Assembly: GCA_965246885.1 (NCBI GenBank)
Contig: OZ251992.1
Span: 1,600,001 to 1,664,000, forward strand
Reading direction: 5' to 3'
Source: Abditibacterium sp.
GTDB taxonomy: Bacteria > Armatimonadota > Abditibacteriia > Abditibacteriales > Abditibacteriaceae
Length of the DNA stretch: 64,000 nt
Part shown: piece by piece, positions 1 to 64,000 of the stretch
How positions within the stretch are numbered: the stretch's first letter is position 1
Layout of the letters: every line of letters begins with the position of its first letter
Program-made: the position numbers and the translations under genes
Notes under the pieces: model-generated
The model's input: only the letters and a program-made list of their open reading frames with translations
What the model was told of the DNA's origin: nothing
The model's database searches: none

Positions 1-2
1 CG

Positions 3-638
3 GGGCGCAGCGGCTTCGAGGCGAGCGAGGTCGAGCTATTGGGCTTGATGGCACAGTGGGTGGGGAATGAAATCGAGCGCGAAGAAGCGCGCCGCGAAGT
101 GCAGCAGACGCAGTACGAGGTGCTCGCCGCCAACCAAAAGTTGGAATCACTCGCTACAGTTGACCCGCTCACCGAGGTCAAAAATCGCCGCGCTTTCGGC
201 GACAAACTGCTCGAAGAATGGTCGCGCGCCACGCGCTACAACACGCCGCTTTCGCTCGTGCTCCTCGATATAGACACCGAAACCGACATAACCGCCACGA
301 GCGATGCCGCCGTCAAGCACGTCGCCTGCGTCGTGGGTGATGCCATCCGCAACACCGATTTCCTTGCGCGCTACTGCGGCGGCCAGTTCGCCCTTTTGCT
401 GCCCAACACCGAAGGAGAAGGAGCCTGCGTGCTCGCGGAACGCTTGCGCTCGCGCCTCGAACAAAGCGCGCCCGCGACCGGTGCGCTTACAGCCTCGGTG
501 GGCGTGGCTTCGCTTGACACCGAAATGAAGAAAGCCGAAGACCTGCTTCACGCCGCCCAAGAAGCCCTGAGCGCAGGCCAAGAGCGCGGCCCCAATCGCG
601 TCACCCGCGCCCACGAACTCGTGGGCGCGGCTTTGTAA
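3..638 (+). CDS. GAF + degenerate GGDEF domain protein (5'-truncated by window edge)
   Basis: Frame is open from position 3 (GAF-like tail FEASEVELLGLMAQW, then a coiled-coil linker). Contains DPLTEVKNRR and LVLLDID. Signature reads RYCGGQF instead of RYGGEEF; RxxD I-site (RNTD) is present. Confidence 0.85.
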   Translation, partial: GRSGFEASEVELLGLMAQWVGNEIEREEARREVQQTQYEVLAANQKLESLATVDPLTEVKNRRAFGDKLLEEWSRATRYNTPLSLVLLDIDTETDITATSDAAVKHVACVVGDAIRNTDFLARYCGGQFALLLPNTEGEGACVLAERLRSRLEQSAPATGALTASVGVASLDTEMKKAEDLLHAAQEALSAGQERGPNRVTRAHELVGAAL

Positions 639-952
639 AAGCAGTATTGCGGTTTTGCGGAGTTATAGCCCGTAAGAGGGAAATAGCCTCTTGCGACGCG
701 GCGCAAAGCGTTCGTCTTGTTTGCCCCAGACCGCTGAAATAAGAGTTCTCACGCTTGGATTCCTCCTTTCAAGCGTAAAGGCACCGCGTCGTCTTCAAAA
801 AGGCGTTCGCCTGCGTTTTGCCTCCACAAAGGCCATCTCCATGCTTTGTGCGAGGTAGAGCGGAGAGGCTGGCATTCCCTGAGAAAAACTTCCTTTTCTT
901 GAAAGCCTGCGCCTCAAACCCGCCCCAGACTGTGGCACATAGATGCTCGGCA

Positions 953-3900
953 ATGAAACGATTCAACATTCTGCTACTTAGCACTCTTATATCAGTCATC
1001 GGCGCCGCGTGTGCGGTTTGTCCCGCGCAGGCGGCAACCGATCCAAGGACGGCTCCGGGCGAAGGCGCGGATTTGTGTATTAGCGGCGTCGGCACGGGTA
1101 ACGGCCAGTTCGACCGCTTGCGCGACATCACCTTTGGCACCGATGGGCGGCTTTACACTCTCGAAACCGCCGGGTCTGATTCGACCACCGCAGGCAACAT
1201 CGTCGGTCTTGGCCGCGTTCAAGTGTTCGATAATAGCGGGAAGTTCTTGAACTCCTTCTCGCTGGGCGCTGATGCGCAGGCCGCCAACGCCGTGACCGCC
1301 CAAAATCAAGATGGCCCGATGGCCGCCGCGCGCATCGCCGTTGACGGGCAAAACCGCGTCTACGTTTCGTTCCCCATTGCCGGATTGGTGCGCGTCTTTG
1401 GCACGGACGGGCGCAAACTGAACGACATCTCCTTTGTCGGCGCGCTGGCTTTGGCGTGCGCCAACGACGGGAAGATCATCGCCCTTGGCTCGCACGCGTT
1501 GATTCGCGGCGGCCACTGGGTTTGGGATGGCGGCGGTGCGTTCGCCGTTTTGACGCCATCGGGCATCCAGTCCACCACTCCCCTCTCGCAGCCGTTGTGG
1601 AACGTACTGGATGCCACCGTTGCGTCCAACGGCGATTTGCTGGTGTTGGCTGGGAGCGCGGCGGCCCAATACAATTGGAACCCGACCCCAGTCATTTGGC
1701 GTTACAATTCGTCGGGAACGCTGTTGTCATCGCTGGGTTCGGGCCACAACGTGCGCGCACAAGACGGCAGCGAGCCACTGCACTCGCTCGTCATCGGGCG
1801 CGACGGTGCCATCACCACGATGACATACGGCAACCCCGGCCCAATCGTGCGCTTTGCGGCGGACGGCAAAACCGTCGTTCGTCGTGCGGGACGCTTTTCG
1901 GGGCTGGATGTCTGGTGCCCATCCAGTGCTTACACCCCGCTCGCGCTTGACCCAAGCGGACGCTTGTGGGTGGGGATCGCGTATGCCAACAACCCCAAAG
2001 ACCTTCAAGTCAACACGCGTCACCAACGTCCCGCCGTGCTGCGAACCCAGACCAACTTCTTCGATTCCTCCCTGTTAGGCGTTGCGGTGTCCGATGTTCG
2101 CACCCTCGGCTTCACGCCTAAACTCAGTTCGCCCCTTCCCTTTAACATCGCTTATGAGGCCGGTAAGCCGATTCAAACGGTTGTGACCGTGCCCGCCGCC
2201 CGGCGCGCATTGGACTGGCTTCAAGCCTCCTTCCGCGTCTTCGATGTCAATGGGCGCGTCATCGCTTCCGGCGAGAAATCGCTTTCCTTGGTCAACGATC
2301 AGCCCTCGCAAGCCACCTTCGAGTGGACGCCTCCCACTTATGGGCCGTACACAGTCGTAGTGGATTACAATTCCAGCGCCGACGTGCTCAAGTCCCAAGT
2401 GCTTTATTACGGCGTCACACCGCGCTACGCGAGCCGCCCCGAAATGCGGGCGGGCGACTCGGTGGGCGGTTGGGAAGACCCGGTGCGCCAGAAATTTTGT
2501 GGCCTCGACTTGATGCGCTTGCATCTGGCCAAAGGCGACGCCAAATTGCTCGCGGACTTGGATGCCGCCAAGAAGAACGGGGTCATCGCGTTCGTGCAAA
2601 TGACCGATAAGGTGGCGGACTTCACACCCGAAAACGCCACGCGCCTCGCCAAACTCGTCAAAGGTCGCGGCGCCATTGTCGAACTATGCAACGAGCCGAA
2701 CCTCATCATGTCGGTCGCCGACTACGCAACCCGCGCCAAAGCCGCTTACAATGCCATCAAAGCCGTTGACCCGCAAATCCAAGTCGTTGGCCCCGCCATT
2801 TGCGGCATCAATCTGGGCTTCATCGAGGGCTACTATCAAGCCGGAGGCAAAGCCACCTGCGACATCCTATCGGTGCACGATTATGAAGGGCACGAATCCA
2901 TCACTGCCGAACATTGGAAGTGGAAATACGGTGCCCTACGCGCGCTGATGGCGAAATACGGTGATGCCCAAAAACCCGTGTGGCAAACCGAACGCGCCAT
3001 CTCCTCCGTGCGCGGCGGCTTGAACACCGGCCTAAGCCAAGCGATCCGCCTCACTTTGCACCGCGACTTGCTTAGCTCGCTCGGTGTGCCCGATAACCAC
3101 AACTCCCACTATTATCTCAATCAAGGCGGCTATTCGGACGTGCCCTCTTATGTGTGGTGCGACCTTGGCCCGCTTCCCGGCGCCCTCGCGGTGCGCACCC
3201 GCGCGGCTTTGATCGGTGAGCGCCCTTGGCAAAGCAGCTTGGATTTCGGCGCCGTCAGCAACTCCTTGTATGAGGGCGAGTGCTACCGCGACGCCACCGG
3301 CAGCACGCTCTCGCTGCGCAACCTCATCGGCGGCGTGCGCCCCCTGGACTTTGCCGTGACTCCCGGCACCGCCTTGAGCCTCTTCGATGCGTGGGGCAAC
3401 CCCCTCGACATCCCCGTCAAGGACGGCGTGTTAACCTTGCCCCTTGGCCAATTGCCGCTTTACGTCCAAATCACCGGGGCGGGCACCTTGGCGCCCAAAA
3501 CGTGGAAATGGGGACAAAACGTCGCGCTGGGCGCCAAGGTTTCGGTTCAGGGCACGAGCGTTGGCGATTTGTCCTTGCTCACCAATGGAATACTGGAAAG
3601 CATCCACGAGGGCGACCCCTTGGGTGGCACCGACGGCAAGAACATCGTGGAGTTGTCGGGCTTCTCGCCGCGTAATCCGGCCATCGTCGCGCTGCAATTG
3701 AAGACCCCGGCCTCCATCAACCGCGTCATCGTGCACGGCCTGAGCGCCGACAACGCCTTCGGCGCCCTGCGCGACTTCGACTTGGAAGTCCACACGGGCG
3801 GCGTTTGGAAGCGGGTCGCGCGCGGAGGAACGGCCATTCCGCCCACCGTTTTGGGCGAAAGCGGCGACGCCGGGGCGCTCACGTTCTACGCCAACGACAA

Positions 3901-4078
3901 CGCTTGGGCGATGGGCTTCGACCCGGTGGTGGCCGACGGCATCCGCCTCGTCATCCGCGATGCCACGCGCGGTTTCGAGCCGGACGAAGTCGGACGCGCC
4001 CAAGTCGTCAAAACGTGGGGCGGCGCCAACCCGCTCTGCGCCTCGCTCCGCGAAATCGAAGCGTATCTGGCCAACTGA
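953..4078 (+). CDS. Large secreted protein: NHL-like beta-propeller + clan GH-A glycoside hydrolase (GH39/GH5-like) + C-terminal F5/8-type (CBM32-like) module
   Basis: ATG at 953 with signal peptide MKRFNILLLS...AQA. NHL-like motifs (GTGNGQF, RVQVFDNSGKFL, IAVDGQNRVYV). GH-A-type motifs ELCNEPN, DILSVHDY and VWQTE. C-terminal NVALGAKV...ADGIRLVI...LREIEAY. Confidence 0.65.
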   Translation: MKRFNILLLSTLISVIGAACAVCPAQAATDPRTAPGEGADLCISGVGTGNGQFDRLRDITFGTDGRLYTLETAGSDSTTAGNIVGLGRVQVFDNSGKFLNSFSLGADAQAANAVTAQNQDGPMAAARIAVDGQNRVYVSFPIAGLVRVFGTDGRKLNDISFVGALALACANDGKIIALGSHALIRGGHWVWDGGGAFAVLTPSGIQSTTPLSQPLWNVLDATVASNGDLLVLAGSAAAQYNWNPTPVIWRYNSSGTLLSSLGSGHNVRAQDGSEPLHSLVIGRDGAITTMTYGNPGPIVRFAADGKTVVRRAGRFSGLDVWCPSSAYTPLALDPSGRLWVGIAYANNPKDLQVNTRHQRPAVLRTQTNFFDSSLLGVAVSDVRTLGFTPKLSSPLPFNIAYEAGKPIQTVVTVPAARRALDWLQASFRVFDVNGRVIASGEKSLSLVNDQPSQATFEWTPPTYGPYTVVVDYNSSADVLKSQVLYYGVTPRYASRPEMRAGDSVGGWEDPVRQKFCGLDLMRLHLAKGDAKLLADLDAAKKNGVIAFVQMTDKVADFTPENATRLAKLVKGRGAIVELCNEPNLIMSVADYATRAKAAYNAIKAVDPQIQVVGPAICGINLGFIEGYYQAGGKATCDILSVHDYEGHESITAEHWKWKYGALRALMAKYGDAQKPVWQTERAISSVRGGLNTGLSQAIRLTLHRDLLSSLGVPDNHNSHYYLNQGGYSDVPSYVWCDLGPLPGALAVRTRAALIGERPWQSSLDFGAVSNSLYEGECYRDATGSTLSLRNLIGGVRPLDFAVTPGTALSLFDAWGNPLDIPVKDGVLTLPLGQLPLYVQITGAGTLAPKTWKWGQNVALGAKVSVQGTSVGDLSLLTNGILESIHEGDPLGGTDGKNIVELSGFSPRNPAIVALQLKTPASINRVIVHGLSADNAFGALRDFDLEVHTGGVWKRVARGGTAIPPTVLGESGDAGALTFYANDNAWAMGFDPVVADGIRLVIRDATRGFEPDEVGRAQVVKTWGGANPLCASLREIEAYLAN

Positions 4079-4103
4079 AGCGTCGGCGCCAGTGTGAGGA
4101 GTT

Positions 4104-4142
4104 GCAAAAAGACCCTCCCCGCGATGCGGGGAGGGTCTTTGC
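4104..4142. terminator. Bidirectional intrinsic terminator-like hairpin
   Basis: aaagaccctccccgc-gat-gcggggagggtcttt between convergent genes, with A/T runs on the flanks. Confidence 0.7.
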
Positions 4143-4160
4143 GCGAGTGGGTCGCCGTGT

Positions 4161-4194
4161 AAACTCCCTCTCCCGCACGCGGGAGAGGGAGTTT
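4161..4194. terminator. Second hairpin (terminator or REP-like palindrome)
   Basis: aaactccctctcccgc-ac-gcgggagagggagttt, perfect 16-bp arms, a few bases after the GH16 stop. Confidence 0.6.
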
Positions 4195-4200
4195 GTTTCC

Positions 4201-5292
4201 TTACCGTCCCTGACCCGACTGATACGCCGCACCCGATTGGCGCAACTCCGCGCGCGAAGCGGGAACCAACGACAAGGCGGCGGAGTGTGTCGCGGGGCTT
4301 GTGGTGGACGCGCTAAGCACACGCAAGCGCACCCAGTCCACGTCCACCGAGTAAGTCTGGCTGGCGGCGGCGGTCGCGGCGGGTTGGAGCGTGTCGCTAT
4401 ACGCATCGACCCAGCCGCCAACGGCTGGCGAGGACGCTGCCCAAATGTTGAAGCGCACACCCATCGGATCGTTGGGCAGGGGGCCTGCGGTAGGTGGATC
4501 ACTGCGAATCAGTTGGTCGTTGATGAACCACTGCACCTGCGTCGCTTGCCACACCATGCGGTAGGTGTTCCACCCGCTCGGATTATAGTTGGGGGGAAAG
4601 CGATTGGACAGGCCATTAGTTCTGCTCTTGTCGCCGTAATTATCGCCGGAGGGAAAGCCGGGTTGCGGAATACGGAAATCGTTGTAGATGTTTGTCCACG
4701 TGTACGGCTTCGCGGCGGCGAAGGAGGTGGTAAGCAGTTCGTGATCTATCTCGTCAAACGAATATGGCGGCGTGCCACCGAAGCTGCCGTTCGGGTTGGC
4801 GCCGAACGCGAAAAAGCCACCGACCAGACCCTGTTGTTCCGGGTTGGACACGCGGATGCGCGCTTCGTAAACGATGCCCGCGCCGGAGAGGGGAACTTTC
4901 TGATTGGCCGCGACTTCCGTCCCAAAGAACTGGCGCGTTCCTTGGGCGCGCGCGGCGCCGTCGGGCAAAAAGGTGTCTAACTTCACGCGCATAAAGCGTG
5001 TGCCATCGGTGTCTTGGCCAAAGTCCGGTTGGTTGCCAAACTCGGTGCGCTGGATGGTGCTGTCGGTGCCGAGCGTCGTCCACTTCGCGGTGTCGAGCGC
5101 GCCCGCGTTGAACTCGTCCGAAAAAACCGTGCCCGGAATGGGCGTAGGAGTCGGCGTAGCAGTAGGGCCGGGTGTGGCCGTCGGGACAGATGTCCCGCCA
5201 CCGCCACCACCACAGCCCGCGACGAGCAACGCGCCGCCCAGCAACAATGCACCCGGCGCGAGCGCCAGACGAACAAGAGGGTTAGAAAACAT
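4201..5292 (-). CDS. GH16-family glycoside hydrolase lipoprotein
   Basis: ATG at 5292; lipobox LVAG-C, then GGGGGG and a PT-rich linker. Contains VFSDEFN, catalytic ExDxE motif (DEIDHE) and WNTYRMVW...VQWFIND. Confidence 0.8.
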   Translation of the reverse strand: MFSNPLVRLALAPGALLLGGALLVAGCGGGGGGTSVPTATPGPTATPTPTPIPGTVFSDEFNAGALDTAKWTTLGTDSTIQRTEFGNQPDFGQDTDGTRFMRVKLDTFLPDGAARAQGTRQFFGTEVAANQKVPLSGAGIVYEARIRVSNPEQQGLVGGFFAFGANPNGSFGGTPPYSFDEIDHELLTTSFAAAKPYTWTNIYNDFRIPQPGFPSGDNYGDKSRTNGLSNRFPPNYNPSGWNTYRMVWQATQVQWFINDQLIRSDPPTAGPLPNDPMGVRFNIWAASSPAVGGWVDAYSDTLQPAATAAASQTYSVDVDWVRLRVLSASTTSPATHSAALSLVPASRAELRQSGAAYQSGQGR

Positions 5293-5394
5293 AGGATCCA
5301 AAAAGTCAGGCGCCTTAGTTTGGCGCGCAAGCGCGCCCCTTCGCCATTGACTCAGAGAAGTATCCCCGTGAACGAGATTGGCCGCCGCTCCAAT

Positions 5395-5499
5395 CACCGC
5401 CCTCTGTCACTCGCCGACACACGCGCGCCACCGACTGACACACGCGCGCCACCGAGCGACACACGCGCGCCGACGAGCGACAGACCTCCGTCAGTCGCG
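5395..5499. repeat. Degenerate 21-bp-period tandem array (about 5 units)
   Basis: Near-identical gacacacgcgcgcc-starting units at 5416, 5437 and 5458; in-phase degenerate units at 5395 and 5479. Confidence 0.85.
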
Positions 5500-6501
5500 C
5501 AAATCCGCCGCGCTCAGCCCGCGCTCCTCCCACAAGGCGCGCAGTTCCAGCAGCGCTTCCACCCGCTCATGCGCCGATGGAGCGGGCGTCCAAAAGTGGA
5601 ACATGCCCAACCGATATTCGCGGAGCCACTGCGTCACGCACGAGTAGCGCGCCAACTCACCTCCGCGCGTTGGCTCAAAGTAAGAAAGCGCCGCGTCCCA
5701 GATGCGCTCAAAGCGCGGCGTGAGTTCGACTGAATCGTAACTGTTGTTTCTGAGCCACGCGCGCTCTCCCGGCGCCTCACCCTCGGCCAATTGGAACTGA
5801 AAACCGATGGCTTGCGCGTTCGCCCACAAAGCGGTGTCCGTTAGCACCGCCAAGCGCAGCACCTGCTGAAAGAGCGCGAACGAGTCGCGGCACGTTCCGG
5901 TTGAGAGTTCATCCCGTTCTTCGCGCATCTTGGCCGCCCACTCCGCCGCGAACGCGACATCGGAACCCACCTCGCGCGCCAACACTTGAAACGCCTTCAG
6001 CCACTCAGGTGCTGGTTCTTCAAGCCATTCCTCCGCTACGCCGTCGTGCCACCGAAAACTTTGCGCCTCGTTCTGCACGATGTCGCTGATATTGTTGTTG
6101 CTTGGAATACTCGCAATGCGCGTCCAACTGCCGCGCCCATCGGCGTTCAAAAACACCTTCCATACCACTCGTTGCGGATACGCGATTGGTTCGAGGTCGT
6201 CGCCCAAGCAGAAGACGTGCCCGACGCGCCCTTCCTCCCACGCCGCGCGCCACAGTTCCTCCAACGGTTGCTTGGAAGCACCCAGCCATGTGGCTCTTTG
6301 GAACGGCTTGCGCTTGAGGGCGGCGCACAAATTGAAGCGGGAATCCTCCCCGATGCGGCGGGCCACCAGAAAGTGAATCATGTTTCCCGCCACGCCCCAC
6401 ACCCACTCCCCATCCGTGTCCACGTCGCGGCACTGTAAGAAGCTGGCGTCCAAGTCCGCCGCTTCCCAAGGCGCCAAGTCGAGGGTCAGAGTGTCACTCA
6501 T
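5491..6501 (-). CDS. Hypothetical protein (336 aa, Trp-rich)
   Basis: Long ATG ORF overlapping the upstream kinase stop, consistent with translational coupling. No family recognised. Confidence 0.65.
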   Translation of the reverse strand: MSDTLTLDLAPWEAADLDASFLQCRDVDTDGEWVWGVAGNMIHFLVARRIGEDSRFNLCAALKRKPFQRATWLGASKQPLEELWRAAWEEGRVGHVFCLGDDLEPIAYPQRVVWKVFLNADGRGSWTRIASIPSNNNISDIVQNEAQSFRWHDGVAEEWLEEPAPEWLKAFQVLAREVGSDVAFAAEWAAKMREERDELSTGTCRDSFALFQQVLRLAVLTDTALWANAQAIGFQFQLAEGEAPGERAWLRNNSYDSVELTPRFERIWDAALSYFEPTRGGELARYSCVTQWLREYRLGMFHFWTPAPSAHERVEALLELRALWEERGLSAADLRD

Positions 6502-7942
6502 ACAGCTTCGCTACCAAGCCATTTTGACGGCTGAGGGCGCGCTCGTAAAGGGCGGTGCGGGCCGGGTCGGGGCGGAGTTCTTCGCCGGTTTCAAACTTGG
6601 CGGCGGCTACGTCGGGCAGGGCGCCGATGGCTTCGAGGGCAAGCAGGGCGGCGCCGCGCGCGCTGGCTTCGGCTTCCTTGGACGCGCTGATGGGGCGGCC
6701 CAAGGCGTCCCCCACGATCTGTGCCCAAACGGGGACGTGTTCGAGGGCGCCGCCGGAGAAGGTGATGCGGGCGCCCGGAGCAAGCGGGGCAAGCAGGTCG
6801 CTCAAGACCCGGTAGCGCAACGCCGCGCCTTCCAAGCAGGCGCGCAGGATGTCCATCGCGTCCGTATGCAAGGTGGCGCCCGCGAGGACGAAGTGGGCGT
6901 TGGGGTTCCACAAGGGCGCACGCTCGCCCGCGAGGAAAGGCAGAACAGTCAGTTCGTGCGCATCGGGATTCATAGTGCCCAACCGGGTCTGCCAGTCGTC
7001 GGGCAAGCACAGATTCGCCCGCGCCCATGCGAGAACGTTGCCGACGTTGGAAATGGCGCCGCCAACGAGGGAGCGGCGGGCGTCCACGCGGTAGCGCCAT
7101 AACCCGCGCGGCGGCGCACCGGAAAAATCGGGCAACACCACGCGCAAAGCGCCGCTCGTTCCGGCGTTGAGCGCCAAAGTCGAAGCGTCGAGACCGCCGC
7201 CACCGATGTTGGAACACGCGCCATCGCCCAAGGCCGCGAACCACTTGGCGTTCGCCAAACGCGGCCAGCGCGCGGCGGTTTGGGCCGAGGGCACAAGGGC
7301 GTCGTGCGCATCGCAAAGCGGCAAGAGTTGGGCGCGCTCGATGGGCAGATGCGAGAGCATTTCCGCGTCGAAGTCGCATTTGTTCTGGTCAAACAGCCCG
7401 GTTCCCGACACCATTGATAGCGACACGCGCGGCGCTTCCAACCAGCGCAAAGCCGCGAACTCGCCGAAACTCATCCAGCGCAGGGGCGACGCAAACAATT
7501 CGGGCCGCACGTCGCGCAACCACAACAGCTTCGCGGGCCAGTAGGAGGTGTGGAACGGAGTCCCCAAGCGCGCGTGCGCCGCGTCCTCGTCCATCAGTTC
7601 GCGCAAGACTCCGACGTGCGCACGCGCCCGGTTGTCCGCCCAACTGATGACGCTCGTGCGCGCCTTGCCGTCGGCGTCTACTGCCAACAGGGAATGCCAA
7701 AAGCAACTCATGCCGACCGCGAGCACCTCGCCCTCGGTCTTGGCGAGGATGTCGTCCATGCACTTTTCCAGCAGGACAAGTAGCGCGTCCGCGTCGGTTT
7801 CGACGCCGCCATCTGTGCTGGTGGTTTGTAAGTAGGCGATTTGCGACGCCACGCCGATTTGGGCGCCCGAAGTGTCGAAGGCGATGGCGCGGACGGACGA
7901 GGTGCCCGCGTCGAGCGCGAGGATAAAGGGCTGAGCGTTCAT
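6494..7942 (-). CDS. gntK: FGGY-family carbohydrate kinase (probable gluconokinase)
   Basis: ILALDAGTSSVRA, MSCFWHSL, SWADNR, GDGACSNIG, GTSGALR, LPFLAGERAPLW, LEG...SGG motifs. ATG at 7942. Confidence 0.8.
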   Translation of the reverse strand: MNAQPFILALDAGTSSVRAIAFDTSGAQIGVASQIAYLQTTSTDGGVETDADALLVLLEKCMDDILAKTEGEVLAVGMSCFWHSLLAVDADGKARTSVISWADNRARAHVGVLRELMDEDAAHARLGTPFHTSYWPAKLLWLRDVRPELFASPLRWMSFGEFAALRWLEAPRVSLSMVSGTGLFDQNKCDFDAEMLSHLPIERAQLLPLCDAHDALVPSAQTAARWPRLANAKWFAALGDGACSNIGGGGLDASTLALNAGTSGALRVVLPDFSGAPPRGLWRYRVDARRSLVGGAISNVGNVLAWARANLCLPDDWQTRLGTMNPDAHELTVLPFLAGERAPLWNPNAHFVLAGATLHTDAMDILRACLEGAALRYRVLSDLLAPLAPGARITFSGGALEHVPVWAQIVGDALGRPISASKEAEASARGAALLALEAIGALPDVAAAKFETGEELRPDPARTALYERALSRQNGLVAKLYE

Positions 7943-8017
7943 GGAAAGTAGGAGATAATTTAAGGCAGTTGCGCCCGCCGCGTCCGCTTTGGGCTTCGGC
8001 GCGCCCATACTTTGCCC

Positions 8018-9385
8018 ATGCCCGATTTCTCCCCGCGCGTTTTGGAAGGCTGGGGCCGCTTCCCGCGCCAGAGTTGCCGCGTCGCGCGCCCCGAAAAGCG
8101 GCGCACCGTCTTCGATTTAGTGGCGAGCGACGAAACGGACGTTATACTTCCGCGCGGCTTGGGCCGCGCGTATGGCGATGCGGCGCTTTCCGAGGGAGAG
8201 GGTGTTTTGCTCCTCGAAAAGCAAGACCGCTTCTTGGACTTTGACTCGGAGACCGGCGTCTTGCACGTCGAAGGCGGCGCCTCTTTCGCGTCCATCATTG
8301 AAACCTTCGTGCCGCGCGGCTGGTTTTTGCCGGTCGTGCCGGGAACCAAGTTCGTCACTGTCGGCGGCGCGCTTGCTTCCGATGTGCATGGCAAGAACCA
8401 CCACCGCGTTGGCACCATCGGCGAGCACGTTGAGGAGTTCGAGTTACTCGTTGCGTCGGGCGATGTGCTCGTTTGCTCGCGCACCCAGCACCCCGATGCC
8501 TTCCGCGCCACACTTGGCGGCATGGGGTTAACCGGCGTCATCCTGAGCGCGAAACTTCGCTTGCAGCCCATCGAAAGCGCGCAGATCGTGCTGCGAACCG
8601 AACGGACGCGCAACCTTCAGGAGACGCTCCAAGGCTTTGGGCGCGACTCCGACACGGCGTATTCCGTCGCGTGGGTGGACTGCCTCGCGGCGGGCGACTC
8701 GTTGGGGAGGAGCGTCTTCCTGCGCGGCGAACACGCTTCCAACCGCGACCTGCTCGCCGCCGATTTTGAGGGCGACCCCTTTGCATCTTCCTCAAATAAA
8801 GCCAAAAGCATCCCGCGCGACTTCCCCGATTTCGCCCTCTCCGCCGCATCGGTGCGCGCTTTCAACGCCGCTTACTACGCGAACCACCCCGATGGGCAGG
8901 CCTTGCAGGGCTTTGAGCGGTTCTTCTGGCCGCTTGACTCGCTCGGCGGCTGGAACAAAATCTACGGCGCGCGCGGTTTCGTCCAGTATCATTGCATTCT
9001 CCCCTTTGCCACCTCTGCTGACGGGCTGACGCGCCTATTGGAGCGCATCTCCGGGTCGGGCCGCGCGGCGTTTTTGGCCGTTCTCAAGCTCTACGGCCCC
9101 GAAAACGATTCGCCCTTGTCCTTTCCGCTCGCGGGCCACTCCCTCGCTCTCGACCTGCCCGCCAGTGAAGGAATCGTCGAGTTCTGCCGCGAACTCGACG
9201 CCATCACCCTCGAACACGGCGGGCGCACTTACCTCGCCAAAGACTCGACTCTCTCACCCGACGCCTTCCGCCACATGTATCCCCGTCTGCCCGAATTTAG
9301 GCGCATCAAAGCGCAACTTGACCCGCACGCTCGTTTCCAGTCGTCGCTGTCGCGTCGCTTGAACATCGCTGGAGGTGCCGCTTAA
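8018..9385 (+). CDS. FAD-binding oxidoreductase, DprE1-like (polyprenylphosphoryl-ribose 2'-oxidase)
   Basis: RGLGRAYGDAA, VVPGTKFVTVGGALASDVHGKNHH, GGMGLTGVI, SVAWVD, WNKIYGARGFVQY, LAVLK, GGRTYLAKD, FQSSLSRRL. Confidence 0.85.
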   Translation: MPDFSPRVLEGWGRFPRQSCRVARPEKRRTVFDLVASDETDVILPRGLGRAYGDAALSEGEGVLLLEKQDRFLDFDSETGVLHVEGGASFASIIETFVPRGWFLPVVPGTKFVTVGGALASDVHGKNHHRVGTIGEHVEEFELLVASGDVLVCSRTQHPDAFRATLGGMGLTGVILSAKLRLQPIESAQIVLRTERTRNLQETLQGFGRDSDTAYSVAWVDCLAAGDSLGRSVFLRGEHASNRDLLAADFEGDPFASSSNKAKSIPRDFPDFALSAASVRAFNAAYYANHPDGQALQGFERFFWPLDSLGGWNKIYGARGFVQYHCILPFATSADGLTRLLERISGSGRAAFLAVLKLYGPENDSPLSFPLAGHSLALDLPASEGIVEFCRELDAITLEHGGRTYLAKDSTLSPDAFRHMYPRLPEFRRIKAQLDPHARFQSSLSRRLNIAGGAA

Positions 9386-10135
9386 ATGGCCCAGAAAACC
9401 TTTGGCAAAGACACGCGCGTCCTCGTCGTCGGCGCCTCTGGCGGCATTGGGAAAGCGCTTTGCCGCGAGTTCGCCCGACATGGCGCGAACCTCATCTTGG
9501 CCGGACGCGACGCCGAAGAACTCGCGCTTTTGCGTTGCGACTTGCAAGTGCGCGGCGGCGCCCATGTCGAAGTCAAGAGCTTCGATGCCCTCGACTACGC
9601 CTCGCACCCCGCCTTCTGGCAAGAGTGCGGCCAAGTGGACGGCGTGGTTTGCTGCTTCGGCATCTTGACCGACGAAGCGCACGCTCAACGCGACCCGGCG
9701 CTCTGCCGCGCTCTGATTGAAACCAACTACAACGCCAACATCTCCCTGCTCAACGAAGTAGCAAACACCTTTGAGGATCGCGGGCGCGGCTTCATTTGCA
9801 CCCTTTCCAGCGTCGCGGGCGAACGCGCGCGCCAATCCAACTACCTTTACGGCTCCGCCAAAGCGGGCCTGACCGCCTATACCGAGGGCCTGCGCGCCCG
9901 CCTTTGGAAGTCCGGCGTGTCCGTCACGACCGTCAAACCCGGCCCCGTCGACACCGGCATGACATTCGGCATGGACAAACTCCCGCTTCTCGCCCCGCCC
10001 GAAAAGGTGGCGAGCGACATCTACCGGGGCCTGCGTCGCGGCGCCGATGTCGTCTGGACGCCCGCCCCTTGGCGCCTCATCATGGCCATCCTTCGCCTCA
10101 TCCCGGCAGGCGTGTGGAAGCGGTTGAAGTTCTGA
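9386..10135 (+). CDS. SDR-family reductase, DprE2-like
   Basis: VGASGGIG, SSVAGERAR.SNYLYGSAKAG, KPGPVDTGMT. Starts immediately after the DprE1-like stop. Confidence 0.85.
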   Translation: MAQKTFGKDTRVLVVGASGGIGKALCREFARHGANLILAGRDAEELALLRCDLQVRGGAHVEVKSFDALDYASHPAFWQECGQVDGVVCCFGILTDEAHAQRDPALCRALIETNYNANISLLNEVANTFEDRGRGFICTLSSVAGERARQSNYLYGSAKAGLTAYTEGLRARLWKSGVSVTTVKPGPVDTGMTFGMDKLPLLAPPEKVASDIYRGLRRGADVVWTPAPWRLIMAILRLIPAGVWKRLKF

Positions 10136-10157
10136 GAAGCGTGCGCCGTACTGGGTA

Positions 10158-10574
10158 TCAAGGCGCCTTCGACCCATAAAACCCTACTTCATAACCCGCC
10201 GCCCGCAACTTCCTTATCGCCAGCCGGTTGATACTTTGCAGGACGAACAAGCCAACTATCGAGAAGAGTGACAGAATAATGGCGATCCAGCCGCCCTTCA
10301 ACTTAAGCGCCGAGGTCATTCTTCCCACCACGAACGCGCACACCGCGCTAAGCGAAAGTTGTACGAGAGTCAATAGTAAATGCGTGGTGTCGGGCACCTC
10401 CGAGACAGATGTTGTGGGCACCGCTTCATGTACGCCGTAAGCGACTAGAGCTCCGAGGTGCGCGAGTGCGCCGACCCACGCCCGCCTTTGCGCGCTGGCG
10501 AGTGCCGGGAGGGAAATGGCGTTGGCAAGCGGCGCGTCGGCTGTTGGCGAGGCGATGGGCGGGAACTCATTCAC
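10158..10574 (-). CDS. Hypothetical membrane protein (about 3 TM segments)
   Basis: Hydrophobic segments and C-terminal KLRAAGYEVGFYGSK. GTG start at 10574 inferred; lower-GC codons. Confidence 0.55.
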   Translation of the reverse strand: MNEFPPIASPTADAPLANAISLPALASAQRRAWVGALAHLGALVAYGVHEAVPTTSVSEVPDTTHLLLTLVQLSLSAVCAFVVGRMTSALKLKGGWIAIILSLFSIVGLFVLQSINRLAIRKLRAAGYEVGFYGSKAP

Positions 10575-10635
10575 CCCTTCAGTATCGCCTTCGCGTTGGC
10601 GCACGCGGCGGTTTAAACTGCCCGCAGTTTCTTTT

Positions 10636-11325
10636 ATGCCGTTGTCCAATCCGTCTGATGCCGTGTTAGTGGCCCTTGATGTGCCCGCGCCGGAGCGCGC
10701 GCTGGAACTGGTGCAGTTGCTCGAACCGCATGTGGGCGGGTTCAAGGTGGGGCTGGAACTGTTCTGCGCGAGCGGGCCGGGGATCGTCGAGGGGATTGGG
10801 GCGGGGCGGGTGTTTCTGGACTTGAAGTTTCACGACATTCCCAACACCGTCGCGGCGGCGTGCCGGGTGGCGGCGCGGATGGGGGTGCGCATCTTCAACG
10901 TGCATTGTCTGGGCGGACTGGACATGATGCGCGCGGCGGTGGACGCGACGCGCGAGATAGACCCGAACGTGGCCTTGATTGGCGTGACGATCCTGACCTC
11001 GCACGACGCGGACTCGCTCGCGCGCTTGGGCTTGCAAGAGTCGCCGCGCGAGGCCGTCTTGCGCTTGGCGGAGTTGGCGCAGCAAGCGGGGTTGGACGGC
11101 GTGGTGTGTTCGCCGCGCGAGATTCTGCCCGTGCGCGCGCGGTGCGGCGACGACTTCCTGCTCGTGACGCCGGGTATCCGTCCGCAACACGCTGAGTCGG
11201 GCGACCAAAAGCGCACGCTTTCGCCGCGCGAAGCGCTCGAAGCGGGCGCCAACTTCCTCGTCGTCGGGCGCCCTATTACCGGCGCGACCGACCCAGTAGC
11301 GGCGGCGCGGCGGCTGTTTGATTAA
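10636..11325 (+). CDS. pyrF: Orotidine-5'-phosphate decarboxylase
   Basis: VALD, FKVGLEL, FLDLKFHDIPNTV, VTILTS, DGVVCS, VTPGIR, DQKR, VVGRPI. Confidence 0.97.
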   Translation: MPLSNPSDAVLVALDVPAPERALELVQLLEPHVGGFKVGLELFCASGPGIVEGIGAGRVFLDLKFHDIPNTVAAACRVAARMGVRIFNVHCLGGLDMMRAAVDATREIDPNVALIGVTILTSHDADSLARLGLQESPREAVLRLAELAQQAGLDGVVCSPREILPVRARCGDDFLLVTPGIRPQHAESGDQKRTLSPREALEAGANFLVVGRPITGATDPVAAARRLFD

Positions 11326-11453
11326 AGGGCGGCAGAAAAACCAACGAATATAAAGCCCCTCTTAACATCCGCCCCGTGCGGCGCGCGTCTAAGGAGATGG
11401 AACAGAGTTCGCACCGCTTGGTGCGCGGACTCTCGCAGTCACGGACAACACCC

Positions 11454-12197
11454 ATGAAAACCAACCTTTCTCGCGCCCTCACTTTGGGCACCCTCGGCCT
11501 GTTTGCGGGCATGGCTCTCGCCCAGCCCGGCCCCGGCAACGATGCCAATAGGGGCGGTCAGGGCAACGGCGGACGCCCCGGCGGTCGTGGCGGCAACCGC
11601 CCCGATTTTGCGAACATGACCCCCGCCCAGCGCGAGGCTTCCCGTGCCGGGCAACGCGAGCGCCAATTGCGCCGCGCCTTGGCAACCATCGGCATCAACG
11701 ACGCCGCCACGCAAGACCCCATCGTCAAATACAGCAACGACGAAGCCGCCACCATGAGCGCCATCAATCCCAAGATTGAAGCGCTCCGCGCCGCCTTCCG
11801 CGACGGTGCCGACGACAAAACCGTCGCCGCCGCGCTCGCCGATTACAAAACGACTGTCCAAACCGCGCAAACCAATCGCACCGCCGCTATTGCTGCCCTC
11901 GACCAACAAATCTCCTTCTCGACCAAGCCCAAACTCGAAGCCCTGCTCACCATGCTCGGCGTCATCGGCGATGAGACCGGCTTCGTCGCCAACCTGAGCG
12001 GCGACGCCCGTCTCCCCGGCGCCGGTGGCGGACGCGGCGGCAACGGCGGCGGTTTTGGCGGCGGAGGCGGCTTTGGCGGAGGCGGCTTCGGTGGACGTGG
12101 TGGAGGACGCGGCGACAACAACGGCGCCCCCGGCGGTGGCGGCCCCGGCCCCGATGGTGGCGGCCCCGATATGGCTCCCCCGCCGCCCCCGCAATAA
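11454..12197 (+). CDS. Secreted Gly/Pro-rich hypothetical protein with a helical core
   Basis: Signal peptide MKTNLSRALTLG...ALA. GGRGG-rich termini around an Ala-rich helical region. Confidence 0.7.
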   Translation: MKTNLSRALTLGTLGLFAGMALAQPGPGNDANRGGQGNGGRPGGRGGNRPDFANMTPAQREASRAGQRERQLRRALATIGINDAATQDPIVKYSNDEAATMSAINPKIEALRAAFRDGADDKTVAAALADYKTTVQTAQTNRTAAIAALDQQISFSTKPKLEALLTMLGVIGDETGFVANLSGDARLPGAGGGRGGNGGGFGGGGGFGGGGFGGRGGGRGDNNGAPGGGGPGPDGGGPDMAPPPPPQ

Positions 12198-12211
12198 CCG
12201 TTCAATCAAAG

Positions 12212-12246
12212 AGCGCCCAGAACGATTGTTCTGGGCGCTTCTTCTT
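12212..12246. terminator. Bidirectional terminator hairpin
   Basis: agcgcccagaac-gatt-gttctgggcgct followed by tcttctt, between convergent genes. Confidence 0.7.
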
Positions 12247-12263
12247 AACGGGTTCTCTGCAAA

Positions 12264-15200
12264 TTACCCACAGCCCGTCGTTGTGCCACATTCGTTGCAT
12301 TTGTAGCACGCGCCGGAGCGGACGGTGATGGCGCCGCAGTTGGGGCAGGGCGGGCTGTCGGCTTGGGACTGCATAAGCGAGGCTTGCGCGTCGGCGAGGT
12401 TGCCGTTGGCCGCGCCGCCCTCGTGAGAGGGGAGCGAAAACAGCGTGGGCAGGGCGGTGGCTGAAGTGGGCGCGGCGCTAAAAGCGGGCGCCCGTTCAGC
12501 TTTTTTTGGTTCGACCTCCCCTTCTTGGGCGGGTGCGGCTTTGCCAAAGTGCCCGTTGTCGCCGTTGGGATGAAACTTCTGGTCGAACCACCGGAAGATG
12601 TAATCCATCAGCGACTTAGCGAGCGGAATGTCGCGGTTCGTCGTATACCCCGACGGCTCGAAGCGGGTATGCGAGAACTTGTTAACCAATACCCGCAGGG
12701 GCACTCCGTATTGCAAGCACATGGAGATGGCAACAGCAAAGGAGTCCATGAGGCCGGAGATGGTCGAGCCTTCCTTCGACATCTTAATGAATATCTCGCC
12801 GGGGCTGCCGTCCTCATAGAGGCCGACCATGAAGTAACCCTCTTGACCCGCGATGGAGAATTTGTGCGTAATGCTCATCCGTTCATCGGGCAATTTGCGG
12901 CGCAAAGCGCGTTTCATCTCCGACTCTTTCTGTTCCGCCTTTTGCGCGTCGCTCGAAGTCGAAAGCGGCTGCGTCCGTTTGGAATTGTCGCGGTAGATGG
13001 CAACAGCTTTCACGCCCGACTTCCACGCTTGGATGTAAGCGTCCATTATCTCATCTACCGTGCAGTCTTGCGGCATATTAACGGTCTTTGAAATCGCGCC
13101 ACTAAGGAAGGGTTGCGCCGCCGCCATCATCTTCACGTGGCCCATGTGATGAATGGAGCGCACGCCGTTCATCGCTTTGAAGGCGCAGTCGAAGACGCTA
13201 AAATGCCGGTCTTCCAATCCCGGTGCGCCCTCGATGGTGTCGTTCTTGTCTATGTACTCGACGATGGTTTGAATTTCGTTCTCGTCGTATCCCAACTTGC
13301 GCAACGCGGCGGGGACGGTCTGGTTGACGATCTTAAGCATACCCCCGCCGACCAATTTCTTGTACTTTACAAGCGCAATATCGGGTTCGACGCCCGTCGT
13401 ATCGGCATCCATCATAAAAGAGATGGTGCCGGTGGGAGCAAGAACCGTCGTTTGGGAGTTGCGATACCCATGCTTTTGTCCAAGTAACAATGCCTCATCC
13501 CATACCTTGTGCGCTTCTTCCAACACGTTATCGGCGACAAGCGAGTGGTCAATGCGGTTAACCGCGTCGCGGTGCTTGCCAATAACGCGCAGCATCGGCT
13601 CGCGGTTGAGTTCGTAACCCTCGAACGGGCCAGTATTGCGCGCTATTTTGGCGCTCTGGCGATACCCCGCGCCCGTCATAATGGCAGTTAGCGCCCCCGC
13701 AAACGCGCGGCCTTCATCGGAATCATACGCCAATCCCATCGCCATTAAGAGCGCGCCGATGTTGCAATAGCCCAACCCCAGTGGGCGAAACAGTTCCGAG
13801 TTTTCCGCGATGCGCGCGGTGGGATACGACGCGAAAGAAACGATGATTTCCTGCGCCGTCAAAAACACTTCGCACGCATGGACATAAGCCTTCGCGTCAA
13901 AGTTTCCGGTCTCGAAGTCGTAGAACTTGAGCAAGTTGATGGAAGACAAGTTGCACGCCGTCGAGTCCAGAAACATAAACTCCGAGCAGGGGTTGGAAGC
14001 ATAAATGCGGTCGGTGTTAATGCACGTGTGCCAGTCGTTAATCACCGTGTCGTATTGCATTCCTGGATCGCCGCAAATGTAGGTGGTCTCCGCGATGGAG
14101 CGCAGCATCTGGCGCGCGTCGAGGGTTTCCACCACTTGCCCCGATGTAACCGCGCGCGTCTGCCAAGGCTGGCCGTTCTCGGCGGCGCGCATAAACTCGT
14201 CTGTCACGCGCACAGAGTGGTTGGCGTTTTGAAAAGCGACCGAATCGTACGCGCCGCCGGGCACGTTGAAACCGCCGTTGTAACCCGCGTCTATCAAGGC
14301 CCACGCCTTCTTTTCCTCGTTCGCCTTGCACCAAATGAACTCGGCAATGTCGGGGTGATCCACGTTCAAAATCACCATCTTCGCGGCGCGGCGCGTCGTG
14401 CCGCCCGACTTAATCGCGCCCGCAAAAGCGTCCCAACCGCGCATAAAACTCACGGGGCCGGATGCAATGCCGCCGCCCGACAGGTGCTCCCTTGAGGAGC
14501 GAATGCGCCACAAATTCGAGCCTGCGCCCGACCCGCCCTTAAAGAGGCGCGCTTCGGTCGCGGCCAACTCCATGATGGACTCCATGTCATCGTGCACGTC
14601 GTTGATGAAACACGCGGAACACTGCGGTTTGGCGCCCTTGACGCCGAGGTTGAACCAGACGGGAGAGTTGAAGGCGCCGTATTGATGAAGGAGCAGATAC
14701 ACCAGTTCGTCACGAAAACTCTGCGCATCTTCGGGGCTGGCGAAGTAGCCGCCTTGGTTGCCCCAGTCGTGCAGGGTGTCGGCGACGCGGCCAATGACTT
14801 GGCGCACGCTGGTTTCGCGGGCGGGGGTATTCATCGGGCCGCGAAAATACTTGCTGACGACGACGTTGGTCGCTAACTGCGACCAATGCGCGGGAATGTC
14901 GCAGTCGGTCTGCTCAAAAACCGACTTGCCGTTTTCGCCGGTGATGGACGCAGTGCGCTTTTCCCATCTCGCGGTCGAGAAGGGGTCTTGACCGGCCTTT
15001 GTAAAGTGGCGCGGCATCTTGAGGGCGCGGTCGGGCGCAGTTTGAGCGCGGAAACCGGGCGTCCAACCCGTCGAGCCGGTGCCGGTCGTGACCGGAACTT
15101 TGGCGCGCGCGGCTTCGGCTTCTTCGAGTTCGGACGCGCCCATTTCGCTGGGCACGACAACCGTTGTGCCGTTGGTTTCGTGCGCATGGCCGTTGTGGGC

Positions 15201-15290
15201 GTGGCCATTTTCGGCGTGGCCGTTGCCGTTTTGGGAGGAAGCGTGGCCGTTAGTGGAGGCTGTGGCGATTGGAGTGATGGAGTCGGACAT
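12264..15290 (-). CDS. nrdJ: Vitamin B12-dependent (class II) ribonucleotide reductase with C-terminal TSCPD and Zn-ribbon
   Basis: FNSPVWFN, QCSACFI, IKSGGTTRRAAKM, ASNPCSEF, ACNLSS, LAPTGTI, SGAISKTVN; C-terminal CPNCG...CYKCNECG. ATG at 15290. Confidence 0.95.
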   Translation of the reverse strand: MSDSITPIATASTNGHASSQNGNGHAENGHAHNGHAHETNGTTVVVPSEMGASELEEAEAARAKVPVTTGTGSTGWTPGFRAQTAPDRALKMPRHFTKAGQDPFSTARWEKRTASITGENGKSVFEQTDCDIPAHWSQLATNVVVSKYFRGPMNTPARETSVRQVIGRVADTLHDWGNQGGYFASPEDAQSFRDELVYLLLHQYGAFNSPVWFNLGVKGAKPQCSACFINDVHDDMESIMELAATEARLFKGGSGAGSNLWRIRSSREHLSGGGIASGPVSFMRGWDAFAGAIKSGGTTRRAAKMVILNVDHPDIAEFIWCKANEEKKAWALIDAGYNGGFNVPGGAYDSVAFQNANHSVRVTDEFMRAAENGQPWQTRAVTSGQVVETLDARQMLRSIAETTYICGDPGMQYDTVINDWHTCINTDRIYASNPCSEFMFLDSTACNLSSINLLKFYDFETGNFDAKAYVHACEVFLTAQEIIVSFASYPTARIAENSELFRPLGLGYCNIGALLMAMGLAYDSDEGRAFAGALTAIMTGAGYRQSAKIARNTGPFEGYELNREPMLRVIGKHRDAVNRIDHSLVADNVLEEAHKVWDEALLLGQKHGYRNSQTTVLAPTGTISFMMDADTTGVEPDIALVKYKKLVGGGMLKIVNQTVPAALRKLGYDENEIQTIVEYIDKNDTIEGAPGLEDRHFSVFDCAFKAMNGVRSIHHMGHVKMMAAAQPFLSGAISKTVNMPQDCTVDEIMDAYIQAWKSGVKAVAIYRDNSKRTQPLSTSSDAQKAEQKESEMKRALRRKLPDERMSITHKFSIAGQEGYFMVGLYEDGSPGEIFIKMSKEGSTISGLMDSFAVAISMCLQYGVPLRVLVNKFSHTRFEPSGYTTNRDIPLAKSLMDYIFRWFDQKFHPNGDNGHFGKAAPAQEGEVEPKKAERAPAFSAAPTSATALPTLFSLPSHEGGAANGNLADAQASLMQSQADSPPCPNCGAITVRSGACYKCNECGTTTGCG

Positions 15291-15347
15291 GGGAATGATG
15301 TGCGCGGCAAATGCGTGGCCTCCCCTCACACTCGCAGGAACGGGGAA

Positions 15348-15395
15348 ACCCAACATCTTGTGCCGTGCGGGGAAAGCGGGCACAACATATCGGAA
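15348..15395. promoter_or_regulatory. Tandem NrdR boxes upstream of nrdJ
   Basis: acccaacatcttgtgc (15348-15363) and gcacaacatatcggaa (15380-15395) resemble the consensus acaCwAtATaTwGtg and start 32 bp apart. Confidence 0.75.
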
Positions 15396-15554
15396 TTTGC
15401 GACCAGAAAAGGTTAAGGCGCGGCCCTCCTCTTTGCAAGCGGCGCGCACCCATTTTCTTTCCCAAAATCCAAATATCATTCCTCGTTTGGGGCACTTTTC
15501 CCTATTTGCGAGTCAGTTATCCCCGCTTTTGCAGCCGTTGGGACATCTGTTGTT

Positions 15555-15854
15555 TCAAGCGGGTTTCGCATCTCCCGATGGAGCCGAAGCGGGAGCCGGA
15601 GTTGTCGGGGCGTCGGCCTTGGTTTCGGCGGGAGCGGCGTCGGTTTTGGGGGCGTCTTCGACCTTGCCGACGCCCGCTTCGGCGCGCGTATCCGTCAGGT
15701 AAAAGCCGGAGCCTTTAAAGATGGTGCGCATCGGGCGAAACACCTTTTGCGTTGGGGCGCCGCAGGTCGGGCAGGGCGGAGCGGCAGAGCCGATCTCTTG
15801 CCATAAGTCAAAAATCGTTCCTTCTTCGGTGCACTTGTATTCGTAGGTGGGCAT
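15555..15854 (-). CDS. FmdB-family zinc-ribbon protein
   Basis: MPTYEYKC...CPTCG...IFKGSGFYLTD followed by a low-complexity tail. Confidence 0.88.
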   Translation of the reverse strand: MPTYEYKCTEEGTIFDLWQEIGSAAPPCPTCGAPTQKVFRPMRTIFKGSGFYLTDTRAEAGVGKVEDAPKTDAAPAETKADAPTTPAPASAPSGDAKPA

Positions 15855-15946
15855 GATTGTTCGAAAGGTGTCGGGCGAGGCGGGAGAGAGGTCTGGCAAC
15901 CGTTCACCGGCCTAAAGGGACGAAAGCATTGTACCGGCGAACCATC

Positions 15947-16030
15947 GGCGCGCCTCATTCTTTCGCTGGCGCGCCTCGTTCTTCGGTTGGCGCGCATAGT
16001 TCTTCGATTGGCGTGTATGCGCCGGAAGTT
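15947..16030. repeat. Degenerate 21-bp-period tandem array (about 4 units)
   Basis: ggcgcgcctcattctttcgct / ggcgcgcctcgttcttcggtt / ggcgcgcatagttcttcgatt / ggcgtgtatg... at 15947, 15968, 15989 and 16010. Confidence 0.8.
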
Positions 16031-16098
16031 CCCAGAAGCCGCGTCCAACACCCCTTGGAGTTTGGCAAAATGCGCCGGGTTGGGCCAAACTGCGCCGC

Positions 16099-17106
16099 GT
16101 GTGGGAACATTTGGTGCGCGGCGGCGCGTTCGAGTTGGCGCTGAGCGCGACCGGGAAAGTCTTCTTGATGGGCGTGGCGGGGTACTTGTTGCTCGCGTGC
16201 GGGGTATTGGGCGAGGAAGCGCTGGGCGCGTTCTCGGCGCTTGTGGCCAATCTGACGCTCCCCTGTTTGATTTTGGCGCGCTTCGCGGAGCAGTTCGACA
16301 CCCACGCGCTCCCGTTTTGGTGGGTGCTCGTGCTGGCGGGCGCGGGGCTACAGTTCGGGCAAATGGCAATTGGTTGGCTGGTGTCGCGGCACTACGCGGT
16401 CGAGAACGGGCGGGCGGAAGTGGTGATGCTGCTCACATTCCAGAACTCCGGGTTTTTCGTGTTGCCGATGTTGCAGGGGTTGCTACCGCGCGCGGAGTTC
16501 GGGCGGGCGGCGGTGCTGATGTTTCTGTTCATCATCTTTTTCAACGCCTCGTTTTGGCCGGTGGGAACGCGGGTGCTGCTGGGGGAGCGCGGCTTCGATT
16601 GGAAACGCACCCTGTTGGCGCCGACGACCTTGGCGACACTGGTGGCTCTGGTCGCGTTTGGGCCGTTGCACGCGTGGGCGCACGCTTGGATGGTGACGCT
16701 GCCCGGTGTGATGCTGTTCGGTGGGCGTTCGCCGGGGGCGCTTCAACTGCTGGGCGACTTGACCACGCCCTTGGCAACGCTTGTCTTGGGAGGCACGATC
16801 GGTCAGACCGCCGCGCGCGGTTGGGCGCACTTTTCGGGCAAGACGGCGGCGCTGGAAGTGTCGTTCTGGAAATTGCTGGTGTTCCCGGCGGTCGGTTGGT
16901 TGCTCATTCACCTCCTACCGGGCCTCTTCGCCGAGCGAGCGTTGCGCTTGATGGTGATGCTGCAATTCGCCGCGCCCGTTGCCATGAACGTGGCGATATT
17001 TTGCCAGCAGCACCGCCTGCCGATGCGCGTCACGCCCGCCGCGTGTCTGGCGACGTATGCGCTGTGCCTGTTGACCGTCCCGTTTTGGTGCGCGTTGGTG
17101 ATGTGA
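16099..17106 (+). CDS. AEC (auxin efflux carrier)-family transporter
   Basis: About 10 TM segments; NLTLPCLI, FQNSGFFVLPM, TTPLATLVLG, QFAAPVAMN. Confidence 0.85.
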   Translation: MWEHLVRGGAFELALSATGKVFLMGVAGYLLLACGVLGEEALGAFSALVANLTLPCLILARFAEQFDTHALPFWWVLVLAGAGLQFGQMAIGWLVSRHYAVENGRAEVVMLLTFQNSGFFVLPMLQGLLPRAEFGRAAVLMFLFIIFFNASFWPVGTRVLLGERGFDWKRTLLAPTTLATLVALVAFGPLHAWAHAWMVTLPGVMLFGGRSPGALQLLGDLTTPLATLVLGGTIGQTAARGWAHFSGKTAALEVSFWKLLVFPAVGWLLIHLLPGLFAERALRLMVMLQFAAPVAMNVAIFCQQHRLPMRVTPAACLATYALCLLTVPFWCALVM

Positions 17107-17111
17107 AGGTT

Positions 17112-17540
17112 TTACTTGGTGCGCGCCCAATAAGTGATGGCGTCGTCATCCGGTAGATTGCGGAAGTTGTAAAGGGTGATGAAGGCGCGGGTATAACCGG
17201 CGGGATGGCCAAGGATGAGTTGGCGTTGCTCGGCGAGTTGGGCGTCCTGCGCGGCGAGTTTGGTTTGCTGCGCGGTGAGTTTCACGTTCTGTGCGGCGAC
17301 TTTGGCTTCGAGATCGTCCATGCGCGCGGTCAGCGTTTCCAGTTCGGTGGGAATATGGACGGTGGTAATACCGTCTTTAAGGCGCTTATTGTTAAAGGAA
17401 GCCGGGTTGTCGTCGGGCACAACGAGGGTAGGCGTGGGGCGCTTGATGTGGATTTGCGAGTTGGCCACGAGGGGCAACAACAGGCCCGCGCCCATGCTCA
17501 GGGCGGCAACGACAACCAAGGTTTTGGCAGAGATTTTCAT
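17112..17540 (-). CDS. Secreted hypothetical protein with a short coiled coil
   Basis: Signal peptide MKISAKTLVVVAALS...ANS; heptad repeats KVAAQNV/KLTAQQT/KLAAQDA. Confidence 0.6.
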   Translation of the reverse strand: MKISAKTLVVVAALSMGAGLLLPLVANSQIHIKRPTPTLVVPDDNPASFNNKRLKDGITTVHIPTELETLTARMDDLEAKVAAQNVKLTAQQTKLAAQDAQLAEQRQLILGHPAGYTRAFITLYNFRNLPDDDAITYWARTK

Positions 17541-17702
17541 GGTGGAACCCTCGCCGCCCTCGCCCCCAACAACTGACACTGCGGGTGCGGACTGAAGCAG
17601 TCCGCAGTGTATGCCGTATCGGGGAGTTGTCAAGGTGTTGTGCCCCCATTTGTGCGCGCCGCGTCGAGAACAACGGGAAAAGGCGAGAACTTGGCAAAGG
17701 TG

Positions 17703-19346
17703 ATGGATATGAATCCCGCTTCCACTGTTCCCTACGATCCGACGTTTGCGCGCGAGGAGCGCCGTTTTCGGCGCTTGGAAGTATCGCTTCCCGTATGGAT
17801 TTCCACCGCCGAGGCACTCGCGCAGGGGTTGGACGTGTGGGAGTTGGGCTACACGCGCGACATATCGCTGGGCGGGGCAAAAATCATCGTGCCGATGGGC
17901 GAAGCCCCCATGTGGCAAAGCGCTTTGGCAAGCGGCACAGAGTTTAGGGTGCGCTTCGAGGCGGGCGAGGAATCGGGGGTGATTCCGGCCCTGTTGCGGC
18001 GCGTCGAGGTGGAGCCGGGCGGGGGCAAGCTGGCGCTGGGTCTCTCGTTCAAGGGGTTGGAAGCGAAAGAAGCGCGTGACCGCGCGGTCGCGGCGGGACT
18101 TTCGACGCTACGGGCGCGGCGCAAGTGGCAAGGCGCGTTTGTGGCTTCCTTGTTGGTGGTGGGCTTGGCGTCGCTTTCCATTCGCTCGCTGTCCGCGCAG
18201 GGGGCCGCGCAACGCGAGGAGATAGGCCGCTTGCAAACGACCATGCTCCAGACAGAAGCGCAGTTGCAATCCCTGTCCCGTCCGGCGCTGGTTCAAACCA
18301 AGAGCGCGGGCATTGACCGTGCGTTTCTGGGCGCGCAACTGCAAACGCAGTTAGGCGAACTGCGCTCCCACATGGCCCGCCTCAACGATCCGCGCAACAT
18401 GAGCGAGGCCATAGCCGCGCGCCAACGGGAAGCGCAAAAGTTGGGGCTGAGCCTCGCGCCCCAAGGCAACACGGCGCGCGTGCAACTGGGTGTGGCGTTC
18501 CCGTATGGCTATAACTGGCCGCTCGTGTTGGGCGATTTGGAGTCCGCGTTGGGAAGGAAAGTCCCGCAAGTGGTGGTGTTCGCCGATTGGCGTCAGCCGT
18601 TCCCCGACCTTGACGCGCGCGAAGCGCGGGCGCGCGGCAAGACGCTGCAAGTGACGTGGGAGCCTTGGCACTTCGGCGATCCGTCCGCCGTGAAGCTCCG
18701 TGACATCGGCGACGGGAAGTATGACGCGTACATAGACTCGTGGGCGGACGCCGCGCGCTCGTTTGGTGGGGAAGTCTGGCTGCGTTTTGGCCATGAGATG
18801 AACGGGAACTGGTATCCTTGGGCGCTGGCTGCCCAAGGGGGCGACCCGAAGCCGTATGTCCGGGCTTATCAGCGCATCCACGACCGCTTTCGCAAAGCGG
18901 GCGCGTCCAATGTGCGCTGGGTGTGGTGCTTTAACGCCGAGTCCGTGCCCGTAGCGTCGTGGAACGACTCCAAAAGGGCGTATCCCGGCGACGATTATGT
19001 GGACGCCGTCGGAATGGACGGCTACAACTTCGGCGATACGACGGCGCACTCGAAGTGGCAACCGTTTTCGGCCATCTTTGCCGACGCCTACGACACCGCG
19101 ACGCAAAACTGGCCGCATAAGCCGCTTTTTATCTCGGAAACCGGCTGTTCCTCGACGGGCGGGGACAAGGTCGCGTGGCTACGCGACATGGACGGCGCCC
19201 TGCGCGAACGGTTCCCCCGCGTCGAGAGCCTCACATGGTTCGAGGCGGCCAAGGAAGCCGACTGGCGCGTATTGTCCACCCTCGGCACTGCCCAAACCGC
19301 GCGGCAAATTTGGAAAACCCCGTTCTACGGACGGGGCGTGGGGTAA
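17703..19346 (+). CDS. PilZ domain - TM helix - coiled coil - GH26 glycoside hydrolase fusion
   Basis: ERRFRR (RxxxR) and TRDISLGG (DxSxxG); TM helix GAFVASLLVVGLASL. GH26 motifs VTWEPW, GKYDAYI, LRFGHEMNGNWYPW, YPGDDYVDAVGMDGYN, KPLFISETG. Confidence 0.85.
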   Translation: MDMNPASTVPYDPTFAREERRFRRLEVSLPVWISTAEALAQGLDVWELGYTRDISLGGAKIIVPMGEAPMWQSALASGTEFRVRFEAGEESGVIPALLRRVEVEPGGGKLALGLSFKGLEAKEARDRAVAAGLSTLRARRKWQGAFVASLLVVGLASLSIRSLSAQGAAQREEIGRLQTTMLQTEAQLQSLSRPALVQTKSAGIDRAFLGAQLQTQLGELRSHMARLNDPRNMSEAIAARQREAQKLGLSLAPQGNTARVQLGVAFPYGYNWPLVLGDLESALGRKVPQVVVFADWRQPFPDLDAREARARGKTLQVTWEPWHFGDPSAVKLRDIGDGKYDAYIDSWADAARSFGGEVWLRFGHEMNGNWYPWALAAQGGDPKPYVRAYQRIHDRFRKAGASNVRWVWCFNAESVPVASWNDSKRAYPGDDYVDAVGMDGYNFGDTTAHSKWQPFSAIFADAYDTATQNWPHKPLFISETGCSSTGGDKVAWLRDMDGALRERFPRVESLTWFEAAKEADWRVLSTLGTAQTARQIWKTPFYGRGVG

Positions 19347-19384
19347 GACGCAACTTGCCTCGTCCCAAGCCAGAAGAACCGGCG

Positions 19385-21250
19385 TTAGCGCATGACCAAC
19401 AGCGCGTTGGAGACGCTTCGCTCCGTCCCGTCGCTGGGTTTGTTGACGATGCGGCCTTTGACGGCCATCGTGGTCGAGCCGCCGCCGTCGAGGTTCATGG
19501 CTTGGACGGCGCCGAGCTTTTGCATGGTCGCGGCGAGTTCGGGGAGGGTCAGGCCGGTCGAGTAGTTCTTCTGGCGGCCATCGGCGATAAGGATAAGATA
19601 CCGTCCACGCCTGTCCACGCCAAAGGCGGTGCGCGGGCCGATGCCGTTCGTGACATCGGAGCGGAAGCCCTCGGAGCGGATGGCGACTTGTCCGTTCTGG
19701 AGAAGCAGTGGGCCGCCGCCCAGAGCGGTGGAGATGCGCGGCCAACCAATGGGCGCAATAGAAAGCGAGGCGCGCTCGCCCAACGCGGCCTTTTCGAGAT
19801 AAGGCCGCGCCGCGCCCGACGCGACGAGAACAAAGCCCTCGGCGGGAATGGCTATGCCGCCGCCGCCGGGACGCGCGACGACGACCCCGTTCATCACTTC
19901 AACCGCCATTTCGCCCATGCCTAACTTGTAGTAGGGCGCGAAGCGGCGGGTGAGAACGCTCACCCGTCCCGGCGCGGGCCAGCCGTTGAGGTCGCGGACA
20001 GGCAGTTCCAAGCCGGAACTAAAGCGCGCACTTGCGCGGGTTTGGAGCGGGGCGATATGGGCGCGGCCCGCGTCGTCGAAGCCAACGGCGGTGCGCCCGC
20101 CCCAAGGCAAGCGAATCCACTCGCCCCCGACCAGCATCGCGCCGACAGCCGCGCCGTCATACGCGAAAAAGCCGCCGTTGACCGCCAATACTGCCCTCTG
20201 ACGCGCGGCCAAGCGCGAAGTGCGCGCGCGTTGCAAGACGGAGTAGCCGCCCGGTTCGACGCGCACGCGCCACCCTTCGCGCGGGTCGAGGCGCACCGCC
20301 CACATTTGCACCGGCCCGTGCCCGGTGCCGCGCCGGATGCGCGTGAGCGTTAAGCCCGCGTCGTGCGAGATGCTGGTTTCCTCGAACAAACGCTGGGAAT
20401 CTATCACCAAGCGCGTGGGAAAGCCCAAGGTGAACCAACTGATGGGCGCCGCGTAGTTCATCTTGACCGCGAAGCGCGCGTTCCAGTTGCCGGACACGAG
20501 GGTCGTTTGCGGCACGAGGTCATCCCCGACGCGCGCGGTTTCGGGGATGCCTGCGGCCCGCGCGCCCGCGAATTGGAAGTTGGCGCCCGCGCGGGCGACC
20601 GACGCGGTGATGGGCGTGGGGTTGGACAGCGTGACGACGGTGCGCACGCGGTCACCGCTCACCGTCGAGCGCACGCCCACGACGCGCGCGGCGCGGACTT
20701 TCAAGTGGACGACGTAGGGCTTGCCCGTCGGCGCGAAGTCGAGGCCGAGCAGACCGCAGAACTCGCCCAACGGCACGAAGAGTTCGCCGTCCCGGACAAG
20801 GGGCCGCGCCGCGAGAGTGATTGGCTCGCCGCCGCGCCGCGCGGCGCGCTGTCCGGCCCAACAGTCGAGGGTCTGCCCGAACCACAGCAGCTTGTAGTGC
20901 CCCCGTCCGACGGCCCCCGCCGACGCGCCGAGGTTGTCGGAGAAAAACGAGAGCGGCACCATCGTCCGCCCGCCCGCAACGAAGGGATGCGGCGACGAGC
21001 GCGCCCACACATCTACCAAGGGCGGCGCCGTCGGTGTGGGAACTGGCGTGGGCGCGGCTTGCACCGGGGACGGAGAGGGGCGCGGCGCGGGCGGCAGTTG
21101 GACGACCGGGCGCGGCGGTGTCGGTTCGGGCGGAGGAACCGCATCGCCGAAAGGGTGAGGGTTGGCAACCGGCGGCGCCCCTTCTTGCGCGCGGGCAAGG
21201 GGCGCGGCCCACAAGGAGGCACCTAAAGAAAGCAAAAAGAACGGGCGCAT
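19385..21250 (-). CDS. Secreted phosphodiester glycosidase (NAGPA/DUF2233) family protein with an N-terminal Cu-amine-oxidase-N-like domain
   Basis: Signal peptide and Pro-rich linker; GRTMVPL...FVPL; AVNGGFF, GGGPLLL, PRTAFG, ADGRQ, AMNLDGGGST. Confidence 0.88.
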   Translation of the reverse strand: MRPFFLLSLGASLWAAPLARAQEGAPPVANPHPFGDAVPPPEPTPPRPVVQLPPAPRPSPSPVQAAPTPVPTPTAPPLVDVWARSSPHPFVAGGRTMVPLSFFSDNLGASAGAVGRGHYKLLWFGQTLDCWAGQRAARRGGEPITLAARPLVRDGELFVPLGEFCGLLGLDFAPTGKPYVVHLKVRAARVVGVRSTVSGDRVRTVVTLSNPTPITASVARAGANFQFAGARAAGIPETARVGDDLVPQTTLVSGNWNARFAVKMNYAAPISWFTLGFPTRLVIDSQRLFEETSISHDAGLTLTRIRRGTGHGPVQMWAVRLDPREGWRVRVEPGGYSVLQRARTSRLAARQRAVLAVNGGFFAYDGAAVGAMLVGGEWIRLPWGGRTAVGFDDAGRAHIAPLQTRASARFSSGLELPVRDLNGWPAPGRVSVLTRRFAPYYKLGMGEMAVEVMNGVVVARPGGGGIAIPAEGFVLVASGAARPYLEKAALGERASLSIAPIGWPRISTALGGGPLLLQNGQVAIRSEGFRSDVTNGIGPRTAFGVDRRGRYLILIADGRQKNYSTGLTLPELAATMQKLGAVQAMNLDGGGSTTMAVKGRIVNKPSDGTERSVSNALLVMR

Positions 21251-21315
21251 ATAAGGAAAGACGGATGAGACGCCCGGTAGTTGAACCAAAAACCGGGAGG
21301 GCGCGGCGTCTTATC

Positions 21316-22515
21316 TTACAATGCGCACAATTTGGCCAAAAAGATTTCCATCGTCGCGGCGGAGTTCGCTTTGGACTCGAAGCCGCCGTCGCCCTCAATG
21401 CCCTTCATTGCCAAGTCCGCTTCGAGGGCGAGTTCCAAGGCGCGGCGCAGTTGGGGGAGGGTGAAGCGGCGGGCCGAGTTCGAGAGGCGCCGCGCGAGCC
21501 AGCTTTGATTGGCGAGAGCTTGGAGCAGGTTGTCTCGCCCTTCTTTGGGCAGTTGCGCGGCGAGTTCCGGCTTGATTTTGCGCGCGGCGCTCGCGTCGAG
21601 CGACAAACCCGCGTCGAGCAGGGCGCGGGCTTGGAGGAGTTGGCGCAGGTTGCCGGTGACTGTAGCCATGAGGCGTTCAGGCGCTTCGCCGCGTTCCAAC
21701 AGTTCGCGCAACGTCGAGATGGCCTTAGCGCCGCTTCGCTCGCCGATGGCGTCGGTGAGGTCGAAGATGGTATCGCCCAACGCGGGCCGCGTCATTTCGT
21801 CTATAATCGCGGGCGTGATGGGCGCGGATAATCCGGCGCACAAGGCGCATTTTTCGAGTTCGCCGAGCAGAAGTGCGATGTCGCTTCCGCAGCGATTGGC
21901 AAGGTAAGCCGCCGCGCCGCGTTCCAACTTGAGGCCGCGCGTTTTGGCTTCGCGTTCGAGTATCTCCCCGACAAAGGCGGAGTTCTTGGGGTCAACGGTG
22001 CAGTTGACAAGCGCGCCTATCCCGTCAATCACCTTGTCGAGGGCGAGGTTAAGGCACCGCTCGCCCGCGCGCTCGCCGATTTCGACGGTTTCGGGCGTGC
22101 GCGCCAAGATGAGGACGGTGGTGGGTGGCAGGGCAGCGATGCCTTCGCTCAGGCGTGCCCCGGCGCTCGCACCGCTCGCGGCTTTTTTCTTTTTGGCGGC
22201 GCTCCCGGCGTCGCCGCCGTCCGAAGCGCGGCCCAAGCCCTCCACCCGTTCGGCGCGCTTGACGAGCACCACGCGGCGGTCAGCGAGGAACGGGAGGTTG
22301 CCGACGGCGGCGAGGATGTCGCTGACTTTGGCGCCCTCGCCGTCGAGCGAGTCGAAGTTGAAGTCGCGCTCGCCCTCGCCAATGCCCGCTTCGACAAGCG
22401 ACGACACCACGCGGTCTTGGAGCCACGCATCGCCCCACACGCCGTAAACAGGGAGCGGCGTGCCGTCGCGCCGGAAAGCGCCGCGCGCGGCCCATTGCAC
22501 GAAAGAAAGCGTCAC
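21316..22515 (-). CDS. holA: DNA polymerase III delta subunit
   Basis: PVYGVWG, FNFDSLDG, LPFLADRRVVLVK, GELEK, IFDLTDAI, EADLAMKG. Confidence 0.85.
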   Translation of the reverse strand: MTLSFVQWAARGAFRRDGTPLPVYGVWGDAWLQDRVVSSLVEAGIGEGERDFNFDSLDGEGAKVSDILAAVGNLPFLADRRVVLVKRAERVEGLGRASDGGDAGSAAKKKKAASGASAGARLSEGIAALPPTTVLILARTPETVEIGERAGERCLNLALDKVIDGIGALVNCTVDPKNSAFVGEILEREAKTRGLKLERGAAAYLANRCGSDIALLLGELEKCALCAGLSAPITPAIIDEMTRPALGDTIFDLTDAIGERSGAKAISTLRELLERGEAPERLMATVTGNLRQLLQARALLDAGLSLDASAARKIKPELAAQLPKEGRDNLLQALANQSWLARRLSNSARRFTLPQLRRALELALEADLAMKGIEGDGGFESKANSAATMEIFLAKLCAL

Positions 22516-22893
22516 TTAAGCCGCCTTGCGCCCGCTCCGGTTGCCGATAAACCACAAGACGGAGCGCGCCACGAAGAAGCCGCAGAGAAGGAACATGAGC
22601 AAGCCGGATATGGCGCCGAGGTTGTTGGCAAAGCCGCCACCCGCGAACAAAGCGGGCCACTTCGACACGAAGCGCAAGGAGCCGAGCAAGCCCAAGAACG
22701 CCACCACGACGGCGATGTGCAGTGCCATCTTGGTGGCTTTGGGCGTGGTCGCGCGCGCGCCGCACACCAGAAGCGCGATGCCGAACAGGGAGGGGATAAA
22801 CGCCGTAAAGCTCTTGTGCGCGCCGCCCAAAGAGAAGAATAGTGGCCCCAGCAGAAACAAAAGGGCGCCAGTAACGATGGTAGTTGTCCGCAT
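22516..22893 (-). CDS. Small 4-TM membrane protein
   Basis: Four hydrophobic segments with SFTAFIP and ALHIAV motifs; lies in the same-strand run with holA. Confidence 0.7.
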   Translation of the reverse strand: MRTTTIVTGALLFLLGPLFFSLGGAHKSFTAFIPSLFGIALLVCGARATTPKATKMALHIAVVVAFLGLLGSLRFVSKWPALFAGGGFANNLGAISGLLMFLLCGFFVARSVLWFIGNRSGRKAA

Positions 22894-22920
22894 GGAAGAA
22901 AGGATACGCAGGCGAGCCGC

Positions 22921-25900
22921 CTACTGCACCCGTTCCGGATTGGCGGTCGGGACGTTGGCCCCGTTGCCCAAGCCGCCGAACAGCTTCTTGTTGATACGCC
23001 CCGCGAAGCGTGAGAAGTCGTCGAAGGCCGAGTATGCAACGGGCGTGGCGAGAAGCGTCAGAATCAGCGAGAGCGTTTGCCCGCCGAAGATAACGCTGCC
23101 GATGGCGCGGTTGGTGCCTGAGCCAACGCCGCTCGACACGATGAGCGGCAGCATGCCCGCGACGAAAGCGAGCGTGGTCATCAGGATGGGCCGCAAGCGG
23201 TCGCGGTTGGCTTGCAGGATGGCAGCGTTGCGCTCCATGCCGCGCTCGCGCAGTTGGTTGGTGTGGTCAATTTGAAGGATGGAGTTCTTCTTGACCACGC
23301 CAAACAAGACGAGGATGCCCAGCAGCGAGAAGATATTCAAGCTGCCGTGAAAGATGAGGATCGAAATCAGCGCGAAGGGGACGGTGAGCGGGAGGCTGAG
23401 CAGGATGGTGATGGGGTGGAGCCATGACTCGAACTGCGCCGCGAGGATAAGGTAGACGAAGACGAGCGAGAGGCCGAACGCGGCCAAGAACGCCTTGAAC
23501 GCTTTGGCTTGCTCCTTGGAGCGTCCAGTCGGGCCGCCGGTGTATTCTGGCCCCAAGTGCTGCTTGGCGAAGGACGCCGTAAGCGCGTCCAATCCTGCCT
23601 GAGCCGAGCCGCCGGGAAGGACGTTGGCTTGGATGGTGACTTGGCGGGCGCGGTTGAGGCGCTGGATCGAGGCGGGGCCGGTCTGCGGCACGAAGCTGAC
23701 AACTTGATCGAGCGGAATGGCGACGGGGCCGGTGTTGGGAGTGGTGGCCTCACTTTGCGTTGCGACTTCGGCGGCACCCTGCGGGTTGCCGGGGACAGTG
23801 AGGAGCGAGACGCCTTCCTGCGAACTGCGGAACTGCTGCGCGGCGCGCACGTGGACTTCGTACTGCTCGCCGCCCTGCTGGAAGTTGCTGACCTGCTGGT
23901 CGCCGACCAAGAAGTTGAGCGATTGGGCGATGTCTTGCGGTTGCACGCCGAGTTGCGCCGCCAAGGGCCGGTTGACGCGCACCGCGAGTTCCGGCTTGCC
24001 CTTGATGAGGCTGGTGTCTATGTCGGTCATGCCCTTGACTTTGCGCAGGTCGGCCATCATGTTCTGCGCGACATCGTTGAGCTTGTCGAGGTCGGGGCCG
24101 CCGATGGTGAACAAGACGTCTGCTTGCACGTCGCCGCCGCCCACGCCCCCGGATGGGCCAACCGTCGTGCGCAGGTTGTAGGACGCGAAGCGGGGTAATA
24201 TCTCCTCGCGGGCGACTTTGATAAGGTCGTCCTGCGAGCGGTCGCGCTTCTCGATGTCCTTGAGGCGCACGTAAATGGTGGCGTTGTTGCGCGCCGCGTT
24301 TTGGCCCGACCCGCCGATGGTGACGAGCGAGTAGTCCATCTCCTTGCTCATGGAGTTGCCGACTTCGTGCGCGATTTTGCGGGCGAGGTCGCGCGTTTGT
24401 TCGAGAGAGGTGCCTTCGGGCGCGCGCGCCGTAATCTGGAACTGCGACTCGTCGTCCTTGGGCAAGAAGTCCTTGGGGATGGGCTTGACCACAAAGGGCA
24501 TCGAGAACAGCGCCGCCAAGCAGAGCAGGCCAATGGCCCATCGGTGGCCTAAGCTCCATCGGAGGAGCTTGGCATAGCCCATGTCTATGTAGTGGAAGAA
24601 GCCGCCTTCTTTGGCTTTGTCGTGCGCGTGCCCTTCCTTGTCGCGCTTGGGGGCTTTGAGCATGCGGGCGCTGAGCGTGGGCGTGAGCGTGAAGGCGACG
24701 ACGAGCGACACCATGATGGCAAAAGCCATCGTGAGGCCGAACGAGTTCATGAAGCGCCCGACGATACCGGTCATGAACGCGACCGGCAAGAAGACGGCGA
24801 CAAGTGAAAGCGTCGTCGCCAATACCGCGAGGCCGATTTCCTTGGTGCCTTCAATAGCCGCCTCGAACGGATCCATCCCCTTCTCTTCGATGAAGCGGTA
24901 GATGTTCTCCAAGACCACGATGGCGTCGTCAATGACGATGCCGACCGCAAGCGTGAGGGCGAGGAGCGTGAGGATATTGAGCGTGAAGTGCATGATCCAC
25001 ATCAGCCCGAAGGTGGCGATGATGGACGCGGGAATGGCGAGCGCAGCGATGAGGGTCGAGCGCCAGTTCAATAAGAAGATGAGAACAACGAGGGCGGCCA
25101 AGATAGAGCCGACGACCAAGTGTTCCTCGACCGAGTTGATGGCGGCGATGATGTACTGCGACTGGTCGTTGACTACGCGCACCGAGTAGCCGTTCTCTTT
25201 GAGCGCGGGGCCAAGCGCTTTGACGCGGTTCTTGATTTCCTGAATGACGGCGACGGTGTTGGTGCCGGACTGCTTGGAGACTTGCAAATAGACCGTCGGC
25301 TTGCCGTTGAGTTCGGAGATAGAGTTGGCGTCGGCGATGCCGTCTTCGACGCGGCCCACGTCGCGGATAGTCACGGCGCCGCCATTTTGAGCGCGGATGG
25401 AAATATCCGCGAAGTCGGGCACGTTCTTGATGCGCCCCGCCGTGCGGAGCGTCAAGGAGCGGGCGCCCTGATCTAAGCGGCCCCCCGGCACATCCACGTT
25501 TTGCGCTTTGACGGCGTTGGTGACATCGGTGACGTTGACGCCGTAGCCGCGCATTTTGTAAGCGTCCAGATACACGTTGATCTGCCGCCCACGCCCGCCG
25601 AGCACGTCTATTTGCCCGACGCCCGGCGTGGACTCGATGCGGCGCCGCAAGACCTTGTCGGCGTACTCCGTCACTTCTTTGATGGTGCCCGACCCGGTGA
25701 TGGCGAGGCCCAAAACGGGCGCGGCGCCGGTGTCTTGCTTTTGCACGACGGGCTGTTTGGCGTCGGGCGGCAGGTCGTTGATGATGCGGTTGACCTTGGC
25801 GCGCACCTCGTTTTCGGCGACATCCACGTTCTTTTCCAACTGGAACTGGCACACGACGGTGGACACGCCCTCGTTGGAATACGAGCGCAGTTCGTCCATG

Positions 25901-26130
25901 CCGGAAATGGTGTTGACCGCTTCCTCGACTTTTTGGGTGATCTCGGTCTCGACCGATTCGGGCGAGGCGCCGGGCTGCGTGACCGTCACGGTCACGATGG
26001 AGAAGTCCACGTTCGGGAAGCGGTCAACGCCCAGTTGAAAGAACCCCGCCGCGCCCACGACGACGAGGAGCAGGATAAGCACCGCTGCGAAGACGGGGCG
26101 CTTGATACAGATTTCAGCCAGTTTTTGCAT
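22921..26130 (-). CDS. RND efflux permease (AcrB/SwrC-like)
   Basis: [55 protein letters not shown]. Confidence 0.95.
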
Positions 26131-26189
26131 AGTAGGAGATAGGGGTCAGGTTGGGATGTCGTGGTGGATTGAGAAGCCGTGTGAGACCG

Positions 26190-27908
26190 CTAAAGCCCGT
26201 TCAGCGTGCCCGTATTGCCCGTCGAAGTTCCGGTTGTACCCGCCCCGATGCCAATGCCGGTGCCAGTTGTCGTGGTGCCAAAGGTTGTCGTCGTGGAAGT
26301 GGCCGCCACCGTGTTGCTCTGGTTGGCGCCCGACGAGTTGAGCGTTGCGCTCGAACCCGTTCCGGCGCTTGAACCTAAGCCGGAATTGCCCGTCGCCGAG
26401 CCGCTTCCGGTGATGGCCGTTGCTGCTGCCAACTGCACCTGAGCCGAAGCGACAGCGTAGCGCGCGTTGACGGCTTGGGTTTGGGCGTTGACGAGGGTGT
26501 TTTGCGCGTTGATAACGTCCAACTGCGTTCCGGCGCCCGCCGTATACGCGAGTTGCGCGGCGCGCAGGGCTTCTTGCGCCGATAAGATGGAAGTTTGCGC
26601 CGACGCCTGTTGTTTAAGGGCGGAGTCAAGGGTCAGGAGCGAACCTTCGATGGCGTTGGCGGTTTGAAGTTGCTGGCTGGACTGCCCCGCTCGCGCTTGG
26701 TCGAGGGTGGCGCGCGCCTCGTCCACTTGACTGTTAATGCGGTTGCCGTCAAGCAACACCTGCGCCACCGACAACCCCCCGGTGATGAAGAAGCGGCCCA
26801 GATAGGAGACAGGGTTACGCAGCAACCCCGACAGCGACGCGCTGATAGAGGGCTTCTTTTGCGCTTTTTGCGCGGCGACGTTGAAAGTCGCGGCGTCTAT
26901 GCGCTCGCGCGTGGCGCCCAGCGAGGGCAGGGCGGTGTCGGCGGCGGCGCGCAGGTCAGGCGAAGTCGGGGCAACGCCGCCGTTGGCGATGTCCGTTGCT
27001 TGCGCCGCCAAAGGGAAGCGCGCGACGGCGGGCAAGACGAGCGTGGTGATGGGTTCGACGCGCACCGGGGTTTCGGGCGCGCGGGCAAGCAGGATGTTGA
27101 GCGCGGCTTTGGCCTGCGCCACGCCATTGGCGGACGCGATGCGGCGCTGCGCGGCACTCGCCAAGTCGGAGTCGGCTTGCAGCACTTCCAAGCGCGCGGC
27201 GGCTCCGGCGTCGTAGCGCACGCCCGCGATGCGGCGGCGCTCGCGCGTCGTGTCGAGATTGGAGGTCGCCACTTGCAATAGCTCTTGGTTTTGCAAGATG
27301 GACACATACGCGAGGATGGTCTGCGCGGCGAGGGTTTGTTCAGTTTCTTGCGAGTCGAGGAGCGCGGCGCGCGCGGTCGCTTCGGCGGCGCGGCGGCTGT
27401 TCTTGATGCGTCCGCCCTCGTAAAGCGGCAAAGACGCGTTGAGTGACAGTTGCTCCGCAGAGGTGCCTCCCAAAAAGCCGGTTAAGCCGTTGGGGGTGCT
27501 GACGCTCGCGCCCGCTCCACCACCGGGAGCGGCTCCACTGCCGAAATAGCCGCGCTGATTGGTGGCGTTGCCTGACACGTTGACCTGAACTTTACCCGCA
27601 CTCGCCGCTTGCCCGGCGCGGGACAAGGCCGCTGCGACTGCCGCGCGCGCCGCAACGGGCGTGGGGTTGTCTCGCAACGCCGTGAGAACCGCGTCGCCAA
27701 GGGTGAGAACGGGCAAACCGGCGTCTTGGCGCTCGCGCACGTCGGCCAAGCCCGCCGTCGGGTAGTCGGGAACGGGCACCAAACCCGTGACCGCGCCGCC
27801 TGCCGCGCCTTGGCTCCCGTTGGTCGCCGGGACAGTGGTCGTGCCCTGTGCCCAAGTCGTCGAAGCGGCGCCCAAAAGCAAGCCGCCAACCCAAAGAAAA
27901 TGTTTCAT
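26190..27908 (-). CDS. TolC-family outer-membrane efflux protein with a Thr/Gly/Ser-rich C-tail
   Basis: Signal peptide; LTLGDAVLTALRDNP, LPLYEGG, RYDAG...LEVLQA, YTAGAGTQLDVINAQ. ATGA overlap with the marR stop. Confidence 0.88.
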   Translation of the reverse strand: MKHFLWVGGLLLGAASTTWAQGTTTVPATNGSQGAAGGAVTGLVPVPDYPTAGLADVRERQDAGLPVLTLGDAVLTALRDNPTPVAARAAVAAALSRAGQAASAGKVQVNVSGNATNQRGYFGSGAAPGGGAGASVSTPNGLTGFLGGTSAEQLSLNASLPLYEGGRIKNSRRAAEATARAALLDSQETEQTLAAQTILAYVSILQNQELLQVATSNLDTTRERRRIAGVRYDAGAAARLEVLQADSDLASAAQRRIASANGVAQAKAALNILLARAPETPVRVEPITTLVLPAVARFPLAAQATDIANGGVAPTSPDLRAAADTALPSLGATRERIDAATFNVAAQKAQKKPSISASLSGLLRNPVSYLGRFFITGGLSVAQVLLDGNRINSQVDEARATLDQARAGQSSQQLQTANAIEGSLLTLDSALKQQASAQTSILSAQEALRAAQLAYTAGAGTQLDVINAQNTLVNAQTQAVNARYAVASAQVQLAAATAITGSGSATGNSGLGSSAGTGSSATLNSSGANQSNTVAATSTTTTFGTTTTGTGIGIGAGTTGTSTGNTGTLNGL

Positions 27909-28495
27909 AACGTTTCCAATTCGCCCCCAAAAGGCCGTTGCCATTCTCCCAATACCCCCGCGTCGCGCGCGGCGAACGCGCTCAGCATACGACCCAAGAG
28001 GTGCAGCAACTGCTTTTGCTCCCCTTCGTCCAGAAACCCCGCGAGTAGCTCGCCCGAAAAAAGCGCGAACGCCCCTTCAACGCGCCACCACATCGCCGTT
28101 CCCGCGTCCGTAATGACCACCCGCGACACGCGGCGGTCGTGCAAGTCGGGGTGACGCTCGACCAACCCCGCTTTCTCCAGCCTATCTACAACCCCCGTCA
28201 CGGGCGCCTTGGACAGCATCAGCCGCGAGCCAATCGCCGAGTGCGGCACGCCGTCCGCGCCCCCTGAAGCCACGCACCCCAACGCCAGCCACTGTGGAAG
28301 CGTCAAATTGTGCTCTTCAAGCATCCGGTTCCCCTCGCGCTCAATGACGGAATTGAGCACCATAATCGAGCACATCACGGCGTCCTTGTCGCTCGGCCCG
28401 CAGTGCGGCGCGCCGTCGGGCGCCTCGCTTGGCCCCATGCCGCGCAGAAACCCCAGAATCAATGATTCCCCTTCCGGGTGCGGCGTGTGGCTCAT
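27905..28495 (-). CDS. MarR-family transcriptional regulator
   Basis: LTLPQWLAL, VTGVVDRLEKAGLVER, DRRVSRVVITDAG. ATG at 28495. Confidence 0.9.
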   Translation of the reverse strand: MSHTPHPEGESLILGFLRGMGPSEAPDGAPHCGPSDKDAVMCSIMVLNSVIEREGNRMLEEHNLTLPQWLALGCVASGGADGVPHSAIGSRLMLSKAPVTGVVDRLEKAGLVERHPDLHDRRVSRVVITDAGTAMWWRVEGAFALFSGELLAGFLDEGEQKQLLHLLGRMLSAFAARDAGVLGEWQRPFGGELETL

Positions 28496-28525
28496 GGGCA
28501 GTAAGGATGGTTCGGGGCAAAACTC

Positions 28526-28561
28526 GTTCCAACTGAAACTATCGGGCGCCATATTAGTTTC
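28526..28561. promoter_or_regulatory. Candidate MarR operator
   Basis: Imperfect palindrome gttccaactgaaac and inverted repeat gaaacta...tagtttc in the AT-richer divergent spacer. Confidence 0.35.
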
Positions 28562-28600
28562 TGATGCCAGCCCGCGTTTCCCGGTAAAATTCACCTCGCC

Positions 28601-29620
28601 ATGCAATCGCCTTCCTCCTTCGAGGCCACGTCCGCCGTTTCCCCCGCCGTCGCCGCCGTTTCCGCCCCGCCCGCGCCCAAGATGATGGTCGAAATCAAGG
28701 GCATGACCAAGCGTTACCGCGACCTCGTTGCCGTACGCGAACTGAACTTGTCCATCGCGTCGGGCGAAGTGTTCGGCTTTATCGGCCCCAATGGAGCCGG
28801 GAAAACCACCACCATCAAGACGCTCGCCACCCTGTTGGAGCCGACGACGGGCACCGTCTTCGTGGATGGTGTGGACGTCTTGCGGCACCCGCTTGAAGTG
28901 CGGCGCATCATCGGCTACATGCCCGACTTCTTCGGCGTTTACGACGACGTGAAGGTCTGGGAATACCTCGACTTCTTCGCCGCCGCCTACAAAATCCCAG
29001 CCAACAAACGCAAGGCGATCATAGACGACGTGTTGGAGCTTACCGACCTGACCGAGAAAAAAGAGTCTTATGTGGAAGGGCTGTCGCGCGGCATGAAGCA
29101 GCGTTTGTGCTTGGCGAAAACGCTTGTCCACGATCCGAAGTTGCTCCTGCTCGATGAACCGGCGTCCGGCCTCGACCCCCGCGCGCGTATCGAGTTCCGC
29201 GCCCTGCTTAAGGAGTTGCGCTCGATGGGTAAGACCATTTTCGTCAGCAGCCACATCCTGCCGGAACTGGCCGACTTTTGCACATCGGTGGGCATCATGG
29301 AGCGCGGCCAACTCGTCGTCGCGGGGCGAGTCAACGACATCGTGCAAAAGTTGGAAGGCCAAATCCTGCTCGACGTGCGCTTAACCGGCGGCCCCGAAAA
29401 CGGCGCCCGCGCCCTCGACTTGGTGCGCCAACATCCGCTCATCAAGGACGCCAATGCAGAAGGCGCGCATCTGACGCTCGGCTTCATCGGGGCGCACGAC
29501 GAACTCCCGCAAATCCTCGCCCTCCTCGTTTCCAACGGCCTGCCCGTCGCCTCCTTCGCCCAGCGCGAAGCCGACTTGGAAGATGTCTTCATGAAGGTGA
29601 CAAAGGGCATGGTGCAATAA
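28601..29620 (+). CDS. ABC-2-type transporter ATP-binding protein
   Basis: GPNGAGKTT, LSRGMKQRL, LLLDEPASGLD, SSHIL. Confidence 0.95.
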   Translation: MQSPSSFEATSAVSPAVAAVSAPPAPKMMVEIKGMTKRYRDLVAVRELNLSIASGEVFGFIGPNGAGKTTTIKTLATLLEPTTGTVFVDGVDVLRHPLEVRRIIGYMPDFFGVYDDVKVWEYLDFFAAAYKIPANKRKAIIDDVLELTDLTEKKESYVEGLSRGMKQRLCLAKTLVHDPKLLLLDEPASGLDPRARIEFRALLKELRSMGKTIFVSSHILPELADFCTSVGIMERGQLVVAGRVNDIVQKLEGQILLDVRLTGGPENGARALDLVRQHPLIKDANAEGAHLTLGFIGAHDELPQILALLVSNGLPVASFAQREADLEDVFMKVTKGMVQ

Positions 29621-29638
29621 GCGGCGCGACGTGCGGCA

Positions 29639-30457
29639 ATGACGAACCAACAGATAGAGCGGCTAATTCGCAAAGCGGAAACGGGCGCGTTTTCGAGGTA
29701 TTTCGTCGCCGCGCGCGTGGGCGGGGTCGTTGCGCTTCTGGCGCCGCTTTGTGCTTTTTACTACCCTCTTTCGGGAGAGGGCGTAGTTCTTGGCGCGTTG
29801 TTGGCGATTGCTGCTTCGGCAGCCACTTGGTCAAATTGGCGGGATGGTAGAGCCATCGCCCGCAAATTCTACCGCAATCGCGCCCGTTCCATTTGGGTGG
29901 AACTCAGTGCGACGAATATCTTTGGCGAAGACACATACGCCTTGCGCGGGATGCTCCTCCGCGTCGAGGCTCTTTATGAACGCGACCCGGAAGCCCAAGT
30001 GCTTCCGTTTATCCAAGCGGTGCGACTGGTTCAGGTTTGGCATCAGCAGCAAAGCCGCTTGAGCCTCATCCGCTCGCACGTCGCCCAGATGAGCGAGACC
30101 CGCGTGACGCTCATCGAAAAGCAAGCCCAATTGCGCGCCCTTGGCGACGACAACGCCGCTATCGGGCAAACGCTCGCGCGCCTCGAAGGCGACATCGGGC
30201 CGCTTGAACGCAGTAGCGAAACGCTCCGAGCATCGTGCGCGCGGCTCGAGGCTATCGTTTTGTCCGTTGATGCCGCCGCGCAACGTCGCCAACTGCACCG
30301 CGAAGTCGGCGAACTGACCGCCGACGTGCGCCGCGACGACGAGGGCGCGCTTGAATTGCGCGACGAGCACCTCGACTTGGAGCGCCAAATCGGGCGGGAA
30401 ATCGAGACCTTCCTCCAACTCGAACGCGAGACCGACGCGCACTTGCGCGAGTTGTAG
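29639..30457 (+). CDS. Hypothetical protein, 2 N-terminal TM helices + coiled coil
   Basis: ATG ORF of 272 aa, 18 bp after the ABC gene; hydrophobic N-terminal segments and a helical C-terminus. Confidence 0.65.
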   Translation: MTNQQIERLIRKAETGAFSRYFVAARVGGVVALLAPLCAFYYPLSGEGVVLGALLAIAASAATWSNWRDGRAIARKFYRNRARSIWVELSATNIFGEDTYALRGMLLRVEALYERDPEAQVLPFIQAVRLVQVWHQQQSRLSLIRSHVAQMSETRVTLIEKQAQLRALGDDNAAIGQTLARLEGDIGPLERSSETLRASCARLEAIVLSVDAAAQRRQLHREVGELTADVRRDDEGALELRDEHLDLERQIGREIETFLQLERETDAHLREL

Positions 30458-30492
30458 GGCAACGCACACGGGTTGCTCTGTAATGGGACCTA

Positions 30493-31317
30493 CTACTTCC
30501 GCTTGAGCGGCGGTAGCGTCCGCGTCACAACCGGGCCGGACGGTTTGACCGAAGCCGTCGAGCGCGTCGGGAAGTTGTTGCAATAGATGGTTTTGAGCGT
30601 GTTGAGATCGCGCGTCGAGATGGGTTCGGAGCCGTTAGCCGGGTCTAAGTAGGGGTACATTAAGTCTGTCGGGTTGGGCGAGTGGGCGCCGATGCCGAGG
30701 GCGTGCCCAAATTCATGCGCGGCTATGCTCTGGTTGGCGGCGCTCGCATTGGAGAGTTGGCTGGGCGTGTAAAAGAACAACTGCATCTTCGCCGAGGCGA
30801 TGGTGTTGTTGCTCTGGTAGTAGTAAACAGTGGTCAAACCGAGTGTGGTGGAGTTGGGGTCTTGCGGCGAGTAACTGACGACGAGGTCGGTGTTGGTGGG
30901 GGTGTTAACCAGTTGGTAGCTCACGCGCCCGCCCGTTGCTGTGACCCATTGGTTGAAGCCTGCGATGGTGGCGGCACGGTTGGCGTCCGTTGTGGCGCCG
31001 ATGTAAACCGAAATGGGGAAGTGCGTCCAGAAGGTGTAGTTGCCCGCTGTGCTGTCGGAAGGCGCGACGCTGGGGTCGGGTAGGCCGTAGTAATTGGGGG
31101 CGTACGTCGTGGAATTGCAACCCGCCGTGACGGAGGGAATGGCTCCACTGGGGAGCGGTGTGGAAGTGGGGATCGGCGTGGGAGTAGCCGTTGGGGTGGA
31201 AACGCCGCCCCCTCCACCGCCGCCACAACCGGCGAGGGGAACGAGGAGGGCGCCGCCCACAAGGAAGAGAGCGCGCAGGGAATGGGAAATCCGAAACATC
31301 GGGCTTTTGGAAAGCAT
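30493..31317 (-). CDS. Matrixin (M10-like) zinc metallopeptidase lipoprotein
   Basis: Lipobox LAG-C, GGGGGGG and PT linker; HEFGHALGIGAH followed by the Met-turn DLMYP. Confidence 0.88.
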   Translation of the reverse strand: MLSKSPMFRISHSLRALFLVGGALLVPLAGCGGGGGGGVSTPTATPTPIPTSTPLPSGAIPSVTAGCNSTTYAPNYYGLPDPSVAPSDSTAGNYTFWTHFPISVYIGATTDANRAATIAGFNQWVTATGGRVSYQLVNTPTNTDLVVSYSPQDPNSTTLGLTTVYYYQSNNTIASAKMQLFFYTPSQLSNASAANQSIAAHEFGHALGIGAHSPNPTDLMYPYLDPANGSEPISTRDLNTLKTIYCNNFPTRSTASVKPSGPVVTRTLPPLKRK

Positions 31318-31348
31318 AACGGAAGCCGAGTTGCACTGTCTTTACCTG

Positions 31349-33151
31349 ATGTCCGCAATTACCAACACTCCGTTAACACCTCCGCAGTGGGATTTGACCC
31401 CCTTTTTCCCCGCGCTCGACTCGCCCCAGTTCGCCGGGGAGTTCAATGCAGTAACGGCGCTGATTGCGCAAACCGGCGCGCGCTTCGAGGCGCTCGGCGT
31501 GCGCCGTCGTGATGTGGCCATCGTTGACGCCGACTTTGCAACAGGAGCCGACGAGGTGATGAAGCGCTGGAACGAACTGCTGGCGCGGTTGGAAACGCTG
31601 TTCTCCTACTTGCACTGCCTGATTTCCACCGATGCCCGCGACGAAGCCGCCAAAGCGCGCTTGTCCGCCCTCGAAATGGCGAGCGTCCAGTTGGACGCGC
31701 TGGAAACGCGCTTGGTCGCGTGGCTGGGAACGAGCGATGTGGAAGCGCTTCTTGCCTTATCGTCCGTTGCACAAGAGCATGAGTTCTTTCTCCGGCGCGC
31801 GCAGGTGCTGGCGGCGCATCAGATGAGTGAAGCCGAAGAGAATCTGCTGGCGTCGCTTCGCCCGATGGGAGAGTCATCGTGGGCGAAGTTGCACGGGCAG
31901 ATGACTTCTCTTCTCACCGCCGAAGTGGAGTTGGACGGGCAAACTCAGGCGCTTCCGATGAGCGCCGTTCGTGCCCTTGCCGCGCACCCCGACCGCGCCG
32001 TTCGCCGCCGCGCGTTCGAGGCGGAGTTGCGCGTGTGGCCCACCATCGCGCTTCCGCTCGCGGCGGCCTTGAATGGCGTCAAGGGCTTTTCCCGCGAAAC
32101 GCGCGCGCGGCGCGGTTGGCAAAGCGACCTCGCGCCCGCCTTGCTGGGCAACTCCATTGACGCGGCAACTTTAGCCGCGATGCAAGGCGCGTGCACCGAA
32201 GCGTTCCCCGACTTCCGGCGCTATATGGCCGCCAAAGCGCGCGCCTTGGGCGTGGAGCATCTCGCGTGGTTCGACCTGTTCGCGCCCGTTGGCGGCGAGG
32301 GCGAGGGCCAGAAGTGGAGTTGGGCCGCTTGCGAGGAAGCCATCGAGACCAATTTCGCGCGCTACTCCGACAAAATGGCGGCCTTCGCGCGCCGCGCTTT
32401 TGCCGAACGCTGGGTGGATGCCCTTCCGCGCTTGGGCAAGGAAGGCGGCGCGTATTGCACCGAGGGGTTGGGCGGCGATTCGCGCATCCTGATGAACTTC
32501 GACGGCTCTTGGGCGCAGGTTTCGACGCTCGCGCACGAACTGGGGCACGGCTACCACAACCTTTGTCTCGCCGCGCGCACGCCCTTGCAAAAGCACATCC
32601 CGATGACGCTCGCCGAAACCGCGTCCATTTTCTGCGAAACGCTCGTTTTCGAGTCCGCCGTGTCGCAGGCCGACGCGCCCACGAAGTTGTTTCTGCTCGA
32701 CAACTCGCTCGCGGGCGCCTTGCAAGTGGTGGTGGACATCCACTCCCGCTTTTTGTTCGAGTCGCGCGTCTTTGCGGGCCGCGCCGCGCGCGAGTTGGGC
32801 GAGAACGAACTGTGTGCCATCATGACCGACGCTCAAAGGGAAACGTATGGAGAGGAATTGCAACCGCTCCACCCTTATATGTGGGCCGTCAAAGGCCACT
32901 ACTACGGCGCCAACTACTACAACTTCCCCTACACCTTCGGCCTCCTGTTCGCCCTCGGCCTTTACGCTCGCTACCGGGAAGACCCCGCCGCCTTTCAAGC
33001 GCGCTACGACGACTTCCTGTCCCGTTGCGGCCAGTCCGACGCCGCGACTTTGGCGCGCGACTTCGGCATTGATACCACTACGCCCGCTTTTTGGCGCGCC
33101 AGCTTGGACATCTTGCGCGGACGCATCGCGGAGTTCGAGGCGCTCGTTTAG
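31349..33151 (+). CDS. pepF: M3B oligoendopeptidase F
   Basis: WDLTP, WFDLFAP, GKEGGAYC, TLAHELGHGYHN, LAETASIFCE, YYNFPYTFG. Confidence 0.9.
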   Translation: MSAITNTPLTPPQWDLTPFFPALDSPQFAGEFNAVTALIAQTGARFEALGVRRRDVAIVDADFATGADEVMKRWNELLARLETLFSYLHCLISTDARDEAAKARLSALEMASVQLDALETRLVAWLGTSDVEALLALSSVAQEHEFFLRRAQVLAAHQMSEAEENLLASLRPMGESSWAKLHGQMTSLLTAEVELDGQTQALPMSAVRALAAHPDRAVRRRAFEAELRVWPTIALPLAAALNGVKGFSRETRARRGWQSDLAPALLGNSIDAATLAAMQGACTEAFPDFRRYMAAKARALGVEHLAWFDLFAPVGGEGEGQKWSWAACEEAIETNFARYSDKMAAFARRAFAERWVDALPRLGKEGGAYCTEGLGGDSRILMNFDGSWAQVSTLAHELGHGYHNLCLAARTPLQKHIPMTLAETASIFCETLVFESAVSQADAPTKLFLLDNSLAGALQVVVDIHSRFLFESRVFAGRAARELGENELCAIMTDAQRETYGEELQPLHPYMWAVKGHYYGANYYNFPYTFGLLFALGLYARYREDPAAFQARYDDFLSRCGQSDAATLARDFGIDTTTPAFWRASLDILRGRIAEFEALV

Positions 33152-33528
33152 CCGTAAACCTTGGCGGGGTCGAAAAGCGGCTCGCCCTGCGCTTCTAATT
33201 CGCCGTCCTCTTTGACCAACTCAAAGAAGCACGACCGGTACCCCTGGTGGCACGCCGCGCCGCCCACTTGCTCGACTTTAATAACGAGGGCGTCGGCGTC
33301 GCAGTCCACGAGGATTTCGTGGACGATTTGCACGTTGCCCGATGTTTCGCCCTTCATCATCACGCGCCCCTTCGAGCGCCGGTAAACCGTGCCGCGCTTG
33401 GTGTCCCACATCAGTTGCACCGCCTCGCGGTTGAGCCACGCGACGGTGAGCACCTCGCCGCTTTGGAAGTCTTGGAAGACGCCGCAGACGAGGCCGTTCG
33501 AGTCGTATTTAAGAGTGTCGGTAAACAT
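33148..33528 (-). CDS. hisI: Phosphoribosyl-AMP cyclohydrolase
   Basis: KGETSGNVQ, DCDADAL, ACHQGYRSCF. Confidence 0.95.
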   Translation of the reverse strand: MFTDTLKYDSNGLVCGVFQDFQSGEVLTVAWLNREAVQLMWDTKRGTVYRRSKGRVMMKGETSGNVQIVHEILVDCDADALVIKVEQVGGAACHQGYRSCFFELVKEDGELEAQGEPLFDPAKVYG

Positions 33529-33534
33529 GATGAT

Positions 33535-34188
33535 TTAAGCTCCGAACTCCGATACGCGGAATTGGACGTGGAGTTTCATCTCCACGTCTTCGGCGTGCGA
33601 AATCGCAATGCCCAATTCTGCCTCGGAGACGCGCGCCCGCGACATCATGCTTAGGTGGGCGGTTCTGCGGTGAGTTGAACTTTGCTCCTGCGTGCCTTCC
33701 CACTCCTCGTTCAACTCGTAGACGCCAAGCAGACGCACGCCCAGAGTGCGCGCGATAAAGCGGGCGCGTTCGAGCGCCAGTTCTAAACATCTCGCGCGCA
33801 ATTGGTCGCGTAAAGGAGTTTCGTCGACGAATCTCCACTCCAAACCCACCAGCGTCGCGTTTTTGGCGCTCGTTATAACGCCGATGGCCTCGGCGACCCG
33901 CTCGAGGGGCACCTTCTCGATAAGGAGCGCGTAGCTGACGCTGGAACTCTTGGAAAAGGTGCCGCTTTGGGTGTGTGCACTTACGCTTTCAACTTTGATT
34001 TGCGCTTCGGTGACGCCCACAGTTTTGAGCGCCGCCACCAATTCGGCGACTTCGCGCGCTTTTTGGAGCGCCACCGCGCCCGAAAAGAGCGCCGCGCCCG
34101 CCACCGTAACAGAAATGTCGGCGGCATTGGCTTCAACGCGCGCGGTTTGTAAAACCTCGACGGCAATGAAATCGGGATGATCGTTCAA
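33535..34188 (-). CDS. SIMPL (DUF541) domain protein
   Basis: Pattern [10 protein letters not shown]...ALKTVGV...[22 protein letters not shown]...LHVQF. TTG start overlaps the hisF stop. Confidence 0.7.
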
Positions 34189-34943
34189 CTGCGTACCTCC
34201 ACGCCTCTTACCCTTAGCTCTGCCTTGATTTCTCCAATCGAAAGCAGTCCGTAGTGCACTACGGACGCGACCAAGGCGGCTTCGGCTCCGCCGATAGTGA
34301 GGGCGTCGTGGATGTGGTCAATGGTGCCCGCGCCGCCGCTTGCAATCACGGGGATGGAAAGGGCATCGGCGACGGCGCGGGTGAGTTCGAGGTCGTAGCC
34401 CGCCTGCGTGCCGTCGCCGTCCATCGAGGTGAGCAGGATTTCGCCCGCACCGCGCGCTTCGGCTTCGCGCGCCCACGCGACGGCACTTTTGCCGGTCGGG
34501 GTGCGCCCGCCATGCAGGAAGACCTGCCAGTCTTCCTCGCCGCTCCGCTTGGCGTCTATGGCGACGACCATACATTGCACGCCAAAGCGTTTGGCGCCCG
34601 CTTCGATGAGTTCGGGCGAAGTGAAGGCGCTCGTGTTGATGAACACTTTGTCGGCGCCTGCCGCGAGGATAGCGGCCATTTCGTCGGTGGTTTTCAGGCC
34701 GCCGCCGACGGTGAAGGGGATGAACGCTTGCTCGCACACGCGCGCGGCGAGGTCAGCAACCATGTCGCGGCGCTCGTGACTGGCGGAAATGTCGAGGAAC
34801 ACGAGTTCGTCGGCACCGGCGCGGTCGTAAAAGGCGGCGCGCTCGACGGGGTCGCCCGCGTCGCGCATGTTCTCGAACTGCACGCACTTCACGACGCGCC
34901 CATCCTTGATGTCGAGCGCAGGGATGATTCGTTTGGCTGGCAC
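34185..34943 (-). CDS. hisF: Imidazole glycerol phosphate synthase cyclase subunit
   Basis: [53 protein letters not shown]. Confidence 0.97.
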
Positions 34944-35021
34944 CTCCTTAGTGTGCGTGGAGCCGCCGTGCGGCGCGTCACGCCGTTTGGTATGATACCA
35001 GTTGGCGTAATGCCCTTTGGT

Positions 35022-36167
35022 ATGATTGACAACCCCTTCGAGTTTGGGCGGGAACTGCGGCGCGAGGAGCTAATAGACCGCCGCGACGAACTCGCGCGCG
35101 TGAAGCGGGCGCTCGGCGAGGGTGGCAAATTGTTCCTCATCGGCCCGCGCCGCTATGGGAAGACCTCGCTTCTCGCCGTCGCGCAAACCGAACTGCAAGC
35201 GAGCGGCGTGCAGGTGTTGCGCTTCAATGTCGAAGCGTTCTCGACGGTCGAAGCCCTCACGCGCGCCCTTGTCACCGAAGCCGCCAAGCGCCTCAGTGGG
35301 CCGGTGCAAAAGGTCGGCGAGCGCATCCGCTCCCTGTTTGGCGTCCTCAAGCCCGAACTGGCCTTCGACCCCGCCAACGGTAACTGGTCGGTCGCCCTCG
35401 GCGCGGCGCACCGGCCCACCGAAGTTCCGGGCTTTATCGAAGCTTTGGACGCGCTGGAACGCTTGGCGGGCGAGCAGCCGCTCGGACTGGCGCTGGACGA
35501 GTTCCAGCAGTTGCTCGTTATTGGCGGCGACGAAGCCGAAGCGCAACTGCGCGCCGCCGTGCAAACGCACAGCCACCTCGGTTACGTTTTCGCTGGCTCG
35601 AAAACCCGGCTTCTGTCGCAGATGGTGCTCGATCCGGCGCGCCCCTTCTACCGCTTGGGCGAGCCGCTCTTCTTGGGCCAAATCCCGCGCGCCGAGTTCC
35701 TGCCCGTTCTGCGCGCGCGCTTCCAGAGCGCTGACATCGCCATTGAAGACGGCGCACTCGGTGCCCTCCTCGACTTGGCGGACGACGTGCCCTACAACGT
35801 GCAAGCGCTCGCGCAAAACGCCTTTGAGGACGCCCGCTTCTCGCACCGCCTCAGCGTGGCGGACGTGGAGGGCGCGCTCTTGGAGTGGGTGGGCAGGCTC
35901 GACCCGCTTTACACGCAGCTCTGGCTCGACCTGTCGCCCATCCAAGGCCAAACCCTGCGCGCGGTGCTCGACTTTGGCGGGCAAAACCTGCAAAGCGCCG
36001 CCGTCGCCCGCAAGCTCAAGCGCCCCTCCTCTTCGATTCAAAAGTCCCTTGCCGTCCTGCTTGAACGCGACATCCTGCGCACCGAAGAAGAAGCGGGCCG
36101 CTTGCGCTACCATTTCGACGACCCCTTCTTTGCCGCTTGGATTCAAAGGACAATCGCGGAGAATTAA
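35022..36167 (+). CDS. P-loop ATPase (archaeal-ATPase/STAND-like) with C-terminal winged helix
   Basis: NPFEFG...LIDRRDEL, Walker [11 protein letters not shown], Walker B LALDEFQ, FAGS, PFY, GxP-like VPYNVQ; C-terminal wHTH ending [12 protein letters not shown]. Confidence 0.88.
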
Positions 36168-36209
36168 AGCCCCTCGCGCGCCGCGCCCGTTTGCGATAAA
36201 ATCGGCGGC

Positions 36210-39200
36210 GTGTTTTCTCCGGCTTGGTCGGCGTTGCTCGCGCCGCGTTCGTTTAACCCCGTCGTCGCGGGCGCTCAGGTACGGGCGCTCCGGCAAAGCG
36301 GCGACTCCTCCGAAGCGCGCGAGTTCGTCGGCGCGTTCTTGGGATTCGACCCGCGCTCGCGCTTCGCGCTTCGCACCACCTTGGAATCCCTCGCCAAACC
36401 GACCGGCGGCGCATTTTGGGTGAATGGCGCGTTCGGGTCGGGCAAGTCGCACTTTTTGGGAGTCCTCGCGCTGGTCTGCGATGGCGTCGGATGGGCGGAG
36501 TTGGCTGCCAACTTCCCCGAAATGGCGCCCGCGCTCGTGCCGCGCATGGTCGTGCACATCCCCCTCGACGACTACAACGCGAGCGAGTGGAGTTTGGAAA
36601 ACGTCTTCTGGCGCGAAACAAGGCGCGAATGGGAATCCAAAATCGGCGAATGGCCCGCGTCAGTCGAGTCCGCGCGCGTCGGGAGCCGCGCCGAAGCGTT
36701 GGAAGCGCTGCTTTCCGAACTCAAAGCGCGCGAGTGGGGCGGCTTGGCGCTGTTCTTGGACGAACTATCGCTGTTTCTTGGGGGGCGGACGCACCGCGAA
36801 TTGCAAAGCGACGCTTCCTTTTTGCAGTTTCTGGGGCAAAGCGCGCGGCGCGACGCCTTCTGGGTGGTGGCGGCGCTGCAAAAGACAATTGAAGACTTGG
36901 GCGGGCTGGAACCGTACGCTTTGGGCCAAATCCGCGACCGCTTCCAAACCTTGCCGCTTTCGCTCGCGCATTTGCCCGCGCTCATCGGGCGCCGTTTGGT
37001 CGAAGTGCGCGACGAGAGTGCCTTGGAACGCTGGTGCGACGAGTCTCTGCGCGAGCGCGAAGCGCGCTTTGGGGTGCTGCCGTTTGGCATTCAAGAGTGG
37101 CGCGGCGTGGCACCGTTTCACCCGATGACGGTGGAACTGCTGGAAGCTGTCGCGGGCCGCTTCTTGTCGCGCACGCGCTCGGCGCTGCTGTTTTGCGCGC
37201 ACGCTTTGAACGAGGCGCAACGCCAAAGCGCCGAGGAGCGCGTGCTACCGCCCGCCATCTGGGACTACTTCGCGCCCGAAATCGAGGGGCACCCCGATTG
37301 GAGCGTGCTCGCCGAAGCGGAAGCGGCGTGGCTCGAATCGATCGCGGCGGCGCCTCCTCCTGAGCGCGACGCGCTCAGTTTAACCGCCAAGTTCCTGCTC
37401 TTGTCGCGCGTCGCGGGGCGCTCCACGACGCCCCTTGCTCTTGCCCAAGCGCTCGATTTTGCGCACGAGAACCCGTCCGAGTGGGCGCGCTACCTCTTAG
37501 AAAAGCTGCGGCGGGGCGCCGGTTTTTTGGCCTTGGAGCGCGGCGACGACGCGGGCGGTGACCGCTACGCGCTCGATTTGGGCAAGCGTGTCGGCGAAAG
37601 TGCGCGGCGCTTGGTCTTGGGCGCGGCCAGCGAAATCGAGGACGGCGACGCGCGTTTAACCCAAGCGGCCATTGCCAGTTGCAAATCGGCCAGTTGGCCC
37701 TTAGCCGAAATGGGCGACGACGGGCGCAGCGTGTCTCTGTTCTGGCGGCACTCGCCGCGCCGCGTCCGCGTCGGGGTTTGGCACGATGGGGCGCTGACCG
37801 CGTGGACGAACCGCTTCGCCACCCTGCGCGAACAAGGCGACGCGGCGCTACTGCTTTTCTGGCCGCCCTTTACTCTTGCGCGCGGTGAAGCGGCGGGACT
37901 TCTGCTGGCGCCGCTCCTCACGGGCGCGGCGGGAAGTTGGGGAGACGAGCGCGCGCGGGCGGCGGTGTGGGCGTGGCGTCCGCGCTTCCCGACGCGCGAC
38001 GAGTGGGAGTTGGCGCGCGAGGTGGCGGGCGCGCACTTGGCCCGCCAAGACCCCAACTTGCTCGACAACAGGCGGGGGCGCGCCGTCTTGGAACACCTCG
38101 ACCGCGAGCGGCCCGCCCGCGAGTCGGCGCTGGAACGGGTGGTGCGGCGCTTGTATTTGGAAGGCGACTTGGTGCTGGGCCAAGGTGCGGCGCTCGACGC
38201 GGGCGAATTGGCGGGGGGCGAGGACTTCGGCGCGGTGTTGGAAGCAGTCGCCGACTTCGCTCTGCCCCACCTGTTCGGGCGCTTTTCGGGTGTGGCGCCG
38301 CGTGCCCGCGTTTTGACGCCCTCCAACGCCGATGCACTCTGCCTCGAACTGCTGCGCCGCCCCGCCAACGAGCCGTTTTTCGCGCCCAGTTTGGAGAGGC
38401 TGGCGCGTCACCTCGGTGAGCCGTTGGGCGTGGCAACGCCAAGCGCGGGACGCTGGAAGATGGGGGTGGGCAACGACGATTTAGCCGCGCACATCCTTGC
38501 TCTGGTGGGCGCCGGGGCGTCGCTGTCGGCCCTCAACGAGGAGCTTGGGCGCGACGAATGGGGTTTGTCGGAAGAGATGCAAGCCGTCGCGGTGTGCGCC
38601 CTCTTGCGCGCCGGGGAGTTGGTCGCGCTCGACGCGCGCGGGCAAACTCTGGCGCCCGCCTCTATCGGTTTGCCCCTGCGCCGCTCGGTTCATCGCCTCG
38701 TTCGCGGCGCGCTTCCGGCGGCGGGGCAGTGGATACGGTTGGCAAGCGTGTGTAACGCGCTGCTGGGCGAAAAAATCGGCGCCCCCTCGTTCGAGGAAGC
38801 GGCCCGCGTCGCGGCCCTGCTCGGTGCGTGGCGCGATGAAACGCAGTCCCGCCTTGAACTGGCCCGCGCCCGCGCCGCGCAACTTCGCCGCGCGTTGGGG
38901 CACTCGCCCGCGCAATGGGCCGACTTCGAGGCCGCGACGGAAACCGTCGCGGGCGCCGTTGGGGATTCGCGCACCGACGACCAAGCCCTGCTTTTCGAGC
39001 GCGCCGCGAACTGGGACTTGGCGCTTTTAGCGCCCGCTTTGGCAAGCGCCACCCGCTTCGCTGGCGCTTTGGAGGGCGCCGGGGAGTTGCTGGCGGGACA
39101 CGCGCTCCTGTCCCACCCCGACCTCGCGTGCCCACCGGAGTTAGCCGACGAACGCGCGGCGCTGTTGGAAACTTTGGCGAGCGGCGAAGCCGCGCTCTTT

Positions 39201-39860
39201 GATGCCGAACTCAAACCGCGAGGGCGCGAGTGGCGCGCCCGCTACGCCGAACTTTACGCCGCTTGGCACGGCGCCCAGCACGACGCGGCGCGCTGGAATT
39301 CGCTCGCGCGCTTGGCGCGCGGCGATGAACTGCGCGCGCTGGAACGTTTGGCTACCCTCACGCGCCGCCGTTTCGACGCAGGTGTTGCCATCCGCGCCGA
39401 ACTTGACGCAGCCCTTGAAGCGCGTTGCGGGCGTCCCGACGCCGCGCAGGTCGCGCAAGTGGCGCTGTCGCCCGGTGATGCGGTGTGCAATGCGTGCGGG
39501 TTGAAGTGGGGCCAGCGTTTAATGCTGCCCGATGCACGCGCCCTTGAAGAACGCATCGGTGCCGCCCTTGCCGCCTTTCGCGCCACCTTGCGCGAACCCG
39601 CCACCGCGCGCTTTTTGGAACGCCGCGCGCCGGAATTGCTCGCGCCCGACGCCGATTTGCCCGCGCTTTTCGACCGCGACACCTTGCAACTGTTGGACGA
39701 AGCCTTTGCGCCGCGCCGCCGCGTCGCGCGCTCCTTGGCCGAACTGCGCGGGGCGCTCGAAGGCCTCCAAACGCGCGGCCAGTGGCACGGCGCCCTGCTC
39801 GCGTGGTTGGATGGCGGCGCGGCGTTGGGCGATGAGGACGAGATGGAGTTGGGTGACTGA
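36210..39860 (+). CDS. Large BrxC/PglY-like (DUF6079-like) P-loop ATPase, 1216 aa
   Basis: Walker A VNGAFGSGKSHFL, Walker B LFLDELSLFL, IRDRF, PFHP, IWDYF; C-terminal C...CNACG Zn motif. Confidence 0.75.
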   Translation: MFSPAWSALLAPRSFNPVVAGAQVRALRQSGDSSEAREFVGAFLGFDPRSRFALRTTLESLAKPTGGAFWVNGAFGSGKSHFLGVLALVCDGVGWAELAANFPEMAPALVPRMVVHIPLDDYNASEWSLENVFWRETRREWESKIGEWPASVESARVGSRAEALEALLSELKAREWGGLALFLDELSLFLGGRTHRELQSDASFLQFLGQSARRDAFWVVAALQKTIEDLGGLEPYALGQIRDRFQTLPLSLAHLPALIGRRLVEVRDESALERWCDESLREREARFGVLPFGIQEWRGVAPFHPMTVELLEAVAGRFLSRTRSALLFCAHALNEAQRQSAEERVLPPAIWDYFAPEIEGHPDWSVLAEAEAAWLESIAAAPPPERDALSLTAKFLLLSRVAGRSTTPLALAQALDFAHENPSEWARYLLEKLRRGAGFLALERGDDAGGDRYALDLGKRVGESARRLVLGAASEIEDGDARLTQAAIASCKSASWPLAEMGDDGRSVSLFWRHSPRRVRVGVWHDGALTAWTNRFATLREQGDAALLLFWPPFTLARGEAAGLLLAPLLTGAAGSWGDERARAAVWAWRPRFPTRDEWELAREVAGAHLARQDPNLLDNRRGRAVLEHLDRERPARESALERVVRRLYLEGDLVLGQGAALDAGELAGGEDFGAVLEAVADFALPHLFGRFSGVAPRARVLTPSNADALCLELLRRPANEPFFAPSLERLARHLGEPLGVATPSAGRWKMGVGNDDLAAHILALVGAGASLSALNEELGRDEWGLSEEMQAVAVCALLRAGELVALDARGQTLAPASIGLPLRRSVHRLVRGALPAAGQWIRLASVCNALLGEKIGAPSFEEAARVAALLGAWRDETQSRLELARARAAQLRRALGHSPAQWADFEAATETVAGAVGDSRTDDQALLFERAANWDLALLAPALASATRFAGALEGAGELLAGHALLSHPDLACPPELADERAALLETLASGEAALFDAELKPRGREWRARYAELYAAWHGAQHDAARWNSLARLARGDELRALERLATLTRRRFDAGVAIRAELDAALEARCGRPDAAQVAQVALSPGDAVCNACGLKWGQRLMLPDARALEERIGAALAAFRATLREPATARFLERRAPELLAPDADLPALFDRDTLQLLDEAFAPRRRVARSLAELRGALEGLQTRGQWHGALLAWLDGGAALGDEDEMELGD

Positions 39861-40181
39861 GTGAGCGGCCTAATTCTTCAGCTGCCCCAGTTAATTCATT
39901 GGGGAATTCTATAATTTTGTCAATGGTTTACCCATGCGACGGGAAGAATTAGCCGCGCAGAGCATCCACCGATGTAAATCATCGAAAAAATTAGCGCGTT
40001 CCCGCGAAGAATTAGCCCGGTGAGAGCGTCGCCGCCCTCTGTCATTGGAGCGCAGACGGCGGGAAGTTAGGGATTTTCCCAAGCAATGCACCTCGCTTTG
40101 GCGCTGTTCTTGCTTTGGACAAGCTTAATGCTTTCCGCGCCACCGTTTTTCGGGAGCGCTGGGGCAAAGGACACACAAACT

Positions 40182-40409
40182 ATGAAAACCACCATCCAAC
40201 GCGGCGTCACGGCGACCTTGCTCGCCGTCATCACTGCAGGCACCTTGGGCCTTGGCGCCCCTCAGCCCGTTCAGGCCAAAGGCTTTATCCGCCGCCACCC
40301 GTTCGTCACCGGAGCCGCCGTCGTCGGGGGCGCGATGATGTATCGCCACCACCAGAAGAAAAAGGCCCGCAAGCGCGCCCGCGCGATGATGGCCCGCCCC
40401 GTCCGCTAA
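40182..40409 (+). CDS. Small secreted basic protein (75 aa)
   Basis: Signal peptide ending PVQA; mature part KGFIRRHPFVTGAAVVGGAMMYRHHQKKKARKRAR; followed by a terminator. Confidence 0.65.
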   Translation: MKTTIQRGVTATLLAVITAGTLGLGAPQPVQAKGFIRRHPFVTGAAVVGGAMMYRHHQKKKARKRARAMMARPVR

Positions 40410-40425
40410 GCCTTGGCGCCTCGTC

Positions 40426-40460
40426 AACAGCCGCTTCTCTTTCGAGAAGCGGCTGTTTTT
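40426..40460 (+). terminator. Rho-independent terminator
   Basis: aacagccgcttctc-tttc-gagaagcggctgtt followed by a T tract. Confidence 0.8.
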
Positions 40461-40502
40461 GTTGTCCGAGCGCCGGAAGTGTCTGCCAAACTGGAAGGGC
40501 TA

Positions 40503-41849
40503 ATGCTCCTCCAGCTTTCCACGACGCACCAGCCCGCGACGGATTTGGGGTTTCTGCTCGCCAAAAATCCGGCTCGCGCGCAAACGTTCGACTTGTCGTT
40601 TGGGCGGGCGCGCGTCTTTTATCCCGAAGCGAACGAAGAGCGTTGCACGTTCGCGCTTTTGTTGGATGTGGATTCGGTTGCGCTCGTGCGCGGCAAAAAC
40701 CAAGGGGAAGGGCTGCTGTCGCAATACGTCAACGACCGGCCTTACGCGGCGACGTCTTTTCTGAGCGTGGCCATCGCGCAGGTATTGCGCTCGGCGATGA
40801 GTGGACTGTGCAAGGAACTCCCCGAACTCGCGGCGACGGCGCTGCCGCTCCGAGCGCAGGTCGAGGGTGTGCCCGCCTCGGCGCAGCAGTTGGAAAAGCT
40901 GTTCGCACCGTTGGGTTGTGCAGTCGAAGCGCAAGCGGTCGGCGCGCGGCATTGCCGTTTGACGCTCGAAGCGACGGTGAAGCTGTCCGATTTACTGTCG
41001 CATCTGTATGTCCTCATCCCGGTGCTGGATGACACCAAGCATTATTACGTGGGCGATGAAGAGGTGGAGAAGCTGTTGCGGCGCGGCGCAGGCTGGCTCG
41101 AAACCCACCCAGAGCGCGAGTGGATTGTGTCGCGCTACCTCAAAAAGCAAAAGCACCTCATCCGCGTGGCGCTGGAGCGTTTGTCGCCCATCGAGGAAAG
41201 TGACGACAAGGATGAGGAGGAAGCGCGCGTCGAGCGGCCCTTGTCGCTGCATCAGATACGCTTGGAAACCGTCGCACAGGTTTTGAAGGAAGCGGGCGCC
41301 AAGCGCGTGTTAGATTTAGGTTGCGGTGAGGGGCGCTTGGTGCGCGAACTGTTGCGCGACCCGTTCTTCGAGTTCGTGCGCGGCGTGGACGCCTCGCACC
41401 GCGCGCTGGAGTTGGCCGAAGACAAACTGCACGTCGAGCGCATGACGGAGCGCCAACGGGCGCGCTTGGAACTGGTCTTCGGGGTGCTCACTTACCGCGA
41501 CGCGCGCTTCGAGAACTTCGACGCGGCGGCGCTGGTTGAGGTCGTGGAGCATCTCGACCCGGCCCGTTTGCCTGCCTTCGAGCGGGTGGTATGGGAGTTC
41601 GCTCGCCCAAAGCACATCGTCGTCACCACGCCCAACCGCGACTACAACGCGGTGTGGGAAACCCTGCCCGAAGGCAAACTGCGCCACCGCGACCATCGCT
41701 TCGAGTGGACGCGGGCCGAGTTCCAAAGCTGGACTGAGCGCGTCGCGCTCAAGTTTAACTACACCGTCGAAACCCGACCATTGGGGCCAGAGCACGAGGA
41801 ATACGGCGCGCCCTCCCAGATGGCCCTCTTCCAGCGAGACAACAAATAG
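40503..41849 (+). CDS. hen1: 3'-terminal RNA ribose 2'-O-methyltransferase Hen1
   Basis: MLLQLSTTHQPATDLGFLL.KNP, QYVNDRPY, HLYVLIPVLD..KHY, VLDLGCGEG, EVVEHL, TTPN, RHRDHRFEWTR. Confidence 0.95.
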   Translation: MLLQLSTTHQPATDLGFLLAKNPARAQTFDLSFGRARVFYPEANEERCTFALLLDVDSVALVRGKNQGEGLLSQYVNDRPYAATSFLSVAIAQVLRSAMSGLCKELPELAATALPLRAQVEGVPASAQQLEKLFAPLGCAVEAQAVGARHCRLTLEATVKLSDLLSHLYVLIPVLDDTKHYYVGDEEVEKLLRRGAGWLETHPEREWIVSRYLKKQKHLIRVALERLSPIEESDDKDEEEARVERPLSLHQIRLETVAQVLKEAGAKRVLDLGCGEGRLVRELLRDPFFEFVRGVDASHRALELAEDKLHVERMTERQRARLELVFGVLTYRDARFENFDAAALVEVVEHLDPARLPAFERVVWEFARPKHIVVTTPNRDYNAVWETLPEGKLRHRDHRFEWTRAEFQSWTERVALKFNYTVETRPLGPEHEEYGAPSQMALFQRDNK

Positions 41850-41941
41850 CCACAGAGAACGCGGAGGACATCACGAAGAGGCACAGAGGTTTATGATTTC
41901 TCTCCGTGCCTCTTCGTGATGTTCTCCGCGTTCTCTGTGGC
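41849..41941. repeat. Long inverted repeat (40-bp arms, 13-nt loop), MITE/REP-like insertion between hen1 and pnkp
   Basis: gccacagagaacgcggaggacatcacgaagaggcacagag (41849-41888) and its reverse complement at 41902-41941 with 2 mismatches. Confidence 0.85.
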
Positions 41942-41952
41942 CAATCCAAGCC

Positions 41953-44481
41953 ATGCACATTTCCCTTCCTGAACCCTGCTTAGTCGTGCTCGTTGGCGCG
42001 AGTGGCGCGGGTAAATCTTCCTTTGCGCGGCGCCACTTTCTGCCGTCGGAAGTCGTATCGAGCGATTTTTGCCGCGCGTTGGTGTGCGACGACGAGAACT
42101 CCCTCGAAGCGACAAGTGACGCTTTCGATTTGCTGCATACCATCGTCGGCAAGCGGCTTCACAACTTGCGCCTCACGGTCGTGGACGCGACCAACGTGCA
42201 GGAGTCGAGCCGCAAATCGCTCGTGCAGTTGGCGCGTAGGCACCACTTGTTCGCGGTTGCTGTGGTTTTGAACGTGCCCGAAAGCGTTTGTCAAGAGCGC
42301 AATGAAAAGCGGCCCGACCGCAACTTCGGGCCGCACGTGGTGCGCAACCATTTGCGCGAATTGCGTGGCTCTTTGCGACATCTGGAGAAAGAGGGGTTCC
42401 GGCGCGTGTTCATTTTAAACGGCGTCGAGGAAGTCGAGGCGGCAACCGTTGGGCGCGCGCCACTTTTTAACGACCGCCGCGACTTGGCGGGGCCATTCGA
42501 TATTCTGGGCGACGTGCACGGTTGCGGCGACGAATTGGAATTGCTGCTGGCCAAGCTTGGTTATGCGCGCGACGGCGACGGGACGTTCCGGCACGGCGAG
42601 CGGACGGCGGTGTTCGTCGGCGACTTGGTAGACCGGGGGCCGCGCGTGGCCGACGTGTTGGACATCGCGCAAAAGATGATCGCGGCGGGAAGCGCCTTGT
42701 GCGTGCGCGGCAATCACGACGACAAAGTTTTGCGCTATTTAGAAGGCAAAGCGCCCAAAGTGGCGCACGGTTTGGACGCGTCCATCGCCGACTTGGAGCG
42801 GTGCGACGACGCGTTTCGTGAGCGGGCCAAAGAGTTTTTGGACGCGCTGATCTCCCACTACGTGTTGGACGGTGGGCGGTTGGTCGTGGCGCACGCGGGG
42901 TGCAAGGCCGAGTTTCAGGGGCGTTCGAGCGGCGCGGTGCGCTCGTTTTGCTTGTATGGCGAAACGACGGGCGAAACCGACGAGTTCGGCCTGCCCGTCC
43001 GTTACCCTTGGGCGCAGGATTATCGCGGGCGGGCGGCGGTGGTTTACGGACATACGCCCGTCCCGCGCGCCGAGTGGCTCAACAATACGTTGGATATAGA
43101 CACCGGTTGCGTCTTCGGCGGCAAGTTGACCGCGCTACGCTGGCCCGAACGGGAGTTCGTGTCGGTAGATGCGCTCCAAACCTACGCCGAACCGGTGCGG
43201 CCCTTGGGCTATGTGGACGGCATGGGCCAAATCGCGGCGGACGAAACGCTCGATTTTGCGGATGTTTCGGGCAAGCGTGTGTTGGATAATGCGTTCTTGA
43301 CGCGCGTGACTATCGGCGCCGAACAGGGCGCGGCGGCTTTGGAAGTGTTGTCGCGCTTTGGAACCGACCCGCGCTGGCTGATTCACTTGCCGCCCACCAT
43401 GTCGCCGACCGCGACGGCCCCGGCGGAATTGGGGTTGCTCGAACACCCGGCGACGGTGTGGCATTATTTCCGGGAGAATGGCGTCCAAACCGTCGTATGC
43501 GAGGAGAAACATATGGGGTCGCGCGCCGTGTGCGCGGTGTGCCGCGACGAAACGGCGGCCATGCGGCGCTTTGGCGTGCCGGGCGAAAGCGGCGCGATTT
43601 GGACGCGCACCGGGCGGCGTTTCTTCGATGATTTGGCGCTGGAGGGCGAAGTCTTGGAGAGGCTACGCGGCGCCATGACGCGGCTGGGATGGTGGGAGGA
43701 GTGGGCGTCGGACTGGTTTTGTTTGGACGCGGAACTCTTGCCTTGGTCGGCCAAAGCGCAAGAACTTATCGCCCGCCAATACGCGCCCGTCGCCGATGCG
43801 GGAACGTCCGCCCTCGCCGCCGCGCAAAGCGCGCTTGATATGGCGGCCAGTCGCGGCCTTGATGTCGGCGTGTGGGGAGCCGAGAACGCCGTCCGTGAGG
43901 ACTCTTTATCACGTTACCGCGCCGCTTTCGAGCGGTATTGTTGGCCTGTCGCGGGGGTAGAGGATTTGAAGTTCGCGCCGTTTCATCTTTTGGCGAGCGA
44001 AGGCGCCGTTCACACGGACAAGTCGCACGTTTGGCACATGGAAACCCTCGCTCGTTTAGCGGGAGAGGAGCCGATTTGCGTGGCGACGCCCTTTCGCGTC
44101 GTGGATTTAGAGGATGCCGCCGCCATCCGCGCCGCCGAAGATTGGTGGCTCGAACTAACGCGCGCGGGCGGCGAGGGCATGGTGGTGAAGCCGCTCGATT
44201 GGATCAACCATCACGACGGGCGGCTCGTGCAGCCCGCGCTCAAGTGTCGCGGCGCCGAATATCTGCGCATCATTTATGGGCCGGAGTATCTGTTGCCCGA
44301 AAACCTGTCGCGCCTGCGCAAGCGCGCCCTCGCCGCCAAGCGTTCCCTCGCCCTGCGCGAGTGGGCCTTAGGCATGGAGAGCTTGCGCCGCTTTGTGGCA
44401 GGCGAAGGGTTGCGCCGCACACACGAGTGCGTCTGGGGCGTCCTCGCGCTTGAAAGCGAGCCGGTAGACCCGCGCCTGTGA
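41953..44481 (+). CDS. pnkp: Polynucleotide kinase-phosphatase-ligase Pnkp
   Basis: Kinase GASGAGKS and VDATN; metallophosphoesterase GDVHG, GDLVDRG, GNHD, YGHTP, DTGC; ligase EEKHMGSR, EGMVVKP, KCRG.EYLRIIYG, ESEPVDPRL. Confidence 0.97.
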   Translation: MHISLPEPCLVVLVGASGAGKSSFARRHFLPSEVVSSDFCRALVCDDENSLEATSDAFDLLHTIVGKRLHNLRLTVVDATNVQESSRKSLVQLARRHHLFAVAVVLNVPESVCQERNEKRPDRNFGPHVVRNHLRELRGSLRHLEKEGFRRVFILNGVEEVEAATVGRAPLFNDRRDLAGPFDILGDVHGCGDELELLLAKLGYARDGDGTFRHGERTAVFVGDLVDRGPRVADVLDIAQKMIAAGSALCVRGNHDDKVLRYLEGKAPKVAHGLDASIADLERCDDAFRERAKEFLDALISHYVLDGGRLVVAHAGCKAEFQGRSSGAVRSFCLYGETTGETDEFGLPVRYPWAQDYRGRAAVVYGHTPVPRAEWLNNTLDIDTGCVFGGKLTALRWPEREFVSVDALQTYAEPVRPLGYVDGMGQIAADETLDFADVSGKRVLDNAFLTRVTIGAEQGAAALEVLSRFGTDPRWLIHLPPTMSPTATAPAELGLLEHPATVWHYFRENGVQTVVCEEKHMGSRAVCAVCRDETAAMRRFGVPGESGAIWTRTGRRFFDDLALEGEVLERLRGAMTRLGWWEEWASDWFCLDAELLPWSAKAQELIARQYAPVADAGTSALAAAQSALDMAASRGLDVGVWGAENAVREDSLSRYRAAFERYCWPVAGVEDLKFAPFHLLASEGAVHTDKSHVWHMETLARLAGEEPICVATPFRVVDLEDAAAIRAAEDWWLELTRAGGEGMVVKPLDWINHHDGRLVQPALKCRGAEYLRIIYGPEYLLPENLSRLRKRALAAKRSLALREWALGMESLRRFVAGEGLRRTHECVWGVLALESEPVDPRL

Positions 44482-44629
44482 GTCAAGAGGCATCGCTGGG
44501 GGCTTTCTGTCGTTTTGCTTGGTCGCCGCATCACTTGACAGCAAGCGCCTATAATTGCCAAAAACTTTGTGATAAAGTTCCCGTCGAACGGTTTTCGCGC
44601 GCCGATTTCCTTGGGCGCGCTTCCACTCT

Positions 44630-46099
44630 ATGCGACACATCCACCTGTTCGCGTTGCTCGCCGCAACGCTCGCGCCTCTTGGCGTTGCTCACGCGCAAAA
44701 GCGCATCCTCACTCCCAACGCGCCCGCCACTGAAATTGGCCAAGCCGCCATTTCGCGGCAACTGCTGCAACGGATGGCGTTGCGTTCCTCCATCAACGCC
44801 AACTTCCTCGTCAAATCGCCGACCATATTCGCGGCGCGCGGCGAGTTGGGCACCGACAAACTCAATCAAACCGTCGAAGTGCGCGGCTTTTACTACGACG
44901 GCTCGATTCCGATGGTCGTGGACGATATCGAGCGCGTCAACTGCGATACGCTCATGCCCGCGCAGTCGTATGTGCCGCTCGCCCAAGCTGTTCCCGACCT
45001 CAAAAACGGCGACGAAGTGACAGTTTCTGGCCGCTTAGTGACTCCCCAAGCCATTGGTTTGAAGCTCGAAAACGAGGGGAGCGTCTTAAAATTTGAGACG
45101 CCCGTCCAACAAGCCGTCAAGCGCGTCGGAACGATTAACGCTTCCAAACTGCGCCTCGACCCAAACCTCAAAGTGCGGATTCCGGGCGGCATTTTCCAGC
45201 TAACGCCCCAGAAATACGCCGTGCTGTTGGTCGGCGGCGGCGACGCGGCCAACAATCACCTGCGCTATTGGAATGACCTAAAGACCATGAACGCCATTCT
45301 GGTTGCGCGCGGCTACAAGAAGAGTAACATCACGGTCATTTACGCTGATGGTGTCGCCAAAGACGCTTCAATGTCTGTCAACTACTCGGCCTCCAAAGCC
45401 AATGTCAACAAAGTCTTTAAGGACTTGGGCGACAAATTGGGCGCCCAAGATGAACTGTACGTGATGGTCAACGATCACGGCGGCGGCTTTTTGGGCCAGC
45501 AATCGGGCAGTAACGGCCCCGGCTCCTATGGAGCGCTTCTCGACGCGAGCAACTCGGTCGGCACCGCATGGAGCGAGGCCGCTTTCAACCGGGATTTGAA
45601 CTACGACGGCGACAAGAACGACACCGTGCATTTCCACAACACCGTCTGTTTGTGGGGCGAACTGATGACCGAAGATGAGTTTGGCGCCGCGCTCGACCAA
45701 GTGAAAAACGTTAAAACGGAGATGCTTCAAATGAAGCAGTGTTTTTCGGGCGGTTTCACGCAACGCCTCAACCGCGCGAACCGCGTCGTGATGTCCTCGT
45801 GCGGCCCGAACGAATTTTCGTGGGGCCACTCCAAAGGCAACTACGGCTCATTTACCTACTACTATTTCTCGGCGCTGACGGGGAAGACGCCCGATGGCGG
45901 ACTCATTAACGGTAGTTCTTCCGTCAACGCTGACGCGAACGGCGACGGTAAAGTCACGCTCGCCGAAGCGTGGAACTACGCCAAATCGAAAAACCCGGCC
46001 CCGGAAACCGCGCTTTATGCGGACACCGCTTCGGCCCCAGTCTCGGGCACCATGCCAATGGGGGGCCAAGGTGCTCTGGGTGGTTTCATCACGCCGTAA
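44630..46099 (+). CDS. Secreted clan CD cysteine peptidase (C13/legumain-like)
   Basis: Signal peptide; KYAVLLVGG, YWND, His motif NDHGG, Cys motif QCFSGGF; EF-hand-like DANGDGKVTLAE. Confidence 0.75.
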   Translation: MRHIHLFALLAATLAPLGVAHAQKRILTPNAPATEIGQAAISRQLLQRMALRSSINANFLVKSPTIFAARGELGTDKLNQTVEVRGFYYDGSIPMVVDDIERVNCDTLMPAQSYVPLAQAVPDLKNGDEVTVSGRLVTPQAIGLKLENEGSVLKFETPVQQAVKRVGTINASKLRLDPNLKVRIPGGIFQLTPQKYAVLLVGGGDAANNHLRYWNDLKTMNAILVARGYKKSNITVIYADGVAKDASMSVNYSASKANVNKVFKDLGDKLGAQDELYVMVNDHGGGFLGQQSGSNGPGSYGALLDASNSVGTAWSEAAFNRDLNYDGDKNDTVHFHNTVCLWGELMTEDEFGAALDQVKNVKTEMLQMKQCFSGGFTQRLNRANRVVMSSCGPNEFSWGHSKGNYGSFTYYYFSALTGKTPDGGLINGSSSVNADANGDGKVTLAEAWNYAKSKNPAPETALYADTASAPVSGTMPMGGQGALGGFITP

Positions 46100-46116
46100 G
46101 CAACGACAAATTCCAA

Positions 46117-46138
46117 GCCGCGCCCAAAAGGGCGCGGC
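46117..46138. terminator. Hairpin between convergent genes
   Basis: gccgcgccc-aaaa-gggcgcggc. Confidence 0.5.
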
Positions 46139-46176
46139 CATAGTGCCCGTCCCACCGATAAGCGAGGGAACTGTTG

Positions 46177-46788
46177 TTAAACCCGCGCTTTCAGATACGC
46201 CGACAACAGCGCGACGGCGCGGCCCCGGTGCGAAATGCTCGCTTTGACTTCTGCAGGAACTTGCGCCATCGTTTGGCCGACGAACTCCGACTCGGCGCCC
46301 GATGCGAGGGTGATTCCGAAGATGGGGTCGTAACCAAAACCGTTTTCGCCGCGTGCTTCGAGGGCGATTTCTCCCTCGCAAGTGGCTTGATCTTCCCATT
46401 CGACGGCATCGGGCGTGGCCAAGCAGAGCGCGCAACGATAGCGGGCGCTTCGGTGTTCGACGGGCACGCCATCCAAGCGGGACAGGAGCGCGGCGTTGCG
46501 CAGGCGCAGATCGCCATCGAACCAGCGCGCGGAATGAACGCCCGGTTTGCCGCCGAGGGCGTCCACTTCCAACCCGGAATCGTCGGCGAGCACCCTCGCG
46601 CCGAAGTGTTGCGCGTAGAACTCGGCCTTGATGCGAGCGTTGCCGCGCATGGTGTCGGCGTCCTCATCGGGCGCTTCGGTGGCGGGATAGTCGGCGAGGG
46701 TTTCCAGTTCCAAGCCGGGGACGTCGCGCAGCATGGCGGCGATTTCGCGGACTTTGCCTTGGCTGGTGGTGGCGAGAAGGAGCTTCAT
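46177..46788 (-). CDS. rdgB: Non-canonical purine NTP pyrophosphatase (RdgB/HAM1)
   Basis: LATTSQGK..E, NARIKA, ADDSGL, PGVHSARW, GFGYDPIF, SHRGRA. Confidence 0.95.
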   Translation of the reverse strand: MKLLLATTSQGKVREIAAMLRDVPGLELETLADYPATEAPDEDADTMRGNARIKAEFYAQHFGARVLADDSGLEVDALGGKPGVHSARWFDGDLRLRNAALLSRLDGVPVEHRSARYRCALCLATPDAVEWEDQATCEGEIALEARGENGFGYDPIFGITLASGAESEFVGQTMAQVPAEVKASISHRGRAVALLSAYLKARV

Positions 46789-47576
46789 TTGTGGGCGGGC
46801 GGGTCGAAGACCGGGCCAGTTTCCAGCGTCGGTGCGATGCCCAGCAGCGTTTCGGCCCACTGCGCGACGCCCGCCGTTTCACCCGACACGAAGTAACGGT
46901 CGGGCAAGTCGTGTGGCGTGGTGAACGGAAAGCGCGCCGCGACCTCTTCGGCGAGCGCCGTCGCGGGGTCAACGAAGCCCACGTGCGGCGCCACTTCGCG
47001 TAGCATCGGCAGCAAAAGCGGGTAGTGTGTGCAACCCAATATGACTGTGTCCGCCCCAAACTTCCGCAAGGGCGCGAGGTAATGCTCGCACGCAGCACGC
47101 GCTTCGTCCGAGTCGGTTTGATGCGCTTCAACAAGTGGCACAAACGCCGGACATGCCACCTCGCACACGCTCAAAAGTGGGTTGAGGCGGTGGATGACGC
47201 GCGTGTAAATGCTCGAATCCACCGTTGACTGCGTGGCCAACACGCCGATCTTGCGGCCCAACAGCCCCGCCAAGCGCGCCCCCGGTTCGATAACACCAAA
47301 GACGGGGGTGGGCGCGAACTGCGTGCGCGCCACGTCGAGGGCGTGCGCCGAGGTCGTGTTGCACGCGAAGACGAGGGCGTCGGCGCCTTGGCGCCGCAAA
47401 AAGCGCGAAATGGACAGCGCGTAGTGCCGCACTTGTTCGCTCGACTTATCGCCGTAGGGCAGATGCGCGGTGTCGGCGAAATACAACAAGCGGGCGCCGG
47501 GCAACCGTTTCTTGATCTCCCGCGCGACTGTTAGTCCTCCCACCCCCGAATCGCGCACGCCAAGCGTCAGCTTCAT
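46785..47576 (-). CDS. murI: Glutamate racemase
   Basis: DSGVGGLTV, PYGDK, ACNT, LGCTHYP. Confidence 0.96.
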   Translation of the reverse strand: MKLTLGVRDSGVGGLTVAREIKKRLPGARLLYFADTAHLPYGDKSSEQVRHYALSISRFLRRQGADALVFACNTTSAHALDVARTQFAPTPVFGVIEPGARLAGLLGRKIGVLATQSTVDSSIYTRVIHRLNPLLSVCEVACPAFVPLVEAHQTDSDEARAACEHYLAPLRKFGADTVILGCTHYPLLLPMLREVAPHVGFVDPATALAEEVAARFPFTTPHDLPDRYFVSGETAGVAQWAETLLGIAPTLETGPVFDPPAHK

Positions 47577-48172
47577 GGCGCGCTCGCTTCCAGTTTGGCG
47601 TTGGGTTCGATGGCATCGCTTGCGTCGAAGCCGTTGAGTTGGTCGGCGCCGATGGGCCGCTTCTCGACTTGCAGGGCGACCGGCTTGCCGCCTTGACTGG
47701 CGGAGTTCACGAGCGCATAAACCGCCAACTCCGTAGTTTTCTCCCCCTTCCCCGACCAAAAGGCGGCGGTGGCGAAGTTGCGGTTGAGGTTGATGGCGAT
47801 AGTCTTGCCGTCATCACGGACGTCCACGACCTGCGTTTTGGGCGGGAACCACGCGGGCGCCATGCGCACGACTTCCCCCAGCGCCGCCGTCGAGTTGCCG
47901 AACTTACGCTGAGCGTCGAGCGCCGCTTTCGAGACGGCACGCAGGTGGAGTTTGTCGTCGCTCCCCGGCACCCAGACGCTCGACAGCATCCCTGCGCCAC
48001 TCGCGGGCGTGCCACTGGCGGAGGGTAAAGCGGCGGAGTTGGCGGAGGCAGTGTTCGCGTCGGCGAGCGAATTACTTCCCGACGCTGCGGTGTTGCCACT
48101 ATTCGAGGGCGTGCACCCGCCCACGACGAGCGCGCCGATACCTAAGCTAAGGAAGAAAGCGAACGGTTTCAC
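47573..48172 (-). CDS. GerMN-domain lipoprotein
   Basis: Lipobox VGG-C; FPPKT.V..V...AINLNRNF...ELAVYALVNS; located between the amidase and murI. Confidence 0.75.
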   Translation of the reverse strand: MKPFAFFLSLGIGALVVGGCTPSNSGNTAASGSNSLADANTASANSAALPSASGTPASGAGMLSSVWVPGSDDKLHLRAVSKAALDAQRKFGNSTAALGEVVRMAPAWFPPKTQVVDVRDDGKTIAINLNRNFATAAFWSGKGEKTTELAVYALVNSASQGGKPVALQVEKRPIGADQLNGFDASDAIEPNAKLEASAP

Positions 48173-48181
48173 GGTAGGGGA

Positions 48182-49882
48182 TTAGCCGCTTGCGCCCTTG
48201 CGGTAGACGCGGGCGTACGAGTCCACGCCGCGCGCCACGCCATCGGCGACGCGCTGGCACCATTCCGGCGAGTTGAGCAAGCCTTCTTCGCGCCCATTGG
48301 TCACGAACGCGACTTCGAGCAGGACGGAAGGCATCCATGTTTTGCGGATAACGAAAAAGCGCGCTTGCGAAATGCCGCGATTGGGGCACCCCGTCACGGC
48401 GGCCAGTTCGCGATGGATCTCGTGCGCCAAGCCGACGGACTGCGCCGTGTAGTAAAAGGTCTCCGTGCCCGTCGAGGAGCGGTTGACCGAAGCGTTATTG
48501 TGGATGGAAATGAACAAATCGGCGCGGCGGGTGTTGGCAAAATCCACGCGGCCTTGCAGCGACACGAAGGTGTCGTTCGAGCGCGTGAGTTGCACATCGG
48601 CGCCGCGTGCGCGCAGATCGGCGGCGAGACGCTGAATCAAATCGAGTGTCCGGTTCTTCTCGTCCGTATAAGAGCCGTGCGCGCCGTGATCGTAGCCGCC
48701 ATGCCCCGCGTCGAGAACGATGGTCATGCCGCTTAGGGACGAGGGGACGGATAGTCCGGTCGGCCCACCGGGAACCGGGCCGCCGGGCGGACGTGCCACA
48801 ACGGGCGGCGTAATGACAAACGCGAACATCGTCGGGTCGCCGCTTTCGATGGCCGTTCCCGTCAAGTTCTTCTTGAGGTCGAGCGTGACGCGCGTGATGT
48901 CGGGGAACTTGGAGGGCATCCCGGCGCGCGCGCGCAACACGTCGCCTGACCCGCCCGAAACGACGCGCTCGCTTGTGGTGGCGAGGGCATCGAAGCCCAT
49001 CGAGTAGCCGGGGAAGTCAATGTAGAGCCGCGCGCTTCCATCGGCGCCGCGCATAGAGTTGAACTTGAGTCCGGCGGGAAGCGGCTTGCTGGTCTTGACC
49101 GTGATAGCAACGGTGTCGCGGAGCGGGAACACTTGTACCGACTCGACGGTTGGGGTGAGCGTGAGCACTCCTGCCGCGTCAAGGCGCGTCGCGGCGCCGA
49201 GCAGGGGGGCGATGGAAAAGACCGGCATGTAAATCTGCCCGCCCACGACAAGCGGCGCGGCGCGCAGCGTTTGCTCGTTGTGGTCTATCCACGCCTTGTT
49301 TTGCCCCATGCACAAGATGATGGGCGGCTGGCCGGAACGGTTGATTTGGAAGAAATCGTTCTGGATGGGCGCGTTCTGGTTGCCGGGGACGAGGCGCAAA
49401 TCGGCTTTGGTGACGCGAGCGCCCAGTAGCTCCATGTTCTCCACCAGAGGCGCGAGAACGTCCAAGTTGCCCACGCGCATCGGCGCGGCGTCGAGACGCA
49501 CTGGGCCGACTTGAATGGCGCGAATGGCGTCGAGGGGAACTTGGGTGCGGCCAAGGGCGGGCGGCGGTTGCGAGGGGTCTACGTTGGTCTGGTCGCTCGC
49601 GTTGGCATACGTTACGCCGGGAAGTTGCGGCGTTCCGGGCGGCGCGGCGCCGCCCGTCCAGTCTGACGCGGCGCCATTGCTTTTGACAACCGGCCCACCG
49701 ATGGGAGTTCCACCCAGCGGGTAGTCAGCGTGAATAGCGCCAAAAGGCGCGGGGTTAGAAAGCGCGGGACGGCTCGTCACGGGATGCGCGTCAGCGCTCA
49801 GCGTGCAACACAGCGCCAGCGCGGGCACAAGCAAAAGCAAAAGGCGTCCAGAAAGGCGGCGATGAAGTGGGCGACTGGGCAT
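48182..49882 (-). CDS. N-acetylmuramoyl-L-alanine amidase (Amidase_3) with Cu-amine-oxidase-N/AMIN-like domains
   Basis: IVLDAGHGG, EK, LTR..D.FVSL..R, FISIHNNA, GTETFY, PSVLLEVAF; N-terminal signal peptide. Confidence 0.92.
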   Translation of the reverse strand: MPSRPLHRRLSGRLLLLLVPALALCCTLSADAHPVTSRPALSNPAPFGAIHADYPLGGTPIGGPVVKSNGAASDWTGGAAPPGTPQLPGVTYANASDQTNVDPSQPPPALGRTQVPLDAIRAIQVGPVRLDAAPMRVGNLDVLAPLVENMELLGARVTKADLRLVPGNQNAPIQNDFFQINRSGQPPIILCMGQNKAWIDHNEQTLRAAPLVVGGQIYMPVFSIAPLLGAATRLDAAGVLTLTPTVESVQVFPLRDTVAITVKTSKPLPAGLKFNSMRGADGSARLYIDFPGYSMGFDALATTSERVVSGGSGDVLRARAGMPSKFPDITRVTLDLKKNLTGTAIESGDPTMFAFVITPPVVARPPGGPVPGGPTGLSVPSSLSGMTIVLDAGHGGYDHGAHGSYTDEKNRTLDLIQRLAADLRARGADVQLTRSNDTFVSLQGRVDFANTRRADLFISIHNNASVNRSSTGTETFYYTAQSVGLAHEIHRELAAVTGCPNRGISQARFFVIRKTWMPSVLLEVAFVTNGREEGLLNSPEWCQRVADGVARGVDSYARVYRKGASG

Positions 49883-49996
49883 AATGGAAGCAAAGCAAAC
49901 CGACGCGCGGCCCCCTTGCCGCGTAGAAATAGCGTTTATAGGGTAACGCACTTGCTCGAAAATGACCAATGCGGAGGCGAGCTACTCGGCGGTAGT

Positions 49997-50527
49997 CTAC
50001 TTTCCGTGCGTCATGACAAGCCAGCAGATTAGCCCAATGAAGGCCCCGCCGCCCGCCGCGAGAACAACCATATTTACGTTGAGAGGACGGGCGTGACCAA
50101 CGCCAGCGCCGTCGGGATGAAGAAGCGGCCTGTCATCGTGCAAAGCTGGTTCGGGCGCGGCAGCTTGGCCTTTCTCCAACTCCTCTTGCTTTTTGGCGCA
50201 CGAGGCGCAACGGAAGTAGCCGGGGTTTTCGTGCGCGTGAAACCAGCGCTCGCAGTCGGGGCAATGCCGCAGAAAGTGGTCGGGACACAAAGGTTTGGCT
50301 TCGATGACCGCCCCCGTTGCGGGGTCGTTGGTTTCAAAGGTGAGGTAGCGCTCGTCATCGAAGACCGGGAACGGGGAGCGCAGGTTGCGGCTACACACGA
50401 AGCAGGCGAAGGGGAACATGGCGCCGCAGTGGAGGCACTGCACGCGCCGCGAGTTCGAGCCAACTTCGCCGCCGCAATGACGGCAGTGCAATGTCGTGGA
50501 GGAAGAGGAAGTAATTGTTGCCGCCAT
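49997..50527 (-). CDS. Cys-rich multi-zinc-finger protein with C-terminal TM anchor
   Basis: CRHC, CLHC, CFVC, CPDH, CPDC and CASC pairs; hydrophobic C-terminus. Confidence 0.75.
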   Translation of the reverse strand: MAATITSSSSTTLHCRHCGGEVGSNSRRVQCLHCGAMFPFACFVCSRNLRSPFPVFDDERYLTFETNDPATGAVIEAKPLCPDHFLRHCPDCERWFHAHENPGYFRCASCAKKQEELEKGQAAAPEPALHDDRPLLHPDGAGVGHARPLNVNMVVLAAGGGAFIGLICWLVMTHGK

Positions 50528-50611
50528 ATCCGGTAATGCCCGTTAGAAAACAAAATTTGTGACGCGCCAGTCGGCGCGCGGTGCGTTAAATTGATGCCCC
50601 TAAAGCTATTT

Positions 50612-51415
50612 TTAACCTTGCGCTGCCCGCACGATGGCGGCGAAGGAGTCGGCTTTAAGACTGGCGCCGCCAACCAAAGCGCCATCTATATGCGGCAGAG
50701 AGAGCAATTCGTGGGCGTTATCGGGTTTGACCGAGCCACCGTATTGAATCCGCACCGCCGCGCCTTCGCCCGCGCCAAAGTCGGAAGCGACCGTCGCGCG
50801 GATGACTCCGCACACCCGGTTCGCTTCTTCGCTGGCACAAACTTCGCCGGTGCCAATGGCCCACACCGGCTCGTAAGCGAACACGACGCGCCCGACCTGC
50901 TGCTCGGAGACCCCGCTTAAAGCTAACACGACTTGTCTCCTAACAGTAGCATCGGTCTGGCCATTCTTGCGTTCTTCGGATGTTTCTCCTACACATACGA
51001 TCGGGGTAATCCCTGAATCGAGCGCGGCGCGCAGTTTGAGGTTCACCGAGGCGTCCGATTCGCCGAAGACGCCGCCTGCTTCGCCTTCCAAGTCGGGTTC
51101 GGGCACGCCAAAACGCCCGCGCCGTTCGGAGTGGCCAATAAGCACCAAGCGCGCGCCCGCCTCTTCCAACAGCGGAAGCGAAACTTCGCCCGTGTAAGCG
51201 CCCGACGCGCGCCAGTAAAAGTCCTGCCCACCGACTTCAACAGCGCTGCCGCGCAGCGAATCGCTGAGGGCGCTGATGGCCGTAAAGGGCGGGAAGAGGC
51301 CCATCTGGACGCCTCGGATGTCCGATACCAACGGCAAAAATTCGGTGGCAAAGGCGCGTGCCTCACCAATGGTTTTGTTCAGTTTCCAGTTGCCCGCGAT
51401 GAAAGGAGTGCGCAT
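50612..51415 (-). CDS. tpiA: Triosephosphate isomerase
   Basis: AGNWK, GAYTGEVS, IGHSERR, AYEPVWAIGTG, YGGSV, DGALVGGASL. Confidence 0.98.
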   Translation of the reverse strand: MRTPFIAGNWKLNKTIGEARAFATEFLPLVSDIRGVQMGLFPPFTAISALSDSLRGSAVEVGGQDFYWRASGAYTGEVSLPLLEEAGARLVLIGHSERRGRFGVPEPDLEGEAGGVFGESDASVNLKLRAALDSGITPIVCVGETSEERKNGQTDATVRRQVVLALSGVSEQQVGRVVFAYEPVWAIGTGEVCASEEANRVCGVIRATVASDFGAGEGAAVRIQYGGSVKPDNAHELLSLPHIDGALVGGASLKADSFAAIVRAAQG

Positions 51416-51420
51416 AAAAT

Positions 51421-51462
51421 AGGAGAAGGCGGCCCCTTTCCAAAAGAAGCCGCCTTTTTCCT
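51421..51462. terminator. Imperfect hairpin between yccA and tpiA
   Basis: aggagaaggcggc...gccgcctttttcct, ending about 5 nt upstream of the tpiA ATG. Confidence 0.45.
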
Positions 51463-51502
51463 TACCACAAACCGCGTGGGTTTGGTAGTTATCGCTCCGC
51501 GT

Positions 51503-52228
51503 TTAGCGGCGCGAGCCGCTCAAAATCCGCAAAATGGCCATGAACATGTTGAAGAAATCGAGGAACAGCGAGAGCGCCGCCGAGCAATACGCGCCCGTGT
51601 CGTAGCGGCGCATGATGTTGGAGGTGTCGTAAAGGACGTAGCCCGAAAAAATCAGCAACGTGAACCACGCCATCACGTAGGAGGTGAGAGGCGAGTGGAA
51701 GATGAACGCGTTGGCCAAGCCGCCCAACACGAGGCCGACGACGCCGACGAACAAAATGCCGCTCAAGAAGGAAAAATCTTTCTTGGACGTTAAGGCGTAA
51801 GCGGTTAGGGAGCCGAACGTGATAACTGAGAGGACGCTGGCTTGGGTGAGGATGCCGGGTTGCGAGAACTCGTAAGCGGCCAAAAGTGGCGTGAACAGCC
51901 AGCCAAGTAGAGCAGTGAAGCCAAACAGGGCAAAGTAGTTGACGCCTTCAATGCGCGAGACGGCCTGCGCGCCAACCGACGCGCCGATGATAAGGATGAA
52001 CGCCAAAAGCGGCATTCGCAAGACGGCGAGCGAGGCACCGAGCAGGGCGGTCGAGTGCAGCGTCGCAACGCCCGCGAGCAAGCAACACAAAATGCCCGCG
52101 AGGAACAGGACGTAGGTTTTGCGGATGAAAGCGAGGCGAGCCTCGACGGGGGAATCGGCAACCGACACGGGCGCCGACGAGTAACCAAATGGGTTCGATT
52201 GGTTGAGCGGTTGATTGGGACTTTGCAT
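51503..52228 (-). CDS. Bax inhibitor-1/YccA family membrane protein
   Basis: RLAFIRKTY, about 7 TM segments, KKDFSFL, YVLYDTSNI, AALSLFLDFFNMF. Confidence 0.92.
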   Translation of the reverse strand: MQSPNQPLNQSNPFGYSSAPVSVADSPVEARLAFIRKTYVLFLAGILCCLLAGVATLHSTALLGASLAVLRMPLLAFILIIGASVGAQAVSRIEGVNYFALFGFTALLGWLFTPLLAAYEFSQPGILTQASVLSVITFGSLTAYALTSKKDFSFLSGILFVGVVGLVLGGLANAFIFHSPLTSYVMAWFTLLIFSGYVLYDTSNIMRRYDTGAYCSAALSLFLDFFNMFMAILRILSGSRR

Positions 52229-52328
52229 AGTGGGCGCCGATTCTCCTTGCAACTTCGGCACCGAAAGACACAGACGCACAACTCGGCGACCGGGTGCAAG
52301 GAAGCGTTGGCGCGCTTCTGTTTCCCGT

Positions 52329-52454
52329 CGGCGCATGTCTGTCAGTTATTCCCGCATGCACGCCGATGACTCCCGCATGCATGCCGATGACTCACGCGAG
52401 CGCGTGAGTCATCGGCGCGACCCGGTGGAAGAGCGGCGCGGGCCGGTCATTCCC
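52329..52454. repeat. Degenerate 21-bp-period array (about 6 units) containing a hairpin with 16-bp arms
   Basis: tcccgcatgcaYgccgatgac at 52350 and 52371; in-phase cgc-containing units at 52329, 52392, 52413 and 52434; gccgatgactcacgcg-ag-cgcgtgagtcatcggc at 52383-52416. Confidence 0.75.
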
Positions 52455-52463
52455 CGCCATGAC

Positions 52464-53681
52464 CTAACTTGCTTTGTCGTCCAGCACGGCGACACCGGGC
52501 AGTTCGCCGCCTTCCAGAAACTCCAGACTCGCGCCGCCTCCGGTCGAAACGTGGCTCATGCGGTTGTCCAAATCCATCCCCTTGACCGCCGCCGCGCTGT
52601 CGCCGCCGCCGATTATGGTCAGAGCGCCTTTGTCAGTGGCACGGGCGACGGCTTTGGCGACCTCTAACGTGCCGCGCGCGAAGGGCGCCACTTCAAAGCG
52701 GCCCATCGGCCCATTCCACAAGACGGTTTTGGCCTGCTCGATAATGGCGGTGTAGTTGGCGGTGGTTTCCGGCCCGATGTCCATGCCCATCATGTTGAGC
52801 GGAATCATGCCTGCCGGGACGTGCTCGACGTGCGCGTCCGCCGCGTCCTTGTCGGCGACCAGAAAGTCGGACGGCAAGCGGAAGTCATAGCCCTTTTCTT
52901 TGGCAAGGGCAATCAGTTCCCCGGCAATGGGCGCGTCTTCCTCTTTGAAATAGCTCGTCCCGACGGGGCGACTTTGGGCGCGCTCGAACGCGTAGGCCAT
53001 CGCGCCGCCCACCAAAAGCGTGTCCACTTTGGGAAGCAAGTTGCGGATGACGCCGATTTTGTCCGAAACTTTCACGCCGCCCAAAATCGCCACAAACGGG
53101 CGCTCCGGGTTGTGCAGCAGTTGCCCCAAGAACTCCAACTCGCGCGCCATCAGTAACCCCGCGACGCAGGGGTGGCCGTCGCGTTTGAGGACGCGGGCGA
53201 CGCCTTCGGTTGAAGCGTGCGCGCGGTGAGCCGCGCCAAACGCGTCGTTGACATACACGTCGTAATTCGGTTCGGCGAGGGCTTGGGCAAAGAGTGGGTC
53301 GTTCGCTTCTTCGCCGGGATAAAAGCGGGTGTTTTCGAGCAGAAGTATTTGCCCCGGCACAAGCGAGCGCACCATCGCCGTCGCTTCGAGGCCAACGGCT
53401 TGCGTGGCGTAGTGGACATCGCGCTTCATCAAATCTTGCAGGTAAGTGGCGATAGGCTTGAGGCGCAGCGATTCGACGACCTGCCCTTTGGGACGCCCGA
53501 AGTGCGACGCCAGTACGACGCTGGCACCCGCGTCGAGCAAGTATTGGATGGTGGGGAGGGTTTCGCGGATGCGGGCATCGTCGCTGATCTTCCCGGTTGT
53601 CTCGTCCAACGGCACGTTGTAATCCACGCGCACAAGGCAACGCTTGCCGTGCAAATCAATGTCTTTGATGGTCTTTTTCAT
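52464..53681 (-). CDS. pgk: Phosphoglycerate kinase
   Basis: RVDYNVP, SHFGRP, LLENTRF, NDAFGAAHRAHAS, WNGPMG, GGGDS, STGGGASLE. Confidence 0.98.
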   Translation of the reverse strand: MKKTIKDIDLHGKRCLVRVDYNVPLDETTGKISDDARIRETLPTIQYLLDAGASVVLASHFGRPKGQVVESLRLKPIATYLQDLMKRDVHYATQAVGLEATAMVRSLVPGQILLLENTRFYPGEEANDPLFAQALAEPNYDVYVNDAFGAAHRAHASTEGVARVLKRDGHPCVAGLLMARELEFLGQLLHNPERPFVAILGGVKVSDKIGVIRNLLPKVDTLLVGGAMAYAFERAQSRPVGTSYFKEEDAPIAGELIALAKEKGYDFRLPSDFLVADKDAADAHVEHVPAGMIPLNMMGMDIGPETTANYTAIIEQAKTVLWNGPMGRFEVAPFARGTLEVAKAVARATDKGALTIIGGGDSAAAVKGMDLDNRMSHVSTGGGASLEFLEGGELPGVAVLDDKAS

Positions 53682-53772
53682 AGTTCCAAGCGCCCAAAGG
53701 ATACCGGCGACGCCGCCCCTACTCGCAAATGCGCGCCCAAACTTCGGGTCTTCTTACACTTCAAGCCAGCCG

Positions 53773-54192
53773 ATGCCTATGCCCCGTTCCAGCACCTTCT
53801 TCCTGCTGAGCGCCGCGCTCTCCTTGTTGTCAGTTGCCGCACGCGCCCACCCGCACACGCCGCGCAAAGGCTCGCCCGAACGCGCCGCGATTATGAGCGC
53901 TCTGCACCGTGCCTTGGGAAGCGGCAAACATACGCCGCGCGTGACGACGGATACCTTCAACGTCGAACGCGGCTGGGCGTACGTGACGGGCGGCTTCGAT
54001 TACGCCGACGGCGCCCCGCTCGAAGAGGAGTTCCGCGAAGGCCCCGGCTCCAGCTTTGATGCCCTGTTGCACCGCGAAGGCAAGAGTTGGCGCGTCAAGC
54101 GCCGCGTCTATGCGGGCGATGTCGAGGAACCCGAATTCATGCGCGACTTCCCCCAAGCGCCCCGCTCGATTTTCAAGGGGAAAGCGAATTAA
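53773..54192 (+). CDS. Small secreted hypothetical protein
   Basis: Signal peptide ending ARA; TP.KGS.ERAAIM.ALH...GWAY...ALLHR...W...FPQAP..IF. Confidence 0.65.
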   Translation: MPMPRSSTFFLLSAALSLLSVAARAHPHTPRKGSPERAAIMSALHRALGSGKHTPRVTTDTFNVERGWAYVTGGFDYADGAPLEEEFREGPGSSFDALLHREGKSWRVKRRVYAGDVEEPEFMRDFPQAPRSIFKGKAN

Positions 54193-55457
54193 ACCTCCAC
54201 TTCGGGCACGCGCGGCAACCGCAACAAGCGCCCGTTTTCGAGCCAGAGGAGCAGCGCGCCCCACAATCCGGCGCCCCACAAGCGCGCGACTGTCGGCGCG
54301 AGCGATAGGACGAGGGCGCCCGTTATCACCACGAACAGCGTGTAGGCCCACCGGTTCGTCGCGCGCTTTGCCCACAACGCGCGCGCTTGCCAGACGAGTG
54401 GCACAAAGGCCGCGAAAGCGTAAACTGCGTAGCGCGATTTCGCGCCGGGGAGGACGAGGAACAGCGCCGCACTCCATAGCCCCAGCGACAGAAGCAACGC
54501 GCGCGCCTCATCTTCCCGTCCGTCGCGCCGCCACAGCCAGAAGACAAGCGTGGCAAGCAAGATGAGCGCGCGCAAGGGGTTGACGAAACGCAGCACGGTT
54601 GCGGGCGCAAGGCGCAGATGCGGTGGGGCGCCACGCGGTTCAGGCAAATCGGCCAAAAAGCGCAGCATCACGGCGTCCATGCCGTGATTGGAAGTCGAAA
54701 CCACGCTTTGGGATTCCGACAAACGGCCTGAGGGCGACAGCACGATGTTGTGCCAGAACGCGCTTTGTAAGGTGGCGGTGCGCGCCCCGTAGAACAGCGT
54801 CGGCACCCCCCATGTCCACAGCGCAAAGCACGCGGCGAAGACCAGCACAAAGCGCGGCCACTTCTTGAAGGGTAAGGCGCAAAGCGGCACCAGCAAGAGC
54901 AGCGCCGGATACAGCTTGATGGCCGCCGGAAGCGCCAAGACAAGCGCCGCCGCATCCAGTCGCTTCGCCAGTCCTGCCCATAGAGCAAGCAACCAGCACA
55001 CGGCGAAAAGCAGGCTGTATTGTCCCACTTGCAGCGAAGTTGCGCCCATAAGGAGCAGCAGTCCCGCCAAAATCTCGAAGGGCGCGGTGCCTGCCTCGCG
55101 GGGCGAAACGTGACGCAAAATCGCCCGTAATGCAACGGCCCCCACTCCGGCAAAGACGAAGTTCTCCCCGACCCATATCAAGCTCGCCGCGCGGAAGGAC
55201 AGGCCAGCAGTGGGCGCGAACCACATCATCCCGGCAGGCGGGATACAGCGATACCAGTGCGTGACCGCATCGTGTCCGCCATACATCTCGCCGCCTGCGC
55301 CGTTCCGCAACAGCACCGCCGTGCGCAGAAACACCCCCAAGTCGCTACTCCCACCCGCGCCGCGCCCCAGCGCTGAAACGCCTTCGGCCACCAAGACAAC
55401 GGCGCCCAGCCACAGCCACAAGCGCGACCACGAAACGCGCGAGAAGAAGGAGGTCAT
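54189..55457 (-). CDS. GT87/DUF2029-like integral membrane glycosyltransferase (GT-C fold)
   Basis: SDLGVF, YRCIPP, GQYSL and AIKLYP motifs; about 10 TM segments. Confidence 0.7.
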   Translation of the reverse strand: MTSFFSRVSWSRLWLWLGAVVLVAEGVSALGRGAGGSSDLGVFLRTAVLLRNGAGGEMYGGHDAVTHWYRCIPPAGMMWFAPTAGLSFRAASLIWVGENFVFAGVGAVALRAILRHVSPREAGTAPFEILAGLLLLMGATSLQVGQYSLLFAVCWLLALWAGLAKRLDAAALVLALPAAIKLYPALLLLVPLCALPFKKWPRFVLVFAACFALWTWGVPTLFYGARTATLQSAFWHNIVLSPSGRLSESQSVVSTSNHGMDAVMLRFLADLPEPRGAPPHLRLAPATVLRFVNPLRALILLATLVFWLWRRDGREDEARALLLSLGLWSAALFLVLPGAKSRYAVYAFAAFVPLVWQARALWAKRATNRWAYTLFVVITGALVLSLAPTVARLWGAGLWGALLLWLENGRLLRLPRVPEVEV

Positions 55458-55487
55458 GGGAATTGGGATGGGCGCCGCTCGGCCCCC

Positions 55488-56525
55488 TCACCCCGCTACC
55501 GGCGTTTTGGCGCGTAGCTCCTGCCACACCAACTCTGGCGCGATGCTGGCCATGCACGGCGGCGCGTCGCTACTTCCCATCGGCAGCAGGCGGCAGGTGC
55601 GGCCATGACACGGCACGCACGGAAGCGGAACTTGCGGCCCCAAATTGCGCGCGTGGTCGCCGATTAGCCCCAACCTCTCCGGCGAAGTCGGGCCGTAGAG
55701 CGCGACAGTTGGCGTTTCCAAGGCGCCGGACAGATGCGAGAAGCCCGTATCCAGCCCAACCACGCCGCTTGCTTCGACGAGCTTTTCGGCGACTTCGCGG
55801 ATGGACAACCGCGAGGGCGAGCGCGTCACTTGCGGGTGCACGGCGATGACCGCATCCGCAAGAGCGCGCTCACTCTCGCTTCCCCAGATGAGTTCGACTT
55901 CGTGCCCCTCGGCCAGAGCCAAGCCCGCGAGCGTCTTCCAATGGTGCGTCGCCCACATCTTCGATTTCCACGTCGTGCCCACGATGAAGACGACTTTGTT
56001 CGCCTCCCGTTCGACGCCCTCGAAGTGGTGGTTGACGCCAAAGGAGAGCTTATCGTCGGCGAGCGAGTAGCCAAAAACGGACGCGAACAGTTCGCGCAGT
56101 TGCTCGACGGCGTGCGCGCCCTTGCTCGCAGGATGGCGGACGTTGTAGAAACGGCTGTTGAGCCTGCGCCTCACCGAGTCGCGGTCGAAGCCATGAACGG
56201 CGCCCTTGCGCGCTAAACCCGCGACGACCACGCTTTTGAAAATGCCCTGCGCGTCTATCACCAAGTCGTATTTCGTGCGCCGCAAGCCCCGCACCCACCC
56301 GACGGCTTCGCGCAAACCCCGCAGACTTTTGTCCTTGACCCAGCGCCGCGCGCCGATGGGAATGACGCGCGCCACGCCGGGGTGCCACGAGGCGATTTCG
56401 GCGAAGTTTTCCTCGACGACCCAATGGATATTGACTTCCGGGTGGCGCCGCTTGAGGTCGGTGATGGCGGGGTAAGAATGAAAGATGTCGCCCATCGAGG
56501 ACATCTTAATCAGTAAAACGTTCAT
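55488..56525 (-). CDS. waaC: GT9 LPS heptosyltransferase I-like
   Basis: LIKMSSMGDIFH, WVVEE.F, YDLVIDAQG..KS, K.W, GLDTGFSHL, ALYGPT. Confidence 0.85.
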   Translation of the reverse strand: MNVLLIKMSSMGDIFHSYPAITDLKRRHPEVNIHWVVEENFAEIASWHPGVARVIPIGARRWVKDKSLRGLREAVGWVRGLRRTKYDLVIDAQGIFKSVVVAGLARKGAVHGFDRDSVRRRLNSRFYNVRHPASKGAHAVEQLRELFASVFGYSLADDKLSFGVNHHFEGVEREANKVVFIVGTTWKSKMWATHHWKTLAGLALAEGHEVELIWGSESERALADAVIAVHPQVTRSPSRLSIREVAEKLVEASGVVGLDTGFSHLSGALETPTVALYGPTSPERLGLIGDHARNLGPQVPLPCVPCHGRTCRLLPMGSSDAPPCMASIAPELVWQELRAKTPVAG

Positions 56526-56536
56526 CGGGAGGGGGG

Positions 56537-56935
56537 CTACGGGCCGTACTCCTGATAAGATTTCTCCTCCACAAGCGCCGAGCCAAAGTGGGTGTTGATG
56601 CGCTTTTTGATGGCCGCGCGCTCGTCGTTGACGTGATACACGGCGCGCGCCAAGGCGATAAATTCGGCGCTGAACTGTTCGCGCCGCTCGCAGTCGCGGA
56701 TGTCGTCCTCGATTGTCCACAGTTTCTCGTTGACCGCGCGCAGTTCCTCCTTCATCGGCGCCAATTCACCCATCTGCGCCGCGTTTAAGGCGCCCGCCAA
56801 CACGCGGCTCAGGGCGTCCAACTCGCGCCGGACGTTGCTGAGCTTGGCGGCATCGGCGATGTTCTCCGTTTTGATTTCCAAAATTGTAATCTTGTCTACC
56901 AACTCGCCAAGAGAAATGGGCGCGTGAAAAGTCAC
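56537..56935 (-). CDS. DUF6165-like protein
   Basis: PISLGELVDKITILEIK, LWTIEDDIR, FIALARAVY..ND.R..IK..IN...GS...EEKSY. GTG start at 56935 or 56941. Confidence 0.8.
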   Translation of the reverse strand: MTFHAPISLGELVDKITILEIKTENIADAAKLSNVRRELDALSRVLAGALNAAQMGELAPMKEELRAVNEKLWTIEDDIRDCERREQFSAEFIALARAVYHVNDERAAIKKRINTHFGSALVEEKSYQEYGP

Positions 56936-56958
56936 ACCCACAATTTACCGTAAGAACC

Positions 56959-57130
56959 CGCCCAAGACAAAAACGGAACCGTCAAAGACCAGAACAGACC
57001 CGTCCCAGACGAAGTCAGAACCGTCCCGGACGAAGTCAGCGGCGTCCCGGACGAAGTCAGCGGCGTCCCGGACGAAGTCAGAGGCGTCCCAGACGGAGTC
57101 AGAGGCGTCCCAGACGAAGTCAGAGGCGTC
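56959..57130. repeat. 21-bp tandem repeat (6 near-identical + 2 degenerate units)
   Basis: cgtccc(a/g)gacgaagtcag.. units at 57001, 57022, 57043, 57064, 57085 and 57106; degenerate units at 56959 and 56980. Confidence 0.92.
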
Positions 57131-57147
57131 ATGGATGGGAAAGAAAC

Positions 57148-57299
57148 GTTCGTAGTAGCGCCCTAAGGCGCGTTACTCGCGCCAAATAACGCGCCTCACG
57201 GCGCTACTACGAACTCGCTTCGCGTCAAATCCGTTTGTAGTAGCGCCGTGAGGCGCGTTATTTGGCGCGAGTAACGCGCCTTAGGGCGCTACTACGAAC
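57148..57299. mobile_element. GTAG-type REPIN doublet (two 67-bp REP pairs in inverted orientation)
   Basis: 57148-57214 and 57233-57299 are reverse complements with 1 mismatch. Each is itself an inverted pair of REP-like units starting gtagtagcgcc...ggcgcgtta. Confidence 0.8.
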
Positions 57300-57316
57300 T
57301 TTGACGAACTTTGAGA

Positions 57317-60300
57317 CTACGAATTGGGAAATTCCGCCAATTCCGCGACCAGTGCGTTGGTGCGGTGCGCCACGTGCGCGACGCGGCGGATGAGGTCGAG
57401 GAGATAGCGCGGGTCGCCTTGGCGGTTGGGGTCGCTGGCCAAACCGGAGCGGGCGTCGGTTTTGACGCGCAGCGATTCGACGAGCCAATCGAGGGCGCTC
57501 CGGTTGCCCAATTTATACGCGAACAGGTCGCTCGTAAAGCCGTCGAGCGCGAGCGTCGGGTTGAGAACGAGGCTCGTTTTGTCGGCGTTCCACTTCATCT
57601 TTTCGACGCGATACGAGAGTTTGTCACCCCGCTCTTTCATCGCCTTGTCGCGCGTGTCGCGGGGGCGGAGCGGCTCGTGGAACGGCGCACTCTCGAAGCC
57701 GACGTGCAAATCGCCCAATTCGCGCCCAATTTCGGCGACGCGCGCGAACGGGAGCGGCCACAACGGGACGCGCGGCAGGTCGCGCTTGAGGTTCTCGGCG
57801 TATTTGGCGCGATACGTCGGGTGATGCAACAGCGCGTACACGAAGTGGAAGATGTCCTCTTTGGAAACCGCCTCGCCGTAAGCCGCGCGAAACCCCGCGA
57901 GGGCGTGCGCCGTGATGTTCTCCGTCCGCTCCGCCCCGTCGGGCGAGTAGGTGTAGAGCGGGAAACACTGCGAGTCGCCCGTAAGATGCCTATCGCCAAT
58001 GCAGTCGGTCATTAAACACATGAAGGGCGCCTGAACCCCGCTGTCGGAAACAACTATAAGCCGGTTCTCCGAGTCTGGTGTCGGGAAGTAGCGAGGTAAC
58101 AAGCCGGGATGATTGACCAGAATTGGGTCAAGGTAAATGTATTGTTTGCAAAAAGGGCGAAACAAGGCGGGGTAGATTTTCGCGTCATCGAACATGGCAC
58201 GCGCTCCCCGCAGCAAGTCCCGCTTCAAATTTCGGCTCCACTTGATTCCCGAATAATCCACGAAATCATCAACGGGCGTTTTGCGGTCGCTCAGTTGCCA
58301 GCGCGCCACCTCGGAGTTGTAAATCTCGATGAAACGCTTGATGTTCTCCTCCAACTTGGGACGTTGGAAATCGTAAACCACTTCGTCGCGGCTTGTTTGC
58401 GCGCCATTAGAGTAACTGCGAAAAACCGTCTCAATATCCGGCGAAAAGCTGGCTTTGGCGCTCTTGGTTCCAAGCGGCAGGAACGAATCGAAATCTTCGT
58501 CCATGCCTTCGGTCAGCCACACGTTGCGCGCGTTGGGTGCGAGCGTTTGCCATTCCACGCCGTCCACATTTTTCGCCGCTTGCAAGAAGGTCAGCTTTTC
58601 GCCGCGCCGCGCGGTTTCGGGGACGCGGTGGTAGCGGATGAACCGCTCTGATGAACTCGAATTGCGAACCAAAAGGGTGATGCCAACGCCGACTTGGATG
58701 CCGAAGACGTTGTGCGCCGTGCCGCTCAGCTTCGGGTTCTGGCGCACGTTGCCGTGCAAGTCGAGGTGCCAGATGTGGTTGAAGCGCGCGCCCAACACGC
58801 TCCTCATGCCGTCGAAGGCGAACTGGTCAACGAACGAGTTATTGGTCACGAAGCAGATGATGCCGTCCCCGCCGTTCAACCGCTCTTCGGCCCATTTGAA
58901 GAAGCGCACATACGGGTCGTAAAGCGCGTTTTTGTTGGTCGCGCCCGATGCTTTGGCGTAAGTCGCTTTGATGGCGGCGTCCAACTGGGGGTAGGCGCGG
59001 TTTTTGTTGTTGTCGTTCTCGTTCTTTTGGCCGACGTTGTAGGGCGGGTTGCCGATGATGACGGTGATGGGCGCGGCCATTTCGCGTTCGACGCGCTCGG
59101 CGTTTTCCTCGTCGAACTCTTTGATGGTCAGTTGGCTGCCCTTGAACAGGTCGAGCGTGTCGGCGAAGCACAGCCCCTCGAACGCGCGGTATTCGGGAAA
59201 GGTGTCGAAGTATTTGTGTTCGATGTTGCCCGCCGCGATGTAGTAGGGCAGGAGCATGATCTCGTTGGCCCACAGTTCGCGGTTGTATTTGGCTTCGAGG
59301 GCGAAGGGTTGGCCGAGGTCGTTGGCGATGAAGTCCATCACGCGCACGAGGAAGTTGCCCGTGCCGGTGCAAGGGTCGAGAATATGCACGCCCTCATCGG
59401 CGAGCGAGCGGTTCCACTCGGCTTGCAGGGTTTGTTCGACCGAACTCACCATCCAGTTGACGATTTCTTGGGGCGTATACACGATGCCCATCGTGTCGGC
59501 GCTGTCGGCGGAGTAGTTCTGGAAAAACTTCTCGTAAACCGTGTTCAAAAACGCCTGCTTGTCGCTCCACAATTCGATGGTGGCGCCGGTTTTTTCGATT
59601 TCGGTGTAGTAGTGGTCGAGCGGCGCGAGAAACTTGTCGCGCGAAAACTTGCGCGCCGTGAGCGCGTGGATGACCTTTTCGATTTCGCGCGCGACTGCGT
59701 TGTGTTGCACCCAGTCCGAACTCGAAAACACCCCGCGAAACAGCCGCTCGGTGAGCAAGTGCTGAATCAACATCTCGCGCACCGCCTCGACTTTGATGCC
59801 CGGATTGAGCGCGCTTTTGCATAAGGCGAAGAAGCCGTCGAACGCCTTTTTGAAGCGCGCGCTTTCGCTCAGTTCAACGGCAATCAGTTCGTCCAACGCG
59901 CGGGCGACAGTCGGTATATGGAGCGAGAAGCCCTCCATCGCTGCCTTGAAGCCAACGCGGTCTTCGGGCGAGTAACCAAAGAACTGGTCGAGCAGGGCCG
60001 TCAATTCGTCCCGCTTCTGGATATTGAACGTCGGCCCGCGCCGCCCGTTTTGGAACAAGACCGCCGTGCGCGTGTCCTCGAAGATGGTGTTGCTCGTCGG
60101 GTAGCCGATGGCGATTTTCTTCCCGATTTCGGCGTCCAACTTGTCCTTTTCATCCTTGGCTTCCCAGTAGCCAAAGGGGAAGCGCGCTTTGGTGCGAATC
60201 ACGCCGTCAATGAACTTCCCTTTCGCCACGTCCGCTTCGCCGACAAACACGAGGTCGCGCGCCTCGCTTTGCTCGATCAGCAGCGACTTAAACGCGCTCT

Positions 60301-60388
60301 GGGTGTTCTTCTCGTTGGCAAACCCCTGCTCTTTGATGTCGCGCAAGCGGATGTAGTAGTTGTCAAGGGAAGTTTCAAGGGCCAGCAT
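57317..60388 (-). CDS. Single-polypeptide restriction-modification enzyme (Type IIG / helicase-less Type ISP-like): PD-(D/E)xK nuclease + amino-MTase + TRD
   Basis: FIDG...GYWEAK; GIVYTP, ILDPCTGTG, IGNPPYN, FDGMR, DLHGN, NVFGIQVGV; C-terminal FRPF, FPLY, ENIT, Y..LH..YR, YKLGNRSALDW. Confidence 0.88.
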   Translation of the reverse strand: MLALETSLDNYYIRLRDIKEQGFANEKNTQSAFKSLLIEQSEARDLVFVGEADVAKGKFIDGVIRTKARFPFGYWEAKDEKDKLDAEIGKKIAIGYPTSNTIFEDTRTAVLFQNGRRGPTFNIQKRDELTALLDQFFGYSPEDRVGFKAAMEGFSLHIPTVARALDELIAVELSESARFKKAFDGFFALCKSALNPGIKVEAVREMLIQHLLTERLFRGVFSSSDWVQHNAVAREIEKVIHALTARKFSRDKFLAPLDHYYTEIEKTGATIELWSDKQAFLNTVYEKFFQNYSADSADTMGIVYTPQEIVNWMVSSVEQTLQAEWNRSLADEGVHILDPCTGTGNFLVRVMDFIANDLGQPFALEAKYNRELWANEIMLLPYYIAAGNIEHKYFDTFPEYRAFEGLCFADTLDLFKGSQLTIKEFDEENAERVEREMAAPITVIIGNPPYNVGQKNENDNNKNRAYPQLDAAIKATYAKASGATNKNALYDPYVRFFKWAEERLNGGDGIICFVTNNSFVDQFAFDGMRSVLGARFNHIWHLDLHGNVRQNPKLSGTAHNVFGIQVGVGITLLVRNSSSSERFIRYHRVPETARRGEKLTFLQAAKNVDGVEWQTLAPNARNVWLTEGMDEDFDSFLPLGTKSAKASFSPDIETVFRSYSNGAQTSRDEVVYDFQRPKLEENIKRFIEIYNSEVARWQLSDRKTPVDDFVDYSGIKWSRNLKRDLLRGARAMFDDAKIYPALFRPFCKQYIYLDPILVNHPGLLPRYFPTPDSENRLIVVSDSGVQAPFMCLMTDCIGDRHLTGDSQCFPLYTYSPDGAERTENITAHALAGFRAAYGEAVSKEDIFHFVYALLHHPTYRAKYAENLKRDLPRVPLWPLPFARVAEIGRELGDLHVGFESAPFHEPLRPRDTRDKAMKERGDKLSYRVEKMKWNADKTSLVLNPTLALDGFTSDLFAYKLGNRSALDWLVESLRVKTDARSGLASDPNRQGDPRYLLDLIRRVAHVAHRTNALVAELAEFPNS

Positions 60389-60561
60389 GGGCGGGCAGTT
60401 TAAATCGCCGCGATGGAGCGGGGCTACCGCCCTTTTTCAATCTCCGGCTCATCGGTTGAGCGGAAGAGTAGGGTAGTCCCGTTCCCCTCTATCTCTTCCA
60501 ATCACCGGCCTCGTTTCTTCCAAGTAGGGAGTAATGGTATATTATCTTTCGAGGGAATACT

Positions 60562-62814
60562 ATGAAGAATTGGCGAATCGTGTTGGGGATGGCGGTCGGG
60601 GTGGGCGGGAGCTTGCTCCCGGCCCGCGCGCAGGTTTTCATTAAGCCGACTGGCTTTAAAGCGATGCCCGTGCGCGTGCAGAGTCTGCACGCCGATGTGG
60701 ACATCGTGGGCGCTGTCGCGGTCACGCACTGGTCGCTCAAGGCCCAGTTGGAAACCGCCAGATTCGGCGGCGGTGTGAGCGACTTCGTCCTCGCGCGTCC
60801 CGTAGATGCCAAGGTGACGGCGTTCAGCGTGTTGCAAGGGCAGAACACTTTGTTTGGTAACGTAGTTGAACGCGCCGCTATCGCGCCCGTCGTGACATTC
60901 CCAACGGCCAAGGATGACCCGCTGCTGCTCAGTGGCCTGACCGAGCGCAACTCCTTTCACGCCACCATTTACCCGTTTCCCGCGTATTGGGACGAGGCTA
61001 CTTTCAGTGGGACGTGGGTGCAACTCCTCCATCCCTCGGCCAACGGCGCGGCGACGTTCCGCTTGCCGCTTCTGTCGCTCAAAGGCGCCACTATGCGCGT
61101 GCCGGAGCTAAACGTGCGGGTTTCCGTCCACGACGGCGCGTGGGGCGCGGCCTCCAACTCGTATGAGTTACCCGTTGGACGGCAAGGCGACGCGCGGGTG
61201 TGGACGCTTGGCCAAAAAGGTTACCGCGTCACGCACGACCTGTCCTTTGCGCTGCGCCCCGCAAGGGCGCTTTCGCCGCTCCCGTTCTTGATGTCGGCTG
61301 ATGGGCATTTCGCCTTGTCGTTTGTGGCGCCCGCCACGTTGCGCAACCCGCGCGTGGTGGGCGTGGGCATCCAAAGCAGCACGGCGAGTTCCCGTTCCGT
61401 GCGCCGGGGCGAACTGGTCAGCGTGGTGGGCACTTTCGCGGGCGACCCCAACACGCTACGCGCCCACTTGTCCGCCGATGGGTTAAGGCGCGAGATGCCG
61501 CTCATTCCCGTTCCGAACGAGGCGGCGCGCGGGTTGTGGGCGACGGCGCAAATCAATGCTCTGGCCGCGCGCAAAGGGAGCCGCGCCCAAGTTGTCGCGC
61601 TGAGCAAACGCTTCGCGGTCGCTTCGCCCTACACGACGTGGCTGTGCGTGGGCGACGAGGACTTGCGCATTTACCGCCACGCCCTCGTGTCGGCGCAACT
61701 CGACCCCCTCGTGCGCGAGTATTGGATGAGCGTCGCGCGCGGGCAAGAGAAGGGCGCCCGCGCCGCGCGGCTCCAACACGCCATCGCGCAAATCAGCCGG
61801 GGCAACGGCTTAAACGTCGAGGACGAGCTTTATGTGCGCTTGGGCAGCGCTTACAAATACGTCCTCTGGCAGAAATACGACGACTATAGCCCGAACAAAA
61901 AGCAGAACCACATCGGCGCCGACGCCCGCATCACCCGCCTGCGGGCCAAAATGCAGCATTACGTCCAAGCCAAATCCGGCGTCAAGCCCGAATCCTCCGT
62001 TGACTGGTATACCGGCTTCAACCGCGATAAGATGCACGACTTGCGCGAGAAAATCAAGGCCGCCTACCGCGCGCCGCATCCCGACTACGCGCAAATCAGC
62101 AAGTGGGAACACCGCTTCGCTCAGCTTTACGGCAGCACAGATGTCGACCCGCGCTTGGAGTTTTGGCGCGTGCGCGTCAACTCGCAGAATCTGGAATTGC
62201 AGACGACGCGCGCCGAAAAATCGGGCGACAAAACGCTCCTCGCGGCCTTGCAGAAGGAGCGCAAAGAGATTACGAGCGGCCTTTACTTCACCAACAACAT
62301 CGGCGACCCGCCGATTTATGTCCAGGCGCCCGCCGATGCGCGCGAAGTGGTGGCGGTCATGCCCGATGGCCAAGTGAAGACGCTCGATTACAACGCCGCG
62401 CAAAAGCGGTGGGAAGGGAACTACGACGTGCCCGTCGGCACGCGCGACGGCGATTACCGCATCCACATCGTTGCTGTGTTCGCCGACGGCTCGCGCCATG
62501 TTCACGACCAAGCGTTTCGCGTGGACACGCACGCTCCGACGGGGCGCGGGGTGGTGCAATGGTCGCCGCGCGGCGACGGAGCGCTGCGCTTGGAAGTCGC
62601 GGGCGGCGGCGATGTCGCGTTCGTGTCGGCGCTACTGCCTTGGGGCGAGAAGGTGGCGCTGCTGCCTTCGACGCAGGCAGGTAACTCGTTTTTTGGCCTC
62701 GCTCAGGCGCCCGCGCAGTGGCGGGGTCAGCCCATCGCCGTCCACTTCGTGTTGGCAGACGGCGCGCACAACACCACCGCCATCGCGGTCGAGGCGACGG
62801 AGGGCGCGCGGTGA
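60562..62814 (+). CDS. Secreted VIT-domain-like protein lacking a recognisable vWA domain
   Basis: Signal peptide; VIT-like FVLARPVDAKVTAF; LWATAQI...LSKRFAVASPYTTWL; C-terminal beta-rich domain GDPPIYVQAPADA. Confidence 0.6.
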   Translation: MKNWRIVLGMAVGVGGSLLPARAQVFIKPTGFKAMPVRVQSLHADVDIVGAVAVTHWSLKAQLETARFGGGVSDFVLARPVDAKVTAFSVLQGQNTLFGNVVERAAIAPVVTFPTAKDDPLLLSGLTERNSFHATIYPFPAYWDEATFSGTWVQLLHPSANGAATFRLPLLSLKGATMRVPELNVRVSVHDGAWGAASNSYELPVGRQGDARVWTLGQKGYRVTHDLSFALRPARALSPLPFLMSADGHFALSFVAPATLRNPRVVGVGIQSSTASSRSVRRGELVSVVGTFAGDPNTLRAHLSADGLRREMPLIPVPNEAARGLWATAQINALAARKGSRAQVVALSKRFAVASPYTTWLCVGDEDLRIYRHALVSAQLDPLVREYWMSVARGQEKGARAARLQHAIAQISRGNGLNVEDELYVRLGSAYKYVLWQKYDDYSPNKKQNHIGADARITRLRAKMQHYVQAKSGVKPESSVDWYTGFNRDKMHDLREKIKAAYRAPHPDYAQISKWEHRFAQLYGSTDVDPRLEFWRVRVNSQNLELQTTRAEKSGDKTLLAALQKERKEITSGLYFTNNIGDPPIYVQAPADAREVVAVMPDGQVKTLDYNAAQKRWEGNYDVPVGTRDGDYRIHIVAVFADGSRHVHDQAFRVDTHAPTGRGVVQWSPRGDGALRLEVAGGGDVAFVSALLPWGEKVALLPSTQAGNSFFGLAQAPAQWRGQPIAVHFVLADGAHNTTAIAVEATEGAR

Positions 62815-64000
62815 AATACGTCTATGTGGCGGCGCTTGCGGCGATTCTCTCCTTGGGTGCGCTCCGTCTGGGGAGCGGTGCGGCCCATTCGCCCATACCG
62901 CGTGACGCCGATTTCTCCTCGACGCGCGAGGTGCGCTCCTTGGGTGTCGGGGCCGATGGAACATTGTGGGCGCGCACGAGTGGCGGTGCCCTGCGCTGGC
63001 AACGCGGCGCGTGGACGAAGTTTGCCGCCGCTCCGCTTCCGACCGCATCGAACGCCCCGACGTGGCGCGGGCAGAGCGTGACGTGGTCGTTCGATGGGCT
63101 GACCGTTGGCGGGCGGCGCGTTCCATTTCCGCCCTCGCGCGGCACGCATATCAGCGCCGTTTTGCCGCGCGGCAAAGCGTTGTGGGCCGCCGTGTTTGGC
63201 GACGGGATCTGGGCGTGGAACGGAGCACGTTGGGCGCGGCCCGCGTTGGGGTTGCCCCCGCAAGCGCGCGACATCACGGCGCTTGCGCAAAGCCGCGACG
63301 CCGCAACCGTGTGGATGGGCACGCGACGCGCGGGCGTGTGGACACTTGGGCGCGGCATGTGGCGGCAACACGTGGAAGCCGACGAACCCTTTGCGAGCAA
63401 CATCCAATCGCTCCAATGGTTTCGCGGCGCGTTGTGGGCGGGCACCTTGGAAGACGGCTTGGTCGTCCACGACGCGAGCGGTTGGAAGCATATCGGCAAA
63501 GGCGACCTGTCCTCGAACGCGCCGCGCCAGATGGTGGTGTTCCGGGGCAAGTTGTATGTGCGCCACTCCGACGAAGTCGTAGACCAGTTCGACGGCACGA
63601 CATGGAAGCGCAACGTGTTCCCGCTTTTGCCGCGCAAGCAGATCATCTCCATCGCCGCCGACGGGGAGCGCTTGTATTTGGGGCAATGGGGCGGCTGGAG
63701 CGAGTGGGACGGGCGCACCTTCTCCCATCACCTGCGTTTGCCGGAACTACAGATCGTGCCCCTCTTGCATATCCTTCCCGATGGCAAAAACTTGTGGTTG
63801 GGAACGGAGAATCGGGGCCTGTTTCGGTGGAATCGTCGCGCCCATGCACTCGAACGCTTCGACGAACGCGACGGCTTGCCGCAAGACTGGATGTCCGCCC
63901 TCGCGCAAAGCGACGGCGTGCTGGTGGCCGGAACTTTCGGTGCCGGTCTCGCGTGGCGCGCGAAGAACCAAACCGCGTGGCACACCGTGCCGCCTTTGAG
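62811..64000 (+). CDS. Secreted beta-propeller (two-component-regulator-propeller-like) protein, 3'-truncated
   Basis: GTG at 62811 (GTGA overlap with the previous stop); frame open to the window end, so absent from the ORF track. Repeats LWAAVFGDG, VWMGTRRAG, LWAGTLEDG, LWLGTENRG, DGLP. Confidence 0.8.
   Translation, partial: MKYVYVAALAAILSLGALRLGSGAAHSPIPRDADFSSTREVRSLGVGADGTLWARTSGGALRWQRGAWTKFAAAPLPTASNAPTWRGQSVTWSFDGLTVGGRRVPFPPSRGTHISAVLPRGKALWAAVFGDGIWAWNGARWARPALGLPPQARDITALAQSRDAATVWMGTRRAGVWTLGRGMWRQHVEADEPFASNIQSLQWFRGALWAGTLEDGLVVHDASGWKHIGKGDLSSNAPRQMVVFRGKLYVRHSDEVVDQFDGTTWKRNVFPLLPRKQIISIAADGERLYLGQWGGWSEWDGRTFSHHLRLPELQIVPLLHILPDGKNLWLGTENRGLFRWNRRAHALERFDERDGLPQDWMSALAQSDGVLVAGTFGAGLAWRAKNQTAWHTVPPL

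Follow-up and report, generated by a model that had tools for sequence, protein, structure and literature searches.

A partnerless BrxC-type ATPase of Abditibacterium, inherited as a core gene and possibly turned to chromosome maintenance

BrxC is described as the central switch of BREX, one that needs BrxB, PglZ and PglX, and how BREX stops phages is still debated. What, then, might a BrxC relative do where those partners are missing? We analysed a window of 64,000 nucleotides from Abditibacterium sp. (GCA_965246885.1, contig OZ251992.1, positions 1,600,001 to 1,664,000 of the forward strand), in which such an ATPase lies among five same-strand genes (35022–44481). The initial annotation had read these genes either as a minimal two-ATPase defence system, possibly linked to RNA repair, or as a domesticated or split BREX. 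The host assembly, labelled G000, is 92.7% complete and comprises 2 contigs. Contigs from public runs, which may be the assembly's own source, span the junctions on both sides of the ATPase gene (34870–36693 towards the preceding AAA gene and 36231–40674 towards hen1) with zero differences.

Chance neighbours of the ATPase gene

All five open reading frames were present on the + strand as described. An AAA-wHTH ATPase of 381 aa (35022–36167; Pfam AAA_16, 6.6e-7, AAA_14 and a C-terminal MarR_2/TrmB HTH) lies 42 bp upstream of the 1216-aa BrxC-like ATPase (36210–39860), which is followed after 321 bp by a basic 75-aa ORF of no family (40182–40409), with an N terminus that by eye resembles a signal peptide. 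A hairpin with a T-run (40426–40457, + strand; −28.8 kcal/mol, z −5.1), similar to an intrinsic terminator and already noticed in the initial annotation, separates these genes from hen1 (40503–41849; TIGR04074, 630 bits, cut-off 340) and pnkp (41953–44481; TIGR04075, 1290 bits, cut-off 750). The two encode the bacterial RNA 3′-terminal 2′-O-methyltransferase and polynucleotide kinase-phosphatase-ligase. Upstream, hisF (34185–34943, − strand) is divergent. The codons of the large ATPase are host-like, as had been proposed (GC3 0.79 versus 0.78 for hisF). A sigma-70 consensus scan of the region returned zero promoters. A conserved TAAAAT hexamer (36197–36209, + strand), 7 nt 5′ of the GTG start of the ATPase gene and also found 5′ of the ATPase start in four other genomes (G012, G010, G002 and G003), is likely to be the gene's own leaderless promoter.

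Comparison of this arrangement with 40 relatives and with 76 distinct ATPase loci, 44 of them flanked by 5 kb or more on each side, dissolved the module. Homologues of the AAA-wHTH protein, a widespread and common family (853 at E ≤ 1e-30 from 7997 candidates scored), were detected in 2 of the 40 relatives, elsewhere in the genome, and the gene lay beside the BrxC-like ATPase at 0/76 loci. In the four closest relatives, hisF directly adjoins the ATPase gene, marking the point at which the AAA-wHTH gene entered; gene order thus identifies the latter as a lineage-specific insertion outside the ATPase's unit. The 75-aa ORF had no counterpart in the relatives' loci that were searched. As in the Pnkp-Hen1 RNA repair system, hen1 and pnkp are adjacent, full-length and above curated cut-offs; by their sequences they are ordinary family members with nothing unusual about them, and they adjoin the ATPase merely in this sub-lineage. 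Across 41 genomes including G000, hen1 occurred in 22 and pnkp in 24, and hen1 was not found in 11 of 33 ATPase carriers.

A two-ATPase defence system coupled to Hen1-Pnkp repair would fit the shared strand and the 42-bp spacing, and hen1-pnkp does lie 4–5 kb downstream of the ATPase in two close relatives of G000 (G010 and G012). However, such proximity was seen at only two of the 76 loci, and in G010 and G012 the intervening gap holds different genes (VanW-like, TIR and unknown). Elsewhere hen1 is 47 kb (G020), 392 kb (G009) or 2.46 Mb (G004) away, and here the strong terminator before hen1 and the ATPase's own upstream hexamer further argue against coupling. We regard such a system as very improbable; synteny refutes both it and the RNA-repair link at the genomic level, and that link can be dropped. 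The comparative evidence indicates that the five genes are chance neighbours rather than a single defence module, with the AAA-wHTH gene, the 75-aa ORF and hen1-pnkp unrelated to the ATPase.

A BrxC-type ATPase and its relatives

The description of the 1216-aa protein as an orphan BrxC/PglY-like ATPase held up far better. It carries each of the motifs reported for it (GAFGSGKSH, LFLDEL, PFHP and the C-terminal cysteines C1073, C1093 and C1096), matches DUF6079 over residues 70–315 (1.2e-13; PF19557, 49.9 bits, cut-off 23) and is recognised by the PADLOC BrxC profile (3e-9). The type-1 BREX equivalog NF033441 scored below its cut-off (32.6 versus 400 bits). A search with the sequence against solved structures gave matches no longer than Walker A. 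By contrast, a structure model covering residues 11–1210 (pLDDT 92.5) retrieved BrxC at Foldseek ranks 1–6, with 9zll/9zdx at the top. Taken together, profiles and model identify the protein as a BrxC/DUF6079-type AAA+ ATPase with an AAA+ domain of the ORC/Cdc6 clade. An atlas look-alike search returned DUF6079 clusters only.

The predicted domain order is AAA+, wHTH, alpha/beta, two more wHTH-like units, a long helical arm, a 3-Cys/1-His motif and a small C-terminal helical domain; the names past AAA+ follow secondary structure and the BrxC architecture given in 10.1101/2025.10.09.681413. Walker A K79 and Walker B D184 and E185 are intact. Among 58 aligned family members, the Walker A lysine and Walker B aspartate were invariant (58/58 each), as were the three cysteines (58/58), with H1020 in 57/58 and the Walker B glutamate in 48/58. 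One clade (f16, f22, f26 and f36) has replaced this glutamate with aspartate and lost two conserved arginines, which leaves room for a conserved function other than ATP hydrolysis. A two-copy complex prediction, with the first 450 residues of each chain plus ATP and Mg, scored 0.00 and counts neither way.

Type-1 BrxC from Acinetobacter (9zll, 9zdx and 9zn5; PMC13326643) shares the length class and predicted domain order and aligns over ~570 columns of the N-terminal AAA+/wHTH region (E 2.8e-8, TM to target 0.50–0.57), yet at 13–16% identity; moreover, the window ATPase is fixed in host families and has no operon, and BrxB, PglZ and PglX were not found with it. The next-best structural matches, ORC/Cdc6 AAA+ initiators (E 2e-6 to 1e-4), also combine AAA+ with a winged helix, but only the N-terminal third of the ATPase aligns. 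Type-3 BREX (brxF, brxC/DUF6079, pglXI, brxHII, pglZ and brxA) shares with the ATPase family the DUF6079 match, a C-terminal Cys/His motif as in canonical DUF6079 proteins, a BrxA-fold partner in other lineages and, in one carrier, a PglXI-like methylase. Canonical DUF6079 proteins nevertheless score 884 bits against 39–99 for the window ATPase family and form a separate clade, and none of the 76 ATPase loci contained brxF, brxHII or pglZ.

The closest relative proved to be a TPR + BrxC-PglZ fusion family, the sister clade of the window ATPase family (SH-aLRT 99), which matches it by profile over 1220 columns (E 2e-151). This family likewise lacks a BREX methylase. Many of its members have a C-terminal PglZ, and 13 of 18 loci an adjacent TPR gene, whereas PglZ and TPR are both absent from the window ATPase family, which has BrxA instead. 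The fusion family spans Clostridia, Deltaproteobacteria and KSB1 names; 20 of its 80 metagenome loci were inspected, and among plasmid records none covered the query beyond 21%. In the literature searched we found no description of the fusion, nor any report of BrxC in Armatimonadota, BREX in Abditibacterium or BREX domesticated to housekeeping, although these proteins may be listed in the supplementary material of a BREX survey (PMC12839542).

Missing partners and vertical inheritance

The initial annotation had recognised no pglZ, pglX, brxA or brxF in the 64 kb; for pglZ the absence extends to the whole of G000, and no partner set turned up elsewhere in that genome. Pfam PglZ gave no hit while detecting its controls, and a PglZ-domain profile from the sister family reached a best E of 0.83 in G000, the same profile finding ten PglZ rows in the fetched loci. 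The best PglX match (NF033452, 52.9 versus 500 bits) lies 1.3 Mb away and belongs to the RM methylases of Eco57I type, and a PglXI-like query matched only a short N-terminal motif. PF08747 and NF033453 detected their controls and no BrxB or BrxF in G000, although a very diverged copy could escape these profiles; nor was there a recurrent BrxB/BrxF-type neighbour at the ATPase loci examined. No brxA-like gene was found in G000 (17-sequence family profile, best E 3.1) or in 12 congeners, an absence that rests on this family-specific profile, as the Pfam BrxA and DUF4007 searches detected no control. A search of G000 for a dedicated TPR partner gave only generic TPR matches. The ATPase has no DUF499 match, which sets it apart from the BREX-related (BR) systems built on a DUF499 ATPase, a DUF1156 methylase and a helicase; a separate DUF499/DUF1156/SNF2 locus with its own ATPase lies 1.5 Mb away.

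In other lineages, the sole recurrent neighbour of the ATPase is a gene directly upstream that is missing in this genus. Its product, modelled at pLDDT 91, matched BrxA 7zge (Z 13.9, rmsd 3.0, 179 aligned), 3bhw (13.6) and SspB 6juf (13.1), with the next row at 8.5, which identifies the predicted fold as the BrxA/SspB tandem HTH-wHTH; an atlas look-alike search gave weak BrxA clusters. A brxA-like gene was present at 11/76 loci. Among the 24 genomes with both genes, the two were adjacent in this order in 14 and unlinked in about 9. G022 is one genome that carries the pair. A full PglXI-like methylase occurred at 1/76 loci, directly downstream of the ATPase in the carrier G038 (PADLOC PglXI, 2e-91).

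We then surveyed 401 Armatimonadota genomes, counting carriers after removal of four f19 and two canonical BREX hits. The ATPase was present in 118 and distributed almost all-or-none by family: f1 20/20, f20 9/9, f22 9/9, f27 7/7, f16 6/6 and f26 13/14, as against f12 0/71, f15 0/26, f24 0/21, f29 0/20 and f17 0/16. It is single-copy in about 25 families. The cultured species Abditibacterium utsteinense also carries a homologue (P0060). By comparison, PglZ is sporadic (36/401 genomes), occurring in 10/118 carriers, always on other contigs, versus 26/283 other genomes. In the ATPase tree, from which 25 of 75 sequences were omitted as near-duplicates or long branches, the 39 sampled members grouped in a single clade (SH-aLRT 100), and all host families represented two or more times were monophyletic. 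The deeper groups f11+f35, f23+f6+f20 and f51+f53+f16+f22+f36 recurred in an RpoB tree, built without G145 and G304 (split genes) and with a wrong-strand ORF as the RpoB row of G233; there, the five sampled non-carrier families formed one clade (97) nested beside carriers. The flanks of the ATPase are otherwise varied housekeeping genes, not defence islands, and viral contigs gave 188 pattern hits, none of them a family member apart from one 68-aa match. These patterns indicate that the ATPase is a vertically inherited, single-copy core gene of the carrier lineages. Of the earlier alternatives, domestication therefore stood up, for a BrxC-like, partnerless core gene, and a split BREX did not, given where PglZ occurs.

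Intact frames of 1150–1470 aa were found in more than 100 genomes, and dN/dS was 0.06–0.15 in four pairs. The ATPase evolves somewhat faster than its neighbours here (73% identity versus 80–82% for pnkp/hen1). The phylum as a whole displays a reduction series: brxC-pglZ-brxA (f19, where a methylase may or may not accompany it), brxA-brxC only, brxC only (this genus), brxA only (f21 and f29), and the clade with eroded residues. From the trees, the phylum ancestor may have had a brxA-brxC pair whose origin was a BREX/PglZ lineage resembling type 3; the methylase and PglZ would then have been lost, and some lineages would later have kept only brxC and others only brxA.

Possible roles of a BrxC relative working alone

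Because the ATPase is partnerless and inherited in single copy across many families, it probably now serves a routine task in DNA handling. We give an even chance to a specific form of this reading, in which a domesticated, nuclease-less BrxC acts on its own, as an oligomer that binds DNA under the control of ATP, and serves chromosome maintenance (repair or recombination) instead of phage restriction. PMC13326643 reports, for type-1 BrxC, ATP-driven stacking of AAA+ rings on double-stranded DNA, a DNA grip by the wHTH and alpha/beta domains, C-terminal dimerisation and damping by BrxA. By analogy, ATP binding would stack the AAA+ domains of the present protein into rings on double-stranded DNA, its wHTH and alpha/beta domains would grip that DNA, its C-terminal tip would dimerise and BrxA, where present, would damp DNA binding. 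The wider proposal, slightly short of an even chance in our estimate, is that an Armatimonadota ancestor captured a BREX core ATPase and put it to housekeeping work on DNA, as a nuclease-free BrxC with long arms that forms rings and whose BrxA-type regulator has since followed a separate path.

Several points count against a maintenance role. To our knowledge, all BrxC proteins characterised so far are defence proteins. The ATPase was not found in whole large families and so is not universally needed, and since DnaA, DciA and SMC were present in 5/5 genomes tested, carriers and non-carriers alike, it does not replace any of the three; replacement is ruled out, and with DnaA and DciA in carriers there is no sign of a replication initiator or loader. 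The faster evolution, the eroded clade and the PglXI-like methylase in G038 also sit awkwardly with maintenance. Conservation by itself cannot tell a housekeeping role from a fixed role in defence. The ATPase might still be an immune factor, stand-alone or BrxA-assisted, whose oligomers load onto the DNA of invading phages or plasmids and either block its replication without cutting or recruit a general host nuclease. The closest solved structures are defence BrxC proteins, the faster evolution and the BrxA-fold partner still upstream in 14/24 genomes would suit this role, and PMC13326643 reports BREX restriction without a need for wholesale DNA degradation and DNA binding driven by BrxC itself. 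We nevertheless consider it less likely: strict fixation by family, single copy and congruence with RpoB contrast with the patchiness of PglZ across these genomes, the 76 loci show neither an effector nor a self-marking enzyme that accompanies the ATPase, the flanks are not defence islands, and restriction is reported to depend on PglZ, BrxB and PglX in every type-1 system examined.

Dispersal of a split BREX, with PglZ-, BrxB/F- and methylase-like partners elsewhere in the genome and too diverged for profiles, gains some plausibility from the unlinked brxA-like and brxC-like genes noted above, from the incomplete assembly and from the fast evolution of BrxB/F-type proteins reported in 10.1101/2025.10.09.681413; it is nonetheless improbable in view of the partner searches in G000, from PglZ and BrxA to BrxB, BrxF and PglX. 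Decay of a BREX island into a functionless relic would account for the vanished partner genes and the one eroded clade, but is contradicted by purifying selection, with frames intact and motifs invariant, and we find it barely credible.

If domestication for chromosome maintenance is correct, an anti-phage component was domesticated at phylum depth, and these lineages are a natural experiment on how BrxC acts on DNA without PglZ, BrxB and PglX, here in a relative that is intact and under selection. The reduction series in the phylum makes intrinsic BrxC DNA activity testable with one or two genes, and a DUF6079/BrxC match in an Armatimonadota genome is no ground for scoring a BREX system. In keeping with a maintenance role, RecQ or SNF2 helicases flank several loci of the sister family.

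The ATPase and its immediate neighbours

The five same-strand genes described in the initial annotation were all present on the forward strand: an AAA-wHTH gene (381 aa; 35022–36167), the gene for a 1,216-aa AAA+ protein beginning 42 bp later (36210–39860; here the big ATPase), a 75-aa open reading frame (40182–40409), hen1 (40503–41849) and pnkp (41953–44481), the last two being full length and above the curated cut-off. A terminator-like hairpin was likewise confirmed at 40426–40457 (+; z = −5.1), and both questioned junctions were spanned with zero differences by contigs from two public runs, which are possibly the assembly's own source. An 11-bp direct repeat, found by eye, lies just 5′ of and overlaps the AAA-wHTH gene start (34986–35026), and a 489-aa Peptidase C13-domain protein is encoded immediately 3′ of pnkp (44630–46099). 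Weak look-alikes of the 75-aa frame occur in the same genome, at C1:2772397 and C1:173426 (E 0.2–0.7); the set may represent small secreted peptides of one family.

The suggested BrxC-like identity of 36210–39860 held up. DUF6079 matched residues 70–315, PADLOC BrxC models matched weakly, and a Foldseek search with an AlphaFold2 model of residues 11–1210 (92 sequences; pLDDT 92.5, pTM 0.56) returned Acinetobacter BrxC chains at ranks 1–6, followed by ORC/Cdc6 proteins. The predicted secondary structure fits the BrxC plan given in 10.1101/2025.10.09.681413 (AAA+, wHTH, alpha/beta and wHTH units, a long helical arm and a small terminal domain). The closest named homologues come from Abditibacterium and Abditibacteriaceae. 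All 58 family sequences have the Walker A Lys and the Walker B Asp, the Walker B Glu is retained in 48, and R244 and R323 are each retained in 50; we take these arginines, by position only, to be a putative arginine finger and sensor 2. Three cysteines in all 58 sequences and H1020 in 57 would form what we take to be a zinc site. In the ATPases of host families f16, f22, f26 and f36 (for example, at L040, L195, L183 and L197), the Walker B Glu is replaced by Asp and the two conserved arginines are lost; despite the eroded residues, almost every genome in this clade retains the gene.

Conservation of the gene neighbourhood

The tight same-strand layout had been read as a two-ATPase defence module, possibly linked to Hen1–Pnkp RNA repair. 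The five genes form no module, and that reading is now scarcely credible. Among 40 relatives compared for synteny, 33 have the big ATPase (including G033, a distant canonical BREX match), 21 have hen1, 4 have PglZ and 2 have the AAA-wHTH protein, in both cases unlinked to the ATPase (on another contig or 0.64 Mb apart). AAA-wHTH proteins are a common family (853 matches at E ≤ 1e-30 among 7,997 candidates), and hisF directly adjoins the ATPase in the four closest relatives, which identifies the AAA-wHTH gene as an insertion in this lineage. Neither this gene nor PglZ was found in the 96 fetched ATPase loci (76 distinct, of which 44 have 5 kb or more on each side). The link to RNA repair failed as well: hen1–pnkp was present in 2 of the 76 distinct loci, and no hen1 was seen in 11 of 33 carriers (the 33 count the home genome, which has hen1). 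In genomes whose assemblies allowed linkage to be judged, hen1 lay 4.4 kb (G010) or 5.2 kb (G012) from the ATPase, with different intervening genes, and 47 kb (G020), 392 kb (G009) or 2.46 Mb (G004) away elsewhere. A TAAAAT hexamer 7 nt 5′ of the ATPase GTG start is conserved across five genomes, which suggests a leaderless promoter of its own. In genome G006, both hen1 and pnkp contain internal stops (C38:171317–175941) and the BrxC-like gene is intact.

Methylase genes at the distinct ATPase loci comprised one full PglXI-like gene, one C-terminal part and one weak match. The full gene (L042:4636–7155, genome G038) and the 306-aa C-terminal part (L038:7312–8229, genome G027) both lie directly 3′ of the ATPase and are possible remnants of an ancestral operon. 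Eleven distinct loci contain a gene for a 285-aa protein whose predicted model has a BrxA-like fold (Z 13.9 to 7zge and 13.1 to SspB). This gene occurs in at least 43 of 401 phylum genomes, of which 24 also carry the ATPase (directly downstream on the same strand in 14), 18 lack it (f21, f29 and f9) and the remaining one belongs to f19; no copy of the BrxA-fold gene was detected within this genus (0/12 plus the home genome). Where the ATPase is missing, the gene (L165–L179) often adjoins an NlpC/P60-SH3 gene and has the look of a DNA-binding protein domesticated independently.

Distribution and origin of the family

Scoring two candidates per genome at E ≤ 1e-20, the family profile matched 124 of the 401 genomes; excluding four proteins from f19 and two matches to canonical BREX leaves 118 carriers. 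Presence was all-or-none by host family, with carriers in f1 (20/20), f20 (9/9), f22 (9/9), f27 (7/7), f16 (6/6) and f26 (13/14), and none in f12 (0/71), f15 (0/26), f24 (0/21), f29 (0/20), f17 (0/16) or f21 (0/11); a deeper search of five non-carriers gave one short weak match and nothing else. Where a genome had a second match, it was usually either a distinct canonical BREX copy or the remaining half of a gene truncated by a contig boundary; in G169 there is an apparent second C-terminal piece. PglZ was present in 36 of the 401 genomes: 10 of 118 carriers, on other contigs, and 26 of 283 others. Among 185,579 species genomes, searched with patterns derived from, and hence biased to, the family itself, 55 loci were recovered, 49 of them from records titled Armatimonadota or one of its sub-taxa and 6 without a taxon title.

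In quick trees, all family members group together (SH-aLRT 100) and host families are monophyletic. The deep groups match those in an RpoB tree built from 28 genomes, with an arbitrary root and one erroneous row. In that tree, the five sampled non-carrier families cluster as a single clade (97), nested next to carriers f13 and f14, a placement consistent with a gene that was present ancestrally and lost once. The dN/dS is 0.06–0.15. Overall, the big ATPase behaves like a core gene.

DUF6079 proteins of 1,300–1,850 aa, bearing names from Clostridia, Deltaproteobacteria and KSB1, make up the sister clade; many have a C-terminal PglZ domain in which Asp/His motifs are conserved. At 18 inspected metagenome loci, three of them with too little upstream sequence, a TPR gene adjoined the sister-family gene directly or across RecQ in 13, and no BREX methylase was seen. 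From these comparisons, the family of the big ATPase appears to be a branch of a BrxC lineage without methylases, one pared down further by the loss of PglZ as well. Sister-family examples (L248–L264 and L280; P0195–P0272) sometimes have a RecQ or SNF2 helicase nearby. Family f19 has a separate brxC–pglZ–brxA cassette, with a methylase alongside in 2 of 5 loci. This cassette (L204, L206–L209) is without brxF or a helicase; PglZ is present in 5/5 f19 genomes, one of which has a short pglZ plus brxA only.

Predicted role

We class the big ATPase as a member of the BrxC family rather than as a BREX system. The absence of pglZ first noted for the 64 kb extends to the whole home genome (92.7% complete, 2 contigs), in which profile searches found no PglZ, BrxB or BrxF, with controls ringing for all three. 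The best PglX match, an Eco57I-type RM enzyme, reached 52.9 bits versus the 500 needed, and PglZ-domain and brxA-like profiles built from the closest relatives had no match. That diverged BREX partners are present and went unseen is improbable.

For type-1 BrxC, PMC13326643 describes ATP-dependent binding of double-stranded DNA that BrxA inhibits, dimerization at the C terminus, and AAA+ back-to-face dimers, with rare heptameric rings promoted by DNA; restriction and methylation need PglZ, BrxB and PglX. With the partners gone but selection still acting on the DNA- and ATP-binding parts, the most economical prediction is that the protein does a cellular job as a DNA clamp or scaffold gated by ATP, a reading by analogy that we consider evenly poised. 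It is weakened by the absence of the ATPase from large families, by DnaA, DciA and SMC being present in carriers and non-carriers alike, by faster evolution than its neighbours, by eroded catalytic residues in one clade and by the PglXI-like methylase retained in one carrier. A stand-alone defence role is a less probable candidate. No description of a partner-less, lineage-fixed BrxC in Armatimonadota was found in the literature open without subscription, and the main text of a BREX survey (PMC12839542) contains none of 'Armatimonad', 'Abditibacter', 'orphan' or 'solo'. The proposed system has dissolved, and what is left is a useful, testable lead: a putatively domesticated BrxC that runs deep in the phylum and shows a natural series of reductions.

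The home genome also has a complete-looking BREX-related locus with its own ATPase, 1.5 Mb from the big ATPase (L329, C1:3126371–3144155), encoding DUF499 (with HEPN), a DUF1156 methylase and an SNF2/NOV_C helicase. Its methylase appears in two frames, and the locus adjoins a Cas3-containing CRISPR–Cas cluster.
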